The translations under genes were made by a program, and so were the position numbers. From Podarcis erhardii (lineage: Eukaryota), in the NCBI GenBank assembly GCA_964252035.1, contig OZ176202.1: DNA of 64,000 bases. One strand, given 5' to 3'. Shown piece after piece: positions 1 through 64,000 of this stretch (positions within the stretch are counted from its first letter, which is position 1; each line of letters begins with the position of its first letter). The notes under the pieces were generated by a model. It ran no database searches and was not told where the DNA came from. It worked only from the letters and a program-made list of their open reading frames with translations.

Positions 1-445
1 ATTCCGTTTGACTCCCGAGGTATGGCTGCATAATGATAGCACCAGGCAAGCCTCACTGGAGAGAACATTCCACAAATGAGAAGTCACGGCAGAGAAGGCC
101 CGTTCTTGCGTTGCCACCCTTCAGATCTCTCGTGGACGCACACAAAAAGGGCCTCAGGTGATGATTGCAGGGTCTGTGTTGGTTCATATGGGGAGAGGCG
201 GTATTTGAGGTATTGCAGTCTTGGGCCATTTAAGGCTTTATAGGCTAAAACCAGCACTTTGATTTGGGCCCAGGAACTAATTGGCAGCCAGTGCAGTTGG
301 GTCATGATCAGTGTAATATGCTCATACTGTCCTGCCCGGCTGAGCCACCAGCTCTGCTGAATTCTGCATCAGCTGAAGTTTCCGAACCATCTTCAGAGGC
401 AGTCCCACATATCATGCATTGCAGTAACCTTACCTAGAGGTTATC
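1..445 (-). mobile_element. L2-type LINE 3' fragment
   Basis: LHWLPI...KVLVLAYKAL motif; similar to 10323-10934. Confidence 0.8.
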
Positions 446-3400
446 ACTTATGGGAGTGAATGCTTAAAAACAAGAATAAACACTTGTATAGGCCTGAGTT
501 GATCTTAGTGAACATAAGCCCATATTTATGCGTCAAAAATAGATGCCGTATCCTTGTCAAGATAAATCCATTTATTAGAACCATGCCACTTTACTGTAAA
601 TGAAAGTCTCTGTTTATGCAAAATGATTAGTACTTTGGTGCTGAAAAGGTAAAGCTTTGACGTCACTCCTACTTCCTTGAAATTTACATTTTCTCTCTAC
701 AGAACTTGGTATTTATGTGGTGACTTTATAGTCCCATAAACCAGACTTCTATGTAATTATTTACCTTGGAAAGAGCACACACACATTGCATTCCTTCATG
801 TTAGGCAACCTGGTGCTTTTGGTTTGGGATATACTATACATATCTTTTGAATTATAGTTAATTGGGGTGTCTACACTCTGGAGAGAGATTGCGCTTCCTA
901 CAAAAGGTAAATTTGGAGTGAGCTGGAGGGCAAACTAGTGGCATGCACTTTGCGTAAATTAGAAGGTCAGGAAGTATCTGACATACATCTAGACACAGAA
1001 ACAAACACACTTGATTTCTGTCCCACAGCGACAGAAATCTTGATTCCTGTACTGGTTTGCTGGTGCTTCTTCCAGTAGACAAATTGGAGGACCTGGCATA
1101 AAAGGAGCAGTAATGAACAAGGGAGAAAGGATAAATGCTGTGCATATGCTGACTTGTGTAATAGGAGTTTATGAAATAGGATTGAGGGGTGGAAAACACA
1201 CACTCACACAGAGAGAGTAATTGGGCACATCCTGTACTTACTGAATCACCCAGCTCTACTGTAATAAACATTGTTCCATTCAGGCGAGTTCATTCCCTGC
1301 TCTGTCTCAAGTGCAGGAATTGCTTAGAAAGAGAATTTTTGAAAAGATACCACCTACTAGCATGCATGTTGCACAAAGCTTTCATTCTTTTTGCATGGGT
1401 TATTTCAAGATACAGATTAGGGGAATAGGCAACTATCCAATTGACAGATTTAGGATACAGGCACCTATCCAATTGAATGAGGTCTTCCTTACGCGTCTGT
1501 AAAAGCCCTGCAGAACACACATGCCAATTAGTAGCTGATGCAGCTTACTTGCATATGGCAGCTGGAAAAAGTCACAATTTCTGTGCAGCATGTGAAAATA
1601 GCTTCCTTATTATTGGAAAATATTATCCTAAGTCATTCTTGGAACATCTAACATCTGGCTATGTCAAATCAGAGTTCTTTATGTCACTTCCTAGATATAT
1701 ATATTTTTAAGCACCTTTTGCAACTACATAAATTCTCCCAAAGATACTTCACATACACAAAAAAATCCAAATGAACACAGTCCTTACACCCTGAATCAGT
1801 GTAGTAAGAGTTTCTCCATAGTTCTTGTCTACTCTTCAAAAGCCAACAGGACAATCCAATGTCCCTTTCACCATTGTAAATCCCAACTCGGTGACAGGCT
1901 GACACGCTGGGTCAACCTAAGCCAGCCATTCATTATCTAGTGGTGCAATATACATCACAAGTCTTGCTTCCACTTCCTGCCATGTTAGATTGGCAGCAGT
2001 GGAGAATCCTACGGAAGAGACCAAAGGAGTTGTTCATCACAGGGTAGGTTATATTTTCTGAGAGGTTGCTTCACTGTGTACTTTTAATTTCAAAAGGAGA
2101 GCTGCATACAATGGGGGAAAGATAAATAATTGGCTTGAACTTTTGCTTATATTAAGCCCACAGTCGTCTTCCCCCCACCAAGTTCAAATAAGGTCTCAGA
2201 CTTATTGCTGCTTCCATTAGAGATTTTCCTTCTCTCTCTGTAACCCAATCATTATAGCCACCATTTCAGTTCTGTTGCCAGAATCTCTAGCAGATAGAAA
2301 TACATTTTCTGGTTGTCTCCCCAAATTACTGTGAGAAGTCAACATAACTGATCTGAGAATGCTGAAAATGTCCAGATTTTCTGAAGTTTAGAAAAGTGAG
2401 GTTTGCTAACAAAGGGATATGGAAAGTGCACATAGCTACTCATATAATGGGTTTTTTTTTGGGGGGGGGGGGGGTTAGATGCAGCAGTCCTCCTGTAACA
2501 GTAGTCCAAATTATAATGTAGACTTCTAAGACTCAAAGCATGGGACTTCGCAATGCAAATGTCTCCAAACACAGCTGTGGCCAAAGAAAATGGATGCAGG
2601 GCAGTTTTGACACATATATTTTATTCATGTAAATGCAGGGTAATTAATCTCCTGTCCATATGGCAGGTGGTGTTTTCGCTAAGAAGTGAATAATCTAAGC
2701 TATAGGCTGTGGGGAAGGCGGGGTCTGGAAAGAGATTCAGGTCATCTGTGATGAGTTCATAAACAGAAACAAGGGAGGGAACTCATTCCCTGCTCTGTAT
2801 CCCAAACAAACTTATAACCTCTGAGGTTTTGTTCTTAAATTTATGAGTAATTTTCATTCACAAGGCCTATTACTTGAATGCAGCTCTTTTTTTCAGGACA
2901 CACAGTTTGTTGCTTTGATGTGTGATGGGAAATAGTATGAGGGAAAATGCATCTGAAAATCAGAAATGATATCCCCTGCAGTTCATTGCAGTTGCAAAGT
3001 TATAGATCAGATTTTGAACAATACCTCTACAATATAGCTGTGAAGAGCCACTCAAGTTTGGAGCTTTACTGCTTTTGAACCCACACACCTTCTTTCTCAT
3101 GTATGTTTTGCTCAATCATTTGTATAGTTTTATTGGTTAATTAAATGAGACGTTACTAGTATAAATGTTCATTGAATCCCTTCCTAATTTTTAATATTTT
3201 TGGGTGCCACCTTCTGTTCTCACCAAAGGTTTACTGGTGTCCATATGGAAAGGAGGGAGCTTCTTTCTGTCCTCCTGAGGCCTAGTAATGCATTAGTTGG
3301 CAAGAAGCAACAGCAAAGTGTTCTGTGATGGATAGATACACATGTTTTGGCCTAGTTCCACGAGTGGCTCTCTGAGGATAAGGTTTGGGGAAAACGTATC

Positions 3401-3808
3401 TAATTCACCCAGCCTAGGGTGTGTTTTCTTGGCATAAGATTACTGGTCAGGGATGGCAGAGCATATATTTCAAACACTGAAGTTTGCTGGAGCAGAATGT
3501 TTCTATTTTGTTCCATTACTCTTTTTATTCATGCAACAAAGGGAGTAGAAGTACCAGTAGCTATTCTGGGTTAGCGTGGGGTGGTTTTTTTTTGTTTTTG
3601 TTTTTTTTGTTTTTGTATCTGTATTTTATTGTCATATGTTGAAAGAATGTAATTTTTTAAAAGTTTTTTTTAAAAAAATTAAAGAACCAATAGTAAGAGT
3701 TTTCGAAGAAAAATATTTCTTTGTGCATGTTTTTCTTACTGCCTATAAGGCCTAATGAATTTCAACACAAACTGTTTTGAAAGATACAGGTTGCTTCCAC
3801 ATGAGGAC

Positions 3809-3973
3809 GGGCCATAGTTCATTCAGTGGTGCATGCAAAAGGTTCCAGGTTCAGTCCCCAACATCTAGGGCTGAGGAGTATTCCTGCCTGAAACCCTGGA
3901 ATGCCACTGCCAGTCAGCGTAGATACCAAGCTAGATGGAGCAATGTGGTATAAGGCAGCCTCCTGTGATCCTT
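3809..3973 (+). mobile_element. tRNA-Ala-derived squamate SINE (Squam2/Anolis SINE2-like), degenerate
   Basis: A/B-box-like head plus CTGCCAGTCAG...GCTAGATGG...AAGGCAGC body shared with 7 other copies in the window. Confidence 0.7.
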
Positions 3974-4269
3974 CATTTAGCCCTGCTGAAGGATTGCTCT
4001 TCCAGGAGCAGCTGGAAATGGAATTATAATTGTAGTTACACACACTTAATAACAGTGCTAGATCTTTATTAACATTCTGTAGCTCCCATCTTTACAGCAG
4101 AGACAAAAATGGGTGGTTGCAGCTGTACTCAAGGATCCTAAGAATTTTGGTATTCGGTGCAATGGGACTTACTCCCTGGAAAGCATGCTTGGAATTGCTG
4201 CCATTTCATGTTGCAGTACTGTATTAATTTGTAAAACATTTTTGCTTATTATCCCAGCACGTGGACTGT

Positions 4270-5190
4270 TGTGCAGCAGTGGGACTTTGTTGGCATCTGC
4301 CTGTCTCGAGAGACAATGGAGTGCGCCTCCAGGGGTGAAGCCAAACCGCTGGAGAATCACAGCACCTGCTGTGGCTGCAGAGCCTGGTAACTCATAACTC
4401 CTGCCTCTTGTGTTGTTTTTGCTGCGATAGCAGCACTAAAAAGACCTCTCTGGGGCACAAGCCTAGGCTGTGTGTATGTTTGTCCAGGGCTGCCCAGATG
4501 ACAGGACCCTCCCCCTTTTTGCCTCGCTGTAGTGGTCCGAAGGAAAGCAGAGCAATACATTTAGTACCAGCTTGGCTGCAGGAGTTGCTGGAAGAGACGT
4601 ACAAGGCACCATTCAGCTGTCTTAGGGACTTGTGTAGGGTTTACTCCTTAGTGTTTTCTTCTGCTGAAGATGTCCCTCCACACAGCAATGGGACCGAAGG
4701 TGGAAAAATGTCTACCTGACTTGATTGAGCTCAGGTTAATAATAATGGGGAGCATGTGGTGTGATCAGACCCAAGAGCACTTACTCCGATAGCTTGCCTT
4801 GCTGGGTTGCAGCTGCAGAGAATGAGTATTAGTGATCAAAGGCCATTCTCCCCACACCGGGTTGCGCCATCCTGCTCAGATGCACCAATAGAGAGAGAGT
4901 CAGTGAGCAAGAGGGTGTGGTTTTAATGCCAAAGGGCACTGGCTTGTTTCTGGTGTGTCACAGAGGAAGAGTTCCTGGGGTGAACAAGGAGCTTTCCATT
5001 GCTTCTTCCAACTGCAGGCAGCGAGATGGACCAGCTGAAGATTCTTTGTCACAACAGCATCACCAAGCTGGGCACAGAACACAACTCCCACCACCCTACA
5101 AACCACATTGGCAGCACTTTGCCAATTCACATGTGAAAGGCTGGCACTTCAATTGTAAGCCAGGAAAATTCCCACAAATCAGGTTGGTTT
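4270..5190 (+). mobile_element. Possible 5' region of an RTE-type LINE
   Basis: Higher-GC block with recalled resemblance to lizard RTE 5' ends; no catalytic motif seen. Confidence 0.35.
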
Positions 5191-5262
5191 TAAAAGAAAA
5201 CACCGAGGGTAATTCAGAAAAGACTGCAGTGCAATAAGCTATTGTTGTTGTTGTTGTTGTTA

Positions 5263-5620
5263 CTATATTGGCCTGAATATAAGCCTCACTTTCCACCCAA
5301 ATTCCGACTGTGAAAAGTTAAAGTGTGGCTTATATTCGTGACCTTAACGGTATGCAGCCAGGAGCGCGGGGCAAACAGCACCAGGAGCGCAGCAAAGCGG
5401 CGTCCGCCTTGTGGCTAGTCCCCTGTCCTCTCCCCCAAGGCCGGGAAGGGAGAAAGCGAGGAAGGGGAAAGGCCGCCAGCAATGCAGCTTCCCCCCCCCC
5501 ATATGCAACTAGGAGCAGCAAGGAATGGAGTGGCTTATATGTGGGCTTTTTAGCTTTCCCCCCTCCAATTTTAAAGGTGTGGTTTATATTTGGGTGCGGC
5601 TTATATTCAGGCCAATATGG
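5263..5620. mobile_element. Tc1/mariner-type MITE
   Basis: 23-bp TIR C(T/C)ATATTGGCCTGAATATAAGCC (22/23), flanked by TA and TG. Confidence 0.85.
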
Positions 5621-5624
5621 TGGT

Positions 5625-5888
5625 ATTATGATTATGATTAATTACATTTACATACCACCCTTCACCCAAAGATCACAGGCAGTATACAACATAAAAATAA
5701 AAAATGAAAACACAAAATACATAACAAAACAAAACACCCAATACCCACTCCAATGAAAGGCCTGGTTGAAGGGGAATGTTTTTGCCTGTCACCCGAAGAT
5801 ATGTTACGAAGGTGATAGGCAAGCCTTCCTGGGGGGAGAGCATTCCACAAATGGGGAGCCACTGTAGAAAAGGCCTGTTCTCCTGTTA
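5625..5888 (-). mobile_element. L2-type LINE 3' end with short-repeat tail
   Basis: Shares CATTCCACA...GAAAAGGCC and ATACCACCCTTCA segments with the other L2 copies. Confidence 0.7.
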
Positions 5889-7483
5889 GAGGGTGATTGC
5901 AGGGTCAAGGTTGGTTCGCAAATTCAGGGCATAAATATTTGTTTGTTCAGAAGTAGGAGAAACATTTTCTCTGGTTGCAAATAAGTATATATATATTGGT
6001 GTTAATATTTTAACACTTCTGTGTCAGGGCATAATTCTAGAATTCTACAGTCAAGAGCCATTTTGGTTCAGTAAAGAGCCTTGATTGGTAACAGTTGAGC
6101 TTGGCTAAGTTGGTACTTCTCAACATGGCCTACAGTGGTGTTGTAAAGATAAAGTATGCAGTTGTGAAGCCCGCTGGGACTACTATTAAAATGTTTCCAT
6201 GAATCCAGCCACTAGGAAACCAGGAAACCTGTGCACTGGTAGATATATTTCCAGTAGTAATTCTAGCAGTAAGGCTGCATTAAACTGCTAGAATGAGCAC
6301 AACCATATCTCGTCAAGAGCACACAGAAGGTTTCTGACACGTTGGCTAAAAACAAGAGAGGAGTTTTATTTGCTGTCTTAAATCCCTCAGGGCTATATTC
6401 ATAGGTGACTTAATGACTTAGGGCATGCTCTGTCTCAGAGATAAGCAGACATAATTCACAGCAGTCAGGTCATTCATCCTTTGAGATAGCAAGCAGCTGT
6501 AGGCCATAGGGAACAAGAGATAAAGATACTAAACATCAGCAGTAGTAGTTCAAGGTTGTGGACCTCTCTGTCTCCTGCCCTGACCCAGCAACCATTTGCA
6601 GTTAATTATTCAGCCATTTGCATTTTCCAGGGTGAAATGCTTTAGTAGCAGATGGTTTTAAGTGAACGCATTGCCAATTTTGGTTTTGATCTCTCCATGC
6701 AACCAGCATGACTCAGAGATGTATGTGTGTGTTTTAAACGAGCACACATTATTTTTAAATAAAGTAATCGACATTTATTAGTATGTTGCAACTGCACATG
6801 ATCTGTGATACTACACTATATAGTGAGGCTGCAAAGAACATAGGCGTTAGTAGCAGCACACATGGTTTCTTACCTTTAGAGTCAAGAGGGCGGTATTTTC
6901 TCCCTTCTCTTGTCTACCCATCAAATGTAAACCAGTTTAAAGCCAGTATGTAATTATGGCTACCTGAGTTGAACCCTGGGAAGTATAATTTGGTCCTGAG
7001 GATTCTATTAGAGACCCCCTTCTGAAAAGCTACAGTTCCTAGAATCCTGTAATGAAAATTGCAGAAGTGAAGCAGGTTGCCATTGGTGTCCCTTTCACCT
7101 ACTTTTACCTATCTGCCAAGCGTTGTACTTGGAACTCATTAGATCCAGCACACACTTCCCCTTTAAAGCTCTGGGATGAAAAGCAACCTATTTAAATGTA
7201 ATGCATGGCATTGTCGGTTGTGCCTGCATGTTTCAATGGGTGTCCCTGAAATAAACAGGAAAGGGGAGCACTTAAACAGTGTGTGCATTATTTTGCATTT
7301 GAAACTCTGGTACTTCAGCCTGATTTTCAAGTGAGAGCTAGCTCTTAGGCTGCATTTGGTATTGTTATCAAGCCTTGGCTTCTTACCCTCCCCCCTCTCT
7401 CTCTTGCTCTGTTGTGGCCTCAAAGAAGAGATTGGAAGTGTTTGCTTCTGTGTTTTTCTTTTTGACTCAGTTTTGATTAATCC

Positions 7484-7563
7484 AGGCAAATTGCGGGCAG
7501 CAAAGTGGCAAATGCAATTCAGTGCAAACAAGTGTAACATGATGCACATTGGGGCAAAAAAAA
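7484..7563 (+). mobile_element. CR1 LINE RT C-terminal fragment
   Basis: Translates AAKWQMQFSANKCNMMHIGAK, the CR1 WxMxFNxxKCxVMHxG motif. Confidence 0.7.
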
Positions 7564-9482
7564 GGGGGGGGGAGTCTGACTTAAAAAAAATAATCCTTGA
7601 GCATTTTCCATTCTGACTGGGGCTGGTGGGAGTCCACAGCATATGGAAGTTCCAAGGTTACTTATTCCTGATGTAGAACATTTTGGATAGAAAAAACAGT
7701 GAGTTTCCTACCTCAGAATGCATGGAACAAGACTCTTAGCAGTGCATTCCTCAGAACGTTTACTCAGACAGGAGTCCCATTGAGTTCAGTAAGACTTGCT
7801 CCTGGGTAAGGGTGCATAGGATTGCAGTCTTAAGTGAAACAAACATTAGCATTACACACAGAAACCCCTTCTTTGCTCCCTCCCACACATAAGCCACAGT
7901 TTATAAACAGGGTTTAATATTGTGCAAAAGTATTGAAGCAGACCACTGGAAGGCTTTGACAGAGTTTTGAGATGACTAAACTGTAGCGAAGTATTTTTAT
8001 CTCATATGTCTGCGTGCAAGAGGGAAGAAAGAGCAAAGCTCTGGCTTTGCCGTGAAGGAGAAGCCCATGTTCTCTGTGGTGCGTCATGATTTGTAGTGTG
8101 GTTTTAGCATGTGGCAAATTGGAAGTTCTGCAAGGGAAGTTTTCCTTCCCCCCTTCTTTATTTTAATTACTTGGACTATTTTTGCTTTGACTCAGCAATT
8201 CTGAAGAGTACAAACTGTGCTACTGTATCTGCGAAAAGGGAAGTTTAAACGATGGGGATGATAAAAAGCAAATATCCTGCCTTCTCAAAAAAAGGGGGGG
8301 GATTAGCAGGAGGCGAAAGCACTATGCCTCTTAGACATGTTTTTTTAAAATAAATTAAGAAGAATATCCAGAGCTTTCTGGATGCACACTTTATTCCAAA
8401 AACTTTAGAACTCTTCCAACCTGGCTGCCCTTTTTTTTTTTTTTTTTGCAAAAGAAACACAGAAAAAGAGTGAAAAGTGAGAAAGAGAGAAATAATTTTA
8501 ACTGGCTATGGTGATGAACAAAACGAAGAAAAGAACCCTCCCCACTGCGCCCAAAATATTGGAAACTTTGGTTTCTTAAGTAGGTCACAGCAAGCCCGGG
8601 TTGCCGGCTTGTGGGGTATTGTGAATGAGCAGTGGGAATGAACTAGTGCCTGCTACCCCAATTGCTCTTGCTTTGCTCTTCTCCTGGCTCAGTCAGTAGA
8701 GCATGAGACTCTTAATCTTGGGATCATGGATTTGACCCCCCAGATTGAGCAAAAGATTGCTGCATTGCAGGGGGTTGGACTAGATGACCCTCTTGGTACA
8801 TTCCAACTCAACAATTCTATGAATGGGTTCAAGCATCCCAGGAAGCTAAGCTTAATAGCAGATTCTTGGTATGTTTCTCCCTGCTCACTCCAAGGCGCAG
8901 CAAAGCAGGAGTGATTGGATGGCATGCACCAGAACACTGCTCATTCATAAGAAACCACTGGACAACCCAGCGCTCCCACGATGACATGCAAATGCAGCCT
9001 TTGCATAGACAACGCGCTTAACAATTAAGAGTAATCGCTTGCCATTACATCAGACGCTCGGCTAGAGAAGTGGTAGAAAATGAAGTGAAAGCAAGTGATG
9101 TATCTGCTGAATCAGGCCTGCGCGATTTGTGAGCCTGTAAGGAGGAAGCATCCCCAGTGCTTGTTCTTTCTGTTCCAGACAGGCGGCAAAACTTAACAAT
9201 TTGTCAAGTCCCTTATGAGCCATCAGACTTGGCTGGTAGGCTGTGCTCACCTTTCTGAATTGCAAGTTGTGCATCTGTGTGCTGTGCAGTACTTCGGAAT
9301 TCCACTAGTAATCCTGTGTCTCTATTCTACAACTTGTTTCTCAAGTTAAGGTTATTGGAGGGGGGGGCTGGCTATGGCCTTCAGGACACCCTATAGCTGA
9401 AGCTCTCAAGAATATTGTTTCAAGGCTGAACCAAAGGAGCAATCATTTTATTATTTATTAAATTCATATACCACCCTTCATC

Positions 9483-9590
9483 CATGGGCATAACCAGGGG
9501 GAGCAGAGAGGCGCAGCTCCCCCCATCAATAAAAATACATAACTAACTGAGGTTAGCCCCGCCCCCCCACAAATCCTGGCTGCACCCATG
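9483..9590. mobile_element. Small MITE (CATGGG...CCCATG termini) inserted in an L2 tail
   Basis: Imperfect 16-bp TIR; interrupts ATACCACCCTTCATC. Confidence 0.55.
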
Positions 9591-9912
9591 CCTTCATTCA
9601 AAGACCATATTTTTGAGTCAAGGGGCATATTTCAAAAGGCAGAGGAACACACTTCTTGACGAAAGTAGATAGATGGATATGGATAGAATAGAGAGCACAG
9701 TAATAGTGCTGTATAAAATATTGACATGCCTGCCTGCCAACAGGACTTATACTTGAATGTGGGAGAATTAAGGAACTGACAACAAGGATGAGATAGCAGA
9801 AAGTCATGTGGCAGTGGATATAATATAACCTGATGCAGGAGGTTAATGCTTCTGTTAAATACAGGGATAAGAATGACAGCATCTTCTGAAATAGCTTTCA
9901 GTGACTGTAGGT

Positions 9913-10022
9913 CAGTGTTTCTCTAGCTTGGGTCTTCAGCTGTTGTTGGACTACAACTCCCATAATCCCTAGCTAGCAGGGCCAGTGGTCAGGGAGGATG
10001 GGAGCTGTAGTTGAACAAGAGC
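9913..10022. mobile_element. Palindromic hAT-type MITE (GGACTACAACTCCC family), truncated
   Basis: Internal inverted repeat shared with the copies at 16.0, 16.2, 17.3, 27.5, 42.6 and 55.9 kb. Confidence 0.75.
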
Positions 10023-10322
10023 AACTAGTTATTCTTTCACTACGCAGGATGGATACAACCATTATGTCAAGTGCATCCTACTATTGTCAGCATAATGTCT
10101 CTGCTGAAATACGGTCTTTGAGATACATCTGCATGACTACATCATGCATCTGCATGACAACAGGACTTCTTCTGCACTCTGTTGTATACTTCTGAAATTT
10201 CCTCTTACTCAGTACATGGATCTGTTCTTGTTTCATGTGAAAAAAGGGTAGCGGATAAATTCCAGCTGCTTGTGACAGTTATGATCATATCAGAGTTTAA
10301 AAGCTAACTTCTGTTGTTGATA

Positions 10323-10934
10323 CTCTGTTAACCTCTAGGTTAGATTTCTGTAACGTGTTATATATAGGGCCGCCTCTGGAGATGGTTTGGAAACTTCAGC
10401 TGATGCAGAATTCAGTGGCCAGGTTGTTTACTGGGGCAAGACAGTTTGAGCACATAATGCCAATCCTGGCCCAACTGCACTGGCTGCCAATTACTTCCTG
10501 GGCCCAATTCGAAGTGCTGGTTTTAACCTATAAAGCCTTAAGTGGCTGAGGACCGCAGTACTTCCAAGGACCGCCTCTCTCCCTGTGAACCGACCCAGAC
10601 CCTGTGATCATCATCTGAGGCCCTTCTTCGCGTGCCTCCTTTACGAGAGGTCAGGAGGGTGGGAACATGAGAACAGGCCTTTTCTGTGGTGGCTCCCCAC
10701 TTGTGGAATGCCCCCCCCCCCCGGGAGGCTCGCCTGGTCCCTTCATTGCATATCTTTAAGCACTAGGGAAAAACATGCCTCTTCTCCCAGGCCTTTGACT
10801 AATTAAACAATCTATGGCCTTTTAAACTGGGGAGCAGGTATTGTATTGTTTTGTTTCTTGTTATGTCAGGTATTTTTGTGTTTTTATACTGTAATCCTCA
10901 GATGAAGGGCGGTCTATAAATTTAACAAACAAAT
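10323..10934 (+). mobile_element. L2-type LINE 3' fragment
   Basis: KLQLMQNSVARL...LHWLPI...YKAL; ends GAAGGGCGGTCTATAAAT plus AAAC tail. Confidence 0.82.
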
Positions 10935-10952
10935 AGCTAATGTCATAATAGC

Positions 10953-11030
10953 ATAGGAAAGCCGCCTTGTACTATGGCAGACTATTGGTACATCAAGCTC
11001 AGTACTGTGGCAGAGCTGGCTGGAGCAAGC
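10953..11030 (-). mobile_element. Squam2-like SINE 3' fragment
   Basis: Reverse complement of ...TACTGAGCTTGATG...AAGGCGGCTTTCCT. Confidence 0.5.
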
Positions 11031-12370
11031 CTAGCTTCTCCCATCATGGTTATGGAACCTGTTATGACAGCTGAAGGGTTATAAAGTGGAAATGAATGAA
11101 CTGGGAAGGAGGGGTACACCCGTAAATGTAAAACCTGCCTCTGTGGCAGGTAGCAATATTGAATGAACAAATGTGATGTGGAAAAGGTTTTAAACATATA
11201 ATAATACGTGTAAGCCTCCTTTTATTTTTCCGTCTGACAAAAAAAAAGTTTCCAACCACATTAAGAAAGCACAACTGTGTGGGTGTATGGTGAGTTACCA
11301 CACCAAGATTAGTTTAAAGTTTCTCTGGATGTTTGTTCCAGCTCGTGTCAACCAGTTCAGAAACAGTCTTGAACAGAAAACCCCCACAATTAGCATTGGA
11401 AAGGTGATACCATTTATTGGGCCAACACATTTGAATACTCCTGCATTAACCAACCTGTGAATCTTAAATATTTTTGGTTAGTCTCACTTGTAAGGAAGTG
11501 TACTTAGGACCGTAGGCCTGAAAAGATAATCATCGTCTTATGTGTCTCAGTTTCTTTGGGTTCAAGGCAGAGACAACTAACCGTAACTCCAGGGCTAAAT
11601 GACTCAAATCATTCTGAATGCCACTTTTACATGCGTGTTTTCTAACTCACGAGGGCTGTAGCATTACATTAGCCACACATTTTTACCCAGCATTTCCTCC
11701 TCCTAACCATTTTTAAAAACATATTGCTCCTTAATGTACCTTTTATTCTACATCTATATTCGTTGTACTTCTTCTGTAACCACCACCTCTGTCTCTCTGC
11801 GGTTCCATTCCTCCCTGTTTTGCTTTGGTCTTCAGTTTCTTCCCTTCTTTGTTTCTTTCCCTACTCCTTAACATCACATAAGATTTTTGTTCTCCCAACA
11901 TTTTACACTGTTAGGGACTTTCCATACTAACTTAGATTTGCAGTTGTGTGTACCACTTGACAAAGAACTGCAGCTAATGCTGCCTCAGCTGGTGAGATAA
12001 CAGATCGTTCCAAACGTGTGTTTCCATTTTTAAGGTGGACCCTTCCATCTAAGAAAAGTAGCATGTGCAATGGCCCTGAGGAAGTGTATCAGATGCAGGC
12101 AAGCTGTGCAGTGTGTCTGCATTGTTACAACATACTGGCAAAACTTCCACCACCATTGCTGAATATGTATGAGTCGGGGACAGGGGTAGGCAAAACCTCA
12201 CACAGAGCAGGATGACAAGTGGGATAAACCAACACTGGGAAGAGGAGCAGGGAAACAGCAATCCAGAATTGGGATTAAAAAGGGTCCTTGGGAGAGAGAA
12301 ACTGGCAAGAGGAAGAAAAGAGAATCAGCATAGAGCTGGCCTTTTGGGGAGATGTAACTCACTTCCCTAG

Positions 12371-12740
12371 GACACAGGTGGCACTGTGGTCTAAACCACT
12401 GAGCCTGGGGCTTGCTGATCAGAAGGTTGGCAGTTCGAATCCCCGCGACAGGGTGAGCTCCCCTTGTTCGGTCCCAGCTCCTTCCAACCTAGCAGTTTGA
12501 AAGCACGTCAAAAGTGCAAGTAGATAAATAGGTACCACTCCGTCGGGAAGGTAAGCGGCGTTTCCGTGTGCTGCTCTGGTTTCGTCAGAAGCGGCTTAGT
12601 CATGCTGGCCACATGACCCAGAAAAACTGTCTGTGGACAAACATCGGCTCCCTCGGCCAGTAAAGCGAGTTGAGCGCCGCAACCCCAGAGTCATTTGTGA
12701 CTGGACTTAACTGTCAGGGGTCATTTACCTTTACCTTTTT
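12371..12740 (+). mobile_element. Full-length Sauria SINE (Squam1)
   Basis: tRNA-like head with GTTCGAATCC B box, (TTTACC)n tail, 16-bp TSD TAACTCACTTCCCTAG at 12355-12370 and 12741-12756. Confidence 0.93.
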
Positions 12741-14029
12741 TAACTCACTTCCCTAGAGAAGCCAGCCAGAGTAAGGGAACATTGACCACCAAGGACAAAA
12801 GAAGCTATCTAAGATGATGTTATTATTGGTCTCCAGGCTGTATATAGAATCTACATACAATGGCTGCACACTATGGACCACAGCTGAAAATGCAGGGTTA
12901 ACTGAAAACGATAACGACACAAAAAGCAATAGCTTTTTAATTGTTGGTGACAGTCATAGAGATTTCACACCACCGACAGACAACTGAGTCTGGAATGTTG
13001 CAAGTGAATGGGAAGCCCTTACGTATCCCACCCTTAAAGTTGGGAGAGGCTGAGATTGGTAGAGAGATTGAGGTAGACTATAAGAACAAATTAAAGTTCT
13101 ATATGGGGGAAGTAATTACTACGTGATTAAGGATTTCAGACCAGGTGGAGTAAGTTATGGACCAGTTCTGGCAATGTTTCATAGCTGCTGAAAGGCTGAC
13201 AATTATAGTGCAGTAAGATAGATGGTTTGGGGATCAAGGATTAGTGCCAAGGTTTCAGCTGGTAAAATTAAGGCTGAAGTAAGGATAATTCTAATGGATA
13301 TGGAAGCATGGAGAACAACTTTTTATTGGCTAGGAGGATTTTATTTAGTTACTCAACCTTTCATTTACAGGATGCTAGGGTGTATGTAGCCAGAAGCTGG
13401 CAAGCAAATTGGTAGGAAATGGGATGGATCTGAGAATGAGTCAACTTGCCCCTAGAACTGGGAGTCATCCACATACAAAATAAGCAATTACAACGTTTTT
13501 TCTTAAGAACTTGTCAAAAAACAAACAAACAAAAGGAGCCTTACTCTTTTCTTAAGAGTTTCCATGCCAGTAGTGATAATATCCTTAGTGCAATATCTCT
13601 CCCCCTACCCCATTTTAAAGCATACACTTTTCTGTCTTCATCAGCATAATTCTTCCCTCTCACCCCACCCCCATGTGTTTTGCCAGTTACTATTGTTAAT
13701 CAAATTGAACAGAAGAGTCTAAATACCTATGGATTCTACAGTCTTTCTTTGTTATACAAGCGAGTAACATGGAACACTTCCAACATGTCTTGGCTGTGGG
13801 GCCGTTGCTTATTGGATCCTTTTAAAATAACCTAGTTCCACTTGATTCACACCAGTAAAGCATTTGCGCAAAAAAGAGAGAAAAAGCTCATTGAGGAAGA
13901 AAATGGGTTTATTAGGTAACAGGTATACTATTTCTGTAGCCAGATTTTATTGAATGACTCTTATGTTCAAAGAATGTAGAGCAGGATTACTCAATGCCCA
14001 AAGAATGACCCTTGTATATACTTCTCTTT

Positions 14030-14180
14030 NNNNNNNNNNNNNNNNNNNNNNNNNNNNNNNNNNNNNNNNNNNNNNNNNNNNNNNNNNNNNNNNNNNNNNN
14101 NNNNNNNNNNNNNNNNNNNNNNNNNNNNNNNNNNNNNNNNNNNNNNNNNNNNNNNNNNNNNNNNNNNNNNNNNNNNNNNN
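14030..14180. other. Assembly gap (151 N)
   Basis: Run of N. Confidence 1.
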
Positions 14181-14294
14181 GGGTATGTACTGTTTCAAAA
14201 TGTGTTATGGGTTGATGAGCTGTTGTCACAGCTCAGTTATGACTAGAGATGACTTCTGTTCTGCTCCCCTTCAACATATTTGGAGCTCTCTCTT

Positions 14295-14300
14295 TTCTTT

Positions 14301-14352
<52 letters not shown>
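14295..14352. repeat. (TTTC)n microsatellite
   Basis: Direct read. Confidence 0.95.
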
Positions 14353-14353
<1 letters not shown>

Positions 14354-14464
14354 AGTTAAAACACCAATAATGTCTGTGAAGGCCAAGCAGGGTGAGGGTT
14401 GATTGTTGTGTTTTAATTCTTAAGAAAGAAAAGCTTAAGTACTCTTCCAAGCTACAGAAGTGAA

Positions 14465-14530
14465 GTGTGTGCGTGTGTGTGTGTGCGCGCGTGCGCGCAC
14501 GCGTGTGTGCGCGTGCGTGTGCGCGTGTGT
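14465..14530. repeat. Alternating purine-pyrimidine (TG/CG)n tract
   Basis: Direct read. Confidence 0.9.
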
Positions 14531-14757
14531 AGGCAGGATGGGTGGGTAGGTTGATTTGTACCCACACTGTAGCTGTTGTTTGTCTTTTCATTTCTGAATA
14601 TTCACTAGAGAGATTATGAGCACTCCTGTAAAACACCCTACTCTAAATCTGAATAATTGATTTGCATTTGGCTTTGATTCGAGCTGCAACGAAATAGCGT
14701 GTACAATTGTGAAATAACCAGTTCTTCAATTTTCCAACCCAAGTGTTCTTATCATTA

Positions 14758-15106
14758 CAGTGGTGCCTCGCAAGACAAAAAGAATCTGTTCCGCGATTCT
14801 CTTCGTCTAGCGGTTTTTTCGTCTTGTGAAGCAAGCCCATTGATGGATTAGCGGATTAGTGCTATTAGCGCTATTAGAGGCTTTTAGCGGCTTTTGGCGG
14901 CTTATCGGCTTAGCAGATAAGCGGCTTAGCGGCTTAGAAAAAGGGGGTGGGGAGAGGAAAAAAACCTGCAGGAACTCACAAGACATTTTCGTCTTGCGAA
15001 GCAAGCCCATAGGAAATTTGTTTTGCGAAGCGCCTCCAAAAGGGAAAACCCTTTCGTCTAGCGGGTTTTTCGTCTTGAGAGGCATTCGTCTTGCGGGGCA
15101 CCACTG
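14758..15106. mobile_element. Tigger/pogo-like MITE (CAGTGGTGCC TIR, TA TSD) with internal GCGGCTTA-type tandem array
   Basis: TA-CAGTGGTGCCTCGCAAGAC ... GTCTTGCGGGGCACCACTG-TA. Confidence 0.9.
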
Positions 15107-16011
15107 TAATGTGTTGTGGTATTTCTTGTGTCATTGCCTGTCCTTTGGAGTTGGCTAGATGGGTTGAAAACAGATCGGCCTTTTCTGTGGCGATAGCATC
15201 TCCATTCCATCTACCTCGCTTTCATTTCTATTCTTCTTTTGTATTGAGCTAGGCAATTTGATTTTGTTGACCTATCTGTTCTAGTCCTGCTAGAAAATGA
15301 AAATATATGAGCAATTTGTGTTCCATTTAAATATAGTCTTGACTTTTCTAAGAAGTAACTAGATAGACTAGGGGGAAATATGCTTTTTGTTGGATTGTCT
15401 TCTACCCTGATTCCAAATACATTTAATAAAAACCAAGTCCTATTTACTGGGAGAAAGGAGACACTGTTAAATGTTGTTCTGTTGTTATTTTTTAAATAGT
15501 GCTCTGTACACCATATGTTGTGAGTGAAGGATGCTGCGAAGGAGCAAAATTCATGTAAACAAGAGATTCCATAGATCGGGGTGGGGAACCTTTCTAGTCC
15601 AGCAGGATAGATCCTTCTCTGTTCCCAACCCTGTGCACCAACTTTGATCATTGGGCAGGACAATTCACTTGCCCTTCACCTGACATCATTAAGGTGTCAC
15701 ATTCTTGACAGACAGGCTATTTCACCCATCTATCAAAGTCCCTTACAGAGCACTTGCCTAGCATGCAACAAAGGGCTGGTAAAGCTGGAACAGGGTTGGA
15801 AAAGCTGCTTTCTTCAGGGATCAGCACAGTCAACTTTCCTACAAGAACTTGGTCATGTAGCCAACATCATATGTGGGCATGGTTTTGGAAAAATGGCCTT
15901 AAAGGCCAAACAGGGACCCATCCTGGGCCAAATTTGGCCTGTGGGCTAGAAATTCCTCAACATTGCCACAGATGGTGGAAGTTCTAGTATATATAGGTTC
16001 AAGCTGTCTAT

Positions 16012-16298
16012 CAGAAATTATTCCTCAACCTCGGCCAGATGTTTATGGCCTACAACTCACATGATCCTTAGCTAGCAAGACCACTGGTCAAGGATGATGG
16101 GAATTGGAGTTTCAAAACATCTGGAGGGCTGAGGTTGAGGAAGCCTGCTGTATAACATGGATGGGGAACATGTGACCCTCCTGATGTTGCTGAACTACAG
16201 CAAACTTCAGCCCCAACCAGCATGGCTGATGGTCAAAGATGATGGGAGCTGTAGTTCAGCAATGCCTGGAGAGCTACAGTACAAGTTCCCCATCCCTA
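16012..16298. mobile_element. Two adjacent palindromic hAT-type MITEs (16012-16147 and 16156-16298)
   Basis: Internal inverted repeats; first copy has a degenerate 8-bp TSD CTGTCTAT/CTGTATAA. Confidence 0.75.
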
Positions 16299-16892
16299 TA
16301 GAGCTTACCAACTCTTAGTTTTGTGGCACCATGTTCTATTGGTCTATCACATGACGTCAGTAGACTGCATTCCCATTTACACAAATTGTATAGACTGAAA
16401 TTTTTCAGATGGCACCATCTCAATGCCATATGCTATGTCCTCCCAAAGCTATAAGTGTAATTGATCCTGGCTATGGGATGTGCTATCAGTCGCCACCCAT
16501 TATTTGTCACCCAGAAAGGAGTTGCAGCACTCAAAATGAGTTGGCAAGCTTCAATTGCTCATGTAAGTCATTGTTATTACTCTCACAATAATATGCATAA
16601 TAACAGGTTAGGTTACCACGCAGTGTTTCTTGTTAGTATAGATTATAAAGCCTCTGCATAATGAGGGGGTGGCAAATCACCTTAATTTACATCCTGTACT
16701 TTTGTTCCCTCCAAGTTTATATGTCCTGTCATTTAGGGCAAGGCTGCCCTTTTTTACATAGAAAAAAAAGAAAGAACATTGCATTATGGGATGGTGAAGA
16801 ACAAAAAGCACGGCAGTCCTATTATGGAGCTTAACTTACTTGGTGACTTGCTAATTTTCATTCTTAAGATAGCAAATGCTCATCATTACAAG

Positions 16893-16896
<4 letters not shown>

Positions 16897-16973
<77 letters not shown>
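16897..16973. repeat. Compound (TG)n(AG)n microsatellite
   Basis: Direct read. Confidence 0.95.
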
Positions 16974-16977
<4 letters not shown>

Positions 16978-17252
16978 GCTCATATACTACAAGGAGCCCA
17001 GTGTATCTTTCTCATCTATTGATGGGACAAATCATGAGCCTGGGTTTGGACAGCATGCCAAGTGAAACCATGGCTTAGCTCACAGCTTTAGCTGCAGGAC
17101 CAGAGGAGGACCAGAGCAGTCACAATCTCCTCTCCAGGAGCCTGCACACTCACATTAAGCCATGGTTTGGCTTAGCATTATGTGCACTTAGCCAGAATGT
17201 TAGTATATATGCAGTTTAGAACAGGAAATTTTCCACCATGCATAACCTAGTC

Positions 17253-17388
17253 CAGGCAACCCCAACCTGCGGCACTCCAGATGTTTTGGCCTACAACTCC
17301 CATGATCCCTAGCTAACAGGGCCAGTGGTCAGGGATGATGGGAATTGTAGTCCAAATCATCTGGAGGCCCGAAGGTTGGGGATGCCTG
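17253..17388. mobile_element. Palindromic hAT-type MITE
   Basis: CAGGCAACCCCAACC...GGTTGGGGATGCCTG, 8-bp TSD ACCTAGTC/ACTTAGTC. Confidence 0.88.
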
Positions 17389-18859
17389 ACTTAGTCACTT
17401 CTATCATGTCCTTCCTTACTCTATCATGCCCACCCAACTTTTTTTTCTAAATTAAAACCCCCCAAATGTAACCTTTTCACATAGGGGAGTTGCTCCAATC
17501 CCTTTATCATTTTGGTTGCCCTTTTCTGAACATATCTCAGCTCTACAATTTTTATTTTTATTATATAAACCTTATAGACCTTATAGTTGCAGAGGCTGGT
17601 TGTGGCTCAGATAGATGTAAGTTTTGGGCAGATCTTTCAGTGGACATGGGGAAACCCTTTTGAGTGTAATTTTATGCACATTGGAAGCATTTTCCACCAA
17701 AGCGAATGGGACTGGCTTCTAAGTAAGTTTGGATAGGATTGCAGGATAGTGTCGTGTAGAGCTAGAAAACGGACCCACTTAAGTCCACAGGTGTATCAAC
17801 ATTATGCATATGCACTAAGGCTACTTACTTAAGTGTAAGGCGGGCACAACACTCTCTGGGTCATCCCATGAGTGTAAGCCTGTGGATTGCAGAGGGATTG
17901 GTGACATGGCCACTATCGCTGCACCCAGGAGGCCTTATAACAGAGACGAGGAAACTCATGCATCCCCAGACAGTTCCCCTGGGCTGTGGTGGGGTCATTT
18001 GCTCTGAGGCCTTTGTTGCTGTATAAGGAGTGGCTGTATAACCAACTGCTTGATGCACCTGAGCTTGGGGAGATGAGATGAGGGAGCCTATTCTGTCTCC
18101 TCTACCCCTCAGCAGACTGAAAGCCTTGGAGCATGTGCAGAGAGGCCTAAAACCATTCCAGGTTTGAGCAAGTTGGAGTGGAATGTAGCTGTTCCTTTAA
18201 CCTGTTTTCTCGCTTTGCTTTAAAACATTTAATTTCTTCCAGGCCTATGTGACACTTTGGGCAAGTTGAGGAGCAGATTGTGTTCTGGACAAACATGCCC
18301 AGCCCCTGTTCATGCATTCAATAATTGGAACTTTTATGGCCCTTCAACCTCAGTGTTTTATTGCCAGAAGAAAATTAGTTTGTATTCCTTTTAAGCTATT
18401 CCAGGTAATGATTTGCATATGTGACTGGAAGGACCTACGCTGACCCAGCACAGATCCCCAGAGGGACGCCTGAAGTAAACCAAGGCGATTTGCCTCAAGG
18501 GGATTTGGTTGGAGGATTGGAGAGAGTGTCTGGATAGCTGTCTTCAACTGCTTAGCACAGAGAAGACAGCAAGCATTGATTCTCCACAGCTGTTTTGTGG
18601 TGCAACAAATGCAAGCCTGACCCATTAGTCTGTTGGATTAGACCAGCAATTCACAAACTCTTGTCACAGTAGAATGGCTGGTACTAACAGAAGAAATAAA
18701 TTAGTTTAAAACATGAATTTGGTGTCCTGCGAGACAGAAAAAACCACATAAAGAAGATGCTGCCCTTGTTTTCTTCCACTGAGTCATATCTCTGCATCAG
18801 GTAATACTGAATTATTTGCTTCCAATGCAGAGATGCAGCAAAATTTAGAGGAGGGCCCA

Positions 18860-19084
18860 TGCTTCAGTGTGCTGGACTAGGCCTTGTGTCTTAAATAGAC
18901 CAGGGATTAAATCCCTAATCAGCCATGAAGCTCATTGCAGTGACCTAGGGCCAGCTACTGGCTCTCAGCCTAACCTACCTCACAGGATTGTTGTGAGGCT
19001 GAGATGTGGACAAGAAGAACCACATACACCACCTGAAGCTCCCTGGAGGAAAGGCACAATGTAAATATGCAAAATAAAATAAAA
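18860..19084 (+). mobile_element. Old MIR/Ther1-derived (Squam3-like) SINE
   Basis: CORE-like GTGACCTAGGGC...CTCAGCCTAACCTACCTCACAGG and AAAAT tail. Confidence 0.7.
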
Positions 19085-19225
19085 TAGAGCATATTCAAGG
19101 CATTCTTTGCATATAGAAGATGCTAGATTCAATCTCCAGCATGTCCAGGAAAACTCCTGCCTGCAAACCTGGACAGCAGCTGCCAGTCAGTGCAGACAAT
19201 ACTGAGCTACATAAGCCAGTGGTAC
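19085..19225 (+). mobile_element. Squam2-like SINE
   Basis: CTCCTGCCTG...GCTGCCAGTCAGTGCAGACAATACTGAGCTA. Confidence 0.7.
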
Positions 19226-20366
19226 AGAGACTGAAAGAAAACATGTTGGGGTGTAAGAGAGCAGCATGCTTCCAGTTTCAACTCGGGGGGGGGGGGGAGG
19301 AGTGCCAGCTTTCTGAAGTTTGCTAGACTCCTGTCGGTGCGGGATGGATTCTGGAGGCACCTCCCAATGTATGACTTTTTAACATTTCATTTCATTCTAT
19401 TTTAGCTTCTCAGTAACCGCTGTGTACTTTGGGGAGTGGAGGCATGAATCAAAATAAATTTAGCTGCTTGGCAGGTCAGCTAGTCTGTCTACAATTGGTA
19501 GAAATAGATTCTTAATCTGTGTGTGCGTTCCCTCCCCCCCCCCCCACACACAATTGCCTGCCCTTTTTTTGTGCTACAGTTGTAATCCAAATATGCAAAC
19601 TCCAGCTCTGTGTTTTCTGTGAGCAGAGAGCCTGAGAAATGATCCTGTTGTCCTACAGGGGCTCTGTTTCTTGTCATGTGTTAATGCAGCCAGCGTCATA
19701 TCAAATTTTAAAACGCCTGATTCAGAGGGCAGGAAGCTAAAGAAAGATCTTTGTGTTCACCAGCCAAGATGCCACACAAGGTGAAGGAAGCTTTGCCACT
19801 GGGCACTCTTAATTGTCACAGTATAGTTTTTTTGGCGTATGGTCAGCAGTCCAGTATTTACAGCTATTTGACATGCAGCTGCACACTCAACAGTGAACCG
19901 AAAAAGTTGTTCCTTGTAGGATGCATAGAAGCGTGTGAAACCAAGTATATAGAGCCAAACTGTATCTACTTGAAATTAGGTTCTGTAATGTGTATACAAA
20001 TAATATTTACCTTTGGAGTTTGAAGCACAGGGCCCTCTTAGCGCACACATACTACTTCTGTTACTCAGAATCTTCTTGGCAGATTCTGAGTAATCATTAC
20101 CCCTTTTCCTTTCATCCTTCATTTTCTGAATACCCTTGAATCATAAAAGCTAGCATATTATGGCTTTTCTCCCAATAACATGAATGTTGTCAGAGTAAAG
20201 GAGAACATAGTATGCTTTATACGAATGCCTAGAAAGAAGGCAGACAGAGAGGAAGGAGATAATCCCTTCATGAACCGAAGAACAAAATCAGACATCACTT
20301 TCCTCCAGAGTCCTGCTGAAGCCAATGTGTGCTTCTTGTTTGAACATTGATACTATTCCATTCATG

Positions 20367-20500
20367 GTTATTAGCTCAGTATTGTCAACACTGACTGGCA
20401 GCGACTCTTCCAGATTTTAAAATGAGAGTCTCTCTCCCAGTCCTAACTGGGGGGATACCAAGAATTGAACTTAGAAAGCATCTGATCTTACCACTGAGCC
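20367..20500 (-). mobile_element. Squam2-like SINE
   Basis: Reverse complement of the same body. Confidence 0.65.
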
Positions 20501-20859
20501 CTTTTTCTTAACTAACAGTTGCTTAAAATTTTAGTTGAGCTAGTAGGGACTCCTTTCTCTCTCATACACAATTCCTTCTTCTCATGTAAACACAGGCAGA
20601 TCTCTTGAGAAAACAGCTGAGAAAGATGTCAGCTGTTACAGCTACAAAAAATAAATACATAAATGAAGGAGTAGAAGGTGGAACATCCACCCCTTTCTGT
20701 TGAAGATACCTCTTAAAACGGAAAAAAAAACAAGGCCAGTTATGTGGCAGTTACTAGCTACTTCCATCAACACACCAAAAACATAGGTTGTCCCTTATGG
20801 GGTAACTTTCAGTCATCATAACCCACCCACCCCCACCCTATACGACTGTGGCAAGTAGT

Positions 20860-21029
20860 TAGGGTTGCCATATGTCTGGAATTTCCCTGACATGTCTGGG
20901 ATTTAACCGGTGAAAATAGCATCCGGGGGGGGGGGGGATTTTGGGGAATTGGCAAAATGAAACTTGAGTTTCATTTCCCTCAACAACTTTTGTGTCCTGA
21001 CTTTTACTTCTAGAAATATGGTACCCTTA
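20860..21029. mobile_element. hAT (Blackjack/MER53-like termini) MITE
   Basis: TAGGGTTGCCATAT...ATATGGTACCCTTA; 8-bp TSD CAAGTAGT/TAAGTAGT. Confidence 0.72.
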
Positions 21030-21176
21030 TAAGTAGTAGTACAACCCAGACAAACATTTGAAGGGTCAGCAAGGAGTTAGTGATGGTGTGTATTTCTGAC
21101 CATCTTTATTTGTCAAAGGACCGGAAATAACTAGACTGGGTTTACCTATCCAGGCACAAACTGTATTGCAGTTACA

Positions 21177-21440
21177 GAAGAAGAAGAAGAAGAAGAAGAG
21201 TTTGGATTTGATATCCCGCTTTATCACTACCTGAAGGAGTCTCAAAGCGGCTAACATTCTCCTTTCCCTTCCTCCCCCACAACAAACACTCTGTGAGGTG
21301 AGTGGGGCTGAGAGACTTCAGAGAAGTGTGACTTGCCCCCAAGGTCACCCAGCAGCTGCATGTGGAGGAGCAGAGACTCGAACCCAGTTCACCAGATTAC
21401 GAGTCTATCGCTCTTAACCACTACACCACACTGGCTCTCT
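21177..21440 (-). mobile_element. Young Squam3-like (Ther1/MIR-derived) SINE with (TTC)n tail
   Basis: GAGAGCCAGTGTGGTGTAGTGGTTAAGAGC head, GGTTCGAGTC B box, GTGACCTTGGG core. Confidence 0.88.
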
Positions 21441-21485
21441 ATGAATGGTCATCCATGCACAGTCTGGAGGAGCTGACATGTTAAG

Positions 21486-21532
21486 GAAGGAAGGAAGGAA
21501 GGAAGGAAGGAAGGAAGGAAGGAAGGAAGGAA
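21486..21532. repeat. (GGAA)n microsatellite
   Basis: Direct read. Confidence 0.95.
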
Positions 21533-24298
21533 AGCATTTGGTTATGCAGCAGTTTTATTTTTCTTAAGTGTTATTGGGCCTAGTCATTTGCCAACATGAC
21601 AAATTTTCAGTGGCATCTAGCAGTGTGTAATTTTGACCTAAAAATAGAAAATAGTGAGGTCAAGTACTAGTTCACCTATGAACATGCAGGGAGACCTTGG
21701 GCAAGTTCTTTCTCTGTGTCCCGTATGTACAACAAGAGCAGTAATGATTGTGAGTGGGATTGTGAAGGGGAGACAAATATAAATGCAGAACACTGGGATA
21801 TAAATGGTTAAGTAATAGTAACTATAATACAAAATAGCTAGATGGAATTAACTTTTCAATCGGCATCAGTTTACTGTTGGTTTGAAACTGCTACAACTTC
21901 TCTTGCAACTTAAGACTGAAGATCTGAGGAGCTGTTCAAGCATGCCTTCTTTGAGTATGTGTATGACACTTTTTATTCAGCTATTTAGTACTGCTGCTGC
22001 TGCTGACCATATTGAGGGTGCTTCTTTGGATGAACATGCATGAGAAAAGTTTGGTCTGAGAAGGTCATCTGTGGAGTTTGGGGTATAGGTGGTGGACCTC
22101 CGGTTAAACTGAAATGAGATTTATGACTAGGAAATGTCCAGAAGCTGTGGCCTAGCCTCCTGGGCTATGTATGCTCAAGTTTCAAGGCTCTTTTCAGGCG
22201 CGGTAGAGAACAAGGTTGTATAACACCAGACTGTGCAATTGACAGGCATCCTCATGATTGCCCAGGCCTCATAGAAGCACTGGGAACCTGACTTTCTGCC
22301 CTTGTGTGTGGCTGTACCTTCTGCAGATCAGGTGATATTGCAGATGCCCTCAGGGACTCTGGGTTGGAAAAACACCCTCCAGATCAACATTCAGATCTGG
22401 CCACCCACAGCTTCATCCTGCTGGAACACCTGGAAAGACCATTTACAGACCTGTTCATGGAGGAAATACAGGGCTGTTATGATACCTTTATAAGAACCAT
22501 ACTAGGAATTATTGCTTCTTTGGCTTTGCAGATAACGTTTTCAAATTTTTTCTAGTTGAAATATGATTTATCATTTTCATACATACAAAGAAATTTGTGT
22601 TTTGAATCCAAAGATAACTTTTTATGCTTATTTAATAAATGAATCTGATCACTGCACAGGCCTGCAATTTGAAGAATCTTTGTCATATCACACCACTTGA
22701 AAAGAATTGCAAAACTGATTTGGCTCTTTCCCCGCCATGCATCATGTTAGAGTTTTTAACAGGGTGGAAGTGGGGCATGTCCTGGAAATAATTATTCACC
22801 GCAATACCTTCTCATCTGGCCCTTCCAGTTCAACCGCAATTCAAGTGGATCTTACATCATGCTATTATTCTTTAGCATTAGGAGCCCATCCAGTAAATTT
22901 AGAAGCTAAAACATTCCTGAAGTTCCTTTGTGTACTTCTTTCTTGAAGTGTGTGCGTGTTCGTATGTTAGATGTTGTAATTCTGCAAAGTCTCTAAGGCA
23001 CAGAGCCCCATAGAGGGCACCCATACACGGTGAGAGTGACTAAACCAGGCCACTCATGTGAGCATCTCCTGAACATCTGGCCTGTGTTTAGCTAGAACCT
23101 TGTTGTACTGTTTTCTTAATTCTATTATCCAACATAAATGCTCTCTCTTTGAAATATCCTTTTTATAGTATATCTTGGTGTCAGATATTCTTTTATCAAT
23201 GGGCATAGAGCTGTCCTGCTTGTTATATCAAGGAGGGAGATTCACAGAGGGTCCGACAAGCTTTTAGTGTTTAAATAAGATCTCTCTGTCTCTGGGTGGG
23301 TGACCATATGAGACTCCATACTGAGGGCCTTCTAGAAACACCTTTGCTCCACAGTTGCCACAGTGTCCCACTTCTTTCTAAATGGCAATAAGGCTATGGT
23401 GTCATGATGTTACCTGTTCCGAGCCTTTGGAGATTCAATAGGTTGTAGGTACAAAAAAATAAAAAAACAAAACCTATTTCTCTTTCCAGGTACTGCCTCT
23501 TTCCCAGCATTATCACTTCAATGGGAGTGTTTGCTGTAGATCTGAGCTCAAACTCTGGATGACACATATTCAGGCAGTAGCATGTCTGAATAATGCTGAT
23601 CAGTTTTGTGAAGGCATTCTTTGGTATTGTTAGAAGCTATGGAATGGACTTAATTCAGAACTTCACAATAAACATCGAAATGAGAATGTATAAGGAAAAA
23701 CCACAAATGGGGGTGGGGTGGGGAGGGGAATAGGTCAAAGAAAGATCCATACATTTATTACCTGTTGGGCTGTTTCCAAACATTGGTAACAGCTGTTCCG
23801 TGGTGGTAGAAATTAGTATGATATAATTAAAAATGTTTGCATTCAAAGCATAATGGTGATCTGGTTAAAAATAACTAGTGGCGCTTGGTTTATTTGGTTA
23901 AAATATAAACTTGAACTCAATCTGTTTCTTTTAAAAAATGTTTCTGAATATGCAAAAGAGCCATGATAAAAAGAAAAGAAAAAAACCAAATGCTAGCTAC
24001 TTCCCCCTCTACTACCACCCCAATGAAGGGACACAAACTATTAAGCTGAAATGTTCTTTGTCTGTTGGCAACCAGAATGTAACATACTTTAAATTCTAGA
24101 GGTTTTAAAAATCAGATTATCTGCTCTCTGCAATGATAAACTAATTACATGTTTTAAATCTCATGGAACAGAGGTTCCTGTTTCTGATTTGTATTCGTAA
24201 TAGAAAAATCAAGGCCAGAGGTGGCTTAAAGCCTCTGGCTAGAAGGGCTATTATGTCATGCTAATTGTTGAAGGACCTGCACAGACCTACTAAAACAT

Positions 24299-24343
<45 letters not shown>
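24299..24343. repeat. (TG)n microsatellite
   Basis: Direct read. Confidence 0.95.
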
Positions 24344-24348
<5 letters not shown>

Positions 24349-24723
24349 TTTTGAGGGCAAGGGCACTCCTGCTAGCTGACTGGATGTGGATGGGTTTGCT
24401 CCTAGGTGAGATATTAGAGCACCCAAGTTGGGGGATTCAAGTTAACCTGGCTTCCAAGCATGAGGTGAAATGTAGGAAGCATAAATGCAGCCCATAATAC
24501 ATTTTTAGTATGATTGGTGGGTATATATTGTTTTTGCTTTCTTATGTTGTTTTGATGAACTTATTGTACTGTATGCTCATTTTATCTTTCTTTATATTAA
24601 TATGCTGCTCACTGCTTTGGGGGCCTTTGGTCCCAAAAGCAATGTATAAGTGAAACATAGCATAACATAACACTTCCCAGACTCAAAGTCCCTGAGCTTC
24701 AGAGCTAGTTCACATGTGTAATA

Positions 24724-25034
24724 CAGTGGTGCCCCGCAAGACGAATGCCTCGCAAGACGGAAAACCCGCTAGACGAAAGAGTTTTCCGTTTTGGAGGTGC
24801 TTCACAAAACGAATTTCCTATGGGCTTGCTTCGCAAGACGAAAATGTCTTGCGAGTTCCTGCGGGTTTTTTCCCCTTTCCCCCCCTTTTTCTAAGCCGCT
24901 TATCTGCTTATCCGATAAGCCGCTAAAAGCCGCTAATCCGCTAAGCCGTCAATGGGCTTGCTTCGCAAGACAAAAAAACCGCTAGACGAAGAGACTCGCG
25001 GAACGGATTAATTTTGTCTTACGAGGCACCACTG
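24724..25034. mobile_element. Tigger/pogo-like MITE, same family as 14758-15106, opposite orientation
   Basis: TA-CAGTGGTGCCCCGCAAGAC ... GTCTTACGAGGCACCACTG-TA; internal TAAGCCGC repeats. Confidence 0.9.
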
Positions 25035-27493
25035 TATTTAGCTTAAATAGTGTTCCAACTCAGCAACTTAAATGCTCAGTCTGGCCCATATCCAGCCAAC
25101 TTGGTCATTACTAAGGTGGCTTCCTATGCACACTTACCTTGGAGTAAGCCCCATTGAACTAAGGTCTTGTTTAGACATGCAGAATGAGGCAACAGAATGC
25201 TAAAGTGGTACTATGGATACCCATGTTGGATACCCAGCAAGTTTAGTCAACTAGTTATTCCTTGTACCCTCTTTTTTTCCATGCTACCTTTGGGAAGGGC
25301 TTCTGGGGGCATTTCTGGCTTTTTATATGTGAAGCACTCACACAATTGTGACAAAACTTTCAGATTCCTAAAGATAAACAAGTTTTTGCAAGTCCAGTTG
25401 CTCTCACTGTCATGGCTGAGGTAGCACACAGACACACCGCACTTGGCACAAGAAAAAAAAAAACCCTTCAGGATCAGGGTCTTTGAAACTTTGCTGACAC
25501 ACTGGTTTGATTAGTTTTAGTGTTTGTTCCCTGCCTAATACACAGCATTTCCTGTTATGGAATAGCTAGTTTAGTCACAATTTCCAAAGCTTACTGCTCT
25601 CAATAAAATGGGTAGATTTCATAACAGGAGGGCCAGCACTGACTCACCCTTGTAATTTTTCACATAAAACTTAACGCTTCTAACTGAGGAAAATAATAAC
25701 ATGGGAACAATACATTTAAGTGGATATAGAAAGAGGCCTTTGAATTGATCCAAATATGCAAACTACAGGATAGATTGTGTGTTGAAAAATAATAATTTTG
25801 AGATAGCAATTTGGTGTTTAAAATTTTAATTGAAGTTAAAGGTGTCCTCATACGCTGAGGGCTACAATCACAACAGCAAAATTCAGTCATGCATAATTTT
25901 GTTTGTATGCCACCTTTCTACAGTTCAAACCATGCTCAAAATGGCTTACAATGTGAAAATAATACATAAGTACAACACAACAAAAGAAGTCATAAACAAT
26001 AAATAAAACATTAAAAAGTACACAACCAAACTGTACAATTTCTACATAAATCACAATATCTAAAATAAAGATGCAAATAAACAACAGAAAACAGAAAACC
26101 CCAAACAATCCCACCCAATCACCATTCTTCTGCACTGTTCACACAAGATTCTTATATATAAAACACTTCCCCCCCCCCCATCAAGAATGTTCTGATTCAG
26201 CAAAAGCACCACCAGAATGTTCCACATTCCTCTCTTAATGTTTGTCTCTTCAGTTTGTTTCAAGCCCTCATTGGCTGTGCTCCCTTCACATACTAGAAGC
26301 AGTTGCTATAAAGAGCTGCTTCTCGGAAAAGCAAAGCAGGTTCATTTCTGGGAGAAAGTGCCATGTGCTGTGCCCAGTCACCACCACCATGTGCCCACAG
26401 GCTTTTAAACATATTTCAAGCGTGTCATGGGTTGACCCCGCAGAAAAGCAGCTTCCACACTGGGGCTTTAACATGTGCAGTAAAGGGGATCAGTTTAGCA
26501 ACAGAAGGTGTTGGCGTGGGTTGACAATTTGCTGAATTGATGTGTTTTAAGAACAAGGCGTCTTCTCGCCAATCACTCTGCTTCCCATCCCACCTAGAAT
26601 GGAAACAGATGACCACTTGGACATTTGCAACTCTTTCACATCAAAGTCTAGCTACACAGCCTATCTAAAATACTTTCAGGGCAGTGTGTGAAAGAGAAGA
26701 AACAACTCCAGGTGTTTGAAAGACAATTTACTTTTGGCCCCAAACATTTTGGAATAATCCAATGATGGCACATTTTGTATAGCTGACTATCAAAGTTGCA
26801 TGAACCACTACAGCGCCTCCTACTGATAACCCTTTATTTGAACTGCTGGAGTTTCTTCCTCTCCCCTCCCCCCATAGACTCTGGCCACAATGTGAGACAA
26901 GTATTACCACACATGTACCTATGGGGAAACTGTGGTGTTGGTGGTAATGCTTTGTCTCCGCAAACAGCACTTCTCTGTCCCTCCCCAGTCTTCATTCCTA
27001 TCAGGTTCCTCTTCTCACTGCAGTTTCTGTAGGAGGATGAATGGCAAAGGTTTACATTGGTTCCTTAGGATTCTTAGGTTCTTTAGGACCCGGTTCCTTA
27101 TCAAAAGCTCCTGAGAAAACACAGCTTGAAGGCTTGAACTTACAATGCTAGACATGCCCCTCAACTTTCTGAATAAGGTGAGCACTACACACAGGAGCAA
27201 TGTGTAAGAGAGCCATGGCCTACTTAAAAACAAAGGAAGACTTCCAGATGACCCTCTTACAAGCCCTCTCCTAACTGTGTGCTCCAGAGCTAATCCTACC
27301 AGTTCAGGGACTGACATTTTGAATCAAGTGCACGGTCCATTTTGCTTTGCGTTCACCTACAGACATCTACATTGGCCAGTTACACAGCCCAGGGATGCTT
27401 GCAAACATCTCTGTTTTATTTCAACGATGACTTTAAACTGGGATTTGGTCAAGGCTTCAAAGCATCTGCAGTCCTTATATAGGTCATGTTCAG

Positions 27494-27637
27494 CAGGGGT
27501 GGGGAACCTTTGACCCTCCACATATTGCTGGACTACAACTCCCATCAATCCTAGCAAGCATGACCAGCATGACCAGCAGCCTGGGATGATGGGAGTTGTA
27601 ATTCAGCAACCTCAGAGGGCCAAAGTTTCCTCACACA
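27494..27637. mobile_element. Palindromic hAT-type MITE
   Basis: CAGGGGTGGGGAACC start, GGACTACAACTCCC / GGGAGTTGTAATTC arms. Confidence 0.75.
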
Positions 27638-28642
27638 TAATGTGCAGGTAGAGGTGAGACGGGCCTTTTTTTGTTTGCTGGCTTGCTTTTGTTAATGATT
27701 ACTCCTTTTACATTGGTCTAGTCAATTTTTTAATAAGGATGCAGCATTTCAGAAAATATATTCATTTTGGAGCTTAATTGTTGCTCATTTGCAGAATTCC
27801 CATGTGCCCGAAGTCTTCCCCCTCCATTCAGTAGTGCAGATGCTTTCTTGCAGGCATCTTGGTTACAGAGAAAGTGCTCTCCCCGATGTTACAGTGCTTG
27901 ACAAAGCTCTTGCGAATGCTGGCACTTGTGCATGAAAGAAGCTCTGTATGTGTGTTGCAATGTACGTGGGTTGCATGTACTGGAAGCACAGATACATGCA
28001 TGCAGCCTTATACTAACAAGAGCTGCTGGAGCACTTGGCCAAAAGACAGTGTTCAGGGCGGGGGAGAGAATGTGTCTGTGAGAGCTGCTTCCAATGTCCA
28101 ATGTGTGCCGGAAGTGCAGGTTTGGCGGAGTGGAATGGAATGTTCTCTGTAGTTTTCCAAGAACAAAAACAGCTGGGCAAGAAGCTACTGAGACAGTTTC
28201 TAAATTTGAAAAATAAAAGCCACACAGCCATTTAACCATTGCTATCTCTCCTCCTGAAGTTCCTCATAAACAGAGCACACACGTAATATTTTTAATCCGA
28301 ATGAAAGGCTATTCTTGATTCTTTTCCTTTAAAAACTTAGGCTACCCCTCCTTTTTGGGGGGGTTAAGACTTTGAAAATTGCAGCATTTGGATTATTGAC
28401 AGTGACGTTTCTCCCTGTATTTCTCTTCCCAGTGGAAAAAAGTAAACGGCAAACAGCATGCTCTCTTCACGCAAAGCAAATGTTACTTATTAGAGGTCTC
28501 CTGTGGTCAGCAGAAGGCTGTCTATAGGATAACTGGAAATGGTGCTGCTGACTGAAAGTCTGATGTGTTCTGCCAATTCCCAGATGCTATATTTTCAGCC
28601 AGGGTGGGTTTATTTATTGTAGCAGTTTAAAGTGTTGTTAGA

Positions 28643-28675
28643 GAGGGAGGGAGGGAGGGAGGGAGGGAGGGAGGG
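28643..28675. repeat. (GAGG)n microsatellite
   Basis: Direct read. Confidence 0.9.
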
Positions 28676-29535
28676 AGCAGGAAGCAGACTGTTTCTGGCC
28701 CTGATTCAGTTCTGGTTGAGCACAGCTAGTTGTATGCACCAGCATAGTACGTATCTCAGGATGATGCCTCTCCATCTGCATCTATCCAGCCACTTTGGTG
28801 AGGATAAGATCAAGACTGTGGCACAGATCCACATGGACACCTTTATTCATTGATTTAAAAATCATTAACAATTCATTAAAATCAACAAAATAATAAATCC
28901 CAAGACCATAAATGCCAGCACAGTCCAATTATCCCTGGCTCTAAATTAAATTTAAAGTTCTGAAAAGAACCTGTCTCTGCCATTTTTTTTAAAGAGAAAG
29001 CTTGCCAGCTAAGCCTCCATGAGCAGGGAGTTCCTCACCTGGGGTTGGACCATTTGCTGCCTCTGCATCACTTCCAACAGTAGGACATTCAACAGGTAAT
29101 GGTGCACTCTGAGGGCTTCCTAAGGAGATCTTAACCAGTGTTAGAAACTGAGATATGAAAACTAGGAGCTAAATGGCACCTTAAAGCTAGGTTACGGGCG
29201 CAACAATGGAATGTCTAGGTGCACTCTTTTATAACAAGAACACAAAGCTGAAAATGAACGAACTGCAGCTAAAATTTTAAGTTCATTTTTCACATGGTCT
29301 AGTCCTTCCTTTACCCACCCACCTAATATTCTTAAGAGGGTCTCTTCTCCAGTCTTCAGCTGGAAGTGGGGAGGCAGGAAAAGGTCCTCCTTTCCTTCCA
29401 CTCTGCAGTTTTAATCTGAAATCTTAGGTGCAGTACTGCGCCCAGAGCTCAGAAACTGCTTGCAGTAATGAAATTCCCTGTCACAAAATGTGCCTAGAAT
29501 AATGGGAGTTTCAAACACCGATCTTAACATATCAG

Positions 29536-29687
29536 AACATGTATATGAAGCTACCTTAAAGCAAGTTGGACCGCTGGTCCATCTGGATCACTACTGTCTA
29601 TTCACTGACTGGCAGTGGCTCTCCAAGAGATGCCAAGTATTGAACCATACATAGCATGCACACTGCCCTCCTCTGAGCTATGGCCCT
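29536..29687 (-). mobile_element. Squam2-like SINE
   Basis: Reverse complement of GGGCCATAGCTCAG...CTGCCAGTCAGTG...GATGGACC. Confidence 0.68.
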
Positions 29688-31280
29688 AGGTGATACATAC
29701 GTCTGTGTACCTGAATCAGTATCAAATACATGTGTAAAATGCTGCTTCCACACACAGATGTCTCTTTCTGGATCAGAATTTGAATAACAGATAATGAACT
29801 TACCATTACTACTTAAGCAAAACTACTCTATTAGTAGTAGTAATAATAGAAGTAGTAGTAGTAATGTATATACACTGCTTAACGCCCAGATGGCTTCTTA
29901 AAGAGTTCACAAAATATAAAAAACCAATTGCACAACATTGTAGAAATATACCATAATTAAAGTGCACAATTATTAAAATACACAATAAAACAATCCCATT
30001 AAAGCAGCACACCAATTCAAACCACAATTAAAACAGGAGATTCAGGTCCAGCGATCATGGGAATCCCTGTGTAAACAGGTACATCTTCAAACTGGACTCC
30101 ATTTAAAAGATGGTCAAAACTGACAGTCCGATAAAGGACACACGTACAGATCAGATCTCATGATGCCCTGTATGCTAAACTATTCATTTCCATGCTGCCC
30201 CTTTTAAAGTGAGCATTGAAACACCTTTTATAATGTTCAGTTTTCTGCTCTTGGTGTTCAGAACAGATTCTCCTGGGGTTATTTTGATGAGGTACTTTAA
30301 ATAGTTGGTCATATGAAAAGCACATGGAGGCTATTTGAAATAACCTCCACATGGCTGCTATTCCCAGCAACAGCTATTATATGTAGAGGATTGCCCCATT
30401 ATGAAGAGAATCGCCACACGACCACCAAGCATTCCTGGGCGACAGCATAGAGACATTCCTGGCAGTGAAAATGATCACTGCCACATGGAGCATTTGCCAT
30501 GCGTAGGCTGCTTTTCAGTTGGTTTTCATCAAATAATTTCCCAACTTGAATTGTTTATAAATATTACTAAGGACTTCAGGGAAAAGCCCCCCTCAACTGT
30601 TGAAATGCCTGGTTGTAACGCTTTTGAAATAACTTTGTGCAAAGGCTGGAATGCTAAGTAGAACTCACTGACTGTGATCTGAAGGGCTGGAAGTCCAAGA
30701 GGTGTGTGTGTTTGGGGTGGGTGTGTTCCTTTCGCAATTAAGTACATGCAGATTTAAGATTATTAGGATAAACGTTGTTTTCGGATTTTTCAAGCTCCCA
30801 TATTAAGGATGGTTATTTTTGTTCTGACAAAAAAAAAGTTATGTTTGGGTAAATTCATACAGTAAACATAATTAACCCCAAAAAAATTTTCACTCAGTTG
30901 GAAATTTGAGCCAGACCTATTCCCAGAATCGTAGGGCTGAACCCTGAAATGCTTAGAATAATAATAACACAATGTCTTGGAGCATCTCAGAGAGCCTGCA
31001 ATAACCTCAACTGCCTACGTGCCTGTGGTGGGTGGGAGGCTAAAGTGGGCAGAGCAACAAACATAAATGAAACCTTTTGTACAGAAGGCTAATTTCTACA
31101 CACAAACTCCTCTCTACCCTCCATCCAAGGAAGCATAACACATTAACAGAGTTCAAGGACACATTCCAGCCAGGCAAAAACTCTCAAGGAGGGTGTGAAG
31201 CAGGGCCAGTGTGAAGCCTGCAAAGAGAGGTTGTGGCTCGGTTTGTGGGGCCTCGCAAGAATCTCTAGGTTCCAGAGATA

Positions 31281-31689
31281 GTGTCCAAGGAAATTCATCC
31301 CACTTTACCAGTCCTAAGGAACCTACAATGGCTCCCAGTATGTTTCCGAGCACAGTTCAAAGTGTTGGTGTTGACCTTTAAAACCCTAAACAGCATTTGC
31401 CCTATAAAGGAGCATCACCACTCCCGTTGTCCAGCCCAGACAACGAGTGGTCCAGGTCCGAGGGCCTTCCAGCGGTTCCCTCATTGCTAGAAGTGAAGTT
31501 ACAGGGAACCAGGTAGTGGGTCCTCTCAGTAGTGGCATCCACCCTGTGAAATTCCAACCCCCCCCCCCAATCAGATGTCAAGGAGATAAAGATACAACTC
31601 TGAAGGCAACCCTGTATAGTTTTTAATGTTTGATGCTTTATTATGTTTTATATCAGTTGGAAGCTGCCCAGAGTGGCTGGGGCAAGCCG

Positions 31690-31690
<1 letters not shown>
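31281..31690 (+). mobile_element. L2-type LINE 3' end (second subfamily), followed by (GTT)n
   Basis: LQWLPVCFRAQFKVLVLTFKTL motif. Confidence 0.75.
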
Positions 31691-31721
<31 letters not shown>

Positions 31722-31809
31722 ACCAAAATCCAATGAGGCATATTCAGTGGAGAGATAGAGACTCTATTTGTCGCATGTGCCCCCCACCCCCATTTTGTTC
31801 TGCTGAATG

Positions 31810-32000
31810 TGGAACAGAGAGGCCCGGGCTGAAATCTCTCATTAGCTATGAAGATGAGTCAGTGACCTTGGTTCAATTGCTGTCACTCAGCTTAACCTAC
31901 TTCACAGATTTCTGGTTAGAATAAAGTGAGATAAACCTTTATGTATGCCATTCAGAGATGCTCTAAAGAAAGGCTGGGATACAAATGAAATAAATAAATA
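31810..32000 (+). mobile_element. Old MIR/Squam3-like SINE
   Basis: GTGACCTTGG...CTCAGCTTAACCTACTTCACAG core, AAAT tail. Confidence 0.62.
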
Positions 32001-33304
32001 CTAAGCACTGTCTAGCCCTCACCCATAGCTTGAAAATAAAGCACTTTTTTTTTCTTGAGCCCAGTGAATTCTGTGGGAAGCCTTCATGCCATAGAGTGAA
32101 CAAATGTAAGCAATCAGTAAGCTCGGGGAACAATTTTCTGGAAGCAGGATATAAATAAATATTGCCCCTCCCCTGAATTATTTTACTCAGTAGTAAAGTT
32201 TATACCCTGTTCCACATTGCTTTAGAATAGTAGAACAGCCTCCTTAGAGAATATTACCAGCATTTGTAGGCTAGTCAGACGGTGCTGCTGACTTGTAATT
32301 CATTGCTTCTAAATGACCCTGTTGCGAAAATAAACTCTTGCTTTAATCTGCAAAAGGTCACACTTGTAGCTGGGTGTAGCTTTATACATTAGCGTTTCCT
32401 TTCTCTGCGATGCCCAATGAACTGGTAAAAAAACGTGAACCAAACGCACAGAGCCAGTCAGTCATGTAGCAAGGATTCCAAAGGATACCAGCTGTATCTC
32501 ATCTTGCTAATCTGCAGGCTTATTTTTTAAAATATAGAAAGGGGGAAGAATTTTAAGAGTTAAATCACACAACCCTTTTTATTTTTAAAGCAAGTGGATT
32601 CCTTGTTGCGTTGTTGGGAATGATAAATTGATACCACATGTTGATCCCAGACAAAAAAGCCTCTGTATTCCAGTAGGTGCTTGCAGCTGGTGTCTGAATT
32701 AATGGGCAAGCTCCATAAGGTAAACACGGTATGGAAGAGACTAAAACAGACACGAGCTAGGAGGAGTGGGGAAATTCTTGCAGAAGGGGATCTGCCAATT
32801 TTCCTTGACCAAAGAAGATGGGGGAAAGCACGAAACACATTCAAATAGCATACTGAAGTAGGAAGGCCAGTTAGTGGTCCTGGTCAAGCTAATGAGACAA
32901 TATAAACTGCTCTGAGAACAACCTCCAGGGCCCATAGAGAACTATGAGGAATACTGAGGTGGCCAAGTCCACTCTGGGATGTTAGGGGTCAATTTGAACC
33001 CAGAATGCCTTGTCAAAAACACTGACCTCTCAACCATATTGGCTCTCCTATTTGTGAATATGAGAATTGTGAAGAAAAAAATCCACAATTGTTAGAATTA
33101 TGTTTTTAAGAAAAGAAATAAAGACATATTCTCCTAAATTCAGAGATTCTTCTATGCATGTGGGAGTTTCAGTGCATACATACGTAGAAACACTATGCGC
33201 CCATCAGAGTATATTCACAGGGCTCTGGGTTTTGTTTATTTATTTATTTAAATTTATTAAATTTATATACCACCCTTCTTCTGAGGCCCACCCTGCCCTT
33301 TAAG

Positions 33305-34576
33305 CAGGGTTCCTCAAACTTTTTAAACGGGGCCAGTTCACTGTCCCTAAGACACTGTTGGGGGCCAGACTATAGTTTGAAAAAAATATGAACGAATTCC
33401 TATGCACACTGCACATATTTTATCAGTGGTGCACAAAGAACAGGAACAACAATACAATATTTAAAATGAAGAACGATTTTAATCAACATAAACTTGTAAG
33501 TATTTCAACGGGAAGTACTGGGCCTGCTTTTGGCTAATGAGAGATGGTCAATATCCGGTTCCATATTTGTCACTGCTAGTCATAGCAAGTGATGCAAGTG
33601 TTCATCAGTTAATCTGAATCTGGTTGGAGATTTCAGGTGTTTCATTCGGGGGAAAGTCTGTTCACAGACATAAGTGGTGCCAAAGATGGTTGCAATTTTG
33701 AGTGCATGGTTCCTGAGATTAATATATGTCTCAGAGGGGAGAGATGCATAGAAATTAGTGAGGCTGCTTGATTTGAATGTGTCTTTCAGAGAGTCGCAGT
33801 TCTGTAGTTCGGCCAATTCCATTTGGTAAATAGGATCAACAATTTCAATGTCAGCAGAAAATGGGTTCCAGAAAAGCTGTATGTCCTGTTCATGGTGATG
33901 AAGTCCTTTAAATCTAATTTGAAACTCCTTTTGCAACATTTCTAGTAAATCCACACATGTTTTGTTTGGGAATGCAACTGCTGGTTTTTCCGCCAACAGG
34001 TTTTGAGTTGTGGGGAGATGGCAGAAGTTTCCTCCTCCACTTGTTTAATGAGGAGGTCTAATTTTACTTGAAATGCTTTCACGTGTGAATGCATATCACA
34101 GATGAGCTTCCCCTTTCCTTGAAATTGAACATTGAAACTGTTGAGTAGCTCTGTTACATCTGTCAGAAAGGCAGGGTGCCATTTCCATTCTGCCAAGGCT
34201 GCCGCATGGGACCCGTGCGCATGTTAAGGAGGCAACCAGCCGGTGAGGTGCTGCTCTGGCGAGCATGGAGCCAGCCAGAGGGGAAGGAGGGGAAGGGCTG
34301 GCGTGGAAGGGGTTCCTTCGCTGCCACCCTGCCCTCCGGCGGCTTAAAGGGGCAGTGCACCGTTATCCAGCAGCCAGCACCAGCAGTAACAACCGCATTA
34401 CCAGGGCTTTGTTACATGCACACACTTTTGCCTCAGGGCTCTTCCCGCCCAGCCGCTTCTGAGCCTTGGGCCTTGCCAAGGGGGGTGGGGTCTGGAGTGA
34501 TCCGCTGCGCAGGCAGGCCGGGTTCAGGAGCCTGGTGGCCAGATCTGGCCCGCAGACCATAGTTTGAGGACCCTTG
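33305..34576 (-). mobile_element. Internally deleted hAT (Charlie-group, OC1/OposCharlie1-like) DNA transposon, 1272 bp
   Basis: 16-bp TIRs CAGGGTTCCTCAAACT / CAAGGGTCCTCAAACT (14/16), perfect 8-bp TSD CCTTTAAG (33297-33304 and 34577-34584); family name from recall. Confidence 0.88.
33505..34196 (-). pseudogene. hAT transposase C-terminal remnant (GTF2IRD2/EPM2AIP1-like)
   Basis: AFLTDVTELLN...FGTTYVCEQTFPRMK...RLTDEHL dimerisation-domain motifs; frameshift near 34030; premature TGA at 33582-33580. Confidence 0.88.
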
Positions 34577-34790
34577 CCTTTAAGGCTTTATGACTCAAAA
34601 CCAGCACTTTGAACTGGACCTGGAAACTAATTGGCAGCCAATGCAGTTGGGCCAGGATTTACATTATATGCTCAAACTGTCTTGCATCAATGAGCAACCT
34701 GGCCGCTAAATTGAGCACCAACTGAAGTTTCCAAACTGTCTTAAGAGGCTGCCCCATGTATAATGCATTGCAGTAATCTTAACCCAGAGG
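34577..34790 (-). mobile_element. L2 fragment split by the hAT insertion (tail at 33225-33304)
   Basis: Continuous L2 sequence (HWLPI region) on both sides of the 8-bp TSD. Confidence 0.8.
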
Positions 34791-35069
34791 GTGCCAGAGC
34801 AAATGGTTTGTGGATCAAAGCCATTATCTGGCAAAGTGAAAAGAAAATGCTCGGGAATCTTTAAAAAAATTATTGGAGCCGTGCATCTTTGCTTACACAG
34901 AAAGAATAGTGGCTAGCATAACTTTTTGTTTTCTTAAAGTGATACTCCAATATATGCCTACTGTGTATAGATGCAGGAAGAACTTGGGTCTGGCTTTTTC
35001 CTTTAATTGACCTGGCCTCAGACAAAACAGGTTTTTTTAAGTGCTTACTATTGAATTAAAAAAGCATGT

Positions 35070-35831
35070 TGTCAGGGCTGCCCGAGGTCCCAGCTCACAA
35101 AGGACCAACGCCAGGTCATTGTTATATGCAAAAGTCTTTATTGAAGTTCAGTTTCTATTTCAAAGCCGTGGCGCGCAGCTCTACGTCTTAAACTCTAGAC
35201 CGCCGAAGCTCCGTCTGAATCTCCTCCCCCCAGACACCAGTTTAAGACTCTAGCCTTGCTCCACCTCTTCCTTCGCTCCTTTCTCCTCTGGGTCCGCCTG
35301 TCCGCTGGGGTCTCGCCCTTTCTGGACTCTTCTGATGCTGAGTCCCCTGAGTCATCCCCCACCCTCCGGCGGGCTTTAGGACCTGGTTCCCCCTCCGGGC
35401 TACCTGCTGTGCCGCGCGTCTGTACATTTGAACTTGGCGCGCGCGCCCAGCCGGCAACCTTCCTCCTGACCGTTCCCTCGCTCTCCGATGGAGGCGTGGT
35501 CAGCCCTAACTCATCTTCTCTCCCTCCTGGAGGAGACGCTGGCCCTGACACCTGAGATTCTTCCCCCCCACTACACTCTGGTGGGGAAGCTGGTCCTGAT
35601 CTCCAGCAGCTGCTCTGGGAATCCCCGCTGGCCCCTTGCTTCTGGTGCGTCCCCCCTGGAACCCCCCTTGCCCTGGCCATCGGCGCCCCCCTCTGGGAAT
35701 CTTCTGATTCGCTGGAAAGGCTCATGGAATCTCTCGGGCCACTGTCATCTTCTCCCATGCTGCCCTCAGATTCTTCCCCTTCGCTCTCCATTCCCTCTCC
35801 TCCCTGTGCCTCTGCTCCTGAGCCCCTGACA
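35070..35831 (-). mobile_element. Solo LTR (762 bp) of a second Gypsy-type family
   Basis: TGTCAGGG...CCCTGACA inverted termini, perfect 5-bp TSD CATGT (35065-35069 and 35832-35836), AATAAA on - strand at 35142-35137, reading frame open from 35830 to the stop at 35195. Confidence 0.9.
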
Positions 35832-36731
35832 CATGTGGACCAGATTTCTTGTATACCCAGATGTCTTCCATTTACTTAATGTCATCCATCCCATTTATGT
35901 CAGTGGTAGGGATGCCAATGTGAATCATTCACTTTATCCCTGTGGTACATAAAAAACAGTTTTTTATGCATATAAAAACCTGTATTTTGTGAGCTCTTGA
36001 TGCCTTTTGTTTTCAAAATATGCTGGCAAAAGATGTATATTTGTCTTTAAAACCTAGATACAACCAATATTCACCCATATTTCAAAAAGAACTTGTTAAT
36101 CTCCCCATTTAAGCATTCAGCATCACAAAGGGATTTTACCAGATTTTAAAACTTTAATCAAAAGTGCTACTCTAGGCTATACTTTTAAGTATAGACTCTA
36201 CAGGTATTTTGCTCAGTTCAGCTATTGTAAACTTGAGGCACTTCTCATAGAGGTGGTGGGATGGCTTTTCAACTCTTGGTTCATTTCCTCTTGCGTTGAG
36301 TCTATCCACCCTAACAAATGTCCCAAATGGCATAGAAATTTCTGGGCAGTGGGTATGTTTTCCCTTTTAGTTGAGGCAGTTATAGGCATATCAATGGGGC
36401 TTTCACTTCCTAAATTTTTCACTCAAAGCTTGTCAACATGTTGGAACTTTTTACAGGTTGACTAGTTCTTTATAACGTAACAGTTGGCTGTGCTGTTGTA
36501 TATAATGGCAAGCATTATTTGGAAAATTATGAGGCTTTTCTGGGCACCAGAGTATTAGGCCAGTCTCTTCTTTCAGATGTCGCTGAAGGAGTGTCACTAA
36601 AGGAAAAGAGGAGGAAATACATAACGAATCCATAAACTGTAGAGTGAGTAACTATAGCTAGTGCTATTTGTAGAAGGCCATTAGGTTAAAACATGTCAAA
36701 CATGTTTTACGTCCTGATCATGAAGACCTTG

Positions 36732-37127
36732 TGTGATGGGATAGTGAGCTGCTTGTGCGTAAAAGCTTGATCCCTCTGGGGTTTGGCTGGTCATCCAAAC
36801 CGATGCACTAACGGAGCCCCCAAAGCATGACTCCGTCAGTCGCTGGTAGTATCTGACAGTGGGCGTCTACGGAATTTACGCCAACATAAAAGCTCTTTGA
36901 CAGACATGCGCTTTCGAGACTCTCTGCGTGACAGTTTCCGGCGAAGGGTGGGCGTTCCCAACGGGGGTCCCGTTACCTCTCCACTACTCTCACTGGAAGC
37001 ATCCCAGAGCCTCCCCTCCGCTGTGACTCCTGCACTCCCCCTGCTGGTTCCCTCTTCTACTGCAGATTCTCTCCTATTCTCCTGTAGCCTGTCCACCACC
37101 TGTCTCTCCGATGGCAGTTCCCTGACA
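36732..37127 (-). repeat. 3' LTR (396 bp); U3 and the start of R are protein coding
   Basis: Direct repeat of 41825-42220; contains the last 96 codons and the stop of pol. Confidence 0.97.
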
Positions 37128-40100
37128 TCCACCTCCCCCCCAGGGCCCCCTTCACCCCCTCCCGCCTCCTCTCCCACTGGCGGTGAGGGCGGAAAGCCCC
37201 TGAAGGAACTCTCCTCGTCGTCCGAGGATTCTAACACTTCCGGCCACGGCGTACCGTCTCTCTCCCCGTCTTCCTCTTCTTCGTCGGAGTCGGCTTCTTC
37301 ACCCACCCCTGACTCTGGGAACCCTTCAAACTCTCCTTCCTCATCGGTGGTCCCAAAGTGTTCCCTTCTAAATCGAGCCACGGGTTGCGGTTTTCTTGGG
37401 AAACGCTGATGAAATGTTTCTATTAAAATCTCGTCATTGACTACCTCTGCTGGTACCCAAGTGTTTTCCGACTCTGCTTCCCCCTCCCATTCTACCAGAT
37501 ATTCCACCTGATTTCCCTTCCACCTGGAATCAATGATTCCTGCCACGTTCATGTCGCGCTCTCTCTCTTCTATCACGGGCGTTTGGGTGGCCTCTCTCTC
37601 ACGCTCCCCCCACTCGCGTCCCTCTCGGTACGGCGACAGTAATGACCTGTGAAATACTGGGTGTAATTTCATGTGACTGGGCAGCCTGAGTTTGAATGCC
37701 ACTGGGTTGACCTGCTGTATGACCTCAAAGGGTCCCAATCTTTTGGGCCTCAATTTCTTACTCCCGCCCTTGAACGGTAGCCCTTGGGTGGACAACCACA
37801 CCCGGTCCCCCACCCTTATAGTTTCACCTTCCCTCCTATTTCTGTCTGCTTGCTTCTTATATTCTTCCTTGGCTTTCTCTAAGTTAAGTTGAAGCTGACG
37901 GTGGATCGCCTCCATCTCTTCAAAAAAATATTCCGCCGCCGGCACGCTCCACCTCTCCCCTCCCTCTCCTGGGAATGCCCGGGGGTGACACCCATAATTT
38001 GCCAGGAAGGGACTCATCCCTGTGGACACGTTCTCCGCGTTGTTGTAGGCAAATTCTGCTAGAGGTAACTTATCCACCCAATCATTTTCTCTGTCCTTTA
38101 CATAACACCTCAAGTATTGTTGTAAAACCCCATTTGCCCTTTCCGCTTGCCCATTGGTTTCTGGGTGCCGGGCAGTTGAGAAATTGAGTTCTACGTGCAG
38201 TAAGCTCATAAGTTTCCTCCAGAACCTGGAAGTAAATTGTTTCCCTCTGTCGCTGACCACCCTCAAGGGGGCGCCATGCAACTTGAAAATATGTTCTACA
38301 AACAACTTGGCGGTTTCCTCCGCTGTGACTGCATGTGAACAAGCTATAAAATGACACATCTTGGTTAATTGATCTACCACCACCATGACAGCTGTTTTGC
38401 CTTTGGATTTTGGCAGGTCCGTCATAAAATCTATGGATACTGCCTCCCATGGCCTTTCAGGCGTGGGTAAGGGTTGTAATAGCCCCGCTGGCGCCACCCT
38501 CTCTCCTTTCGCTCGCTGGCACCTGTCGCAACCCCTGACATATTCCCGTACGTCCTCCCTCACCTTGGGCCACCAAAACTCCCTGGTAACCAACCACATG
38601 GTTTTGTGCTGTCCAAAATGTCCCGCTGTGGGGCTGTCATGCAACTGCTTGAGTACTCTGCCCCTCAGTTCCCCGTCGGGTATGTACAGTGCCCCTTTGT
38701 AATACAACGCCCCGTTCTTTTCTTCGAACCCCCCTGTGTTCTCCTCTGTCCTCCGGAGCTCTCTGAGTTTCTCTTGGGCGTATTCATCGTTCTCCGTACC
38801 CTCTATCAGTTCCCTCTGCCCCACCAATGCCGCCCCACACACCCAGCGGTCTTCAGGGATTACATGCCTTGCCTCAGGCGCTCCCTCCCCCTCTAAGTAC
38901 TCAGGTTTCCTGGAAAGAGCGTCCGCCCTCACGTTCTCGGAGCCGGGCACGTAACGAATCTCAAAGTGGAATTTGGAGAACTCCTGGGCCCATCTCACTT
39001 GTCTCTGGTTCAGCACTCGGGCTGTTCTCCAGTATTCCAGATTTTTGTGGTCAGTTCGGACTTGAACCTTGTGCTGCGCCCCAATCAGCAAGTGCCGCCA
39101 TTTCCGGAATGCTTCATGAATGGCGAGCAGTTCTCGGTCGTACACTGTGTAGTTCCTCTCTGATTTGTTCAACTTCCGCGAGAAGAATGCACACGGTCTC
39201 CATTCAGACGTATCTTTTCCCGGCTGGAGAAGAACGGCCCCCACCGCTCGGTCTGACGCGTCAGTCTCCACTCTCATTGGTTGTTGTAGATCCACGTGCA
39301 AGAGTTGCTCTTCCGACGCAAACGCCTGCTTTAAGCGTTCGAACGCTTGTTGCGCTTCTCCCGTCCAAACAAATTTCTTTTTGCTACTAAGACAATCCGT
39401 GATGGGCGCTGTTAAATGGGCAAAGTTTTTGATGAACTTCCTATAGAAGTTTCCGAAGCCCAGGAACCTTTGCACGTCCTTCTTGGTCTTTGGTGTTTTC
39501 CATTCCAGTACCGCTTGAACCTTGCTGGGATCCATGGCCAATCCCTTGTCAGACAACCGGTACCCCAGGAATTCCACCTCCTTGGTATGAAACTGACACT
39601 TCTCCAGTTTCACCCACAGCCGGTTTTCTCGCAGCTTGCTCAGTACCTCTCTTACATCTCGCACATGCTGCTCCTCATTGTCTGAGTACACCAGAACGTC
39701 ATCTAAGAACGCTACGCAGTTCTTGTAGAGCAGTGGCCCCAGGACGTGATTCATGAATGATTGAAAACAGGCGGAGCCCCCTTGTAATCCGAAAGGCATA
39801 ACGGTGTACTCAAAGGCCCCCAAGGGGGTGAACATAGTGGTCTTCCACTCATCCCCCTTTCTCACACGTATCAAGTTATATGCCCCCCTAAGGTCCAGCT
39901 TGGTAAAAATTTTCCCTTTTCTCACCCGTGTTAGAATGTCATCAATTCTGGGCATAGGGAAAGTCACTGGTTCTGACACTGCATTTAGGGCCCTGAAATC
40001 ACATACAAGCCTGGGCTTGCCTGTGTTTTTTTTGTCCACAAAGAACACTGGGCTGCCCCCCACCGCTCGTGACTCTCTGATGAAACCTCGCTTGAGATTC

Positions 40101-40819
40101 TTGTCAATGAACTCCCTTAACTCCTGCATCTCACTGTCTGACATTGCATACAGCTTGCCCACTGGCAATTGTGCTCCTGGGAGTAAGGTAATTTGACAAT
40201 CAAAGGGTCTGTGCGGGGGCAGTTTATCTGCTTCTTTTTCGCTGAATACGTCAAGCAAGTCAGCGTATTGTGGTGGCACCCTCCCTTTGTCCATCACTTC
40301 CATCCCTGCTAGAGTGCCCCTGGCGCCTGCCTGAGCCTCTCCCTCCTTGCAGTGTTCTAGGCAATGTGCTGATCCAAAGGAAACCACTCTCTGATGCCAG
40401 CCTACTAGCGGATCGTGTAGCGCCAGCCAGCTCATACCCAAGATAATAGGAGCTCCTCCCAAGGTGGCTACGTTAAACGCTATCAGTTCGGTGTGTCGTG
40501 CCACCCTCATTATCATTGGTACAGTCTGTTGGCTCACTTCTCCTCCCAACAGCTCCCTCCCATCAATCGTGGTAACCTGCAAAGGCTTACTCAATGGGAT
40601 AGTCTGTATTTGGTGTGCAGCTGCAAACTCTTTGCTCATGAAATTACATGAGCTACCTGAATCCAATAGCGCCTTTATCTTCAGTGGGTGTCCGTTTGCC
40701 AGTTCCAGCAACACCTCTATCACAAGCGCTGGTCTTGGAGGTTCCGGCGTGGGCACATTCATTACTCCCTGGCCTGGCTGCTGTGCCCTGATGTTGGCAA
40801 CCAGGCGTTGGCTTTTACT
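36836..40819 (-). CDS. Pol: aspartic protease, RT, RNase H, integrase, chromodomain, acidic tail and LTR-encoded basic tail (in the -1 frame relative to gag)
   Basis: LLDSG (40655-40663); RT FLDD (39698-39709); RNase H DAS/ELLA/TDH; integrase H-x6-H...CDRC, DFMTDL/DRG/ERAN and GPF; chromodomain 37398-37552; no stop up to 36836. Start uncertain (frameshift near 40813-40819, or AUG at 40762). Confidence 0.96.
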   Translation of the reverse strand, partial: SKSQRLVANIRAQQPGQGVMNVPTPEPPRPALVIEVLLELANGHPLKIKALLDSGSSCNFMSKEFAAAHQIQTIPLSKPLQVTTIDGRELLGGEVSQQTVPMIMRVARHTELIAFNVATLGGAPIILGMSWLALHDPLVGWHQRVVSFGSAHCLEHCKEGEAQAGARGTLAGMEVMDKGRVPPQYADLLDVFSEKEADKLPPHRPFDCQITLLPGAQLPVGKLYAMSDSEMQELREFIDKNLKRGFIRESRAVGGSPVFFVDKKNTGKPRLVCDFRALNAVSEPVTFPMPRIDDILTRVRKGKIFTKLDLRGAYNLIRVRKGDEWKTTMFTPLGAFEYTVMPFGLQGGSACFQSFMNHVLGPLLYKNCVAFLDDVLVYSDNEEQHVRDVREVLSKLRENRLWVKLEKCQFHTKEVEFLGYRLSDKGLAMDPSKVQAVLEWKTPKTKKDVQRFLGFGNFYRKFIKNFAHLTAPITDCLSSKKKFVWTGEAQQAFERLKQAFASEEQLLHVDLQQPMRVETDASDRAVGAVLLQPGKDTSEWRPCAFFSRKLNKSERNYTVYDRELLAIHEAFRKWRHLLIGAQHKVQVRTDHKNLEYWRTARVLNQRQVRWAQEFSKFHFEIRYVPGSENVRADALSRKPEYLEGEGAPEARHVIPEDRWVCGAALVGQRELIEGTENDEYAQEKLRELRRTEENTGGFEEKNGALYYKGALYIPDGELRGRVLKQLHDSPTAGHFGQHKTMWLVTREFWWPKVREDVREYVRGCDRCQRAKGERVAPAGLLQPLPTPERPWEAVSIDFMTDLPKSKGKTAVMVVVDQLTKMCHFIACSHAVTAEETAKLFVEHIFKLHGAPLRVVSDRGKQFTSRFWRKLMSLLHVELNFSTARHPETNGQAERANGVLQQYLRCYVKDRENDWVDKLPLAEFAYNNAENVSTGMSPFLANYGCHPRAFPGEGGERWSVPAAEYFFEEMEAIHRQLQLNLEKAKEEYKKQADRNRREGETIRVGDRVWLSTQGLPFKGGSKKLRPKRLGPFEVIQQVNPVAFKLRLPSHMKLHPVFHRSLLSPYREGREWGEREREATQTPVIEERERDMNVAGIIDSRWKGNQVEYLVEWEGEAESENTWVPAEVVNDEILIETFHQRFPRKPQPVARFRREHFGTTDEEGEFEGFPESGVGEEADSDEEEEDGERDGTPWPEVLESSDDEESSFRGFPPSPPVGEEAGGGEGGPGGEVDVRELPSERQVVDRLQENRRESAVEEGTSRGSAGVTAEGRLWDASSESSGEVTGPPLGTPTLRRKLSRRESRKRMSVKELLCWRKFRRRPLSDTTSD
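37128..37141 (-). promoter_or_regulatory. Polypurine tract GGGGGGGAGGTGGA
   Basis: Purine-rich run abutting the 3' LTR TG; translated as part of pol (GGEVD). Confidence 0.85.
40751..40819 (-). promoter_or_regulatory. Gag-pol recoding signal: H-type pseudoknot with upstream A-GUA-AAA and embedded UAAUG
   Basis: Stem 1 40806-40797 with 40781-40772 (10 bp, one GU); stem 2 40788-40782 with 40757-40751 (7 bp); 6-nt spacer after the heptamer 40819-40813. Confidence 0.75.
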
Positions 40820-41778
40820 GGCTCCGTGATTTCTTCTTCCTCCTTCCCCCCAACAGTTCCCGCCATCCCTTGCCATTCCTTCCTTTGCGGACAGACTCTG
40901 GCAAAGTGACCTGGCTGTTGGCAGAGATAGCATCTCTTGCCGCTCTTTCCCTCCTTCTTCCGCCCTTCACTGGTGTTTGAAACTGCGCGCGCGCGCGCTG
41001 TTCCAAGTTCCATCGGCTCTGCTGGCGGGAAAGGCTGCTCCGGAATCTCTGGAATGCGGAAGTCCTTCCAACGTTCCCCCTTTCCTTCCCGCTTTTCCAT
41101 AGCTCTAGCTTCCTGGCGTGCGCCAATGGACAGCGCTGATTTAGTCAGCTGATCCATAGACTCCGCCCTAGGCGCCCGGGAAAGTTCATCTTTCACTGCC
41201 GGAGAGAGACCTTCTTCAAACAGCATTTGAATAGGTTCACTAGCAAGGTCCCACCCAAGTCTATGAATCAGCATGGTGAACTCAGTCCAGTACTCACGTA
41301 CAGATCGGCTCCCCTGTTTACACGCCATTAACTGCCTGCGCACCACTCCCTGCTCGATCTCGCTGGAAAACATCAAGTCCATGGCGCGGAAAAACTTCAT
41401 TGTGTCCTTTAAGATTTCATTATTGGCTGCCATCAGGGGCCGAACCCAGTCCCTCGCCCCTCCCTCTAGATGGCCAATCACGTACGCCACTCTAGAGTTC
41501 TCGTCGGGGAAGTCATCAAACAGTAGATTGAGAGCATATTGCATCTCTGTCCTAAAGGCTTGATAGTTCCGGGGATCCCCCCCAAATTTCTGCACCAGTC
41601 CAGGCACCCGTCTGGCAAGTGGGGTGGTTTTCCCCTTATCTGCATCTTGAGCCCTCCTCTCCTCGAGCCTCGCCGTTTGCAGTGCCAGCTGGACCTCCAA
41701 CGCCCTGTACCTTTGTTCCAGGCTTGGATCTGCGCCAGCTCCCGCTCCTGCTCCTCCGGTTCCGGATGGTTCGCTCAT
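40762..41778 (-). CDS. Gag (338 aa; PEG10/sushi-like capsid region, CCHC zinc knuckle)
   Basis: ATG at 41778 (gcatcATG); coiled-coil N-terminus, FGGDPRNYQAFR capsid-like segment, CYLCQQPGHFARVC knuckle; TAA at 40764-40762. Confidence 0.95.
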   Translation of the reverse strand: MSEPSGTGGAGAGAGADPSLEQRYRALEVQLALQTARLEERRAQDADKGKTTPLARRVPGLVQKFGGDPRNYQAFRTEMQYALNLLFDDFPDENSRVAYVIGHLEGGARDWVRPLMAANNEILKDTMKFFRAMDLMFSSEIEQGVVRRQLMACKQGSRSVREYWTEFTMLIHRLGWDLASEPIQMLFEEGLSPAVKDELSRAPRAESMDQLTKSALSIGARQEARAMEKREGKGERWKDFRIPEIPEQPFPPAEPMELGTARARAVSNTSEGRKKEGKSGKRCYLCQQPGHFARVCPQRKEWQGMAGTVGGKEEEEITEPVKANAWLPTSGHSSQARE

Positions 41779-41811
41779 GATGCCTTCTGCTTGCACAAGC
41801 TGCTTTCAAAG

Positions 41812-41821
41812 ACTGTCAGAT
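41812..41821 (-). promoter_or_regulatory. Self-priming type primer-binding site (ATCTGACAGT)
   Basis: No TGG/tRNA-type PBS after the 5' LTR; perfect 10-nt complement ACTGTCAGAT lies in the 5' LTR at 41953-41944. Confidence 0.75.
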
Positions 41822-41824
41822 TGC

Positions 41825-42220
41825 TGTGATGGGATAGTGAGCTGCTTGTGCGTAAAAGCTTGATCCCTCTGGGGTTTGGCTGGTCATCCAAACCGATGCA
41901 CTAACGGAGCCCCCAAAGCATGACTCCGTCAGTCGCTGGTAGTATCTGACAGTGGGCGTCTACGGAATTTACGCCAACATAAAAGCTCTTTGACAGACAT
42001 GCGCTTTCGAGACTCTCTGCGTGACAGTTTCCGGCGAAGGGTGGGCGTTCCCAACGGGGGTCCCGTTACCTCTCCACTACTCTCACTGGAAGCATCCCAG
42101 AGCCTCCCCTCCGCTGTGACTCCTGCACTCCCCCTGCTGGTTCCCTCTTCTACTGCAGATTCTCTCCTATTCTCCTGTAGCCTGTCCACCACCTGTCTCT
42201 CCGATGGCAGTTCCCTGACA
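41825..42220 (-). repeat. 5' LTR (396 bp)
   Basis: TGTCAGGG...CCCATCACA on the - strand; no difference from 36732-37127 by eye. Confidence 0.97.
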
Positions 42221-42575
42221 CCTTGATTTGGACATAAGCTTGTTACAAAACTGGTTTTTGAATACATGTGCTTGGGATCACAGCGTATCTTTACTAACTA
42301 TCTTGGCTTCTAGCAATGTACTGATGCATCAGCTTACTAAAATAAACATACGATTATCTCAGTAAAGTTTTTCAATGGGAGATTTTATTTAATGAAGGAA
42401 AGCGGGTTCTCCTTCGTTAATGAACCCACAGAATCGGAGGGGAGAGTCAGGTCAAAAAGTCATATTAAAGTTGTTCAAAAATTCACATTGAAACACACAA
42501 ACCAACAATGACATCAGTTCTAAATACACTTTCCCAGGAACATATCTGACCCAAAGAATCATGATAACCCTACAG

Positions 42576-42747
42576 CAGGTCTAGCTAACCTGTGACCCTC
42601 CAGGTGTTGTTGGACTACAACACCCAGCAGCCTCAGCCAGCATGGTCACTCCAGATGCCAGCATCCGTGTCCACTGGCCATGCTGGGTGGGGCTGATGGG
42701 AATTGTAGTCCAACAACATCTGGAGGGTCACAGGTCGGTCAGCCCTG
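42576..42747. mobile_element. Palindromic hAT-type MITE ~200 bp upstream of the FOXO3 acceptor
   Basis: ACCTGTGACCCTCCAG...GGACTACAA / TTGTAGTCC...CTGGAGGGTCACAGGT arms. Confidence 0.82.
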
Positions 42748-42943
42748 CTCTTTAGGAATGGACCACATTAATTCAGTGTTCCTAAGCATCAGTAAATGCT
42801 GATAGTAGATGTAGTAGTAGAATTAGTAATTTTTCTTATTATTTTCCATGTTATTTTTAGATTGTTGAGATGGACAAAGGAAATTTGCCCCTATTCTAAA
42901 TTTCCTTGTTTTTTGTTTGTTTTGTTTTTTGTGGCTCTTGCAG

Positions 42944-44347
42944 AACTCGATCAGGCACAACTTGTCTCTTCATAGTCGATTCATCAGGGTACAGAATGAA
43001 GGAACTGGGAAAAGTTCGTGGTGGATGATCAACCCTGACGGTGGGAAAGGTGGGAAAGCGCCACGGAGACGTGCTGTTTCGATGGATAACAGCAACAAGT
43101 ACACCAAGAGCCGAGGACGAGCAGCTAAGAAGAAGGCAGCACTACAAGCTGCACAGGAAACAAGCGAAGACAGCCCCTCCCAGCTCTCCAAGTGGCCAGG
43201 TAGCCCAACTTCACGCAGCAGCGATGAGCTAGACGCCTGGACAGATTTCCGGTCTCGTACAAATTCAAATGCCAGTACAATAAGTGGCCGCTTGTCACCA
43301 ATACTGGCCAGCACTGAGCTAGATGAGGTTCAGGATGATGATGCTCCACTTTCCCCTATGCTGTATAGTAGTCCACCCAGCATGTCTCCCTCAGTAAATA
43401 AACCTGGCAATGTTGAGCTGCCAAGGTTGACTGATATGGCGGGCACCATGAACTTGAACGATGGTCTGACAGACAATCTTATGGATGATCTTTTGGACAA
43501 TATAACCCTCCCCTCTTCCCAGCAGTCGCCCACAGGGGGACTCATGCAAAGAAGCTCAAGTTTTCCATACGGCTCCAAAGGTTCAGGTCTTGGTTCACCA
43601 TCGAGTAGTTTCAACAACGCTGTGTTTGGACCATCATCACTGAATTCCCTCCGTCAGTCTCCCATGCAAACCATCCAAGAGAACAAGCAAGCTACATTTT
43701 CTTCCATTTCGCATTACAATAACCAAACACTGCAGGATCTGCTGGCTTCGGATTCGCATAGCCACAGCGATGTCATGATGACCCAGTCTGATCCACTCAT
43801 GTCACAAGCTAGCACAGCTGTGTCTGCCCATAACGTACGCAGGAATATTATGCTCCGGAATGATCCCATGATGTCGTTTGCTGCCCAGCCAAGTCAGGGG
43901 AGTTTGGTCAACCAGAATCTGCTCCACCACCAGCACCAGTCCCAGAATTCCTCTCTCGGTGGCAGTCGTGCCTTGTCGAATTCCGTCGGTACTATGGGCT
44001 TAAGTGACACAAGCAACGTTGGGTCGACAAAACACCAGCAACAGTCACCTGCCAACCAGTCTATGCAATCGCTTTCTGACTCACTCTCAGGCTCTTCTTT
44101 GTACTCCAGCAGTGTGAGCCTTCCAGTCATGGGGCATGATAAATTCCCCAGTGATTTGGACCTGGATATTTTCAACGGGAGCTTGGAATGTGATATGGAG
44201 TCCATTATCCGCAGCGAACTCATGGATGCAGATGGGTTGGATTTTAACTTTGATTCCCTCATCTCAGCCCAGAATGTTGTCACTCTGAATGTGGGAAACT
44301 TCACTGGTGCTAAGCAAGCTTCGTCACAGAGTTGGGTTCCAGGCTAA
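42944..44347 (+). CDS. FOXO3: Forkhead box O3, last coding exon (C-terminal part of forkhead domain through the transactivation domain)
   Basis: Polypyrimidine tract + CAG acceptor at 42941-42943, phase 0, then NSIRHNLSLHSRF...; Akt motifs RRRAVSMD and RSRTNSNA, QRSSSF, C-terminal DLDLDIFNGSLECDMESIIRSELMD and SQSWVPG end match FOXO3 rather than FOXO1/4/6. The first 9 residues of the ORF-track protein (42917-42943) are intronic. Confidence 0.98.
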   Translation, partial: NSIRHNLSLHSRFIRVQNEGTGKSSWWMINPDGGKGGKAPRRRAVSMDNSNKYTKSRGRAAKKKAALQAAQETSEDSPSQLSKWPGSPTSRSSDELDAWTDFRSRTNSNASTISGRLSPILASTELDEVQDDDAPLSPMLYSSPPSMSPSVNKPGNVELPRLTDMAGTMNLNDGLTDNLMDDLLDNITLPSSQQSPTGGLMQRSSSFPYGSKGSGLGSPSSSFNNAVFGPSSLNSLRQSPMQTIQENKQATFSSISHYNNQTLQDLLASDSHSHSDVMMTQSDPLMSQASTAVSAHNVRRNIMLRNDPMMSFAAQPSQGSLVNQNLLHHQHQSQNSSLGGSRALSNSVGTMGLSDTSNVGSTKHQQQSPANQSMQSLSDSLSGSSLYSSSVSLPVMGHDKFPSDLDLDIFNGSLECDMESIIRSELMDADGLDFNFDSLISAQNVVTLNVGNFTGAKQASSQSWVPG

Positions 44348-44383
44348 AGGATTTATGCAAAGAGGGGGAAATGGGCAAAGCAG
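44348..44383 (+). other. FOXO3: 3'UTR part of the FOXO3 coding exon, ending at splice donor GCAG|GTTAGC (GT at 44384)
   Basis: 36 nt between TAA and the donor; sequence ...GGGCAAAGCAG|GT matches the recalled mammalian FOXO3 exon end. The stop is under 50 nt from the junction, so NMD is not expected. Confidence 0.88.
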
Positions 44384-46317
44384 GTTAGCGATGTTTAGTC
44401 CGTTGTCATTTATTAGATCTCATTAGGCGGTGCCCTTACCATATGCACATATGGTTTATGTAAAGTACAGCCTTTTACAACAAACTCCATAAACCAAAGT
44501 GGGGTGCTGATGAGTAGCAATGCTGTGTATTCCAGTTATGTGCTTACCATAGCTGTGACTAAAAGCTGGTTCAGGTTTACTCTCCTACAAGGTGATCACT
44601 ATAGGCACATCTTATTAACAGATGTACAGTGATATTCTTCTTCTACACATGATCAGCTCCCAAGTGTATGATGCTGGTGGTGGGGACCATAGTCTGTTGA
44701 GAGAGGATTCTGACACAGAGGCATTTTGAACCTCTGAACCTATAGTTCCTCTCATATAGCTCATAATGACAATGCAGCAACACATCCTCAGATAGTAAAA
44801 CTATTCTGTTTAGTGATGGTTTGATACATGTTGCATCTGCTGTCCATTATATTCTCTCCCCCCGCCCTGTTCCGCTCCCACCAGAATAACTGTACCACAT
44901 AGAGTTGTGTGAATTGGCACACAAGTTACTTTCTTATATGTTTTGTTTTTCTCACTAGTCAGTTTGCCCTGAATTGCACATGGTGAGAAAAATGAATGGT
45001 ATCATCAACAAAACAGGCAATAGAGAAAGCTACATGTTCCTTTCGTAATGTGGATTATAGTTAATGATCAAATAATTAAAGGCCTAAATTTTTCAGGATG
45101 ATGAACAGCAACAATCTCATGGTAGCTTGTTTGTGTTGTTGCAGATCTGCTTCCACATTCTCTCATGCCACCTGTAGCACAACAGAGAAATTCTGAACAA
45201 TTGACACTTGAAAGCCACAACAGAAGATGGTACAAGGGAGTGAAGCAGCTTTTTGAGAATTTATGTGTGTTAAAATAATCTCCCTCAAAGGCATTTACTG
45301 CCCACAAAATAAAAAAAATGAGTATCCTGTGAAAGTGACATCCATTGTGTCCAATGTTAACTCTATTTAGTCTGAAATAATAGAGAATGTTTTTCAGAAA
45401 GAGATACCTTCAAAAACAGGACCTTTGAGGGCCAAAGTAGACATGTTGAAGGCTGATAATTAGGATCTCCCACAGTTTTGAAAAAGAAAATTGAAAGCAG
45501 GACCCTGAATTGGATCAGGGCCTTGGCCACAGGAGAAAAATAATCCTTTCCCTCTGTGCCATTTCCCCAAATAAAATCATACACATTCCCTCCATAGAGT
45601 CCTTTGGTACATGCAGAAGGCTTGGGGAGAGGTAGAGTCTTATATTATTTGCATTGGGTTTGGGGAAGTTATGCTCGGCAAGGCGTCTCTTCCAATGCTC
45701 TGAAGAGACTCTCACTGTGTATTACCTTCTGCATATGCAGCACAAACGAGAGTTTGGGGGAGGTGATCTATATACGATTGGGCATCCAGCTTAGCAGAGG
45801 TCTGAGGACACTTGCCTCTGGCAAGCAGGTGAGTGGATCTGTGGATGCCTGGCATAATGCAACGTAATATAATGTAATACAATAATGGGCCATCAGTTGA
45901 GATTTTTCTGTCTGCCTTTTAAAGGCCATTATGCTATTCATGTGATTCAGCAAGGATAATTGGAAACTAGCTGTTCCTACAGATGCCAAAATTATGGGAT
46001 ACCACACTCTCACAAGATGACAGCATTGCTTGGTATTTTTAGAACACACAGAGCAGCATCAGGTGGACTTCCTGGCACATTGCTTCTTGTATCAATAGTG
46101 TTAGGAAGTGCAGAGAGTGACTTTTTTCCAGTTGCTTTTTCTTCTTTCTATGAATGAATGTTTCCGTGAGCACTACATTCTGTTTAGCTTTAGATCCCGA
46201 ATTCCTCTTACCCAGTATGCTTGGAATCTGCAAGGTTTTTTATTATGTATAATTTGCCTTTTCATAGTAATCGGGGTTTCTTTCCTGAATCCTGCAGGTC
46301 TATTTTAAAAAAACCAT

Positions 46318-46631
46318 AAGGTAAAGGTAAAGGGACCCCTGACCATTAGGTCCAGTCATGACCGACTCTAGGGTTGTGGCACTCATCTCGCTTTATTGGC
46401 CGAGGGAGCCAGTGTACAGCTTCTGGGTCATGTGGCCAGCAGGACTAAGCCACTTCTGGTGAACCAGAGCAGCGCACAGAAACACCGTTTACCTTCCCGC
46501 CGGAGCGGTACCTATTTATCTACTTGCACTTTGACATGCTTTCAAACTACTAGATTGGCAGGAGCAACAGGAGCTCACCCCGTCACGGGGATTCGAACCG
46601 CCAACTTTCTGATCGGCAAGTCCTAGGCTCT
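46318..46631 (-). mobile_element. Sauria SINE, 5'-truncated
   Basis: (AAAGGT)n tail and body homologous to 12371-12740. Confidence 0.9.
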
Positions 46632-46875
46632 ACTAGGATTTTCCCTTCAATCTTTAATATCCATCTTTTCTGTGTTATGAATTTGGGTAGTTTGCCATCA
46701 TCATTCATCTTCACAACATCTGTATAAGGGACATCATGTTCCCAAATTATTGTGGATAGGAAACGAAAGCTGGGAGAGATTGACTTGCCCGAGGGCACCC
46801 AGTAGATCTACGACAATGTTGGAATATGAACCCGTACAAGGTTCACCCTACATTTAATCAGGTCACATTGAATTA

Positions 46876-47079
46876 TAGTGGTACCTCAGTTTACGAACTT
46901 AATCTGTTCCGGAAGTCTGTTCTTAAACCAAAACCATTCTTAAACCGAGGCGCACTTTCCCTAATGAGGGCTTCCCCCGCCGGTGCCCTTCCACCATTCC
47001 GTTCATAGACTGATGTTTTGCGGAGTTCGTAAACTGAATAGTTCATAAACAGGGCTGTTCTTAAACCGAGGTACCACTG
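46876..47079. mobile_element. Tigger-like MITE (CAGTGGTACC TIR, TA TSD)
   Basis: TA-TAGTGGTACCTCAGTTT...AAACCGAGGTACCACTG-TA. Confidence 0.85.
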
Positions 47080-47945
47080 TATACCTAAACCATTTATCTT
47101 TTAACATCCACTTCACAAATTAACAGTGACTTCTTATGTGCTAGATTGTAAAATATTATTGGAAAATAGATTGTCCTGAATAGGCACCCATTTTTTTAAA
47201 AAAAAATCTGAGCCAGAAGAGAGCCATATTGGCTTTGAAAATAAATAAATAAATAAATTATGTGTTGGAACCTGAGTTGTGCAGAGAGGAACAAACTGGA
47301 TGATCCCACAGGCAGTAGAAAGAAGGTAGTTTTTGCTGATACTCACCCCAGCCTCCTATACCCCCCCCCCAATATCTGCTCTGGGGGGTTAGAGGAGTGC
47401 TCCCCCCACCAAGGGAATGAGTGAATGAGTTCTTCTATTAATGCAGGGATAACTGGATCCAACTATCTTACCTTCAGGTCACCAGACACAAATATTGCTG
47501 TTTTACCTTAACTTGAAAATTCCTTGTAAGCCTTGGGAGTAATTTGTAACAGGTTGTCGCCCAAAGCATTGTTTTATTTCCTTGCTTGTTTAAACGTATC
47601 CTATCAGCTGATGGCAACTCAGATGTTAAAATACAATTCTTGATTCAGACACATCTGTGACCTACAAAGAATAAAGCTGAAATCCTGTTCATGGGTAATG
47701 GTATTGTATTAAGTAGGGCTGCTCTGGAGTAGCAGTTAGCAACAATATTATACCTGTACAACATGATCCATAAATTATATATATAGTTAGAGATGTGAAG
47801 GCCTGGGAAAAGATGAGGGCATTAACACACACAATTTGCTGGGTTTTTCAGGGCCTTGGCATCTCTAGATAAACCAGCTTAAATCATTTTTGGATCACAC
47901 AGTGATTATTGTACTTCATTCATTGCTTCACTCCACACATCAATA

Positions 47946-48171
47946 CAGTGGTACCTGGGGTTACATACACTTCAGGTTACAGACTCCGCTAACTCAGAAA
48001 TATTACCTCGGGTTAAGAACTTTGCTTCAGGATGAGAACAGAAATCATGCTTCATCGGTGCAGCGGCAGCAGGAAGCCCCATTAGCTAAAGTGGTGCTTC
48101 AGGTTAAGAACAGTTTCAGGTTAAGAACGGATCTCCGGAACAAATTAACTACTTAACCTGAGGTACCACTG
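47946..48171. mobile_element. Tigger-like MITE (CAGTGGTACC TIR)
   Basis: TA-CAGTGGTACCTGGGGTTA...TAACCTGAGGTACCACTG. Confidence 0.85.
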
Positions 48172-49155
48172 AATTCTTCTTTTTCTAAATGTTTATATTG
48201 GATGGAATGTTATGGCTTCCCTGTTGATTAGCTCAAATTCAGGTTCACCAGTGACACATTTACTGTACCTTGCACTTGGGGAAACGTCAGTGCGTCACCT
48301 TTCCCATTCTGGAGAAATTTCTAGCACAGCATAATTAACACCTGTGGGAACCCAATGGGTGCAGTAATCTGCATTAGGTAATACTTATGGGCTTCTCTCT
48401 TCCCACTTCAGCTGAGGTCAGAGCTTGGGGAATTCAATTCTAAGCTAACAGTGGTGGAATGAGGTTAGACAGTAGCAAATAAAAAGACTTTTCAGTCCAA
48501 GCAGTATAAAGGTGGAATAACTAGAATAGTTATTTTAGGGCAAAGCAGACTGGGCTGGAAGGGAGAGGGTGCCACAGTTTGCTATCCACTTTCGTACTTT
48601 TTCCGCTTTTGATGGAAAGTTAACTTGATTATAATAGTTCTTTGTTTATTTATTTTTTTAAAATCAACAAAGTTGTCACCTAGCAACATAAAGTGCCACT
48701 AATTATAAAGCTCGTTATAAAGCAAAGAAAACACTCTGCAAGCCAGTTCATAAGACCTCAGGCCACGTGCTGCGGACTGGCCATGTGAATCAGCCTTTAA
48801 CCTGTCTTGATTGACAAAAGTATATTTCTTTTCAAATGAATCTCTATTTATCTTGTTCGCCAACAACCCTTATCTGTTTTACTTTACAAAGTGTTGCAGT
48901 GGAGAAAATCTAAACACTAGTTCTTATTACCATTGCTAGGTCTTTTGAGATTCTTAAACTCGGAGACCAGAAAAAAAGAGCTTTGGAGATAAGCAGGTGG
49001 TGCCTAGGCAGTGGAGAAGGAACCCTGTTGAGGGATGAGTGGAGCCTTATGGCTCCTTGGGGGAGGCAGGGAGCAGAGCCTGGAAGCAGGAGAAGGACAT
49101 AGCTCAGGTGGCGATCATCTGCAGCAGAACGTCCCTATTTCAATTCCCAATATCT

Positions 49156-49270
49156 CTAAGTAGGACTTGGAAAGACCACTGTCGGGAATCTGGGAGAGCC
49201 ATGGTCAGTCTGTTTAAACATTGCTGAGCCAGATGGACCAATGGTCTGGTTCTGAATAAGACAGCTTGCT
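49156..49270 (+). mobile_element. Squam2-like SINE, 3' half
   Basis: GAAAGACC...GAGAGCC...GATGGACCAATGGTCTG. Confidence 0.6.
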
Positions 49271-49404
49271 GGGACAGGAGTAGAAACTGATAGACATGGG
49301 AGTTTGCTTATCTTAAGATCCAAGCCAATGCTTTTCAGTGGAATCCATTCCCCATCCAGTTGCCAGTCATGAATGCAACTTGAATTCTCTCCCTCATAAA
49401 AGAA

Positions 49405-49582
49405 GGAACGTTTGCTCAGTGGTGGAGCATGCAAATTATCATGCAGAAGATCCTAGTTCAATCCTTGGCATCTCCTGCAGGTAACGGACTGAGACTCTGG
49501 GGAGCTGCTCTGCCAGCCAGAGTAGATAATCCTGGGCGAAATGGACAGTCTCTCCTGGTAGAAGGCAGCTTCCTCTGATCTG
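49405..49582 (+). mobile_element. Squam2-like SINE
   Basis: GCTCAGTGGTGGAGCATG...GTTCAATCCTTGGCATCTCC tRNA-Ala-like head. Confidence 0.7.
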
Positions 49583-51789
49583 TGCTCCATGTGATCAGCC
49601 CCCTGACAATTGGCAGAGGAATGTGTGAACTAACCCCACTGAACAGCAGTATGAAATTATACAAAGCAGCTGTCTGCGGTGTTTTATCTGCGGTGCCCCT
49701 TGAATTTTGCACAAGTGCAAAATCAAGTGAAGAGAAAACCAGTTTCTCTTCATGCTGGGGCAGGTGAAAAATAAATAAATACCTCATACACCTCATTCAC
49801 AGGGATCAAATTGTGAGAGAGCATTTTGCCAGTTTTCAGCAATGAGCTGAAAATTGGGGGATTGGTTTGGGGCAGGAAAAGAAAAGGCCCTGCATCTTTT
49901 TCTTTGCCTTATGATGTGTGGTATGACAAGCGACAGCTTCTTCCTTTCCTGTTTCCCCACTTTGTCTTTGGGAAAGAGAGACGTGTACTACTTAGCTGGC
50001 CCACTAGCAGGTGCATCTGTAGGAGTTGTGTTTGTTGGCTGGCTGACAGCTGCCATATCCTTCACTAAAGAAATTTCTTGGGGACAAGGAAATGGCAGTG
50101 GTTGAGTTAGCCACACCTACTCGGGCAAGTAGAACATTACTCCTCCCCCTTAGCCTATGAAGGAGGGAAGCCAGCACTTGCTACACTCTGCGCCTAGGGG
50201 GCAGAGACGTTCAGCCTTCTTGCCACCCCAAAACCAATTTCCTTGTTTTCTAGCCATTACCCCAGGCATTTCAGGGAGCCAGAGTCAATGAAGCAATCCA
50301 GTTCAGTTAACCAAGTAACAGGGTGAGTTCTTCCATATGTTAACAAGTTTTGACCCTTTGTTCTCGCTGTAGTTCCATCCACTGGGACAGGCCATGTTTT
50401 TTCTAAACGAGGTGGGGAACCTATTTCAGCCGGAAGGCTGCATCCCCTTGTGGGCAATTTTCCAGGAGCTGCCTGCCTGTGGATGAGAGGGGTCAGAGAC
50501 AAAAATGAGACAAAAAAGAAACAATAGTTGTGATTCATACCTCTTTACAGTAGGCTACATTGCAGCCCTGCAAAAGCCAGAGGTTTCTATACCCTTCCAC
50601 CCCCCCACACACACTTCTCTCTCTAGTTGGGCAAGCAAGAGGCATTGTCACATTTCAGGACACATTCCATTCAGGCAAAAGCAGTCTGGGGGTTCAGAGC
50701 AGGACTAGTGAGGGTGCTGGGGGGGGGGGAGTTCCAAGCCGCAGGCAGTCCTGCAGTTGCCAGGGCCCCCAAGGCCTGAGGTTCTCCACCCCTGTACTAA
50801 GCATATCTAGCGGGGGGGGGGGGCGGACGGACCAGAATGAGAAAGTAGACAGGGATTCCATACGCTGATGAAATGAGAAATGTTGCATGTGCTGAAATTC
50901 CTTCTTCCACACAACTTGATAACGTTGCAGGTGCCCTGTGTTCCCTTTCACCGTACTTGCATCTTAAATCCACACTTTGTGGGGTTGTTGTTTCTTCTTA
51001 GCATCCCTCGTTGTTCTTGTTAGGCAGCACACAGGATGGTAATCAGGTCAGCTTTTGTTCTCTTTTGTTCTGATCCAAGAGAACTTCAAATAGAGGCCAG
51101 GCAACCAAATGATATCAGTGGAATTTTGTAAATCGGGTACCAAGGATTTATTTATACCTCCTTAACGAGGTAGGAGTTGCAAGGGATTAAGCATCAAAGA
51201 TTCCCCAAATAACTGGAGACTACGTGACTGATCTGCTGCCCTGGACTAAGCCACATGTGTGCATGAGCCCTAGAAGAATTAGCAGTTGTGTTCACATACT
51301 CCGTTGCTCAGGTTGCATTACGAGATTCAAAGGCTGGCTGAGTGTCAGCAAATATCCGTATACCGACCGTTGAGACAGATTTACTAGGCGAGATGCCTGC
51401 TAGCCAGCCGAACACTCTGATGCCTATGATCCTAATGTTGACTTTGCAACAAATGGGAAAAAAGTAAATGTATTGATTTATCCAATTGCTTGTTCATAAA
51501 ATGCTTGACAGTGTCAAGATTAAGGATAAGCTAGTTTTGATTGCCGTAAAACACACAATATTTTTATCATTCTCCAAGCTCCCCTGAACTTCCATGATAG
51601 GTGTGGGAGCAGTGCTTTCTCTATAGACATTGGAACTGTGTGAAAAAGCATGATTCCATTATTTTACGTAACGCCCAAAGCTGCTCTGTGTATGCACTCC
51701 AGAAAGATGACATAGAAAAGGAGTGACGTTGAGGATATCTCACCTGTCTAGTGCTCTGCATGTGTTTTTGCCATCAACAGTGATAGCAT

Positions 51790-51943
51790 AGCATAACTGC
51801 TTTGCATGGTTCTTTATCCCCAGCATCTCCAGAACTGGGAAAGACTGAAAGGAACCCTGGAGATCTGCTGCCAGTCAGCACAAACAACACTGGGCTAGAT
51901 AGACCTGTGGTCTGAGTTGGCATAAGGTCGTTTTCTGTGTTCC
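51790..51943 (+). mobile_element. Squam2-like SINE
   Basis: CATCTCCAG...CTGCCAGTCAG...GCTAGATAGACC...TGTTCCT. Confidence 0.65.
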
Positions 51944-54900
51944 TACAACCCAACATTTTGGATTTCCTTTAAGGTGGAATTGTAATGGAGTGGACTGGGG
52001 GTGGACTTGGATTAAATGCCATTCTCTGTAGTGACACACCTTTAAGGTAAAGGGATATGTAGCATAACAAATGCAGGTCTCCACAGGACAATGCTAAACT
52101 GTCTAAAAAGCCAATGTTTCCAGTTATCTGCCTCTTTTGACAGTTTGTGGACATTTATTGATGCTGTTTTGTCTTGCTTTTTTCTTCTTCCAGGCCCTTC
52201 ATCTGACACGAGAGCTAGAGGGGGGGAAAACTTTGCCAAATCAACTGTCAGCAAGGACAGGGATACCGTTTACAGCTTATAACCTTTGTGAACCCTGCAT
52301 TATTTTCCTAACAAAACAGAGACTGTTAAAGAGCCCCGGAACCAGAGTGATGAACCGCCGTGTCTGGAATTGAACTCATTCTGAAGTATGCAAAATCTTC
52401 CTTTTATGGGATGTCCCACCACCAACTTGAGGATATGTTGGTTTAGCCACCACCCTGTTTCAGAACACACTGTGTAGCCTTTACAATAGTTTATTTGTCA
52501 ATCAGTATATGGGGTTCCAATATGTGTATGGGTTGCAGGATGCTTTCGGTTGGCTTTTATTTTTCAGGGTTTCCCCTACCCCTCTTAAGGTGTGAGTATT
52601 CTCCCTCCCCCCCACCCCCGTGAAATGCTTTAAATTGTTCCTTTTCACATGCCGATTCCTCATGAATATGAAATGCAGACTAATATATGCACACTGAAAA
52701 GCCGAATGGATTTTGGCTTGAAAATACCAACAGCACTTGAATATTTCAGTCTTTATAGCACCTACCAACTATTTGAATCTGAAAGGTGGTTTATGAGGGG
52801 TTTTAATGTTTGCTTGTTATATGGTTTGGGCTTTTATTTTATTTTTTAGTTGGTTGATTCTGATTCAGAACCCTTCCCCCCACCCCCAAAAGTCTTTGCT
52901 TAAATTTAAGGGTACTCCTTTCTTTCCTTTCAATACCAAGAGGGTGCATTTTACCTCACAAAATTAGCCACCACCAAGGCTGCATCCTTACCAGTGTTCG
53001 AAAGCTATGAGGCGGTGTGGCGGGGAGGGGTAAATTCATAGTGTTTTATGAGTCAATAACTGGCTTGCTATTAGTCAAATCGACTCGGGCCTAGTGCGTA
53101 ATCCTAGCAGTTCTGCCAAAACAGCTGCAGTGATTGTGATTGTGATTTTGGCCTGCCCAGGCAATTTAGCAACTGGCTGATCTTGAAAATGAGTAAGTGG
53201 TCTGCCCTGGTTGCCATCTTGCCAGACAATTAGTCCTTAACAGCCTAGAAGGCAGCAGCTTAATTTCAGATTAAATTTATTAATAATAGTAATAACAACA
53301 ACAACAAAGACCTAAAATAAAAAGACTATATTGCATGAAAACGAGAGTTTTATGTATATGCATCATCCAGGACTTCGATGATTTATTACATTGGTAATTA
53401 TTTTTACATCCTCTCCTTGATTATTCTTTCCTTCTTCTGAAGTGTCATCGAGTCTAGGAAGAGAAGCAGAGGGAAAGGCAGGAAGGAGAGACAGGGTGGG
53501 GGAATACATACAGATAGCTTTTCATAGGAGCGTAGACTGTAATTGGATAAATTCCATGGAAAAACAAAGTAGTTTTTATATATTTTGCTTTTATGGGTTT
53601 CTTTTGTAAATTTATATGGTAATAATGACTGAAAGGTATGGTGCTGTGCAGGTCCTCTCTGTTTGATTACTTTTTATTGATACCTTTTGGGGAAGATAAG
53701 GGCAAAGAGGGAAACCCAATGGTACGATTCAATTTTTTTGGGTGGGGCGGGGCAGGAAGTGGTGTGAAGTCACTTTGGGTAGGACAACGTATACAGGATT
53801 TCTCCAAAGTGGTATATGAAGAACTTTTCTTGGCATAAAAAAGACATAATGCATATAAATATATAAATATATTTTATTATGTACAGAAACGGATCATTAT
53901 GCATGAATGTTAGGAGAACAGGCTAGCATTTTAACCCAAAGTTTCAGTGCATGAGTTTCCACTGGCACATGAACCATGTACTTTGTGGTGTGACTCCCTT
54001 CAGCCGCCACACTTGTAGGCACCCACAAGCACCCACACACTTATACACACGCACACAGACATCTGTGGGCCCCATATTGCTCCTTCTTTTCCAGCCCTTT
54101 GAAGTAATATTGGTGAAATTACAGCTCCTTATACGATGGAAGTTTTGTTTCGTACTGTAGCCTCTTCCTCATGACTGTGCTGCGCTATTCTCTAGATGAA
54201 CATGTGAACTCCATCATGCAGTTCATAAACTGAATTATGAAAACTCTGTGCTGTCGTGGTTCTAAGTAGCTCATAGAATATAAACTTTCCAGATAGTTAA
54301 AAGATTTTTATCATTTTCCAAAAAACGCAAAATAAAAAAAAATACAGGCTATTTTTTTAAGAATTAAGGTGGTATATTTATCAATGGCAGGGTCCAGTTT
54401 ATCATATTTCTTTAATCAGAAATAACCAATGTGTGTGTTTGTTCTCCACATTGGAAAGGGCTTCCCCGAGAGGAAAACACTGTACAATTGTCATCTGTTC
54501 CAGGGGCTTAAGGAAGGTGTCGTTTTCTTTTAGAGAGACTCAGTTACAGGTACCTATTACCAAAGCTAGTTAAGAATTTTTGCTCACATGCCTTCACTGC
54601 ATAGGAGTATCTGGTACATCATTAAATGTGAATTCAGCTGACAATGACATTTTGGGGTGTTTTGTTGTTTTGTTTTGTGGTGTTCCTCTCCCCCCCCCCA
54701 AGTATAGCGATGTGTTTGGTGACTAACAGTTTATTTTATTTGTAAGTTTCTGTCTTTCTTCTCAACAGGAAGTCTGTATAAAAAAACCTGGTACACAGAA
54801 AGCTTTATGGTTTCCTCATTTGACTTCTGTTGAATTTCCTTTAATATTTCAGGGAGTTCATTAGAGAAACAGGTATATTCTTTATTTTGCAAGCTCTAAT

Positions 54901-55189
54901 ATTAGTAAGGTGATTAATTTACACAAAGAGTAGAAACTGTGTGTGCAATCTGTCCACAACTAAGCCTGTTTCAGTGGAAGAGAGTTAAGCACCTGCCATC
55001 ATTGGGGACTTTTCAGGGGACTTGAGTAAACATGCATAGAATCAAACTACATGGCCATAATCCTAAGTACACTTATTGGAGATGACACAGCTCAATGGTT
55101 GCAATAAGCTTTCCATCCTCATTGTTAAGCTCCCATATGTGTTTATATAATGGCCAAGTGACAGGCTTCCAAGGAAGCCCAAGCACCTG

Positions 55190-55346
55190 GACCATACGTA
55201 GATCAGTGATTCAGCATGTGCTTCACATGCAGAAGGTCCCAGATTCCTGGCATTTCCTTATAGGGTTGGAAAAGACTCTGTGTAAACACTACTGAACTAG
55301 ATGAACCAATGGCCTGACTCTGCAAAGGCAGCTGCCTATGTTCCTC
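55190..55346 (+). mobile_element. Squam2-like SINE inside the FOXO3 3'UTR
   Basis: CATGCAGAAGGTCCCAG...AAGGCAGCTGCCTATGTTCCT. Confidence 0.72.
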
Positions 55347-55927
55347 AACTTTTATACTTTATTGGGGGTATTGCTGGGAGACAATTGTGTCATCCCAAAG
55401 TATGTGTAAAGAGCATGCATCATTGAACCAAGGGAGACTTCTGAGTAAACAAAGAGCCTAAATGCAAGCTAGTTAGATTAGGGTACTGAAGCTACAGGCA
55501 ACTTGCTTCTATTGACAACCATAGGATAGTCACAATGAACACCATCAAGCTATATTTAAGCACTTTGTAGCCTGATTCTATGCATACTTACTCAGAAGTA
55601 AGTCTCACTGATAGTACATTGCATTCTGGACTCAGTCATAGGAATGTAAATCTGAAAAGAGCCCACAAAGGTCTATCAGTCAATCCATTTTTTGCCCTCC
55701 TCTATAGCTAGTCCCTGAAGCCACTCACAATACACAACTCCAAGTATTTGACTTCTGCTCTCAACTGGAAGGCTAGTCAACAAACCCTTCTCTTCAGACA
55801 TTGTCCCAACAACTATATTCTAGTTTATAAGCATAAGTAGCCTCTGTGTCTCATCTTTTATCTGGAGACTAGAATGAGCAAAGATTTCTCAAGCTTGCCA
55901 GACTATGGCATTTACATGGCTCTAAAG

Positions 55928-56066
55928 CAGCAGTTATCAACTTGTAGGTCCCCAGATGTTGTTGGACTACAACTCCCATTATCCCTGAGCTCTGGCCTTG
56001 CTAGCTAGGGGTGATGGGAGTTGTAGTTCAACAACATCTTAGGGACCCACAGGTTGAGAAAGGCTG
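55928..56066. mobile_element. Palindromic hAT-type MITE inside the FOXO3 3'UTR
   Basis: Perfect 8-bp TSD CTCTAAAG (55920-55927 and 56067-56074); ~59-nt inverted arms. Confidence 0.9.
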
Positions 56067-57855
56067 CTCTAAAGGAATCCCATGTTAGGGGAAAGCATGA
56101 TCTGAAAAATCCTCTAGTTAGATCCTAGACCACTTTAGAAGTAACACAAAACCATGGTTTGGTGTTATAAGTTTCAGTGAGTCTCAGGCTCTCACACTGC
56201 TACACCCTTCTTCTCTATCTGCAAGATTTAAAGCTTCCATTTTTCCTTTTGAATAAACTGCAATGTCCCATTATATTTCTAGACTCAGGAAATTGATTTT
56301 ATTGACTGTGGTTAGTCAACAAACCAGAATCCAAAACAATAATTTAATCCTGGTTTGCTTAAACAAGCCACAGTTAGAATAAACCAGTTTTCAGAATTTG
56401 GATGTAGCATCATATATATCTATATCTACCCCTCTTTTTAAAAGTGGCTTTTGAAAGTGGAAGCTTTCAGTAATCTTTTTCTTTTGCATGTGAAAGGGAT
56501 GGGGAAGAATCCAAGCCCGCAGATCATCACAGCTCATTCTCATAGTACTCACTAAACCATGGTTTACTGTTAAACCTGAATGGGGTACTGTGCCAAAAAT
56601 TCACGTATTTTCTAAATTCAGAGGCTAATATTATTGCTTGGAACCTTTGGCCACCAAACTACATTTTTCAAATGCAAACCTCAACCTACTTACCTTGAAG
56701 CAGTCCTGGAGCACCTGCAAGTGATTTGAACTTCCCAGCCATCCACTATCCCAATTATCCATCATCCACTACCTAAGGGTTCAATTGTGAAGATCACTTC
56801 AATCCTACAGAGCATTGAAAAGTGGTGCATTCCTGATGAGTTCACCCTTCATGTCCTTAAATGCTATGGTATATGAGCATGATTATCGGTGCACAAGCTG
56901 CAGTTGTTATATTGTGTCTGTGGGCAACTTTGCAGGCATTGTTGAATTGTTTATGGGATTATACTTATAAAATACAACAGCTAGGTAACTAGCCCTAGTC
57001 ACCCTAATTTTTGGAGTTATGAGTGCATTACAAATTGAAATTGTGTCCATTAAATAAGGATTTGGCATAGATGCGTAGGCAGTTTCTTTAACTGTCTACT
57101 GAACAGTTCATAGGATTCTGTTTTTAGAACACTTCACATTTATTTTTTGATTTCACTCTTGATGAAATAATTTCTCTAATAATGGGTTATCAGACTGCTG
57201 CCTATCATATCACACCGTATTCAAGAACCAAATGTTGGAATGCTGATCTCTTCGAAATGACATCATTGCTTGGCGAACAACCTTCATTCATTAGTTTCTA
57301 TACATGATGTATATTGGAAATACCAGCAGATGAGGGGGACCAGATACTTTTACTTGCTATGGGGAGGGACTAGGGAGGGAAGGGGGAATGTATTGTACAT
57401 TTTGGCTTCACGTGTGAAACTTTTTTTAACCAAAAAAAGTTGCATGAATGGACAAAATATGTATACAGTATCTGTAAAACTGTCTTATCTGGGTTATTTC
57501 TTTCACTGTCAGACCACATACTTTGGAAGAATATTCCATCCACTGCCTTACTGCATGGCCATCTTTCCTAAGAGGTGCACAATTTTTACTTTTCGTACAA
57601 GCTACCTTGCAGTTTCGTTTGAAAGCCAGCACTGTTGCAAACGCAATGGAGACTTTTGTGAAACCAAATGCTGACATGGGTGAATATACTACCTTACTAC
57701 ATAATGATTGGATGTCAGTTTGATTTTGAAATCTTACCCCTTTGCAAATGAAATAGCAGTGCAGAGCTTATCTCCACTTGGTGTTAGTAGATATTGCCTC
57801 ATGTATTCCATTCTCAATTGTAATCTAGTTTGTAAAAGAAATTGTGACGCATGTA

Positions 57856-57861
57856 AATAAA
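57856..57861 (+). terminator. Distal polyadenylation signal AATAAA of FOXO3
   Basis: TGTAAATAAAGCAT context overlapping a Pumilio-type TGTAAATA, with a U/GU-rich element downstream at ~57896-57930. Confidence 0.7.
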
Positions 57862-57989
57862 GCATAATGGATCTCTATGCTGAAACATACAGACTTGGTT
57901 TTGCTTCATTAAGTTGTCTTTGTTGAAGGATCCAAATGGGTAAGGTTTTTTAAAAAAAATAAATCATAGGTTTTTACATTGTATTCAGT

Positions 57990-59010
57990 TAAGTAACACC
58001 CCACAAAATAATAAAAAGGAAGAAAAATTATAATATCCACATAGTCTCCTTTTATCATTCATTTTACAACATAGAGAATCCCTTAATGATATTCAAAGGT
58101 CAACTATACACTTTACAATCAATGAAGTATCCCATCTATAATTATACACCTTTGTTCTTACATAATTGATTGATTTTGCCATCATTGCATAATCCCGTAT
58201 CTTACTATGTTGTTCCTTAATTGTCAGAGTAGTAGCCAATCTCCACAAAGCTGTGAATAAGGTCCTTGCAGCTAGAACAAATAAGTCATTTCCTTGTGTT
58301 CTTCCTTCACTGGCCCTTCTAGATAATTTAAAAGAAACATAACTGGAGGTAATGGGACTTTGTATCCCAGAATTCTTTATAAATGTACTATGATCTACCC
58401 TCTGCACAATAATTTCATATTTCTATCAGATGTGGGGAAAGTCCCACTTTTCTTTCTGCCATTTATAGCATGTGGAGGAATTGTTTTTACTTAGTTTATT
58501 TTAATTGGTGTGATATACCATCTACTCACTATTTTATAGCAGTTTTCTCTTATTCATGAATTCAAAGAAGCCCTGTGTCCATATAACCATAACTTTTCCC
58601 ACACATCTCTTGGTATATTTCCCCCAAAGTTCTGAGCCCATTTTATCCTTGACTTTTTCTGGCCCCATATTATAGTTCAATAGCAACTGGTAAATTGTTT
58701 ATCTGCTTTAAATTAGTTTCTCAAATTCAGTCATTTTTCTAATTTGATTAGATATTTTTCTCTGTTCTTGCAGTTTAGAACAGATTCAGAAGTATTCAAA
58801 ACAGAGAGGATTCCTTCCCACCATCTGTCTCCTAATCTCTAAATATGAACATATATCTGTGCTTATTTAATCCATGAAATCTAAAAATATTGTAATTTTT
58901 CCACATTTTAACTTAAAAATATTCTCTTCTATTATGTCTGCATTGGTTCCAGTGAAGAGAATTTAGGATTGTCTTTTCTATTTTTCTATCAACCGCCTAT
59001 TCTTAACAAA
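57990..59010 (-). mobile_element. Degenerate L1/Tx1-type LINE ORF2 3' end
   Basis: AT-rich; fragments LFVLAARTL...KIRDYAMMAK and a broken CxxC...GTF..H knuckle resemble recalled lizard L1 ORF2 C-termini. Confidence 0.6.
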
Positions 59011-62000
59011 TTAGAAAATCATATATATATAAAACACACTGGCACAGCCTTTGGCATCAAAGCCTGAAAAGTTGGGCAGCCCAAGGAAACTTTGCTGAAG
59101 GAGTAAAGTATAATTGCTTATGGAAAGTGGGAGGGGAAGCATAGCTCTTTTACTATGTTGCTCTCCAAACAGCTAAGAGGTAGTAGTGCCATCAGGGCAG
59201 AGTGAGTCTCCCAAGTGCCCATCAAAACCTGGAACTAGCTTTGGCTTCAGTAGTTCTTCTGTTGAAAGCATGTGAAAGAGTCTGTGCCTATGGAACCTGT
59301 GCGTGCTTCTCTGAACCCTCTTGGTTCATCAGATAGTCTGCAAGAGACAAATTAGTAGATGGATGGGATCGTTAGCTTCCAATTCTTTCTTCAGCCTTAC
59401 CACTTTTATCTTAATTTATCTTCCTTTCTAGTGGAAGTTAGCACAAGTGAATTGAGATGATGCTCAGATAATAATGGCTAGAGAGAGGCTGTCAGCATCA
59501 TGAAAACCAAGTGTTTGCTGCCGTGCCAGTATTGGAAGGAGGGGGTGTTGCTAGATGGTTCTAGAAACTATTCATGCCATGGAAGTCTGGCCCTGATGTT
59601 ATGACAGCCCAACATTCCCTCTAATAATAAAGCTAGGGAGCCAATGGTGTGCCTTCTGCTTCACTTTGTTCTACCAAGGGCCTAGTAGAATACAGTATAC
59701 TGATGACATTGTGTGTCTCTAACTCCAACCCGCTCTCATTCAAGATCCTTTGAGCCAAGGATGACAAACCTGCCACTCACAAAGCCAACTGATTGCAAGC
59801 TCCCATTTTCTTCCCCATTTCAGCTCTTCATCCCAGGGACATATAGCAATCATTCATCCATGCAGGGATAGTGCCCACCCCTAAAACTGCACCATTCATT
59901 GCATATGGTTGGAGGGAGAAATGATACACCTCCAGAAATTGGTAGTGGTGAATCTCAGTCCCACACCCAGGAAAGGTCCTGTTACCCCAAGGTGTTTGGG
60001 TGTGGGTGAGGATGTGTTGTGTACCTTCATGTGTGGCTTTGTGTGTACTAGCATGCAGCCTTTGGAAGAATAGCAAAACCTTGAATGCAGCCTCAGGTGG
60101 AGAAAGGCTAACCACTCCTGATATCAGCTGCTAGGGCGCCTGCCCCTCCCACAAGGCTTTAATTAAGATGGGAGGGGAAAGTACCCTTTCTGATCTAAAT
60201 TAACTCACAACATCCCCATCTTAATTGAAACTGGGACGGTGGGAGGGGAGAAAGACCTAAAATCTTAATGATCCAGAAGCAGGGAAATGGGAGTTACAGG
60301 AAATGAGTCATGACACCTTGATGGCACTTGCATCTCAACCACAATTTCTTTCCAAACTCTTCCATACAGTGTGGTCACAGAAAGTTAATCCACTTTCCTG
60401 TTCTGTACTGGTCAGGTTCAAGGACATTAAACCTGTTCCCTACTCTGTAATGCTATAGTACACAGGTTCTGCAAAAAAACCAAAAACTCTCCCCGATTAT
60501 GTGGAAGTTGTTATATTTGGTTGTTTACCATCTGATGTTTTATTTACTGCTTATGACTACTTTTGTTATATTCATAATTACATAATTTTTCCATGTTGTA
60601 AGCTGCCTTGAGCATGGCTTTAACTATGGAGAGGTGGAATACAAATAAAATGATGCATGTATGAAATTGAGCACTTATTGCCACAAACAGATACTTGATT
60701 TTGCTCCAAAGCCATCTATAAATAGCTGAGCAAAAGTAAGGCTGAGACAAGGAATTGTTTAGAAAGAATATAATGCAACAGTGCACCAAACTGATGGCCC
60801 TTGATGACTTTGATAACATGGGAATTGCCTGTGCAGCTGGCTCTTTTGCAAAATATCCTGTTTGAGGTGCTATCATGTGACACAAAAACATGGTCCATTG
60901 TGATGAGGAGATCTGTAAAGTTTGTGTGTTCAAGATGGTGCATGTGAATTCACCGCAAGAGGGATGGACAAAAGCATCCTGGCCCCTATACATTTTATGT
61001 GAGTACATCTAGTTCTAACCACTTTTAAAAAACAGTGAAAATGTTCACACATTCCAGTCCTGTGTATACTTATTCCAAAAGTATTTGCTTCTGAGGTCAG
61101 TCGGCCTTATTCCCAAGTATACATTCCTGGGACTGCAGTTCAAATACGCAAGGCCGGCTAACATATGCAAACTGCCTGCTTTTTCTCACCACACAATTCC
61201 CCCGGTTTCCATGTTTACAAGTGTAACTTGGCCCTAATTTGCCAATTATCATATGCAATAATTATAGTATTGTATTCTGCCCAAGAGCAGGTCAACAATC
61301 ACAAAGAGCTGGCCCCTCTGCTTTGTGAAGTTGACCTCTGTCAGCTACAGACTTGTTGCAAAATCTGTAGATTGATGACTCATGAGTTCGCTTGAGGACT
61401 TTGACTTTTCAGTCTGAGGGTGACAATGCTAATCTTTTGTGCATTTTTTCATTACATTTCCTCATTGCCATGTAAGTTAAGACAACATTTGAAGCCACAA
61501 CCCAGAGTCTTTGGATTTTTGAGCTAATTTAGTCCTCACAAATGCCAATGAATTCCAGGAAAATGATCCCTTCATCTGCAACAGGAGATGGGCTTTTAAA
61601 TAAACATATTTCCAGATTATAAGACTTCCAAATAAATGTATTTTGGACACGTGCTGAACCTCTCAAGCAATTTAACCCTGCATATTTTGATTTAAGATTA
61701 TCCCAGTTATAGTCCATAAACCAGTTAAACCAGAGCACTTGGATGTAAGCCAGCTTTACACCCATTTACGTCAATGGAACTAATTTGATTTAAATCAGGG
61801 CATTCCAGCGTAATTGGTTTGTGAATCAGGTTGTTACTCATAGATGTCAGTAGGACAAAAGTGCTTAAATCCAAGTTTTTCAACTGAACTAGATTAGTTT
61901 GGCTGTTCAAACTTAAAATTGTGTATTTGCTTGTTTCAAACTAAATAAAAACCTCAGATTTTTTTAAAAAAAGAAGTTTCTAGCCATCTTTATTATGTAA

Positions 62001-62313
62001 GAAACTGAAGAATTGTTTTTTTAAAAATACAGCATGCTTCTACGGGTCAAACACCACAACATTTAAAAAGGTCAAGGTCAGCCCAATTGCTGAGTGGGAC
62101 TAATTCCTTCCAGGCTTATGAACACGCCTTGGCAACCAGTTAAATTCCTGACATTCTACATGCAAAACAGATACCTTGGGTTACATCTTCCTCTCTGGAC
62201 ATCTTCCTTTGCTTCTTGATTCAGTTAACAACATGATGATGGAGCCACTAAGCCAGATGTGTGTACATCAACATTACATTGTTCATAAAAAACCCTCAGT
62301 GTCTCTCAACAGC

Positions 62314-63149
62314 TGTCAGGATGATGGGGGGTAAGAAGAGGATCCCAGTGAGGGGTGCAGCCAGGACTGGGACACTCTGGGAAGCAGGGAGTGGGGAAGG
62401 AAATACTCACAGAGTGACAGAGGATGGTGAGAGATGGGGGTTGGTGCACAGGAACCAGAGCAGCAGGGCCTATCACTAGAGCCAGAGGGGCCGCTGCCCC
62501 AAGAACACGGTGGTCTTTGAAGCTTAGGGAGCAGCTCAAGGGGCGATCTAGGAGGCTGACACAGGCAAGGGCCCACAACCCAGCTCCCTAGCTGGCCAGG
62601 TGGGGCTGGCTAGCTCTGGGAAGAGGGATTTGATTCCTCAGCTGGAGGAAGCTTGGAACAGGTGAGGGTCAGCTGCCTCGTCAAGCCCAGCTGCTGCAAT
62701 CAGCAAAGTACAAAAGGGAAGCAGAGCTGAGGGGCTGTGTCTGCTGTCCATGTTGATGGACGTTGGCTTGGATGATCCTGGACTTGGGAGCAACACTAGG
62801 CTTTATTTCACCTGGGTCAAAGACCCAGTTTGGCACCCCCTGCACGCATTAGCATATACACAGGCTGTGAACCGCAATGGCGCCCCTTTGTAGGCTTCAC
62901 CTGGGGCAAATAAAAACTGGCTATCCCCCCTGCCCCATGGCTCTGCTAGACCTCTATGGGACTGCGCTTTGGTTTTGATTCTGGACTATACTCTGACTCC
63001 TGGACTTCAGGCTTGGCTGCTTGGATTTGTCCTGGACCGCATTTCCTGACTTTTGGACTTCAGACTTCGTTTGTGTGGATTGACCCCTGGACTTGGACTT
63101 TGGACTTGACATACTGATGTGCTGCCAGGTAGGCCAGGGGTTCAGGACA
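62314..63149 (+). mobile_element. Possible old solo LTR (TGTCAGG...GGACA) with a nested MITE at ~62780-62950
   Basis: TGTC/GACA termini, G/E-rich open frame at the 5' end, GGACTT repeats near the 3' end; no TSD found. Confidence 0.4.
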
Positions 63150-63807
63150 TCAGAAAACAATACAAATTAAAGTAAAGAAAGATCGCAACCAGGAAGGCTT
63201 CATCTCCAAATAGGAACCACAGAGTTACGGTAACTTTCAGAGGAGGAGCCATTTGCCTCCTGGTGGACTGTGGGGAAAAGAAGCCCCCTGGTGATTAAGA
63301 TGGCTGCTGGAAGTAGTTTTCAGTTGGGATGCAGCATGTGGAATTCCCTCCCTAGGAAGACTTGCCAGGCACCAAGCATCCCTTTTTACACCAGGTAAAG
63401 TCCTCCCCCCACCTTCTAGCATGTTATCTAATTGTTTGTGAATCCTCAGATAGTTAATGTGGGCTCCACTACCGTGGCAGGGCCTACTAATGCTGGCACT
63501 GCCCTGGCCTTCAGATACAGCGTCCCTCAGGGCATTGTGGGAAATATAAAAGGTCTGTCAAGTGTTGCTGCTTCTGTCACCTGTAAAAACCCACACTTGG
63601 GGCCACACCAGTGTAGGAGGGGACTGATCAGGGTATAGTTTTGCCAAAGGCCCTTAAGCTGGACCTGTACTCTAGGGACAATATTTTTACTTACTTCACC
63701 AATTTTTCAGGCGCAATGTTCTGCTGTATTGGAAGTGGCACTGACCTATGATGAGCAGGTGTAAGGGACCCTCATCCCCTGCCACACCCTAAGGCACCCA
63801 TTCTTGC

Positions 63808-63897
63808 CATAGCTGTCAACGTTTCCCTTTTTTTAAGGGAAATTCCCTTATTCTGAATAGGATTCCTCACAAGAAAAGGGAAAAGTTGACAGCTATG
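63808..63897. mobile_element. 90-bp hAT-type MITE
   Basis: CATAGCTGTCAAC...GTTGACAGCTATG TIR; 8-bp TSD ATTCTTGC/ATTCTTAC. Confidence 0.82.
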
Positions 63898-64000
63898 ATT
63901 CTTACCTTTTGCATTGCCACAGTGAATTGGTATGGCACAACATGCAGGTGCAATAGTGGTGAAACATCAGCGTAAATCCACTCCTGTGACAAATCTTTCA

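Follow-up and report, generated by a model that had tools for sequence, protein, structure and literature searches.

The window analysed here is a stretch of 64,000 nucleotides from Podarcis erhardii (GenBank assembly GCA_964252035.1, contig OZ176202.1). Two LTR retrotransposon insertions lie close together on its minus strand. The larger one, termed family A, is a full-length Ty3/Gypsy chromovirus with the following layout:

36732-42220, minus strand: full-length element, with the target-site duplication CAAGG at 36727-36731 and 42221-42225
36732-37127, minus strand: 3' LTR, 396 bp, 100% identical to the 5' LTR (41825-42220)
40762-41796, minus strand: Gag
36836-40933, minus strand: Pol open reading frame (ORF), 1365 amino acids, from the ORF list and a Pfam scan
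37403-37546, minus strand: chromodomain, Pol residues 1130-1177 (PF00385, E=1.6e-9)
37193-37330, minus strand: acidic linker with two FxGF motifs, FEGF (37319-37330) and FRGF (37193-37204), upstream of the LTR
37128-37150, minus strand: polypurine tract, within the coding sequence as a Gly-rich stretch
36839-37126, minus strand: last 96 Pol codons, encoded by the LTR, with the stop codon at 36836-36838
36881-36955, minus strand: basic/Trp motif, LTR nucleotides 173-247, corresponding to -95 to -21 of the putative start site
36885-36892, minus strand: TATA-like CTTTTATG in Leu-Leu-Cys codons, its TTA starting 29 nt before the self-primer
36851-36860, minus strand: ACTGTCAGAT, putative self-primer and start of R, with its 5' LTR copy at 41944-41953
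41812-41821, minus strand: putative primer-binding site for self-priming, covering nt 4-13 behind the 5' LTR

Along the family-A Pol the Pfam domains follow each other in the order RVP_2, RVT_1, RT_RNaseH, Integrase_H2C2, rve, SH3_Tf2-1 and Chromo, and it is this succession of protease, reverse transcriptase, RNase H and integrase with a C-terminal chromodomain that assigns the element to the Ty3/Gypsy chromoviruses. The chromodomain is predicted by AlphaFold to form three strands and a helix (pLDDT about 80). Pol continues past this domain through the acidic linker, the polypurine tract and the LTR end TGTCAGGG into 96 codons of the 3' LTR.

The second insertion is a solo LTR of a different family, termed family B:

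35070-35831, minus strand: solo LTR, 762 bp, with the ends TGTCAGGG...CCCTGACA
35832-35836 and 35065-35069, minus strand: upstream and downstream copies of its 5-bp target-site duplication ACATG
35198-35830, minus strand: LTR-encoded ORF, 211 codons from LTR base 2, with the stop codon at 35195-35197
35237-35311, minus strand: basic/Trp motif, LTR nucleotides 521-595, corresponding to -95 to -21 of the putative start site
35242-35245, minus strand: TATA-like TTAA within the motif's Leu-Asn codons, 29 nt ahead of the self-primer
35206-35216, minus strand: self-primer homologue AGACGGAGCTT, putative start of R, matching the primers of the related loci L001, L003 and L005
35137-35142, minus strand: AATAAA polyadenylation signal, invariant in an alignment of 10 copies

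Both families have LTRs with TG...CA ends and are flanked by 5-bp target duplications, CAAGG in family A and ACATG in family B. An earlier reading of the window from its letters alone (the sequence-only reading) had stated that the two LTRs are open in one phase for 211 and 96 codons, which was confirmed, the frame running from base 2 in both. A Pfam scan of the solo-LTR ORF matched no family. The solo LTR and the 3' end of the family-A element share the same orientation and are 900 bp apart, with the solo LTR downstream. The ORF list also contains a FOXO-type exon at 42917-44347, and both LTR insertions look as if they lie inside a FOXO3 intron, antisense to this exon.

A search with the solo-LTR ORF yielded six relatives, whose sources are Podarcis lilfordi and sequencing-run assemblies. 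One locus, L001 from P. lilfordi, represents a full-length parent in a decayed state; it has LTRs of family B as well as gag, pol and a chromodomain. On contig L006, a single ORF of 415 residues (P0025) extends from the chromodomain across a linker and the polypurine tract, which is read as Gly-rich codons, down to where the LTR tail ends, and the polypurine tract lies inside the coding sequence in L001 as well as in L006. The continuation of the gag-pol frame past the polypurine tract into the 3' LTR is therefore seen in family A and in family B (P0025/L006). Since the frame of L006 is unbroken from the chromodomain into the LTR, the solo-LTR ORF is the orphaned C-terminus of a parental Pol, just as the sequence-only reading had proposed; its further expectation, a parent lacking a pol stop before the polypurine tract, is borne out by P0025/L006.

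The Pol of L001 is 60% identical to that of family A over 733 amino acids, and the chromodomain region of family B is 36% identical to its family-A counterpart. Judged by these comparisons, families A and B are sister lineages. Because the site at which Pol, polypurine tract and LTR end meet is homologous in the two, they also share their reading phase: the LTR end TGTCAGGG is itself read through by Pol, which sets a phase common to both. In family A, the tail is kept at 65-69% identity in three Podarcis muralis Pol proteins (P0001-P0003), one of which contains an in-frame insertion of 19 residues in its tail, and the last ~50 residues are the best conserved portion in this comparison. No family-A LTR was present among the fetched family-B loci.

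In protein and library searches the tails were found in Podarcis data only. Profile searching with the family-B tail against 1.84 billion representative proteins returned only four proteins, all close relatives, and none that would link it to family A or to squamates other than these. When the SH3-chromodomain region was used in a word-based search, chromoviruses from fungi, fish and metagenomes were retrieved, which stop soon after the chromodomain and whose short tails show no convincing similarity to the lizard tails.

The DNA of the relatives (L001-L005) contributed nine further full-length family-B LTRs, 72-79% identical in nucleotide sequence to the copy in the window. Of the ten family-B LTR copies, five have an open frame of 207-217 codons with a common stop position. 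All indels among the open copies are in frame, a count favoured by the fact that these copies were chosen for being open; their low dN/dS is not favoured by this choice. By the Nei-Gojobori method, dN/dS of the family-B tail is 0.21-0.28 in 10 of 10 pairs at a dS of 0.7-1.5, with bootstrap upper limits of at most 0.39, and as inserted copies decay neutrally, these values are upper bounds for the active lineages. The other two sense frames of the family-B LTR give 1.5 and 0.86, and differences at third codon positions are about twice as frequent as those at first and second positions. The dN/dS values cover family B only. For family A the evidence consists of the protein conservation together with frame-keeping indels, those listed for the tail in the high-copy contigs being one 3-nt insertion and paired -1/+1 changes; variants in these contigs fall on 10 third, 7 first and 4 second codon positions, a split which is not significant. 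The LTR ORFs are real coding sequence, and U3 is under selection at the protein level. Frame and motif are likewise kept in further members, five of ten family-B LTRs being open and all three P. muralis relatives of family A retaining the tail.

Along the family-B tail pN/pS varies between 0.23 and 0.55, and several blocks are conserved, the motif among them. Thus, of the earlier proposal that U3 is selected as protein for a short functional module, the selection stands, but its restriction to a short module does not. Codons 125-165 of the family-B LTR (35360-35480, minus strand) have a pS of 0.38 compared with about 0.56-0.70 elsewhere in the tail, and a GC palindrome, GGCGCGCGCGCC, is situated inside this block, which may represent an additional DNA- or RNA-level element within the coding U3.

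A tRNA-type primer-binding site is absent from both families. In the family-A element, positions 41812-41821 (nt 4-13 following the 5' LTR) can pair with ACTGTCAGAT, which is found at LTR position 268. In the family-B elements L001, L003 and L005, 11-12 nt following the 5' LTR (from nt 2 or 3 to nt 13) are exactly complementary to position ~610 of the element's own LTR, and the pairs carry compensatory changes (AGATGGAGCTT in L001, AGAGGGGACTTA in L003 and AGACGGGTCTT in L005). This arrangement, with the 5' end of the transcript as the primer, has been described for self-priming Tf1/sushi elements (PMC6317226). The self-primer complementarity of 10-12 nt, found in one family-A and three family-B elements, would place a putative transcript 5' end, deduced from DNA rather than from RNA, and suggests that transcription starts at the self-primer, within the Pol coding sequence. 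If the primer is taken as the start of R, U3 would be coding over its whole length (267 nt for family A, about 615 nt for family B), and the Pol stop would lie roughly 10-22 nt inside R. In family B, an invariant AATAAA comes about 75 nt later.

As DNA, the two LTRs cannot be aligned, in agreement with what had been noted at the outset: blastn at word size 7 detects no match between them, and a repeat finder returns only one stretch of 27 nt with 74% identity. Their translations, however, share the basic/Trp motif at the positions given before. The peptides encoded by 35311-35237 in family B and 36955-36881 in family A align without gaps with 12 of 25 residues identical, and BLASTP of the pair gives E=5e-4. 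Most of these identities fall on residues that are invariant or near-invariant inside each family. Conserved features are an Arg/Lys cluster, a Ser following two basic residues and a hydrophobic/Trp end; the motif is also kept in the family-B proteins P0004-P0007 and P0025. The difference in LTR length resides almost wholly in the linker upstream of the motif, 172 nt in family A vs 520 nt in family B. Measured from the self-primer, the motif begins exactly 95 nt upstream in both families, and its Leu codon TTA begins 29 nt upstream.

Taken by itself, the cross-family similarity is real but statistically marginal. Shuffled controls, by which composition could have been revealed as its source, do not reproduce it: an identity of 12/25 was reached in 1 of 1500 global shuffles and in 2 of 1500 shuffles within 30-residue blocks, whereas the score of the high-scoring segment pair was reached in 2 and 11 of 1500, respectively (shuffle p about 0.001-0.007 overall). 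Given that shuffles rarely reproduce the match, composition alone does not explain it. Searching the six-frame ORFs of the window by HMM was successful in one direction, with the family-A LTR ORF ranking first of 2199 ORFs for the family-B tail HMM, but at E=0.25, and the reciprocal search with the family-A tails did not recover the family-B ORF. In a comparison of four family-A with five family-B tails by hhalign, only the motif block aligns (29 columns, E=2.8e-4).

It is conceivable, then, that both tails are real Pol extensions and that the shared 25 residues are a chance or compositional match between disordered sequences rich in Arg, Lys and Ser, as the hhalign probability of only 41%, the weak and one-sided HMM hit and the 11 block shuffles attaining the score would allow. 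Yet the ungapped alignment falls on the one diagonal, among about 300 possible offsets, that is predicted by the independent self-primer anchor, which makes homology much more credible than the statistics would on their own. The elements are moreover clear homologues with Pol proteins 60% identical, and the identities are mostly those residues that each family keeps (nearly) invariant. A chance match is thus improbable.

A second possibility is that the conservation reflects promoter constraint on the DNA, the open frame being a by-product. The motif does overlap the expected core promoter (-95 to -21), the TTAA is invariant in 10 of 10 family-B LTR copies, a TTA is found at -29 in both families, and the upstream block of codons 125-165 has the lower pS mentioned above. 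Against this, nucleotide identity of the motif between the families is 40% (30 of 75 nt; 10, 13 and 7 at codon positions 1, 2 and 3), third positions agree at the random level of 28% (7 of 25), and identical Arg and Ser residues are encoded by unrelated codon families, AGG vs CGC and AGC vs TCT. Within family B, the synonymous sites of the motif diverge as elsewhere (pS 0.56, equal to the tail average), but its non-synonymous sites do not; hence it is not DNA-level constraint that keeps the motif. As the last motif residues overlap the TATA-like element, part of their conservation may nevertheless be promoter-derived. The constraint on DNA probably holds for the Leu codon only, where the TTA is probably maintained by promoter and protein alike; as an explanation of the whole motif it is very improbable.

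Basic clusters evolve easily and the remaining tails, with linkers of 172 vs 520 nt, do not align, so that both families could also have gained basic C-terminal signals resembling a nuclear localisation signal independently. Such convergence is highly improbable, since the two families agree in the spacing to the TATA-like element, start site and stop, in the phase and in having Thr-Pro and Leu-x-Trp as flanks, and inheritance is simpler for sister elements whose Pol proteins are 60% identical. Least tenable of all is a separate accessory gene of the nef or sag kind, translated on its own: long ORFs do fill U3, and some copies contain an in-frame ATG near the ORF start (the ORF list includes a 198-aa ORF from an ATG), but the frame is continuous with Pol in family A and in the family-B contig L006, the phase follows from the way in which Pol, polypurine tract and LTR are joined, without need of an internal ATG, and no splice or promoter evidence was found.

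The account we prefer takes both LTR families as those of sister Tf1/sushi-like chromoviruses of lacertid lizards with an LTR-encoded integrase tail, and as a whole we assign it a probability of about 0.72. Building on the observed layout, the demonstrated selection and the established parentage of the solo LTR, its structural and evolutionary part is very probable, and the proposed function of the motif considerably less so. According to this account, the gag-pol frame runs without a stop after the integrase chromodomain through the polypurine tract, the LTR end and all of U3 into R. U3 would then have two roles, serving as promoter DNA in the 5' LTR and as coding RNA at the 3' end of the transcript. 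Its product would be an intrinsically disordered C-terminal extension of the integrase, encoded by 96 codons in family A and by about 210 in family B. The protein is under purifying selection, which keeps the frame and several blocks of the tail, and the only block surviving between the families is the basic stretch, followed by the Ser and Leu-x-Trp, just before the transcription start. Here, the last codons of the motif may double as the TATA-like element at -29.

Short linear motifs at disordered C-termini of integrases mediate import or tethering. AlphaFold predicts both tails as disordered apart from a single short helix (pLDDT 55-67) that spans the Leu-x-Trp end, in models of low overall confidence with mean pLDDT values of 46.5 and 51.8. 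As regards a classical nuclear localisation signal, one of the candidate functions put forward in the sequence-only reading beside an arginine anchor and a docking site, the Arg/Lys run conserved in both families agrees with it in composition only. Composition, position and analogy tentatively suggest that the motif serves as an anchor of the integrase for nuclear import and/or for binding to chromatin or nucleic acids, a proposal to which we give somewhat less than even odds. The anchor could consist of a short helix after an Arg/Lys cluster that carries a conserved Ser of the basophilic-kinase type.

The interval between the chromodomain and the polypurine tract contains, in both families, a short hydrophobic stretch, an acidic or Ser/Thr linker of 8-9 residues and FxGF. 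The versions of the latter are FEGF and FRGF in family A (37193-37330, minus strand) and FHGF or FQGF in family B (P0025, residues about 60-82). The pattern of acidic linker and FxGF fits motifs described as being read by the integrase-binding domain of LEDGF/HRP2 (PMC9987994).

Clustered family-B copies are found in P. lilfordi (OX395127, about 3.95 Mb), where positions 7778-14237 of L002 contain four solo LTRs of two subfamilies within 7 kb. Each has its own 5-bp duplication, and all are situated inside one telomere-like array of the CCCTAA type, a clustering that may hint at an insertion preference.

By analogy, the tail as a whole could act as a tethering arm with several motifs, in which the LTR-encoded basic helix would be the anchor to chromatin or nucleic acid, functionally analogous to the CR motif of plant elements, and FxGF with its acidic linkers would mimic the cellular motifs read by LEDGF/HRP2, both together steering integration. 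We regard this extension as unlikely. If it were true, such steering might explain the clustered insertions, namely families A and B 0.9 kb apart and the telomere-type array of P. lilfordi, and the elements would be a retrotransposon counterpart of lentiviral tethering to LEDGF by motif mimicry, encoded partly in promoter DNA.

The layout has its closest precedent in the group A plant chromoviruses of the CRM clade and in Beetle and Bingo of Beta vulgaris, in which gag-pol extends into the 3' LTR and the LTR encodes the CR motif (PMC3059260, PMC3605345). [quoted passage not shown] However, the CR motif of CRM replaces the chromodomain, whereas the lizard elements retain a chromodomain ahead of the polypurine tract and extend it by a longer disordered tail. 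Priming in the lizard elements would be of the Tf1/sushi self-priming type as opposed to tRNA-Met in CRM, and the hosts are vertebrates instead of plants. The likeness is one of layout, irrespective of the sequence of the CR motif. With Tf1/sushi elements the lizard families share the C-terminal chromodomain, the lack of a tRNA-type primer-binding site and the 10-12 nt after the 5' LTR which are complementary to LTR-internal sequence (PMC6317226). They differ in the tail: the distant relatives P0011-P0022 end at the chromodomain or a few dozen residues past it, and none of them has an LTR-encoded tail of 96-210 codons. A literature search returned no description of an LTR-encoded integrase tail in vertebrate chromoviruses, an absence of a match which is not proof of absence; the layout is known from plant centromeric retrotransposons and was not found described for vertebrates.

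HIV nef and MMTV sag are separate genes that overlap U3 and have their own mRNAs. As in these viruses, protein-coding sequence shares the promoter DNA of U3 in the lizard elements, but here the product is the end of Pol itself. Targeting or import peptides at integrase C-termini include the bipartite nuclear localisation signal and AC40-binding tail of Ty1, the targeting domain of Ty5 and the BET-binding tail of MLV. The lizard motif resembles them by type, as a short linear motif in a disordered C-terminus, a likeness drawn independently of their sequences.

U3 is usually regarded as fast-evolving regulatory DNA. With up to about 615 nt of U3 being selected coding sequence, promoter and integrase tail would have to co-evolve, down to a TATA-like element within Leu codons. 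Furthermore, LTR families which cannot be aligned as DNA can be linked via their translated tails, an aid to the classification of solo LTRs in squamate genomes. The presence of the layout in plant centromeric as well as vertebrate chromoviruses suggests that integrases recurrently gain new targeting or import functions through C-terminal modules read from the LTR, and the conserved motif offers a short and defined candidate for how a very young, high-copy lizard retrotransposon reaches chromatin.

Family A is present in very high copy, as judged from contigs of organism A (3445) in runs X1-X6 over window positions 36650-37750, and contigs from sequencing runs place it in four organisms from four studies. 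None of the runs containing family A is on record as RNA. One P. muralis protein annotated as 'vomeronasal type-2 receptor 26-like' (P0010) contains integrase, RNase H and SH3 domains belonging to this family of elements and is probably a gene model fused to an element insertion.

What the first reader, a model, noticed from the sequence alone, without database searches (positions are those of the whole stretch)
37180..37355. Retrotransposon integrase tail with two acidic FxGF motifs resembling LEDGF/TND-interacting motifs
Seen: directly after the chromodomain, Pol continues into a ~90-aa acidic, low-complexity tail containing TTDEEGE-FEGF (FEGF at 37330-37319) and SSDDEESS-FRGF (FRGF at 37204-37193). 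Each is preceded by an acidic run with S/T-x-x-D/E CK2-type sites. Established: an acidic stretch plus FxGF is the integrase-binding-domain motif (IBM/TIM) used by MLL1, JPO2/CDCA7L, PogZ, IWS1, ASK and MED1 to bind LEDGF/p75 and HRP2, and related TFIIS N-terminal domains; CK2 phosphorylation increases binding. LEDGF is also the tether that targets HIV-1 integrase to transcribed gene bodies. Inference: this lizard chromovirus may have independently evolved mimicry of host TIMs to target integration into actively elongated chromatin, consistent with its position in a long intron of an expressed gene. I am not aware of this being described for an LTR retrotransposon.
Basis: partly seen in the sequence, partly recalled or inferred. 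Interest (0 to 1): 0.92.

Follow-up and report, generated by a model that had tools for sequence, protein, structure and literature searches.

The report
Retrotransposon integrase tail mimicking LEDGF-binding motifs
A young, intact lizard "gypsy"-type jumping gene carries, after its integrase, two short conserved peptide modules that look just like the motifs host proteins use to dock onto the chromatin tethers LEDGF/HRP2. This suggests, but does not yet prove, that it steers insertion into transcribed genes much as HIV does, by a different route.

Summary
An intact 5,489-bp Ty3/gypsy chromovirus lies on the minus strand, with 100% identical 396-bp LTRs and a CCTTG target duplication. Its Pol runs past the chromodomain into a disordered acidic tail with FEGF (37330-37319) and FRGF (37204-37193).

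The motifs are not low-complexity noise:
- Each sits in a three-part module: a hydrophobic segment (predicted helical for module 1 only), an 8-9 residue acidic/Ser/Thr linker, then F/L/M-x-G-F. This is the published architecture of LEDGF/HRP2 IBD-binding motifs.
- The module is present in every tail-bearing member of one well-supported clade (Podarcis muralis, P. lilfordi, two unidentified samples). That includes a branch with only about 51% integrase identity, whose module shares STFHGFD with the validated DPF3a motif.
- About 100 other chromoviruses lack it.
- Synonymous sites are saturated while the tail's protein sequence is conserved.
- The same clade has lost the chromodomain's aromatic cage, which suggests a switch of targeting mechanism.

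Binding to LEDGF/HRP2 was not testable here, and the insertion-site evidence is a single case in a FOXO intron. I found no prior description. Other first-stage notes of this scan flagged similar tails elsewhere in this genome.

Verdict: a real, selected short linear motif and a probable (about 0.55) LEDGF/HRP2 tether, which would be a new variant of integrase tethering.

The parts
41825..42220 (-). 5' LTR (396 bp, TG...CA)
   Evidence: 100% identical to 36732-37127
36732..37127 (-). 3' LTR; its first 292 nt (37127-36836) lie inside the Pol ORF and hold its last 97 codons, stop included
36727..36731 (.). Target-site duplication CCTTG (second copy at 42221-42225)
   Evidence: Flanks printed
40762..41796 (-). 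gag (Retrotrans_gag, Ty3 capsid, CCHC knuckle)
36836..40933 (-). pol ORF, 1365 aa, uninterrupted: PR-RT-RNaseH-IN(H2C2, rve, SH3)-chromodomain-tail
37403..37546 (-). Chromodomain (aa 1130-1177). Only the middle Trp of the aromatic cage is kept; the first and third aromatic positions are Met/Asn and Glu.
   Evidence: Pfam PF00385; cage table against 100 other chromoviruses; confident AF2 fold
37355..37381 (-). Module 1, hydrophobic segment VARFRREHF (aa 1185-1193); F1188 and F1193 are nearly invariant in the clade
   Evidence: Column table; AF2 helix at aa 1185-1191
37331..37354 (-). Module 1, 8-residue acidic linker GTTDEEGE with CK2-type T-x-x-E sites; T1196 is nearly invariant
37319..37330 (-). 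Module 1, FEGF (aa 1202-1205). In the 16-row clade alignment G1204 is invariant and F1205 is present in 15 of 16 rows. The first position is F, L or M in relatives.
37247..37318 (-). Variable acidic spacer between the modules (aa 1206-1229), with indels among relatives
37193..37246 (-). Module 2: WPEVL + ESSDDEESS + FRGF (aa 1230-1247). It matches [E/D]-x-[E/S]-x-F-x-G-F in full. The F-x-G-F core is kept in all 10 full-length group A rows and P0015; the x varies (R, W, Q, L).
37128..37167 (-). Polypurine tract, translated as the Gly/Glu-rich stretch just before the LTR; conserved at the nucleotide level
   Evidence: pS 0.20 here against at least 0.75 elsewhere
36875..36901 (-). LTR-encoded C-terminal segment VKELLCWRK (aa 1345-1353) inside a basic stretch; conserved even in the distant relative L001
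   Evidence: AF2 helix

Best explanation
The integrase of this chromovirus clade ends in an intrinsically disordered tail with one or two short linear motifs. These copy the host's LEDGF/HRP2 IBD-binding motif (a TIM): a short amphipathic segment, an 8-9 residue acidic, CK2-phosphorylatable linker, then F-x-G-F. Proposed mechanism, which is inferred: after nuclear entry, the tail of the intasome-bound integrase docks into the two hydrophobic pockets and basic patch of the IBD/TND of PSIP1 (LEDGF) and/or HDGFL2 (HRP2). The PWWP domains of those proteins read H3K36me2/3 nucleosomes, so the intasome is tethered to transcribed gene bodies. Two modules, together with multimeric integrase, would add avidity, and linker phosphorylation would raise affinity. 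What is shown: the motifs exist, they are conserved and selected at the protein level, they are a synapomorphy of one clade, and they co-occur with loss of the chromodomain's methyl-lysine cage. What is inferred: the binding partner and the targeting outcome.
For: Anatomy:
- The element is intact, with identical LTRs.

Conservation:
- Both modules are kept in Podarcis group A proteins, which are 82-85% identical in the integrase.
- Modules are kept in P0004, P0005, P0007, P0048, P0281 and the distant P0015.
- They are kept at the identical offset, 21 aa after the chromodomain, in group B, which is about 51% identical in the integrase.
- G and the last F are invariant in all 18 module instances, while the x position varies freely (E, V, R, W, Q, H, L, I).

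Single origin:
- All bearers form one clade (SH-aLRT 100), and the 20 clade rows whose tail is present all carry the motif.
- About 100 other chromoviruses end 3-30 aa after the chromodomain or have tails without the motif.

Selection:
- For window against L002, pS is 0.83 (saturated) in the tail with pN 0.26. The chromodomain gives pN 0.23 and the integrase 0.15.
- The PPT codons show pS 0.20, so constraint in the modules is on the protein, not the nucleotides.

Fit to the family definition:
- A TIM is a helix, an 8-16 aa acidic linker and FxGF, and FxGF is essential for LEDGF/HRP2 (PMC9987994).
- Published consensus is D/ExExFxGF (PMC8022399) or S/ExFxGF (PMC7337902).
- The validated DPF3a peptide LFGSTSESDTSTFHGFDEDD resembles group B ...WLFTPTLSASTFHGFDSDE.
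- AF2 gives a disordered tail with a helix at aa 1185-1191.

Context:
- All 15 module bearers have lost the first and third cage aromatics, against about 3% of the others.
- No variant among those listed falls in the FxGF codons, in thousands of contigs from four organisms.
Against: - No binding test of any kind could be run.
- Profile and sequence searches of the PDB with the modules found nothing. That is uninformative for a short linear motif, but it also gives no support.
- In the window copy, module 1 has Gly rather than E/S at position -2.
- Module 2 has a Pro inside its hydrophobic segment, no helix is predicted there, and this Pro is private to this copy.
- The first F of module 1 is L or M in many relatives.
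- Short acidic-aromatic motifs are promiscuous.
- The co-occurrence with cage loss amounts to one or two evolutionary events, not 15.
- Taxonomic sampling is narrow (Podarcis plus unidentified samples).
- Only one insertion site was examined.
Confidence: 0.55

Rival explanations
1. The modules are a real, selected short linear motif but bind a different partner. Candidates are another TFIIS-N-terminal-domain protein (IWS1, PNUTS, ELOA, MED26, TFIIS), histone H2A-H2B through an acidic-aromatic (DEF/Y-type) anchor, or a coactivator surface that reads acidic-hydrophobic activation-domain-like peptides. The tail would still serve tethering, nuclear retention or regulation of integrase, but not through LEDGF/HRP2.
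For: The conservation and selection evidence says nothing about the partner. TIMs as a class bind several TNDs (PMC9987994). The tail is strongly acidic with aromatic anchors. In group B the position of module 2 is occupied by a Trp-rich acidic stretch rather than FxGF, so an FxGF-independent acidic-aromatic function also exists in the clade.
Against: The invariant residues are exactly the G and the last F of FxGF, plus a hydrophobic residue three positions before. According to the review, FxGF is specific to and essential for LEDGF/HRP2 partners and absent from TIMs of the other TNDs. A DEF/Y-type histone anchor would not require the Gly or the second Phe.
Confidence: 0.3
2. The motifs are a chance product of a low-complexity, purine-rich read-through between the chromodomain and the PPT/LTR, and have no function of their own.
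For: The region is acidic and low in complexity. The ORF simply continues until the first stop inside the LTR. One FxGF arises in 7.7% of shuffles of the tail.
Against: Two FxGF arise in only 0.14% of shuffles. The motif is kept at a fixed offset across lineages whose synonymous sites are saturated. Indels in the tail are all in frame. The x position varies while F, G and F do not. No other chromovirus tail has the motif.
Confidence: 0.05
3. The conservation reflects a cis-acting nucleic-acid element upstream of the PPT (for example for plus-strand priming or RNA structure), not the peptide.
For: The modules lie 66-250 nt upstream of the 3' LTR, and the adjoining PPT is clearly constrained at the nucleotide level (pS 0.20).
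Against: Synonymous sites in the module region are saturated (pS 0.71-0.83) while amino acids are conserved. Group B encodes the same F-x-G-F with a completely different linker sequence.
Confidence: 0.03

Closest known systems
Cellular IBD-binding motifs / TND-interacting motifs of KMT2A (MLL1), JPO2/CDCA7L, POGZ, IWS1, ASK, MED1, DPF3a and Drosophila JIL-1
   Same: Both have a disordered context, a short hydrophobic helix, an 8-16 residue acidic linker with CK2-type Ser/Thr, and an F-x-G-F core preceded by E/D or S at -4 and -2. Several partners carry two motifs. Group B shares STFHGFD with the validated DPF3a peptide (PMC9987994, PMC8022399, PMC7337902, PMC6877644).
   Different: Here the motif sits at the C-terminus of a retrotransposon integrase, not in a host transcription factor. 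Binding is untested. Module 1 of the window copy deviates at -2 (Gly), and its two helix Phe residues are spaced i, i+5 rather than the i, i+4 of MLL1 F129/F133.
Lentiviral integrase-LEDGF/p75 tethering (HIV-1)
   Same: The proposed outcome is the same: integrase is docked on the LEDGF/HRP2 IBD and integration is directed to H3K36me3-marked transcribed gene bodies (PMC9987994, 'Viral mimicry' section).
   Different: HIV-1 integrase binds the IBD through its folded catalytic-core dimer interface, not through a host-like linear FxGF motif (my knowledge of the field). The element here would use true motif mimicry in a disordered tail, and it is a Ty3/gypsy retrotransposon, not a retrovirus.
Short linear motifs in other integrases: gammaretroviral (MLV) integrase C-terminal tail with the BET ET domain; deltaretroviral integrase with PP2A-B56 (PMC7542444); Ty1 integrase C-terminus with Pol III AC40 (PMC7459421); Ty5 integrase with Sir4
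   Same: A short peptide, usually in the disordered C-terminal part of integrase, copies or exploits a host docking motif and decides where integration happens.
   Different: The host partners and chromatin targets differ. None of these uses the LEDGF/HRP2 motif.
Chromoviral chromodomain targeting (MAGGY group I chromodomain reading H3K9me2/3)
   Same: The element class is the same and so is the position: a C-terminal extension of integrase devoted to chromatin targeting (PMC3350952).
   Different: This clade has lost two (group A) or all three (group B) cage aromatics, so H3K9me reading is unlikely. The tail modules are an added, different device. Cage-less 'group II' chromodomains were reported only from plants (PMC3350952).
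POGZ, a domesticated pogo transposase that binds LEDGF/p75
   Same: It is a transposon-derived protein that carries an IBD-binding motif (cited in PMC8022399 and PMC7337902).
   Different: POGZ is a host gene derived from a DNA transposon. It is not an active element, and its motif is not known to serve integration.

Membership tests
LEDGF/HRP2 IBD-binding motif (IBM; FxGF-type TIM) | F-x-G-F core | tested here: met
   FEGF is aa 1202-1205 and FRGF is aa 1244-1247. G and the last F are invariant in all 18 module instances of the clade.
LEDGF/HRP2 IBD-binding motif (IBM; FxGF-type TIM) | Acidic or phosphorylatable residues at -4 and -2: [E/D]-x-[E/S]-x-F-x-G-F | tested here: met
   Module 2 (E-E-S-S-FRGF) fits fully. 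Module 1 of the window copy has E at -4 but G at -2, whereas most relatives have E at -2 and group B has S at -2, like DPF3a and ASK.
LEDGF/HRP2 IBD-binding motif (IBM; FxGF-type TIM) | Upstream short helix with hydrophobic anchors, joined by an 8-16 residue acidic flexible linker | tested here: inconclusive
   Hydrophobic segments with 8-9 residue acidic/Ser/Thr linkers are present in both modules and conserved. AF2 predicts a helix for module 1 (aa 1185-1191) but not for module 2, where this copy has a Pro. Helices that form only on binding cannot be judged from a monomer model.
LEDGF/HRP2 IBD-binding motif (IBM; FxGF-type TIM) | Lies in an intrinsically disordered region | tested here: met
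   AF2 pLDDT is below 55 throughout the tail apart from the two short helices, while the chromodomain scores 86-93.
LEDGF/HRP2 IBD-binding motif (IBM; FxGF-type TIM) | CK2 phosphorylation of the linker raises affinity | not testable with these tools
   S/T-x-x-D/E sites are present (T1195, T1196, S1236, S1237) and T1196 is nearly invariant. Phosphorylation itself cannot be tested here.
LEDGF/HRP2 IBD-binding motif (IBM; FxGF-type TIM) | Direct binding to the IBD that is abolished by F>A changes or by IBD basic-patch mutations | not testable with these tools
   Complex prediction accepts only session sequences or prokaryotic/phage Swiss-Prot references, and no PSIP1/HDGFL2 sequence could be brought in under the rules. 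PDB sequence searches with the modules were blank.
Chromovirus (Ty3/gypsy with chromodomain at the integrase C-terminus) | LTRs, gag, and PR-RT-RH-IN order with a C-terminal chromodomain | tested here: met
Group I ('classical') retrotransposon chromodomain, as expected for vertebrate chromoviruses | Three aromatic cage residues (Y24, W45, Y48 in HP1 numbering) | tested here: not met
   Only the Trp is kept in the window copy and group A, and none in group B. About 97 of 100 other chromoviruses keep all three. Definition from PMC3350952.

The most novel reading that the evidence does not exclude
One clade of vertebrate chromoviruses abandoned the ancestral H3K9me-reading chromodomain cage. It acquired instead host-mimicking LEDGF/HRP2 docking motifs in a new integrase tail. 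It thereby converged with lentiviruses on the same chromatin tether, but through true linear-motif mimicry, and moved its integration from heterochromatin to transcribed gene bodies. It would be the first retrotransposon shown to use LEDGF/HRP2.
Probability: 0.45. Interest if true: 0.88.

Novelty: new variant of a known kind. Interest (0 to 1): 0.76.

Why it matters
Integration-site choice decides how harmful or how successful a mobile element is. So far LEDGF/HRP2 tethering is known as a lentiviral speciality that works through a folded integrase surface.

A Ty3/gypsy element that reaches the same tether by copying the host's own FxGF docking motif would matter in three ways:
- It would be a clean case of convergent evolution between retrotransposons and retroviruses.
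- It would be a natural example of linear-motif mimicry in a transposon.
- It would be a ready-made comparison within one genome. Cage-retaining chromoviruses and motif-bearing ones sit side by side, which allows a test of how tether choice shapes transposon distribution.

The claim is directly testable with two peptides and one host domain.

Tried and rejected
- **PDB searches.** A profile search of PDB sequences with an 18-instance module alignment, and a phmmer search with the 91-aa tail, both at E up to 10, returned nothing. HMMER is not suited to short acidic motifs, so this counts neither way.
- **ESM Atlas.** A feature search with the tail gave no usable hit.
- **Fragment search.** The third homology search, with chromodomain plus modules as a short query to find fragments in other taxa, gave only one more protein (Podarcis lilfordi). 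Breadth beyond Podarcis remains open.
- **dN/dS.** Classical values could not be computed because synonymous sites are saturated, so I report pN and pS instead.
- **Complex prediction.** Complex prediction was not used.
- **Literature.** Searches for FxGF or LEDGF together with retrotransposon or chromovirus found no prior description. Two key papers (Sharma 2018, Cermakova 2021) are not held.
- **FFAT-like reading.** Group B's DFFDD was considered as an FFAT-like motif. It was rejected because it is not shared with group A.
- **AP-2 reading.** W-x-x-F followed by acidic residues was considered as an AP-2 ear motif. It was rejected because neither it nor FFAT explains the invariant G-F.
- **HP1 chromoshadow motif.** A PxVxL motif was considered in PWPEVL. 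The spacing does not fit.
- **Plain FxGF counts.** Plain FxGF is common (132 hits) in Ty3/gypsy Pols, mostly from the folded RT motif around F-L-G-F/Y, so plain FxGF counts are meaningless without context.
Full report
**1. What is there**

The finding lies inside a complete LTR retrotransposon on the minus strand.
- Two 396-bp LTRs (36732-37127 and 41825-42220) are 100% identical, start with TG and end with CA. They are flanked by a 5-bp target duplication, CCTTG. The element is 5,489 bp long.
- gag (41796-40762) has Retrotrans_gag/Ty3-capsid and CCHC matches.
- pol (40933-36836) is one uninterrupted 1365-aa ORF. It holds protease, RT, RNase H, an integrase zinc finger, the integrase core, a Tf2-type SH3 domain and a chromodomain at aa 1130-1177. 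It is therefore a chromovirus.
- It sits antisense about 0.7 kb upstream of an exon on the plus strand (ORF 42917-44347) that encodes the FOXO forkhead C-terminus, KIX-binding domain and TAD, so it is inside a FOXO intron.

**2.

After the chromodomain the ORF continues for 188 aa.
- The first 92 aa (to nt 37128) are encoded by internal sequence. The remaining 97 codons, including the stop, run through the polypurine tract boundary and into the 3' LTR.
- Both are preceded by acidic runs with S/T-x-x-D/E sites.
- In shuffles of the 92-aa tail that keep its composition, two FxGF arise in 0.14% of cases and the full published consensus in 0.7%.

**3. Each FxGF is the end of a larger module**

Reading upstream gives:
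- Module 1: VARFRREHF + GTTDEEGE + FEGF.
- Module 2: WPEVL + ESSDDEESS + FRGF.

Each is a hydrophobic segment, an 8-9 residue acidic/Ser/Thr linker, then F-x-G-F.

This is the three-part anatomy that the TND review gives for TND-interacting motifs: an obligate short helix, an acidic linker of 8-16 residues often phosphorylated by CK2, and an FxGF part. The FxGF part is found in, and essential for, all known partners of the LEDGF and HRP2 domains (PMC9987994).
- MLL1 follows this plan, with the helix IBM1 (F129, F133) and IBM2 (F148-x-G-F151). Its stated consensus is D/E-x-E-x-F-x-G-F (PMC8022399).
- The HRP2-DPF3a paper gives S/E-x-F-x-G-F and a validated peptide, LFGSTSESDTSTFHGFDEDD. Phosphorylation of the Ser at -2 strengthens its binding (PMC7337902).
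- Drosophila JIL-1 uses DFxGFDE on the LEDGF homologue JASPer (PMC6877644).

Module 2 of the window copy fits the consensus completely. Module 1 fits except for Gly at -2.

**4. Conservation**

- Homology searches found Podarcis muralis Pol proteins that are 82-85% identical in the integrase ('group A'). They keep both modules, with [F/L/M]EGF in the first and the F-x-G-F core in the second.
- Twelve further cluster members were checked. All nine whose tail is present keep both modules, with the x of the second motif varying (R, W, Q). The three that lack them are truncated before the tail.
- An exhaustive profile search added more distant carriers: P0004 (a Logan contig), P0005, P0007 and P0048 (Podarcis fragments) and P0015 (an ENA metagenome contig). 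P0015 is 63% identical to the window in the C-terminal part of the integrase. Each has a hydrophobic-x-x-V/I-F segment, an 8-9 residue linker and F-x-G-F.
- In P0015 the first module has decayed but the second is intact.
- A Podarcis lilfordi fragment keeps module 1.
- A second Podarcis lineage, only about 51% identical in the integrase ('group B'), carries [D/E]-[F/Y]-FDDWLF + TPTLSAST + F-[Q/H/R]-G-F. It lies at exactly the same offset, 21 residues after the chromodomain. In one member this reads STFHGFD, identical over seven residues to the validated DPF3a motif.
- Across the clade alignment, the only tail positions downstream of the short conserved KPxP segment and upstream of the PPT that reach 88% or more are F1188, F1193, T1196, G1204 and F1205.

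**5. Controls**

- Among about 100 other chromovirus Pols from fungi, fish, amphibians and metagenomes, 68 end within 25 residues of the chromodomain. The 36 with longer tails have no such module.
- A separate squamate clade (Anolis, Rhineura and others) has long acidic tails but no FxGF.
- A loose pattern search over 188,497 residues outside the clade gives six hits. Four of them are a folded RT motif.

**6. One origin**

A maximum-likelihood tree of the integrase places all bearers in a single clade of 20 rows (SH-aLRT 100, stem 0.8 changes per site). Group B is sister to P0015 plus group A. The module is therefore a retained synapomorphy. It also means the comparative evidence counts as one gain followed by long retention.

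**7. Selection acts on the protein**

Codon alignments compared the window with the two relatives for which DNA could be fetched (L002, L001).

| Region (window vs L002) | pN | pS |
|---|---|---|
| Integrase C-terminus + SH3 | 0.15 | 0.77 |
| Chromodomain | 0.23 | 0.91 |
| Tail with modules | 0.26 | 0.83 |
| PPT codons | 0.10 | 0.20 |

- Synonymous differences are at saturation (pS 0.71-0.91) in the integrase, chromodomain and tail across all three pairwise comparisons.
- Non-synonymous differences in the tail are about the same as in the chromodomain.
- The PPT codons show low pS, the signature of nucleotide-level constraint, and so serve as an internal contrast.
- All indels in the tail are in frame.

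This rules out neutral read-through and a cis-acting nucleic-acid explanation for the modules.

**8. Structure**

AlphaFold2 with the clade alignment gives a confident chromodomain and a disordered tail. It predicts two short helices, at aa 1185-1191 (the hydrophobic segment of module 1) and at aa 1345-1353 (the LTR-encoded KELLCWRK). Module 2 is not predicted helical in this copy.

Contigs of four runs from four coded organisms all read a different letter at 37242. The Pro at aa 1231 is therefore private to the window copy.

**9. Population data**

Near-identical sequence is held by runs of at least nine coded organisms, with thousands of contigs in some, so the family is abundant and shared among related species. 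Among the listed variants none falls in the FEGF or FRGF codons. The list is truncated, so this is weak support. No RNA holder was on record, so expression is unknown.

**10. A linked change in the chromodomain**

Classical chromodomains read methyl-lysine with three aromatics (Y24, W45, Y48). Fungal and vertebrate chromoviruses are described as carrying this 'group I' type, and cage-less 'group II' domains as known only from plants (PMC3350952).

In my sample about 97 of 100 other chromoviruses keep all three aromatics. All 15 module bearers have lost the first and third, and group B has lost the Trp too. Because the bearers are one clade this is one or two events. It fits a replacement of the ancestral H3K9me-directed targeting by a different tether.

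**11. Interpretation**

The best reading is that the tail is a host-mimicking docking device for the IBD of LEDGF and/or HRP2. These proteins would tether the intasome to H3K36me-marked, transcribed chromatin.
- Shown here: the existence, architecture, conservation, selection and clade distribution of the modules, and the loss of the cage.
- Inferred: the partner and the targeting outcome.
- Main rival: the same motif serving another acidic-aromatic reader. The invariant Gly-Phe and the literature statement that FxGF is specific to LEDGF/HRP2 partners argue against that, but do not exclude it.
- Insertion site: the intronic, antisense position of this copy is compatible with the idea but is a single case, and antisense intronic copies are also what selection tends to leave.

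**12. Limits**

- No binding or docking test could be run.
- Sampling of hosts is narrow, because few squamate proteomes include transposon ORFs.
- Two source samples are unidentified.
- The PDB and Atlas searches were uninformative.
N stretches in the window (151 letters) were left alone.

**13. Novelty**

Literature searches found no report of an FxGF/IBM motif in any retrotransposon or retroviral integrase tail. Precedents exist for the principle: the MLV integrase tail with BET, the deltaretroviral integrase with B56 (PMC7542444), and Ty1 integrase with AC40 (PMC7459421). Lentiviruses use the same tether through a folded surface. It is therefore a new variant of a known kind of system.

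Other first-stage notes of this scan flagged similar FxGF tails on other pieces of this genome. These are unverified and not independent.

Noticed in passing
window 37403-37546 (-): The chromodomain of this clade lacks the first and third aromatic cage residues, and group B relatives also lack the Trp. This is a 'group II-like' chromodomain in a vertebrate chromovirus, although PMC3350952 states that group II is known only from plants.
   Followed up: partly
window 36836-37127 (-): Pol is read through the PPT and 292 nt into the 3' LTR. The LTR-encoded end (basic stretch plus ...KELLCWRKFRRRPLSD...) is conserved in Podarcis relatives and, as ...GLLCWKRR..., in the distant L001. pN/pS is about 0.5, and AF2 predicts a helix at aa 1345-1353. 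Its function is unknown; a nuclear localisation signal or a nucleosome or DNA anchor are possibilities.
   Followed up: partly
window 41812-41821 and 5' LTR positions 268-277 (minus strand): There is no tRNA-type TGG primer-binding site after the 5' LTR. Instead, a 10-nt stretch (ATCTGACAGT) 3 nt downstream of the LTR is perfectly complementary to LTR positions 268-277 (expected by chance about 0.004). This is compatible with Tf1/sushi-type self-priming.
   Followed up: partly
window 35195-35791 (-): A 198-aa ORF with no Pfam match, acidic and Ser-rich, ends in a basic/Trp segment (...RRKERRKRWSKARVLNWC...). It resembles in style the LTR-encoded Pol tail and may be the coding LTR of another chromovirus family.
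   Followed up: no
window 42917-44347 (+): An ORF holding a FOXO exon (Forkhead C-terminal part, FOXO KIX-binding domain and FOXO TAD). The element's 5' LTR ends about 0.7 kb upstream of it, in antisense orientation.
   Followed up: partly
window 37242, 36850, 37429, 37514, 38113: At 37242 every laid contig covering the site, in all four runs, reads a letter different from the window; at 36850, 37429, 37514 and 38113 nearly all do. These are letters private or nearly private to this copy or individual. The one at 37242 makes aa 1231 a Pro inside module 2.
   Followed up: partly
P0085, P0168-P0172, P0181 (Podarcis group B), about 60-80 aa after the chromodomain: Where group A has module 2, group B has a conserved Trp-rich acidic segment (...SYWWDD.PEE.W.RKW...). 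This is a different acidic-aromatic motif of unknown partner.
   Followed up: no
window 36897-37409 (+): A 170-aa ORF lies on the opposite strand across the tail and LTR. It is most likely a by-product of the stop-poor, G+C-rich purine/pyrimidine composition.
   Followed up: no

Follow-up and report, generated by a model that had tools for sequence, protein, structure and literature searches.

A degenerate putative slip site and a predicted pseudoknot between gag and pol in a Ty3/gypsy retrotransposon that amplified recently

The element and its gag-pol junction

The gag-pol junction described here belongs to a recently amplified, many-copy chromodomain Ty3/gypsy retrotransposon. The element is 5.5 kb long and intact, and lies on the minus strand of the window, the whole 64-kb stretch of DNA analysed (Table 1), with a 5-bp target-site duplication flanking both LTR ends. 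The identity of its LTRs suggests that the insertion is very recent and perhaps polymorphic, and the 70-nt junction has 218 exact copies in the genome (control, 0). The domains of pol are, in order, protease, reverse transcriptase, RNase H, integrase, an SH3-like domain, a chromodomain, and an acidic tail (Pfam). The pol frame extends about 97 codons into the 3' LTR (36836-37127, minus strand), past the long acidic tail that follows the chromodomain. A tRNA-type primer-binding site, starting with TGG, is absent after the 5' LTR, and the 10 nt at 41812-41821 are complementary to an LTR stretch at 41944-41953 on the minus strand. Self-priming is a trait of Tf1/sushi-group elements.

The element (36732-42220) is antisense and sits about 0.7 kb before a large FOXO-family exon on the plus strand (about 42945-44347, Pfam), which we take to belong to FOXO3. 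A GC-rich, purine-skewed stretch at 35195-35875, with a 226-aa low-complexity frame on the minus strand that has no Pfam match, possibly represents an LTR from a different gypsy family. A 154-aa frame at 33580-34044 (minus strand) presumably resembles the C-terminal part of a hAT-type transposase. MITE-like inverted repeats of 68-75 nt occur at 42574-42749, 46877-48170, and 31323-34646, one pair being just 26 nt apart.

Table 1. Features of the element and of its gag-pol junction (positions in the window)
Feature	Position	Strand	Remarks
5' LTR, TG...CA, 396 nt	41825..42220	-	100% identity to 3' LTR
Primer-binding-site position, predicted self-priming	41812..41821	-	Complementarity over 10 nt with LTR positions 268-277
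gag ORF, 338 aa, capsid and CCHC knuckle	40762..41778	-	Pfam Retrotrans_gag, Ty3_capsid, zf-CCHC
Upstream G_GGA_AAG heptamer, gag frame, before zinc knuckle	40945..40951	-	Rival entry site
Degenerate slip site A_GUA_AAA (A_AAA tetramer)	40813..40819	-	Aligned to sister-family G_GGA_AAC
Spacer, 6 nt	40807..40812	-	Invariant in 12 subfamily groups
Predicted H-type pseudoknot	40751..40806	-	Stem 1 40806-40797 with 40781-40772; stem 2 40788-40782 with 40757-40751; loop 3 40771-40758
gag stops UAA UGA with overlapping pol-frame AUG (40762-40760)	40759..40764	-	GUG here in older subfamilies
Pol frame from slip site, 1327 codons	36836..40819	-	ORF and Pfam
Protease DSG	40663-40655	-	
Polypurine tract preceding 3' LTR	37128..37141	-	
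3' LTR, 396 nt	36732..37127	-	Identity to 5' LTR

Pol is read in frame -1 with respect to gag. The initial annotation had placed AGTAAAA (40819-40813), the gag TAA (40764-40762), and a pol-frame ATG (40762-40760) on the minus strand, and all are found there, as is the H-type pseudoknot without a loop 2 that it described 6 nt after the heptamer. The predicted knot has a stem 1 of 10 bp (one G-U), a loop 1 of 8 nt, a stem 2 of 7 bp, and a loop 3 of 14 nt. It is the only such knot in the internal region of the element, and shuffling the 160-nt region 1000 times with dinucleotides preserved never produced one. Overall folding energy is not unusual (z -0.13 and z -0.56) in a single-strand folding program that is unable to form pseudoknots and that recovered stem 1. 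The gag stop, positioned 7 nt past stem 1 and 4 nt ahead of stem 2, is doubled (UAA UGA), which the initial annotation did not mention. The pol-frame AUG of UAAUG has a G at -3 and begins a frame of 1308 aa, as had been reported; its distance to the protease DSG, given as about 30 codons, is 33.

The pseudoknot is beyond chance, and the stop-start overlap is not above it. An AUG overlap with the -1 frame accompanies 37 of the 158 stop triplets of the element, taken in any frame, and UAAUG occurs at 4 of 30 UAA. UAAUG in itself was rejected as evidence of restart because it is common by chance in the element, and the overlap is likely a late and incidental arrival.

The heptamer breaks the X_XXY_YYZ rule, as the initial annotation recognised. 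Its first triplet, AGU, is neither three identical bases nor an exception named in the two review lists consulted; YYY is AAA and Z is not G, in keeping with the rule. The knot is predicted to start within the range of 5-9 nt downstream that is expected of a stimulatory structure. The site also conforms to the Z_ZZN motif, in which a tetramer without re-pairing of the first tRNA is combined with a strong stimulator, here a predicted one.

A graded series of predicted slip sites within the genome

A sister family (137 pattern matches; 29 of 30 fetched loci are elements) carries the canonical G_GGA_AAC/U, to which the present heptamer aligns gap-free, with an identical 6-nt spacer and stem 1. 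Its gag stop is CAA-UAG, and its pol frame has AUA or GUA (I/V) at the overlap position. The initial annotation held that a canonical family consensus without UAAUG would speak against its proposals; this subfamily lacks such a consensus, and the sister family has it. Copies of the canonical-site family crowd one contig, C19 (42 among the 100 listed), a concentration that would fit heterochromatin or a sex chromosome rich in repeats.

A pattern with the heptamer left almost free gave 240 matches, and the 100 listed comprise 95 AGUAAAA, 4 AGCAAAA, and 1 GGUAAAA. Alignment with other copies, which the initial annotation had suggested, establishes AGUAAAA and UAAUG as family-wide in this subfamily, with the 218 exact junctions. 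The G_GUA_AAA set (216 matches; 100 of 100 listed) ends gag with CAG-UGA, which reads GUG in the pol frame. Among subfamilies, the GUG/AUG position holds 68 GUG and 1 AUG of 69. The pattern CAA-GUA-AAA has 244 matches, and the 30 fetched divide into 18 with UAAUG, 11 with GUG, and 1 deleted. UAG-UGA has 35 further matches; 17 of the 19 readable fetched copies are A_GUA_AAA, none with AUG. Finally, A_GCA_AAA, in which position 3 is changed, marks a small young clade (7 GCA matches). All 6 A_GCA_AAA copies have UAAUG, and the four examined fully have common private changes and LTRs 99.7-100% identical.

Trees rooted with the sister family as outgroup place these states in the order G_GGA_AAC, G_GUA_AAA, A_GUA_AAA with CAG-UGA, then UAG-UGA, then UAA-UGA. 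The pol trees (first 1.35 kb; 77 of 88, 60 of 62, and 44 of 44 rows) and the gag tree (60 of 62 rows) agree on this order, the 30 near-identical youngest loci having been thinned to a few. UAAUG copies (stem 0.012-0.017 changes per site) nest within A_GUA_AAA copies that have no AUG (stem 0.087-0.12), which nest in turn within G_GUA_AAA. The UAAUG subfamilies are the youngest large burst. An A at heptamer position 1 does not define one clade (AU test p 1e-70, for a group chosen after earlier trees had been viewed). G changed to A more than once, and two copies that group with A-bearing ones have G again; some of these strays may reflect changes confined to one copy, or recombination.

Contigs of another organism (two runs of one sample) have GUG in all of their depth and AUG in none, with UAG in 96%, depth not being the same as copy number. 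A protein search returned 5 matches, four of which are Gag relatives of 81-86% identity with VKA at the site and an end one codon later (EQ). The fifth, a Podarcis lilfordi composite (calcium-dependent domain-containing 4C-like), joins Gag and Pol pieces to a C2 domain and is likely a gene-prediction chimera.

The A_AAA tetramer, the 6-nt spacer, and the pseudoknot are preserved across the series while position 1 varies. From heptamer position 2 to stem 1, 0 of 12 columns vary among the 12 groups, compared with 16 of the 28 columns immediately upstream (Fisher p 0.0009). No copy with a base other than A at the third position of the GUA/GCA codon was found beside the 240, 216, and 244 matches of the main patterns. 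Invariance of a wobble base is weak evidence, as 30-44% of comparable sites are invariant, and single-site invariance, which does not reach significance by itself (32 of the 88 four-fold sites in gag never vary), was rejected as proof of a slip site. Stem 2 has shifted register by 2 nt (6 bp in the sister family, 6-7 bp in this clade), and one stem-1 pair runs through the series C-G, U-G, U-A; pair covariation is not above the shuffle control (244/500). In seven older groups, 35 of 36 copies have a -1-frame stop two codons before the heptamer. The -1 frame is therefore closed before the heptamer in these groups, and a shift must occur at or after it.

Routes to Pol

Selection on pol was assessed from column-wise differences between groups. 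Comparisons of the CAG-UGA and UAG-UGA groups, which have A_GUA_AAA and no AUG, give pol dN/dS of 0.08 (dS 0.39) and 0.06 (dS 0.37), and that of two CAG-UGA groups gives 0.12. The remaining older steps lie at 0.02-0.10 and the youngest, with 13 changes, at 0.25; private changes in single copies have pN/pS of 0.22-0.59. In 34 of 36 A_GUA_AAA copies without the AUG, the first pol-frame AUG is codon 60, past the DSG at codon 52. The 36 codons ahead of that AUG hold 9 synonymous and 2 non-synonymous differences, which indicates purifying selection. Since pol is under strong purifying selection without an upstream AUG, the AUG is not needed. These copies also amplified recently, with LTR identities of 97.6-99.8% in 11 of 11 UAG-UGA copies and of 94.1-99.8% in 7 of 8 other no-AUG copies, the remaining one being without an LTR pair. 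Recombination with an unsampled close G_GUA_AAA donor may lie behind the pol signal; 30 of the 216 G_GUA_AAA matches were fetched by that pattern.

On these sequence comparisons, Pol is probably made by pseudoknot-stimulated -1 frameshifting on the A_AAA tetramer, the first tRNA re-pairing little (probability roughly 0.7). Pol would be produced as a Gag-Pol fusion through a shift at A_GUA_AAA. The knot would stall the ribosome, and the lysine tRNA would then re-pair from AAA to the overlapping AAA. Because the first triplet is AGU, the first tRNA could not re-pair, and the valine tRNA would find little or no pairing there. Presumably the knot folds and ribosomes shift at this site, at a low but sufficient rate. 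UAAUG would have arisen incidentally when a loop-3 codon, whose pol-frame residue drifts among I, V, and M, underwent two transitions.

Published work bears on such a site. The accessible parts of two sources list GGU, GUU, GGA, CCA, and UCC as tolerated first triplets, AGU not being among them; they describe the Z_ZZN tetramer as the minimal -1 motif and state that the shared A is released by first codons prone to wobble (PMC3542737; PMC5009743). Tetramers in E. coli, according to the portion of a further source available, require a strong stimulator and reach about 1/10 of the best heptamer; among the tetramers that work there A_AAA is the weakest, and it is common in IS1/IS3 elements (PMC4066793). 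In human cells, as far as the available text of one preprint goes, most single slip-site changes reduce frameshifting to background, and at the last position of the SRV-1 site A sharply lowers it and G abolishes it (bioRxiv 10.1101/469692). This fall to background means that efficiency at the present site may be low. A literature search found no natural eukaryotic case of a -1 tetramer like those of bacterial IS elements, and neither A_GUA_AAA nor G_GUA_AAA was described as a site of shifting in the titles and opening lines of abstracts covered, from a library with a minority of the subscription journals.

The likeliest rival holds that free Pol arises by termination-reinitiation, first at a near-cognate GUG (GUGA, then UAGUG) and now at AUG (UAAUG), while the slip site has decayed and is unused. 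GUG-UGA was gained on the same branch on which G_GGA_AAC was lost, all 12 groups retain the G of GUG/AUG, which just 4 single copies lack, as they do the A of GUA, and the series terminates in a textbook UAAUG in the youngest large burst. Non-AUG codons (PMC3542737) and weak context (PMC10275272) are tolerated in reinitiation according to the parts of these sources at hand, and the two oldest G_GUA_AAA groups have UGGGA 85 nt ahead of their stop. The UAAUG and UAG-UGA copies inspected (first six per group), however, have no UGGGA in the 120 nt upstream. The stop lies within the knot, and a terminating ribosome would cover both knot strands, so that the knot could not exist at that moment. The knot straddles the stop, unlike the upstream knot proposed for HvV190S in the accessible part of PMC10275272. 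No downstream structure like that of SART1 is seen (z 0.03). A_AAA and the spacer would be free to vary under reinitiation, yet they are preserved, and the AUA/GUA of the canonical sister family fits an internal hydrophobic residue. Free Pol would also need another route into the particle. Reinitiation as the sole route is thus distinctly unlikely. Likewise unlikely, if marginally less so, is that the lineage has been caught switching from frameshifting to stop-restart: GUG would have come to overlap the gag stop during the decay of the slip site (GUGA), the stop would have shifted next (UAGUG), and an AUG would at last have replaced the GUG (UAAUG), yielding free Pol and a burst that produced hundreds of copies. 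The switch to UAAUG proposed in the initial annotation is not supported in the form given there, since A_GUA_AAA is older than the AUG, with a long branch between them on which purifying selection on pol was strong.

Both routes might operate in the youngest subfamilies, UAAUG-derived free Pol supplementing frameshifted Gag-Pol and aiding the burst. The G at -3 and the presence of UAAUG in every A_GCA_AAA copy, where the site is more degenerate, agree with this, but the recent amplification of the no-AUG subfamilies (seen in all 11 UAG-UGA LTR pairs) and the retention of A_AAA in A_GCA_AAA make it improbable; the AUG, at a dS of about 0.06, is too young for a selection signal. It is very doubtful that in the lineage of this element the upstream G_GGA_AAG has taken over as the shift site, with a Gag-Pol that would lack the zinc knuckle. 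That heptamer fits X_XXY_YYZ, and its -1 frame is open into pol in 27 of 29 UAG-UGA and UAAUG copies, the youngest subfamilies alone. In 35 of 36 older-group copies, A_GUA_AAA included, a shift at this heptamer would run into a stop, and it cannot have served those groups. Moreover, a G at the last position abolished SRV-1 frameshifting in the available text of bioRxiv 10.1101/469692, only short hairpins follow, and retention of the downstream knot would be unexplained. Pol from a spliced or separately started RNA is more remote still, given the purine-rich stretch with no pyrimidine tract before the AUG and the lack of any start before the protease active site in no-AUG subfamilies; nothing was found in its favour, and a search of sequencing runs listed no RNA sample containing the sequence. 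The idea that this copy or subfamily is disabled at the slip site and mobilised in trans is hardly credible. Non-autonomous amplification is common in LTR elements. For a single copy, however, the 218 exact junctions and the same heptamer in older subfamilies dispose of the disabling mutation that the initial annotation had considered; for a subfamily, purifying selection on pol over a dS of about 0.4 with this heptamer would not be shown by an unexpressed pol, and the idea is refuted unless recombination explains the pol signal. Among the three options of that annotation, slippage of a single tRNA at A-AAA is the best supported, by inference from these comparisons.

The junction is real and family-wide, and moderately surprising in that it probably represents a variant form of -1 frameshifting and not a changeover to stop-restart. 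Textbook accounts of -1 frameshifting in eukaryotes describe tandem slippage on X_XXY_YYZ. A natural, ordered series, G_GGA_AAC, G_GUA_AAA, A_GUA_AAA, and A_GCA_AAA, is present here in a single genome on a nearly identical pseudoknot, and pol is under purifying selection along the first three of these steps. Should the site be functional, a programmed shift by a vertebrate ribosome would be possible with only one tRNA re-pairing, which would bear on the importance of the first tRNA and on the minimum of Gag-Pol that a retrotransposon needs, and scans for frameshift sites would miss such cases. UAAUG at an ORF junction is not, alone, evidence of restart.

Comparison with known systems

PEG10, PNMA3/5, and Rtl3 use GGGAAAC, according to the part of PMC11299033 available. 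As in PEG10/PNMA/RTL3 and sushi-type elements, pol is here in the -1 frame, and the site stands at the end of gag with a 6-nt spacer and an H-type knot; in contrast to their G_GGA_AAC, the first triplet is AGU and the last base is A rather than C. The G_GU exceptions of cardiovirus, phage T7 gene 10, and luteoviruses, as described in the accessible literature, are matched by the older G_GUA_AAA subfamilies (216 matches). Other partial first triplets known from those accounts are G_GA, G_UU, U_CC, and C_CA, and the present A_GU is not among them.

Influenza B BM2, caliciviruses, CHV1, HvV190S, and SART1 have UAAUG or AUGA, and the present junction likewise has UAAUG with a long upstream ORF and a -1 downstream ORF. 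It differs from these termination-reinitiation systems in having no UGGGA 40-90 nt upstream of the stop in the UAAUG copies inspected and in that the AUG is absent from working relatives, among which the near-cognate GUG is conserved. The structure is wholly upstream in HvV190S and downstream in SART1, whereas here the knot straddles the stop and the downstream fold has a z of 0.03.

A parallel to the proposed mechanism is found in the bacterial IS1/IS3, IS1222, and Bacillus cdd sites (Z_ZZN tetramer, NNA_AAG hexamer), where, in the portions of the literature available, only the second tRNA (Lys) re-pairs and a strong 3' stimulator assists. In the same accounts, bacterial IS-type sites resemble the present one in a first codon that comes from a four-fold box and ends in A (GUA, GCA). 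The bacterial IS-type shift works best on A_AAG, whereas the putative shift described here would be made by a vertebrate ribosome on A_AAA.
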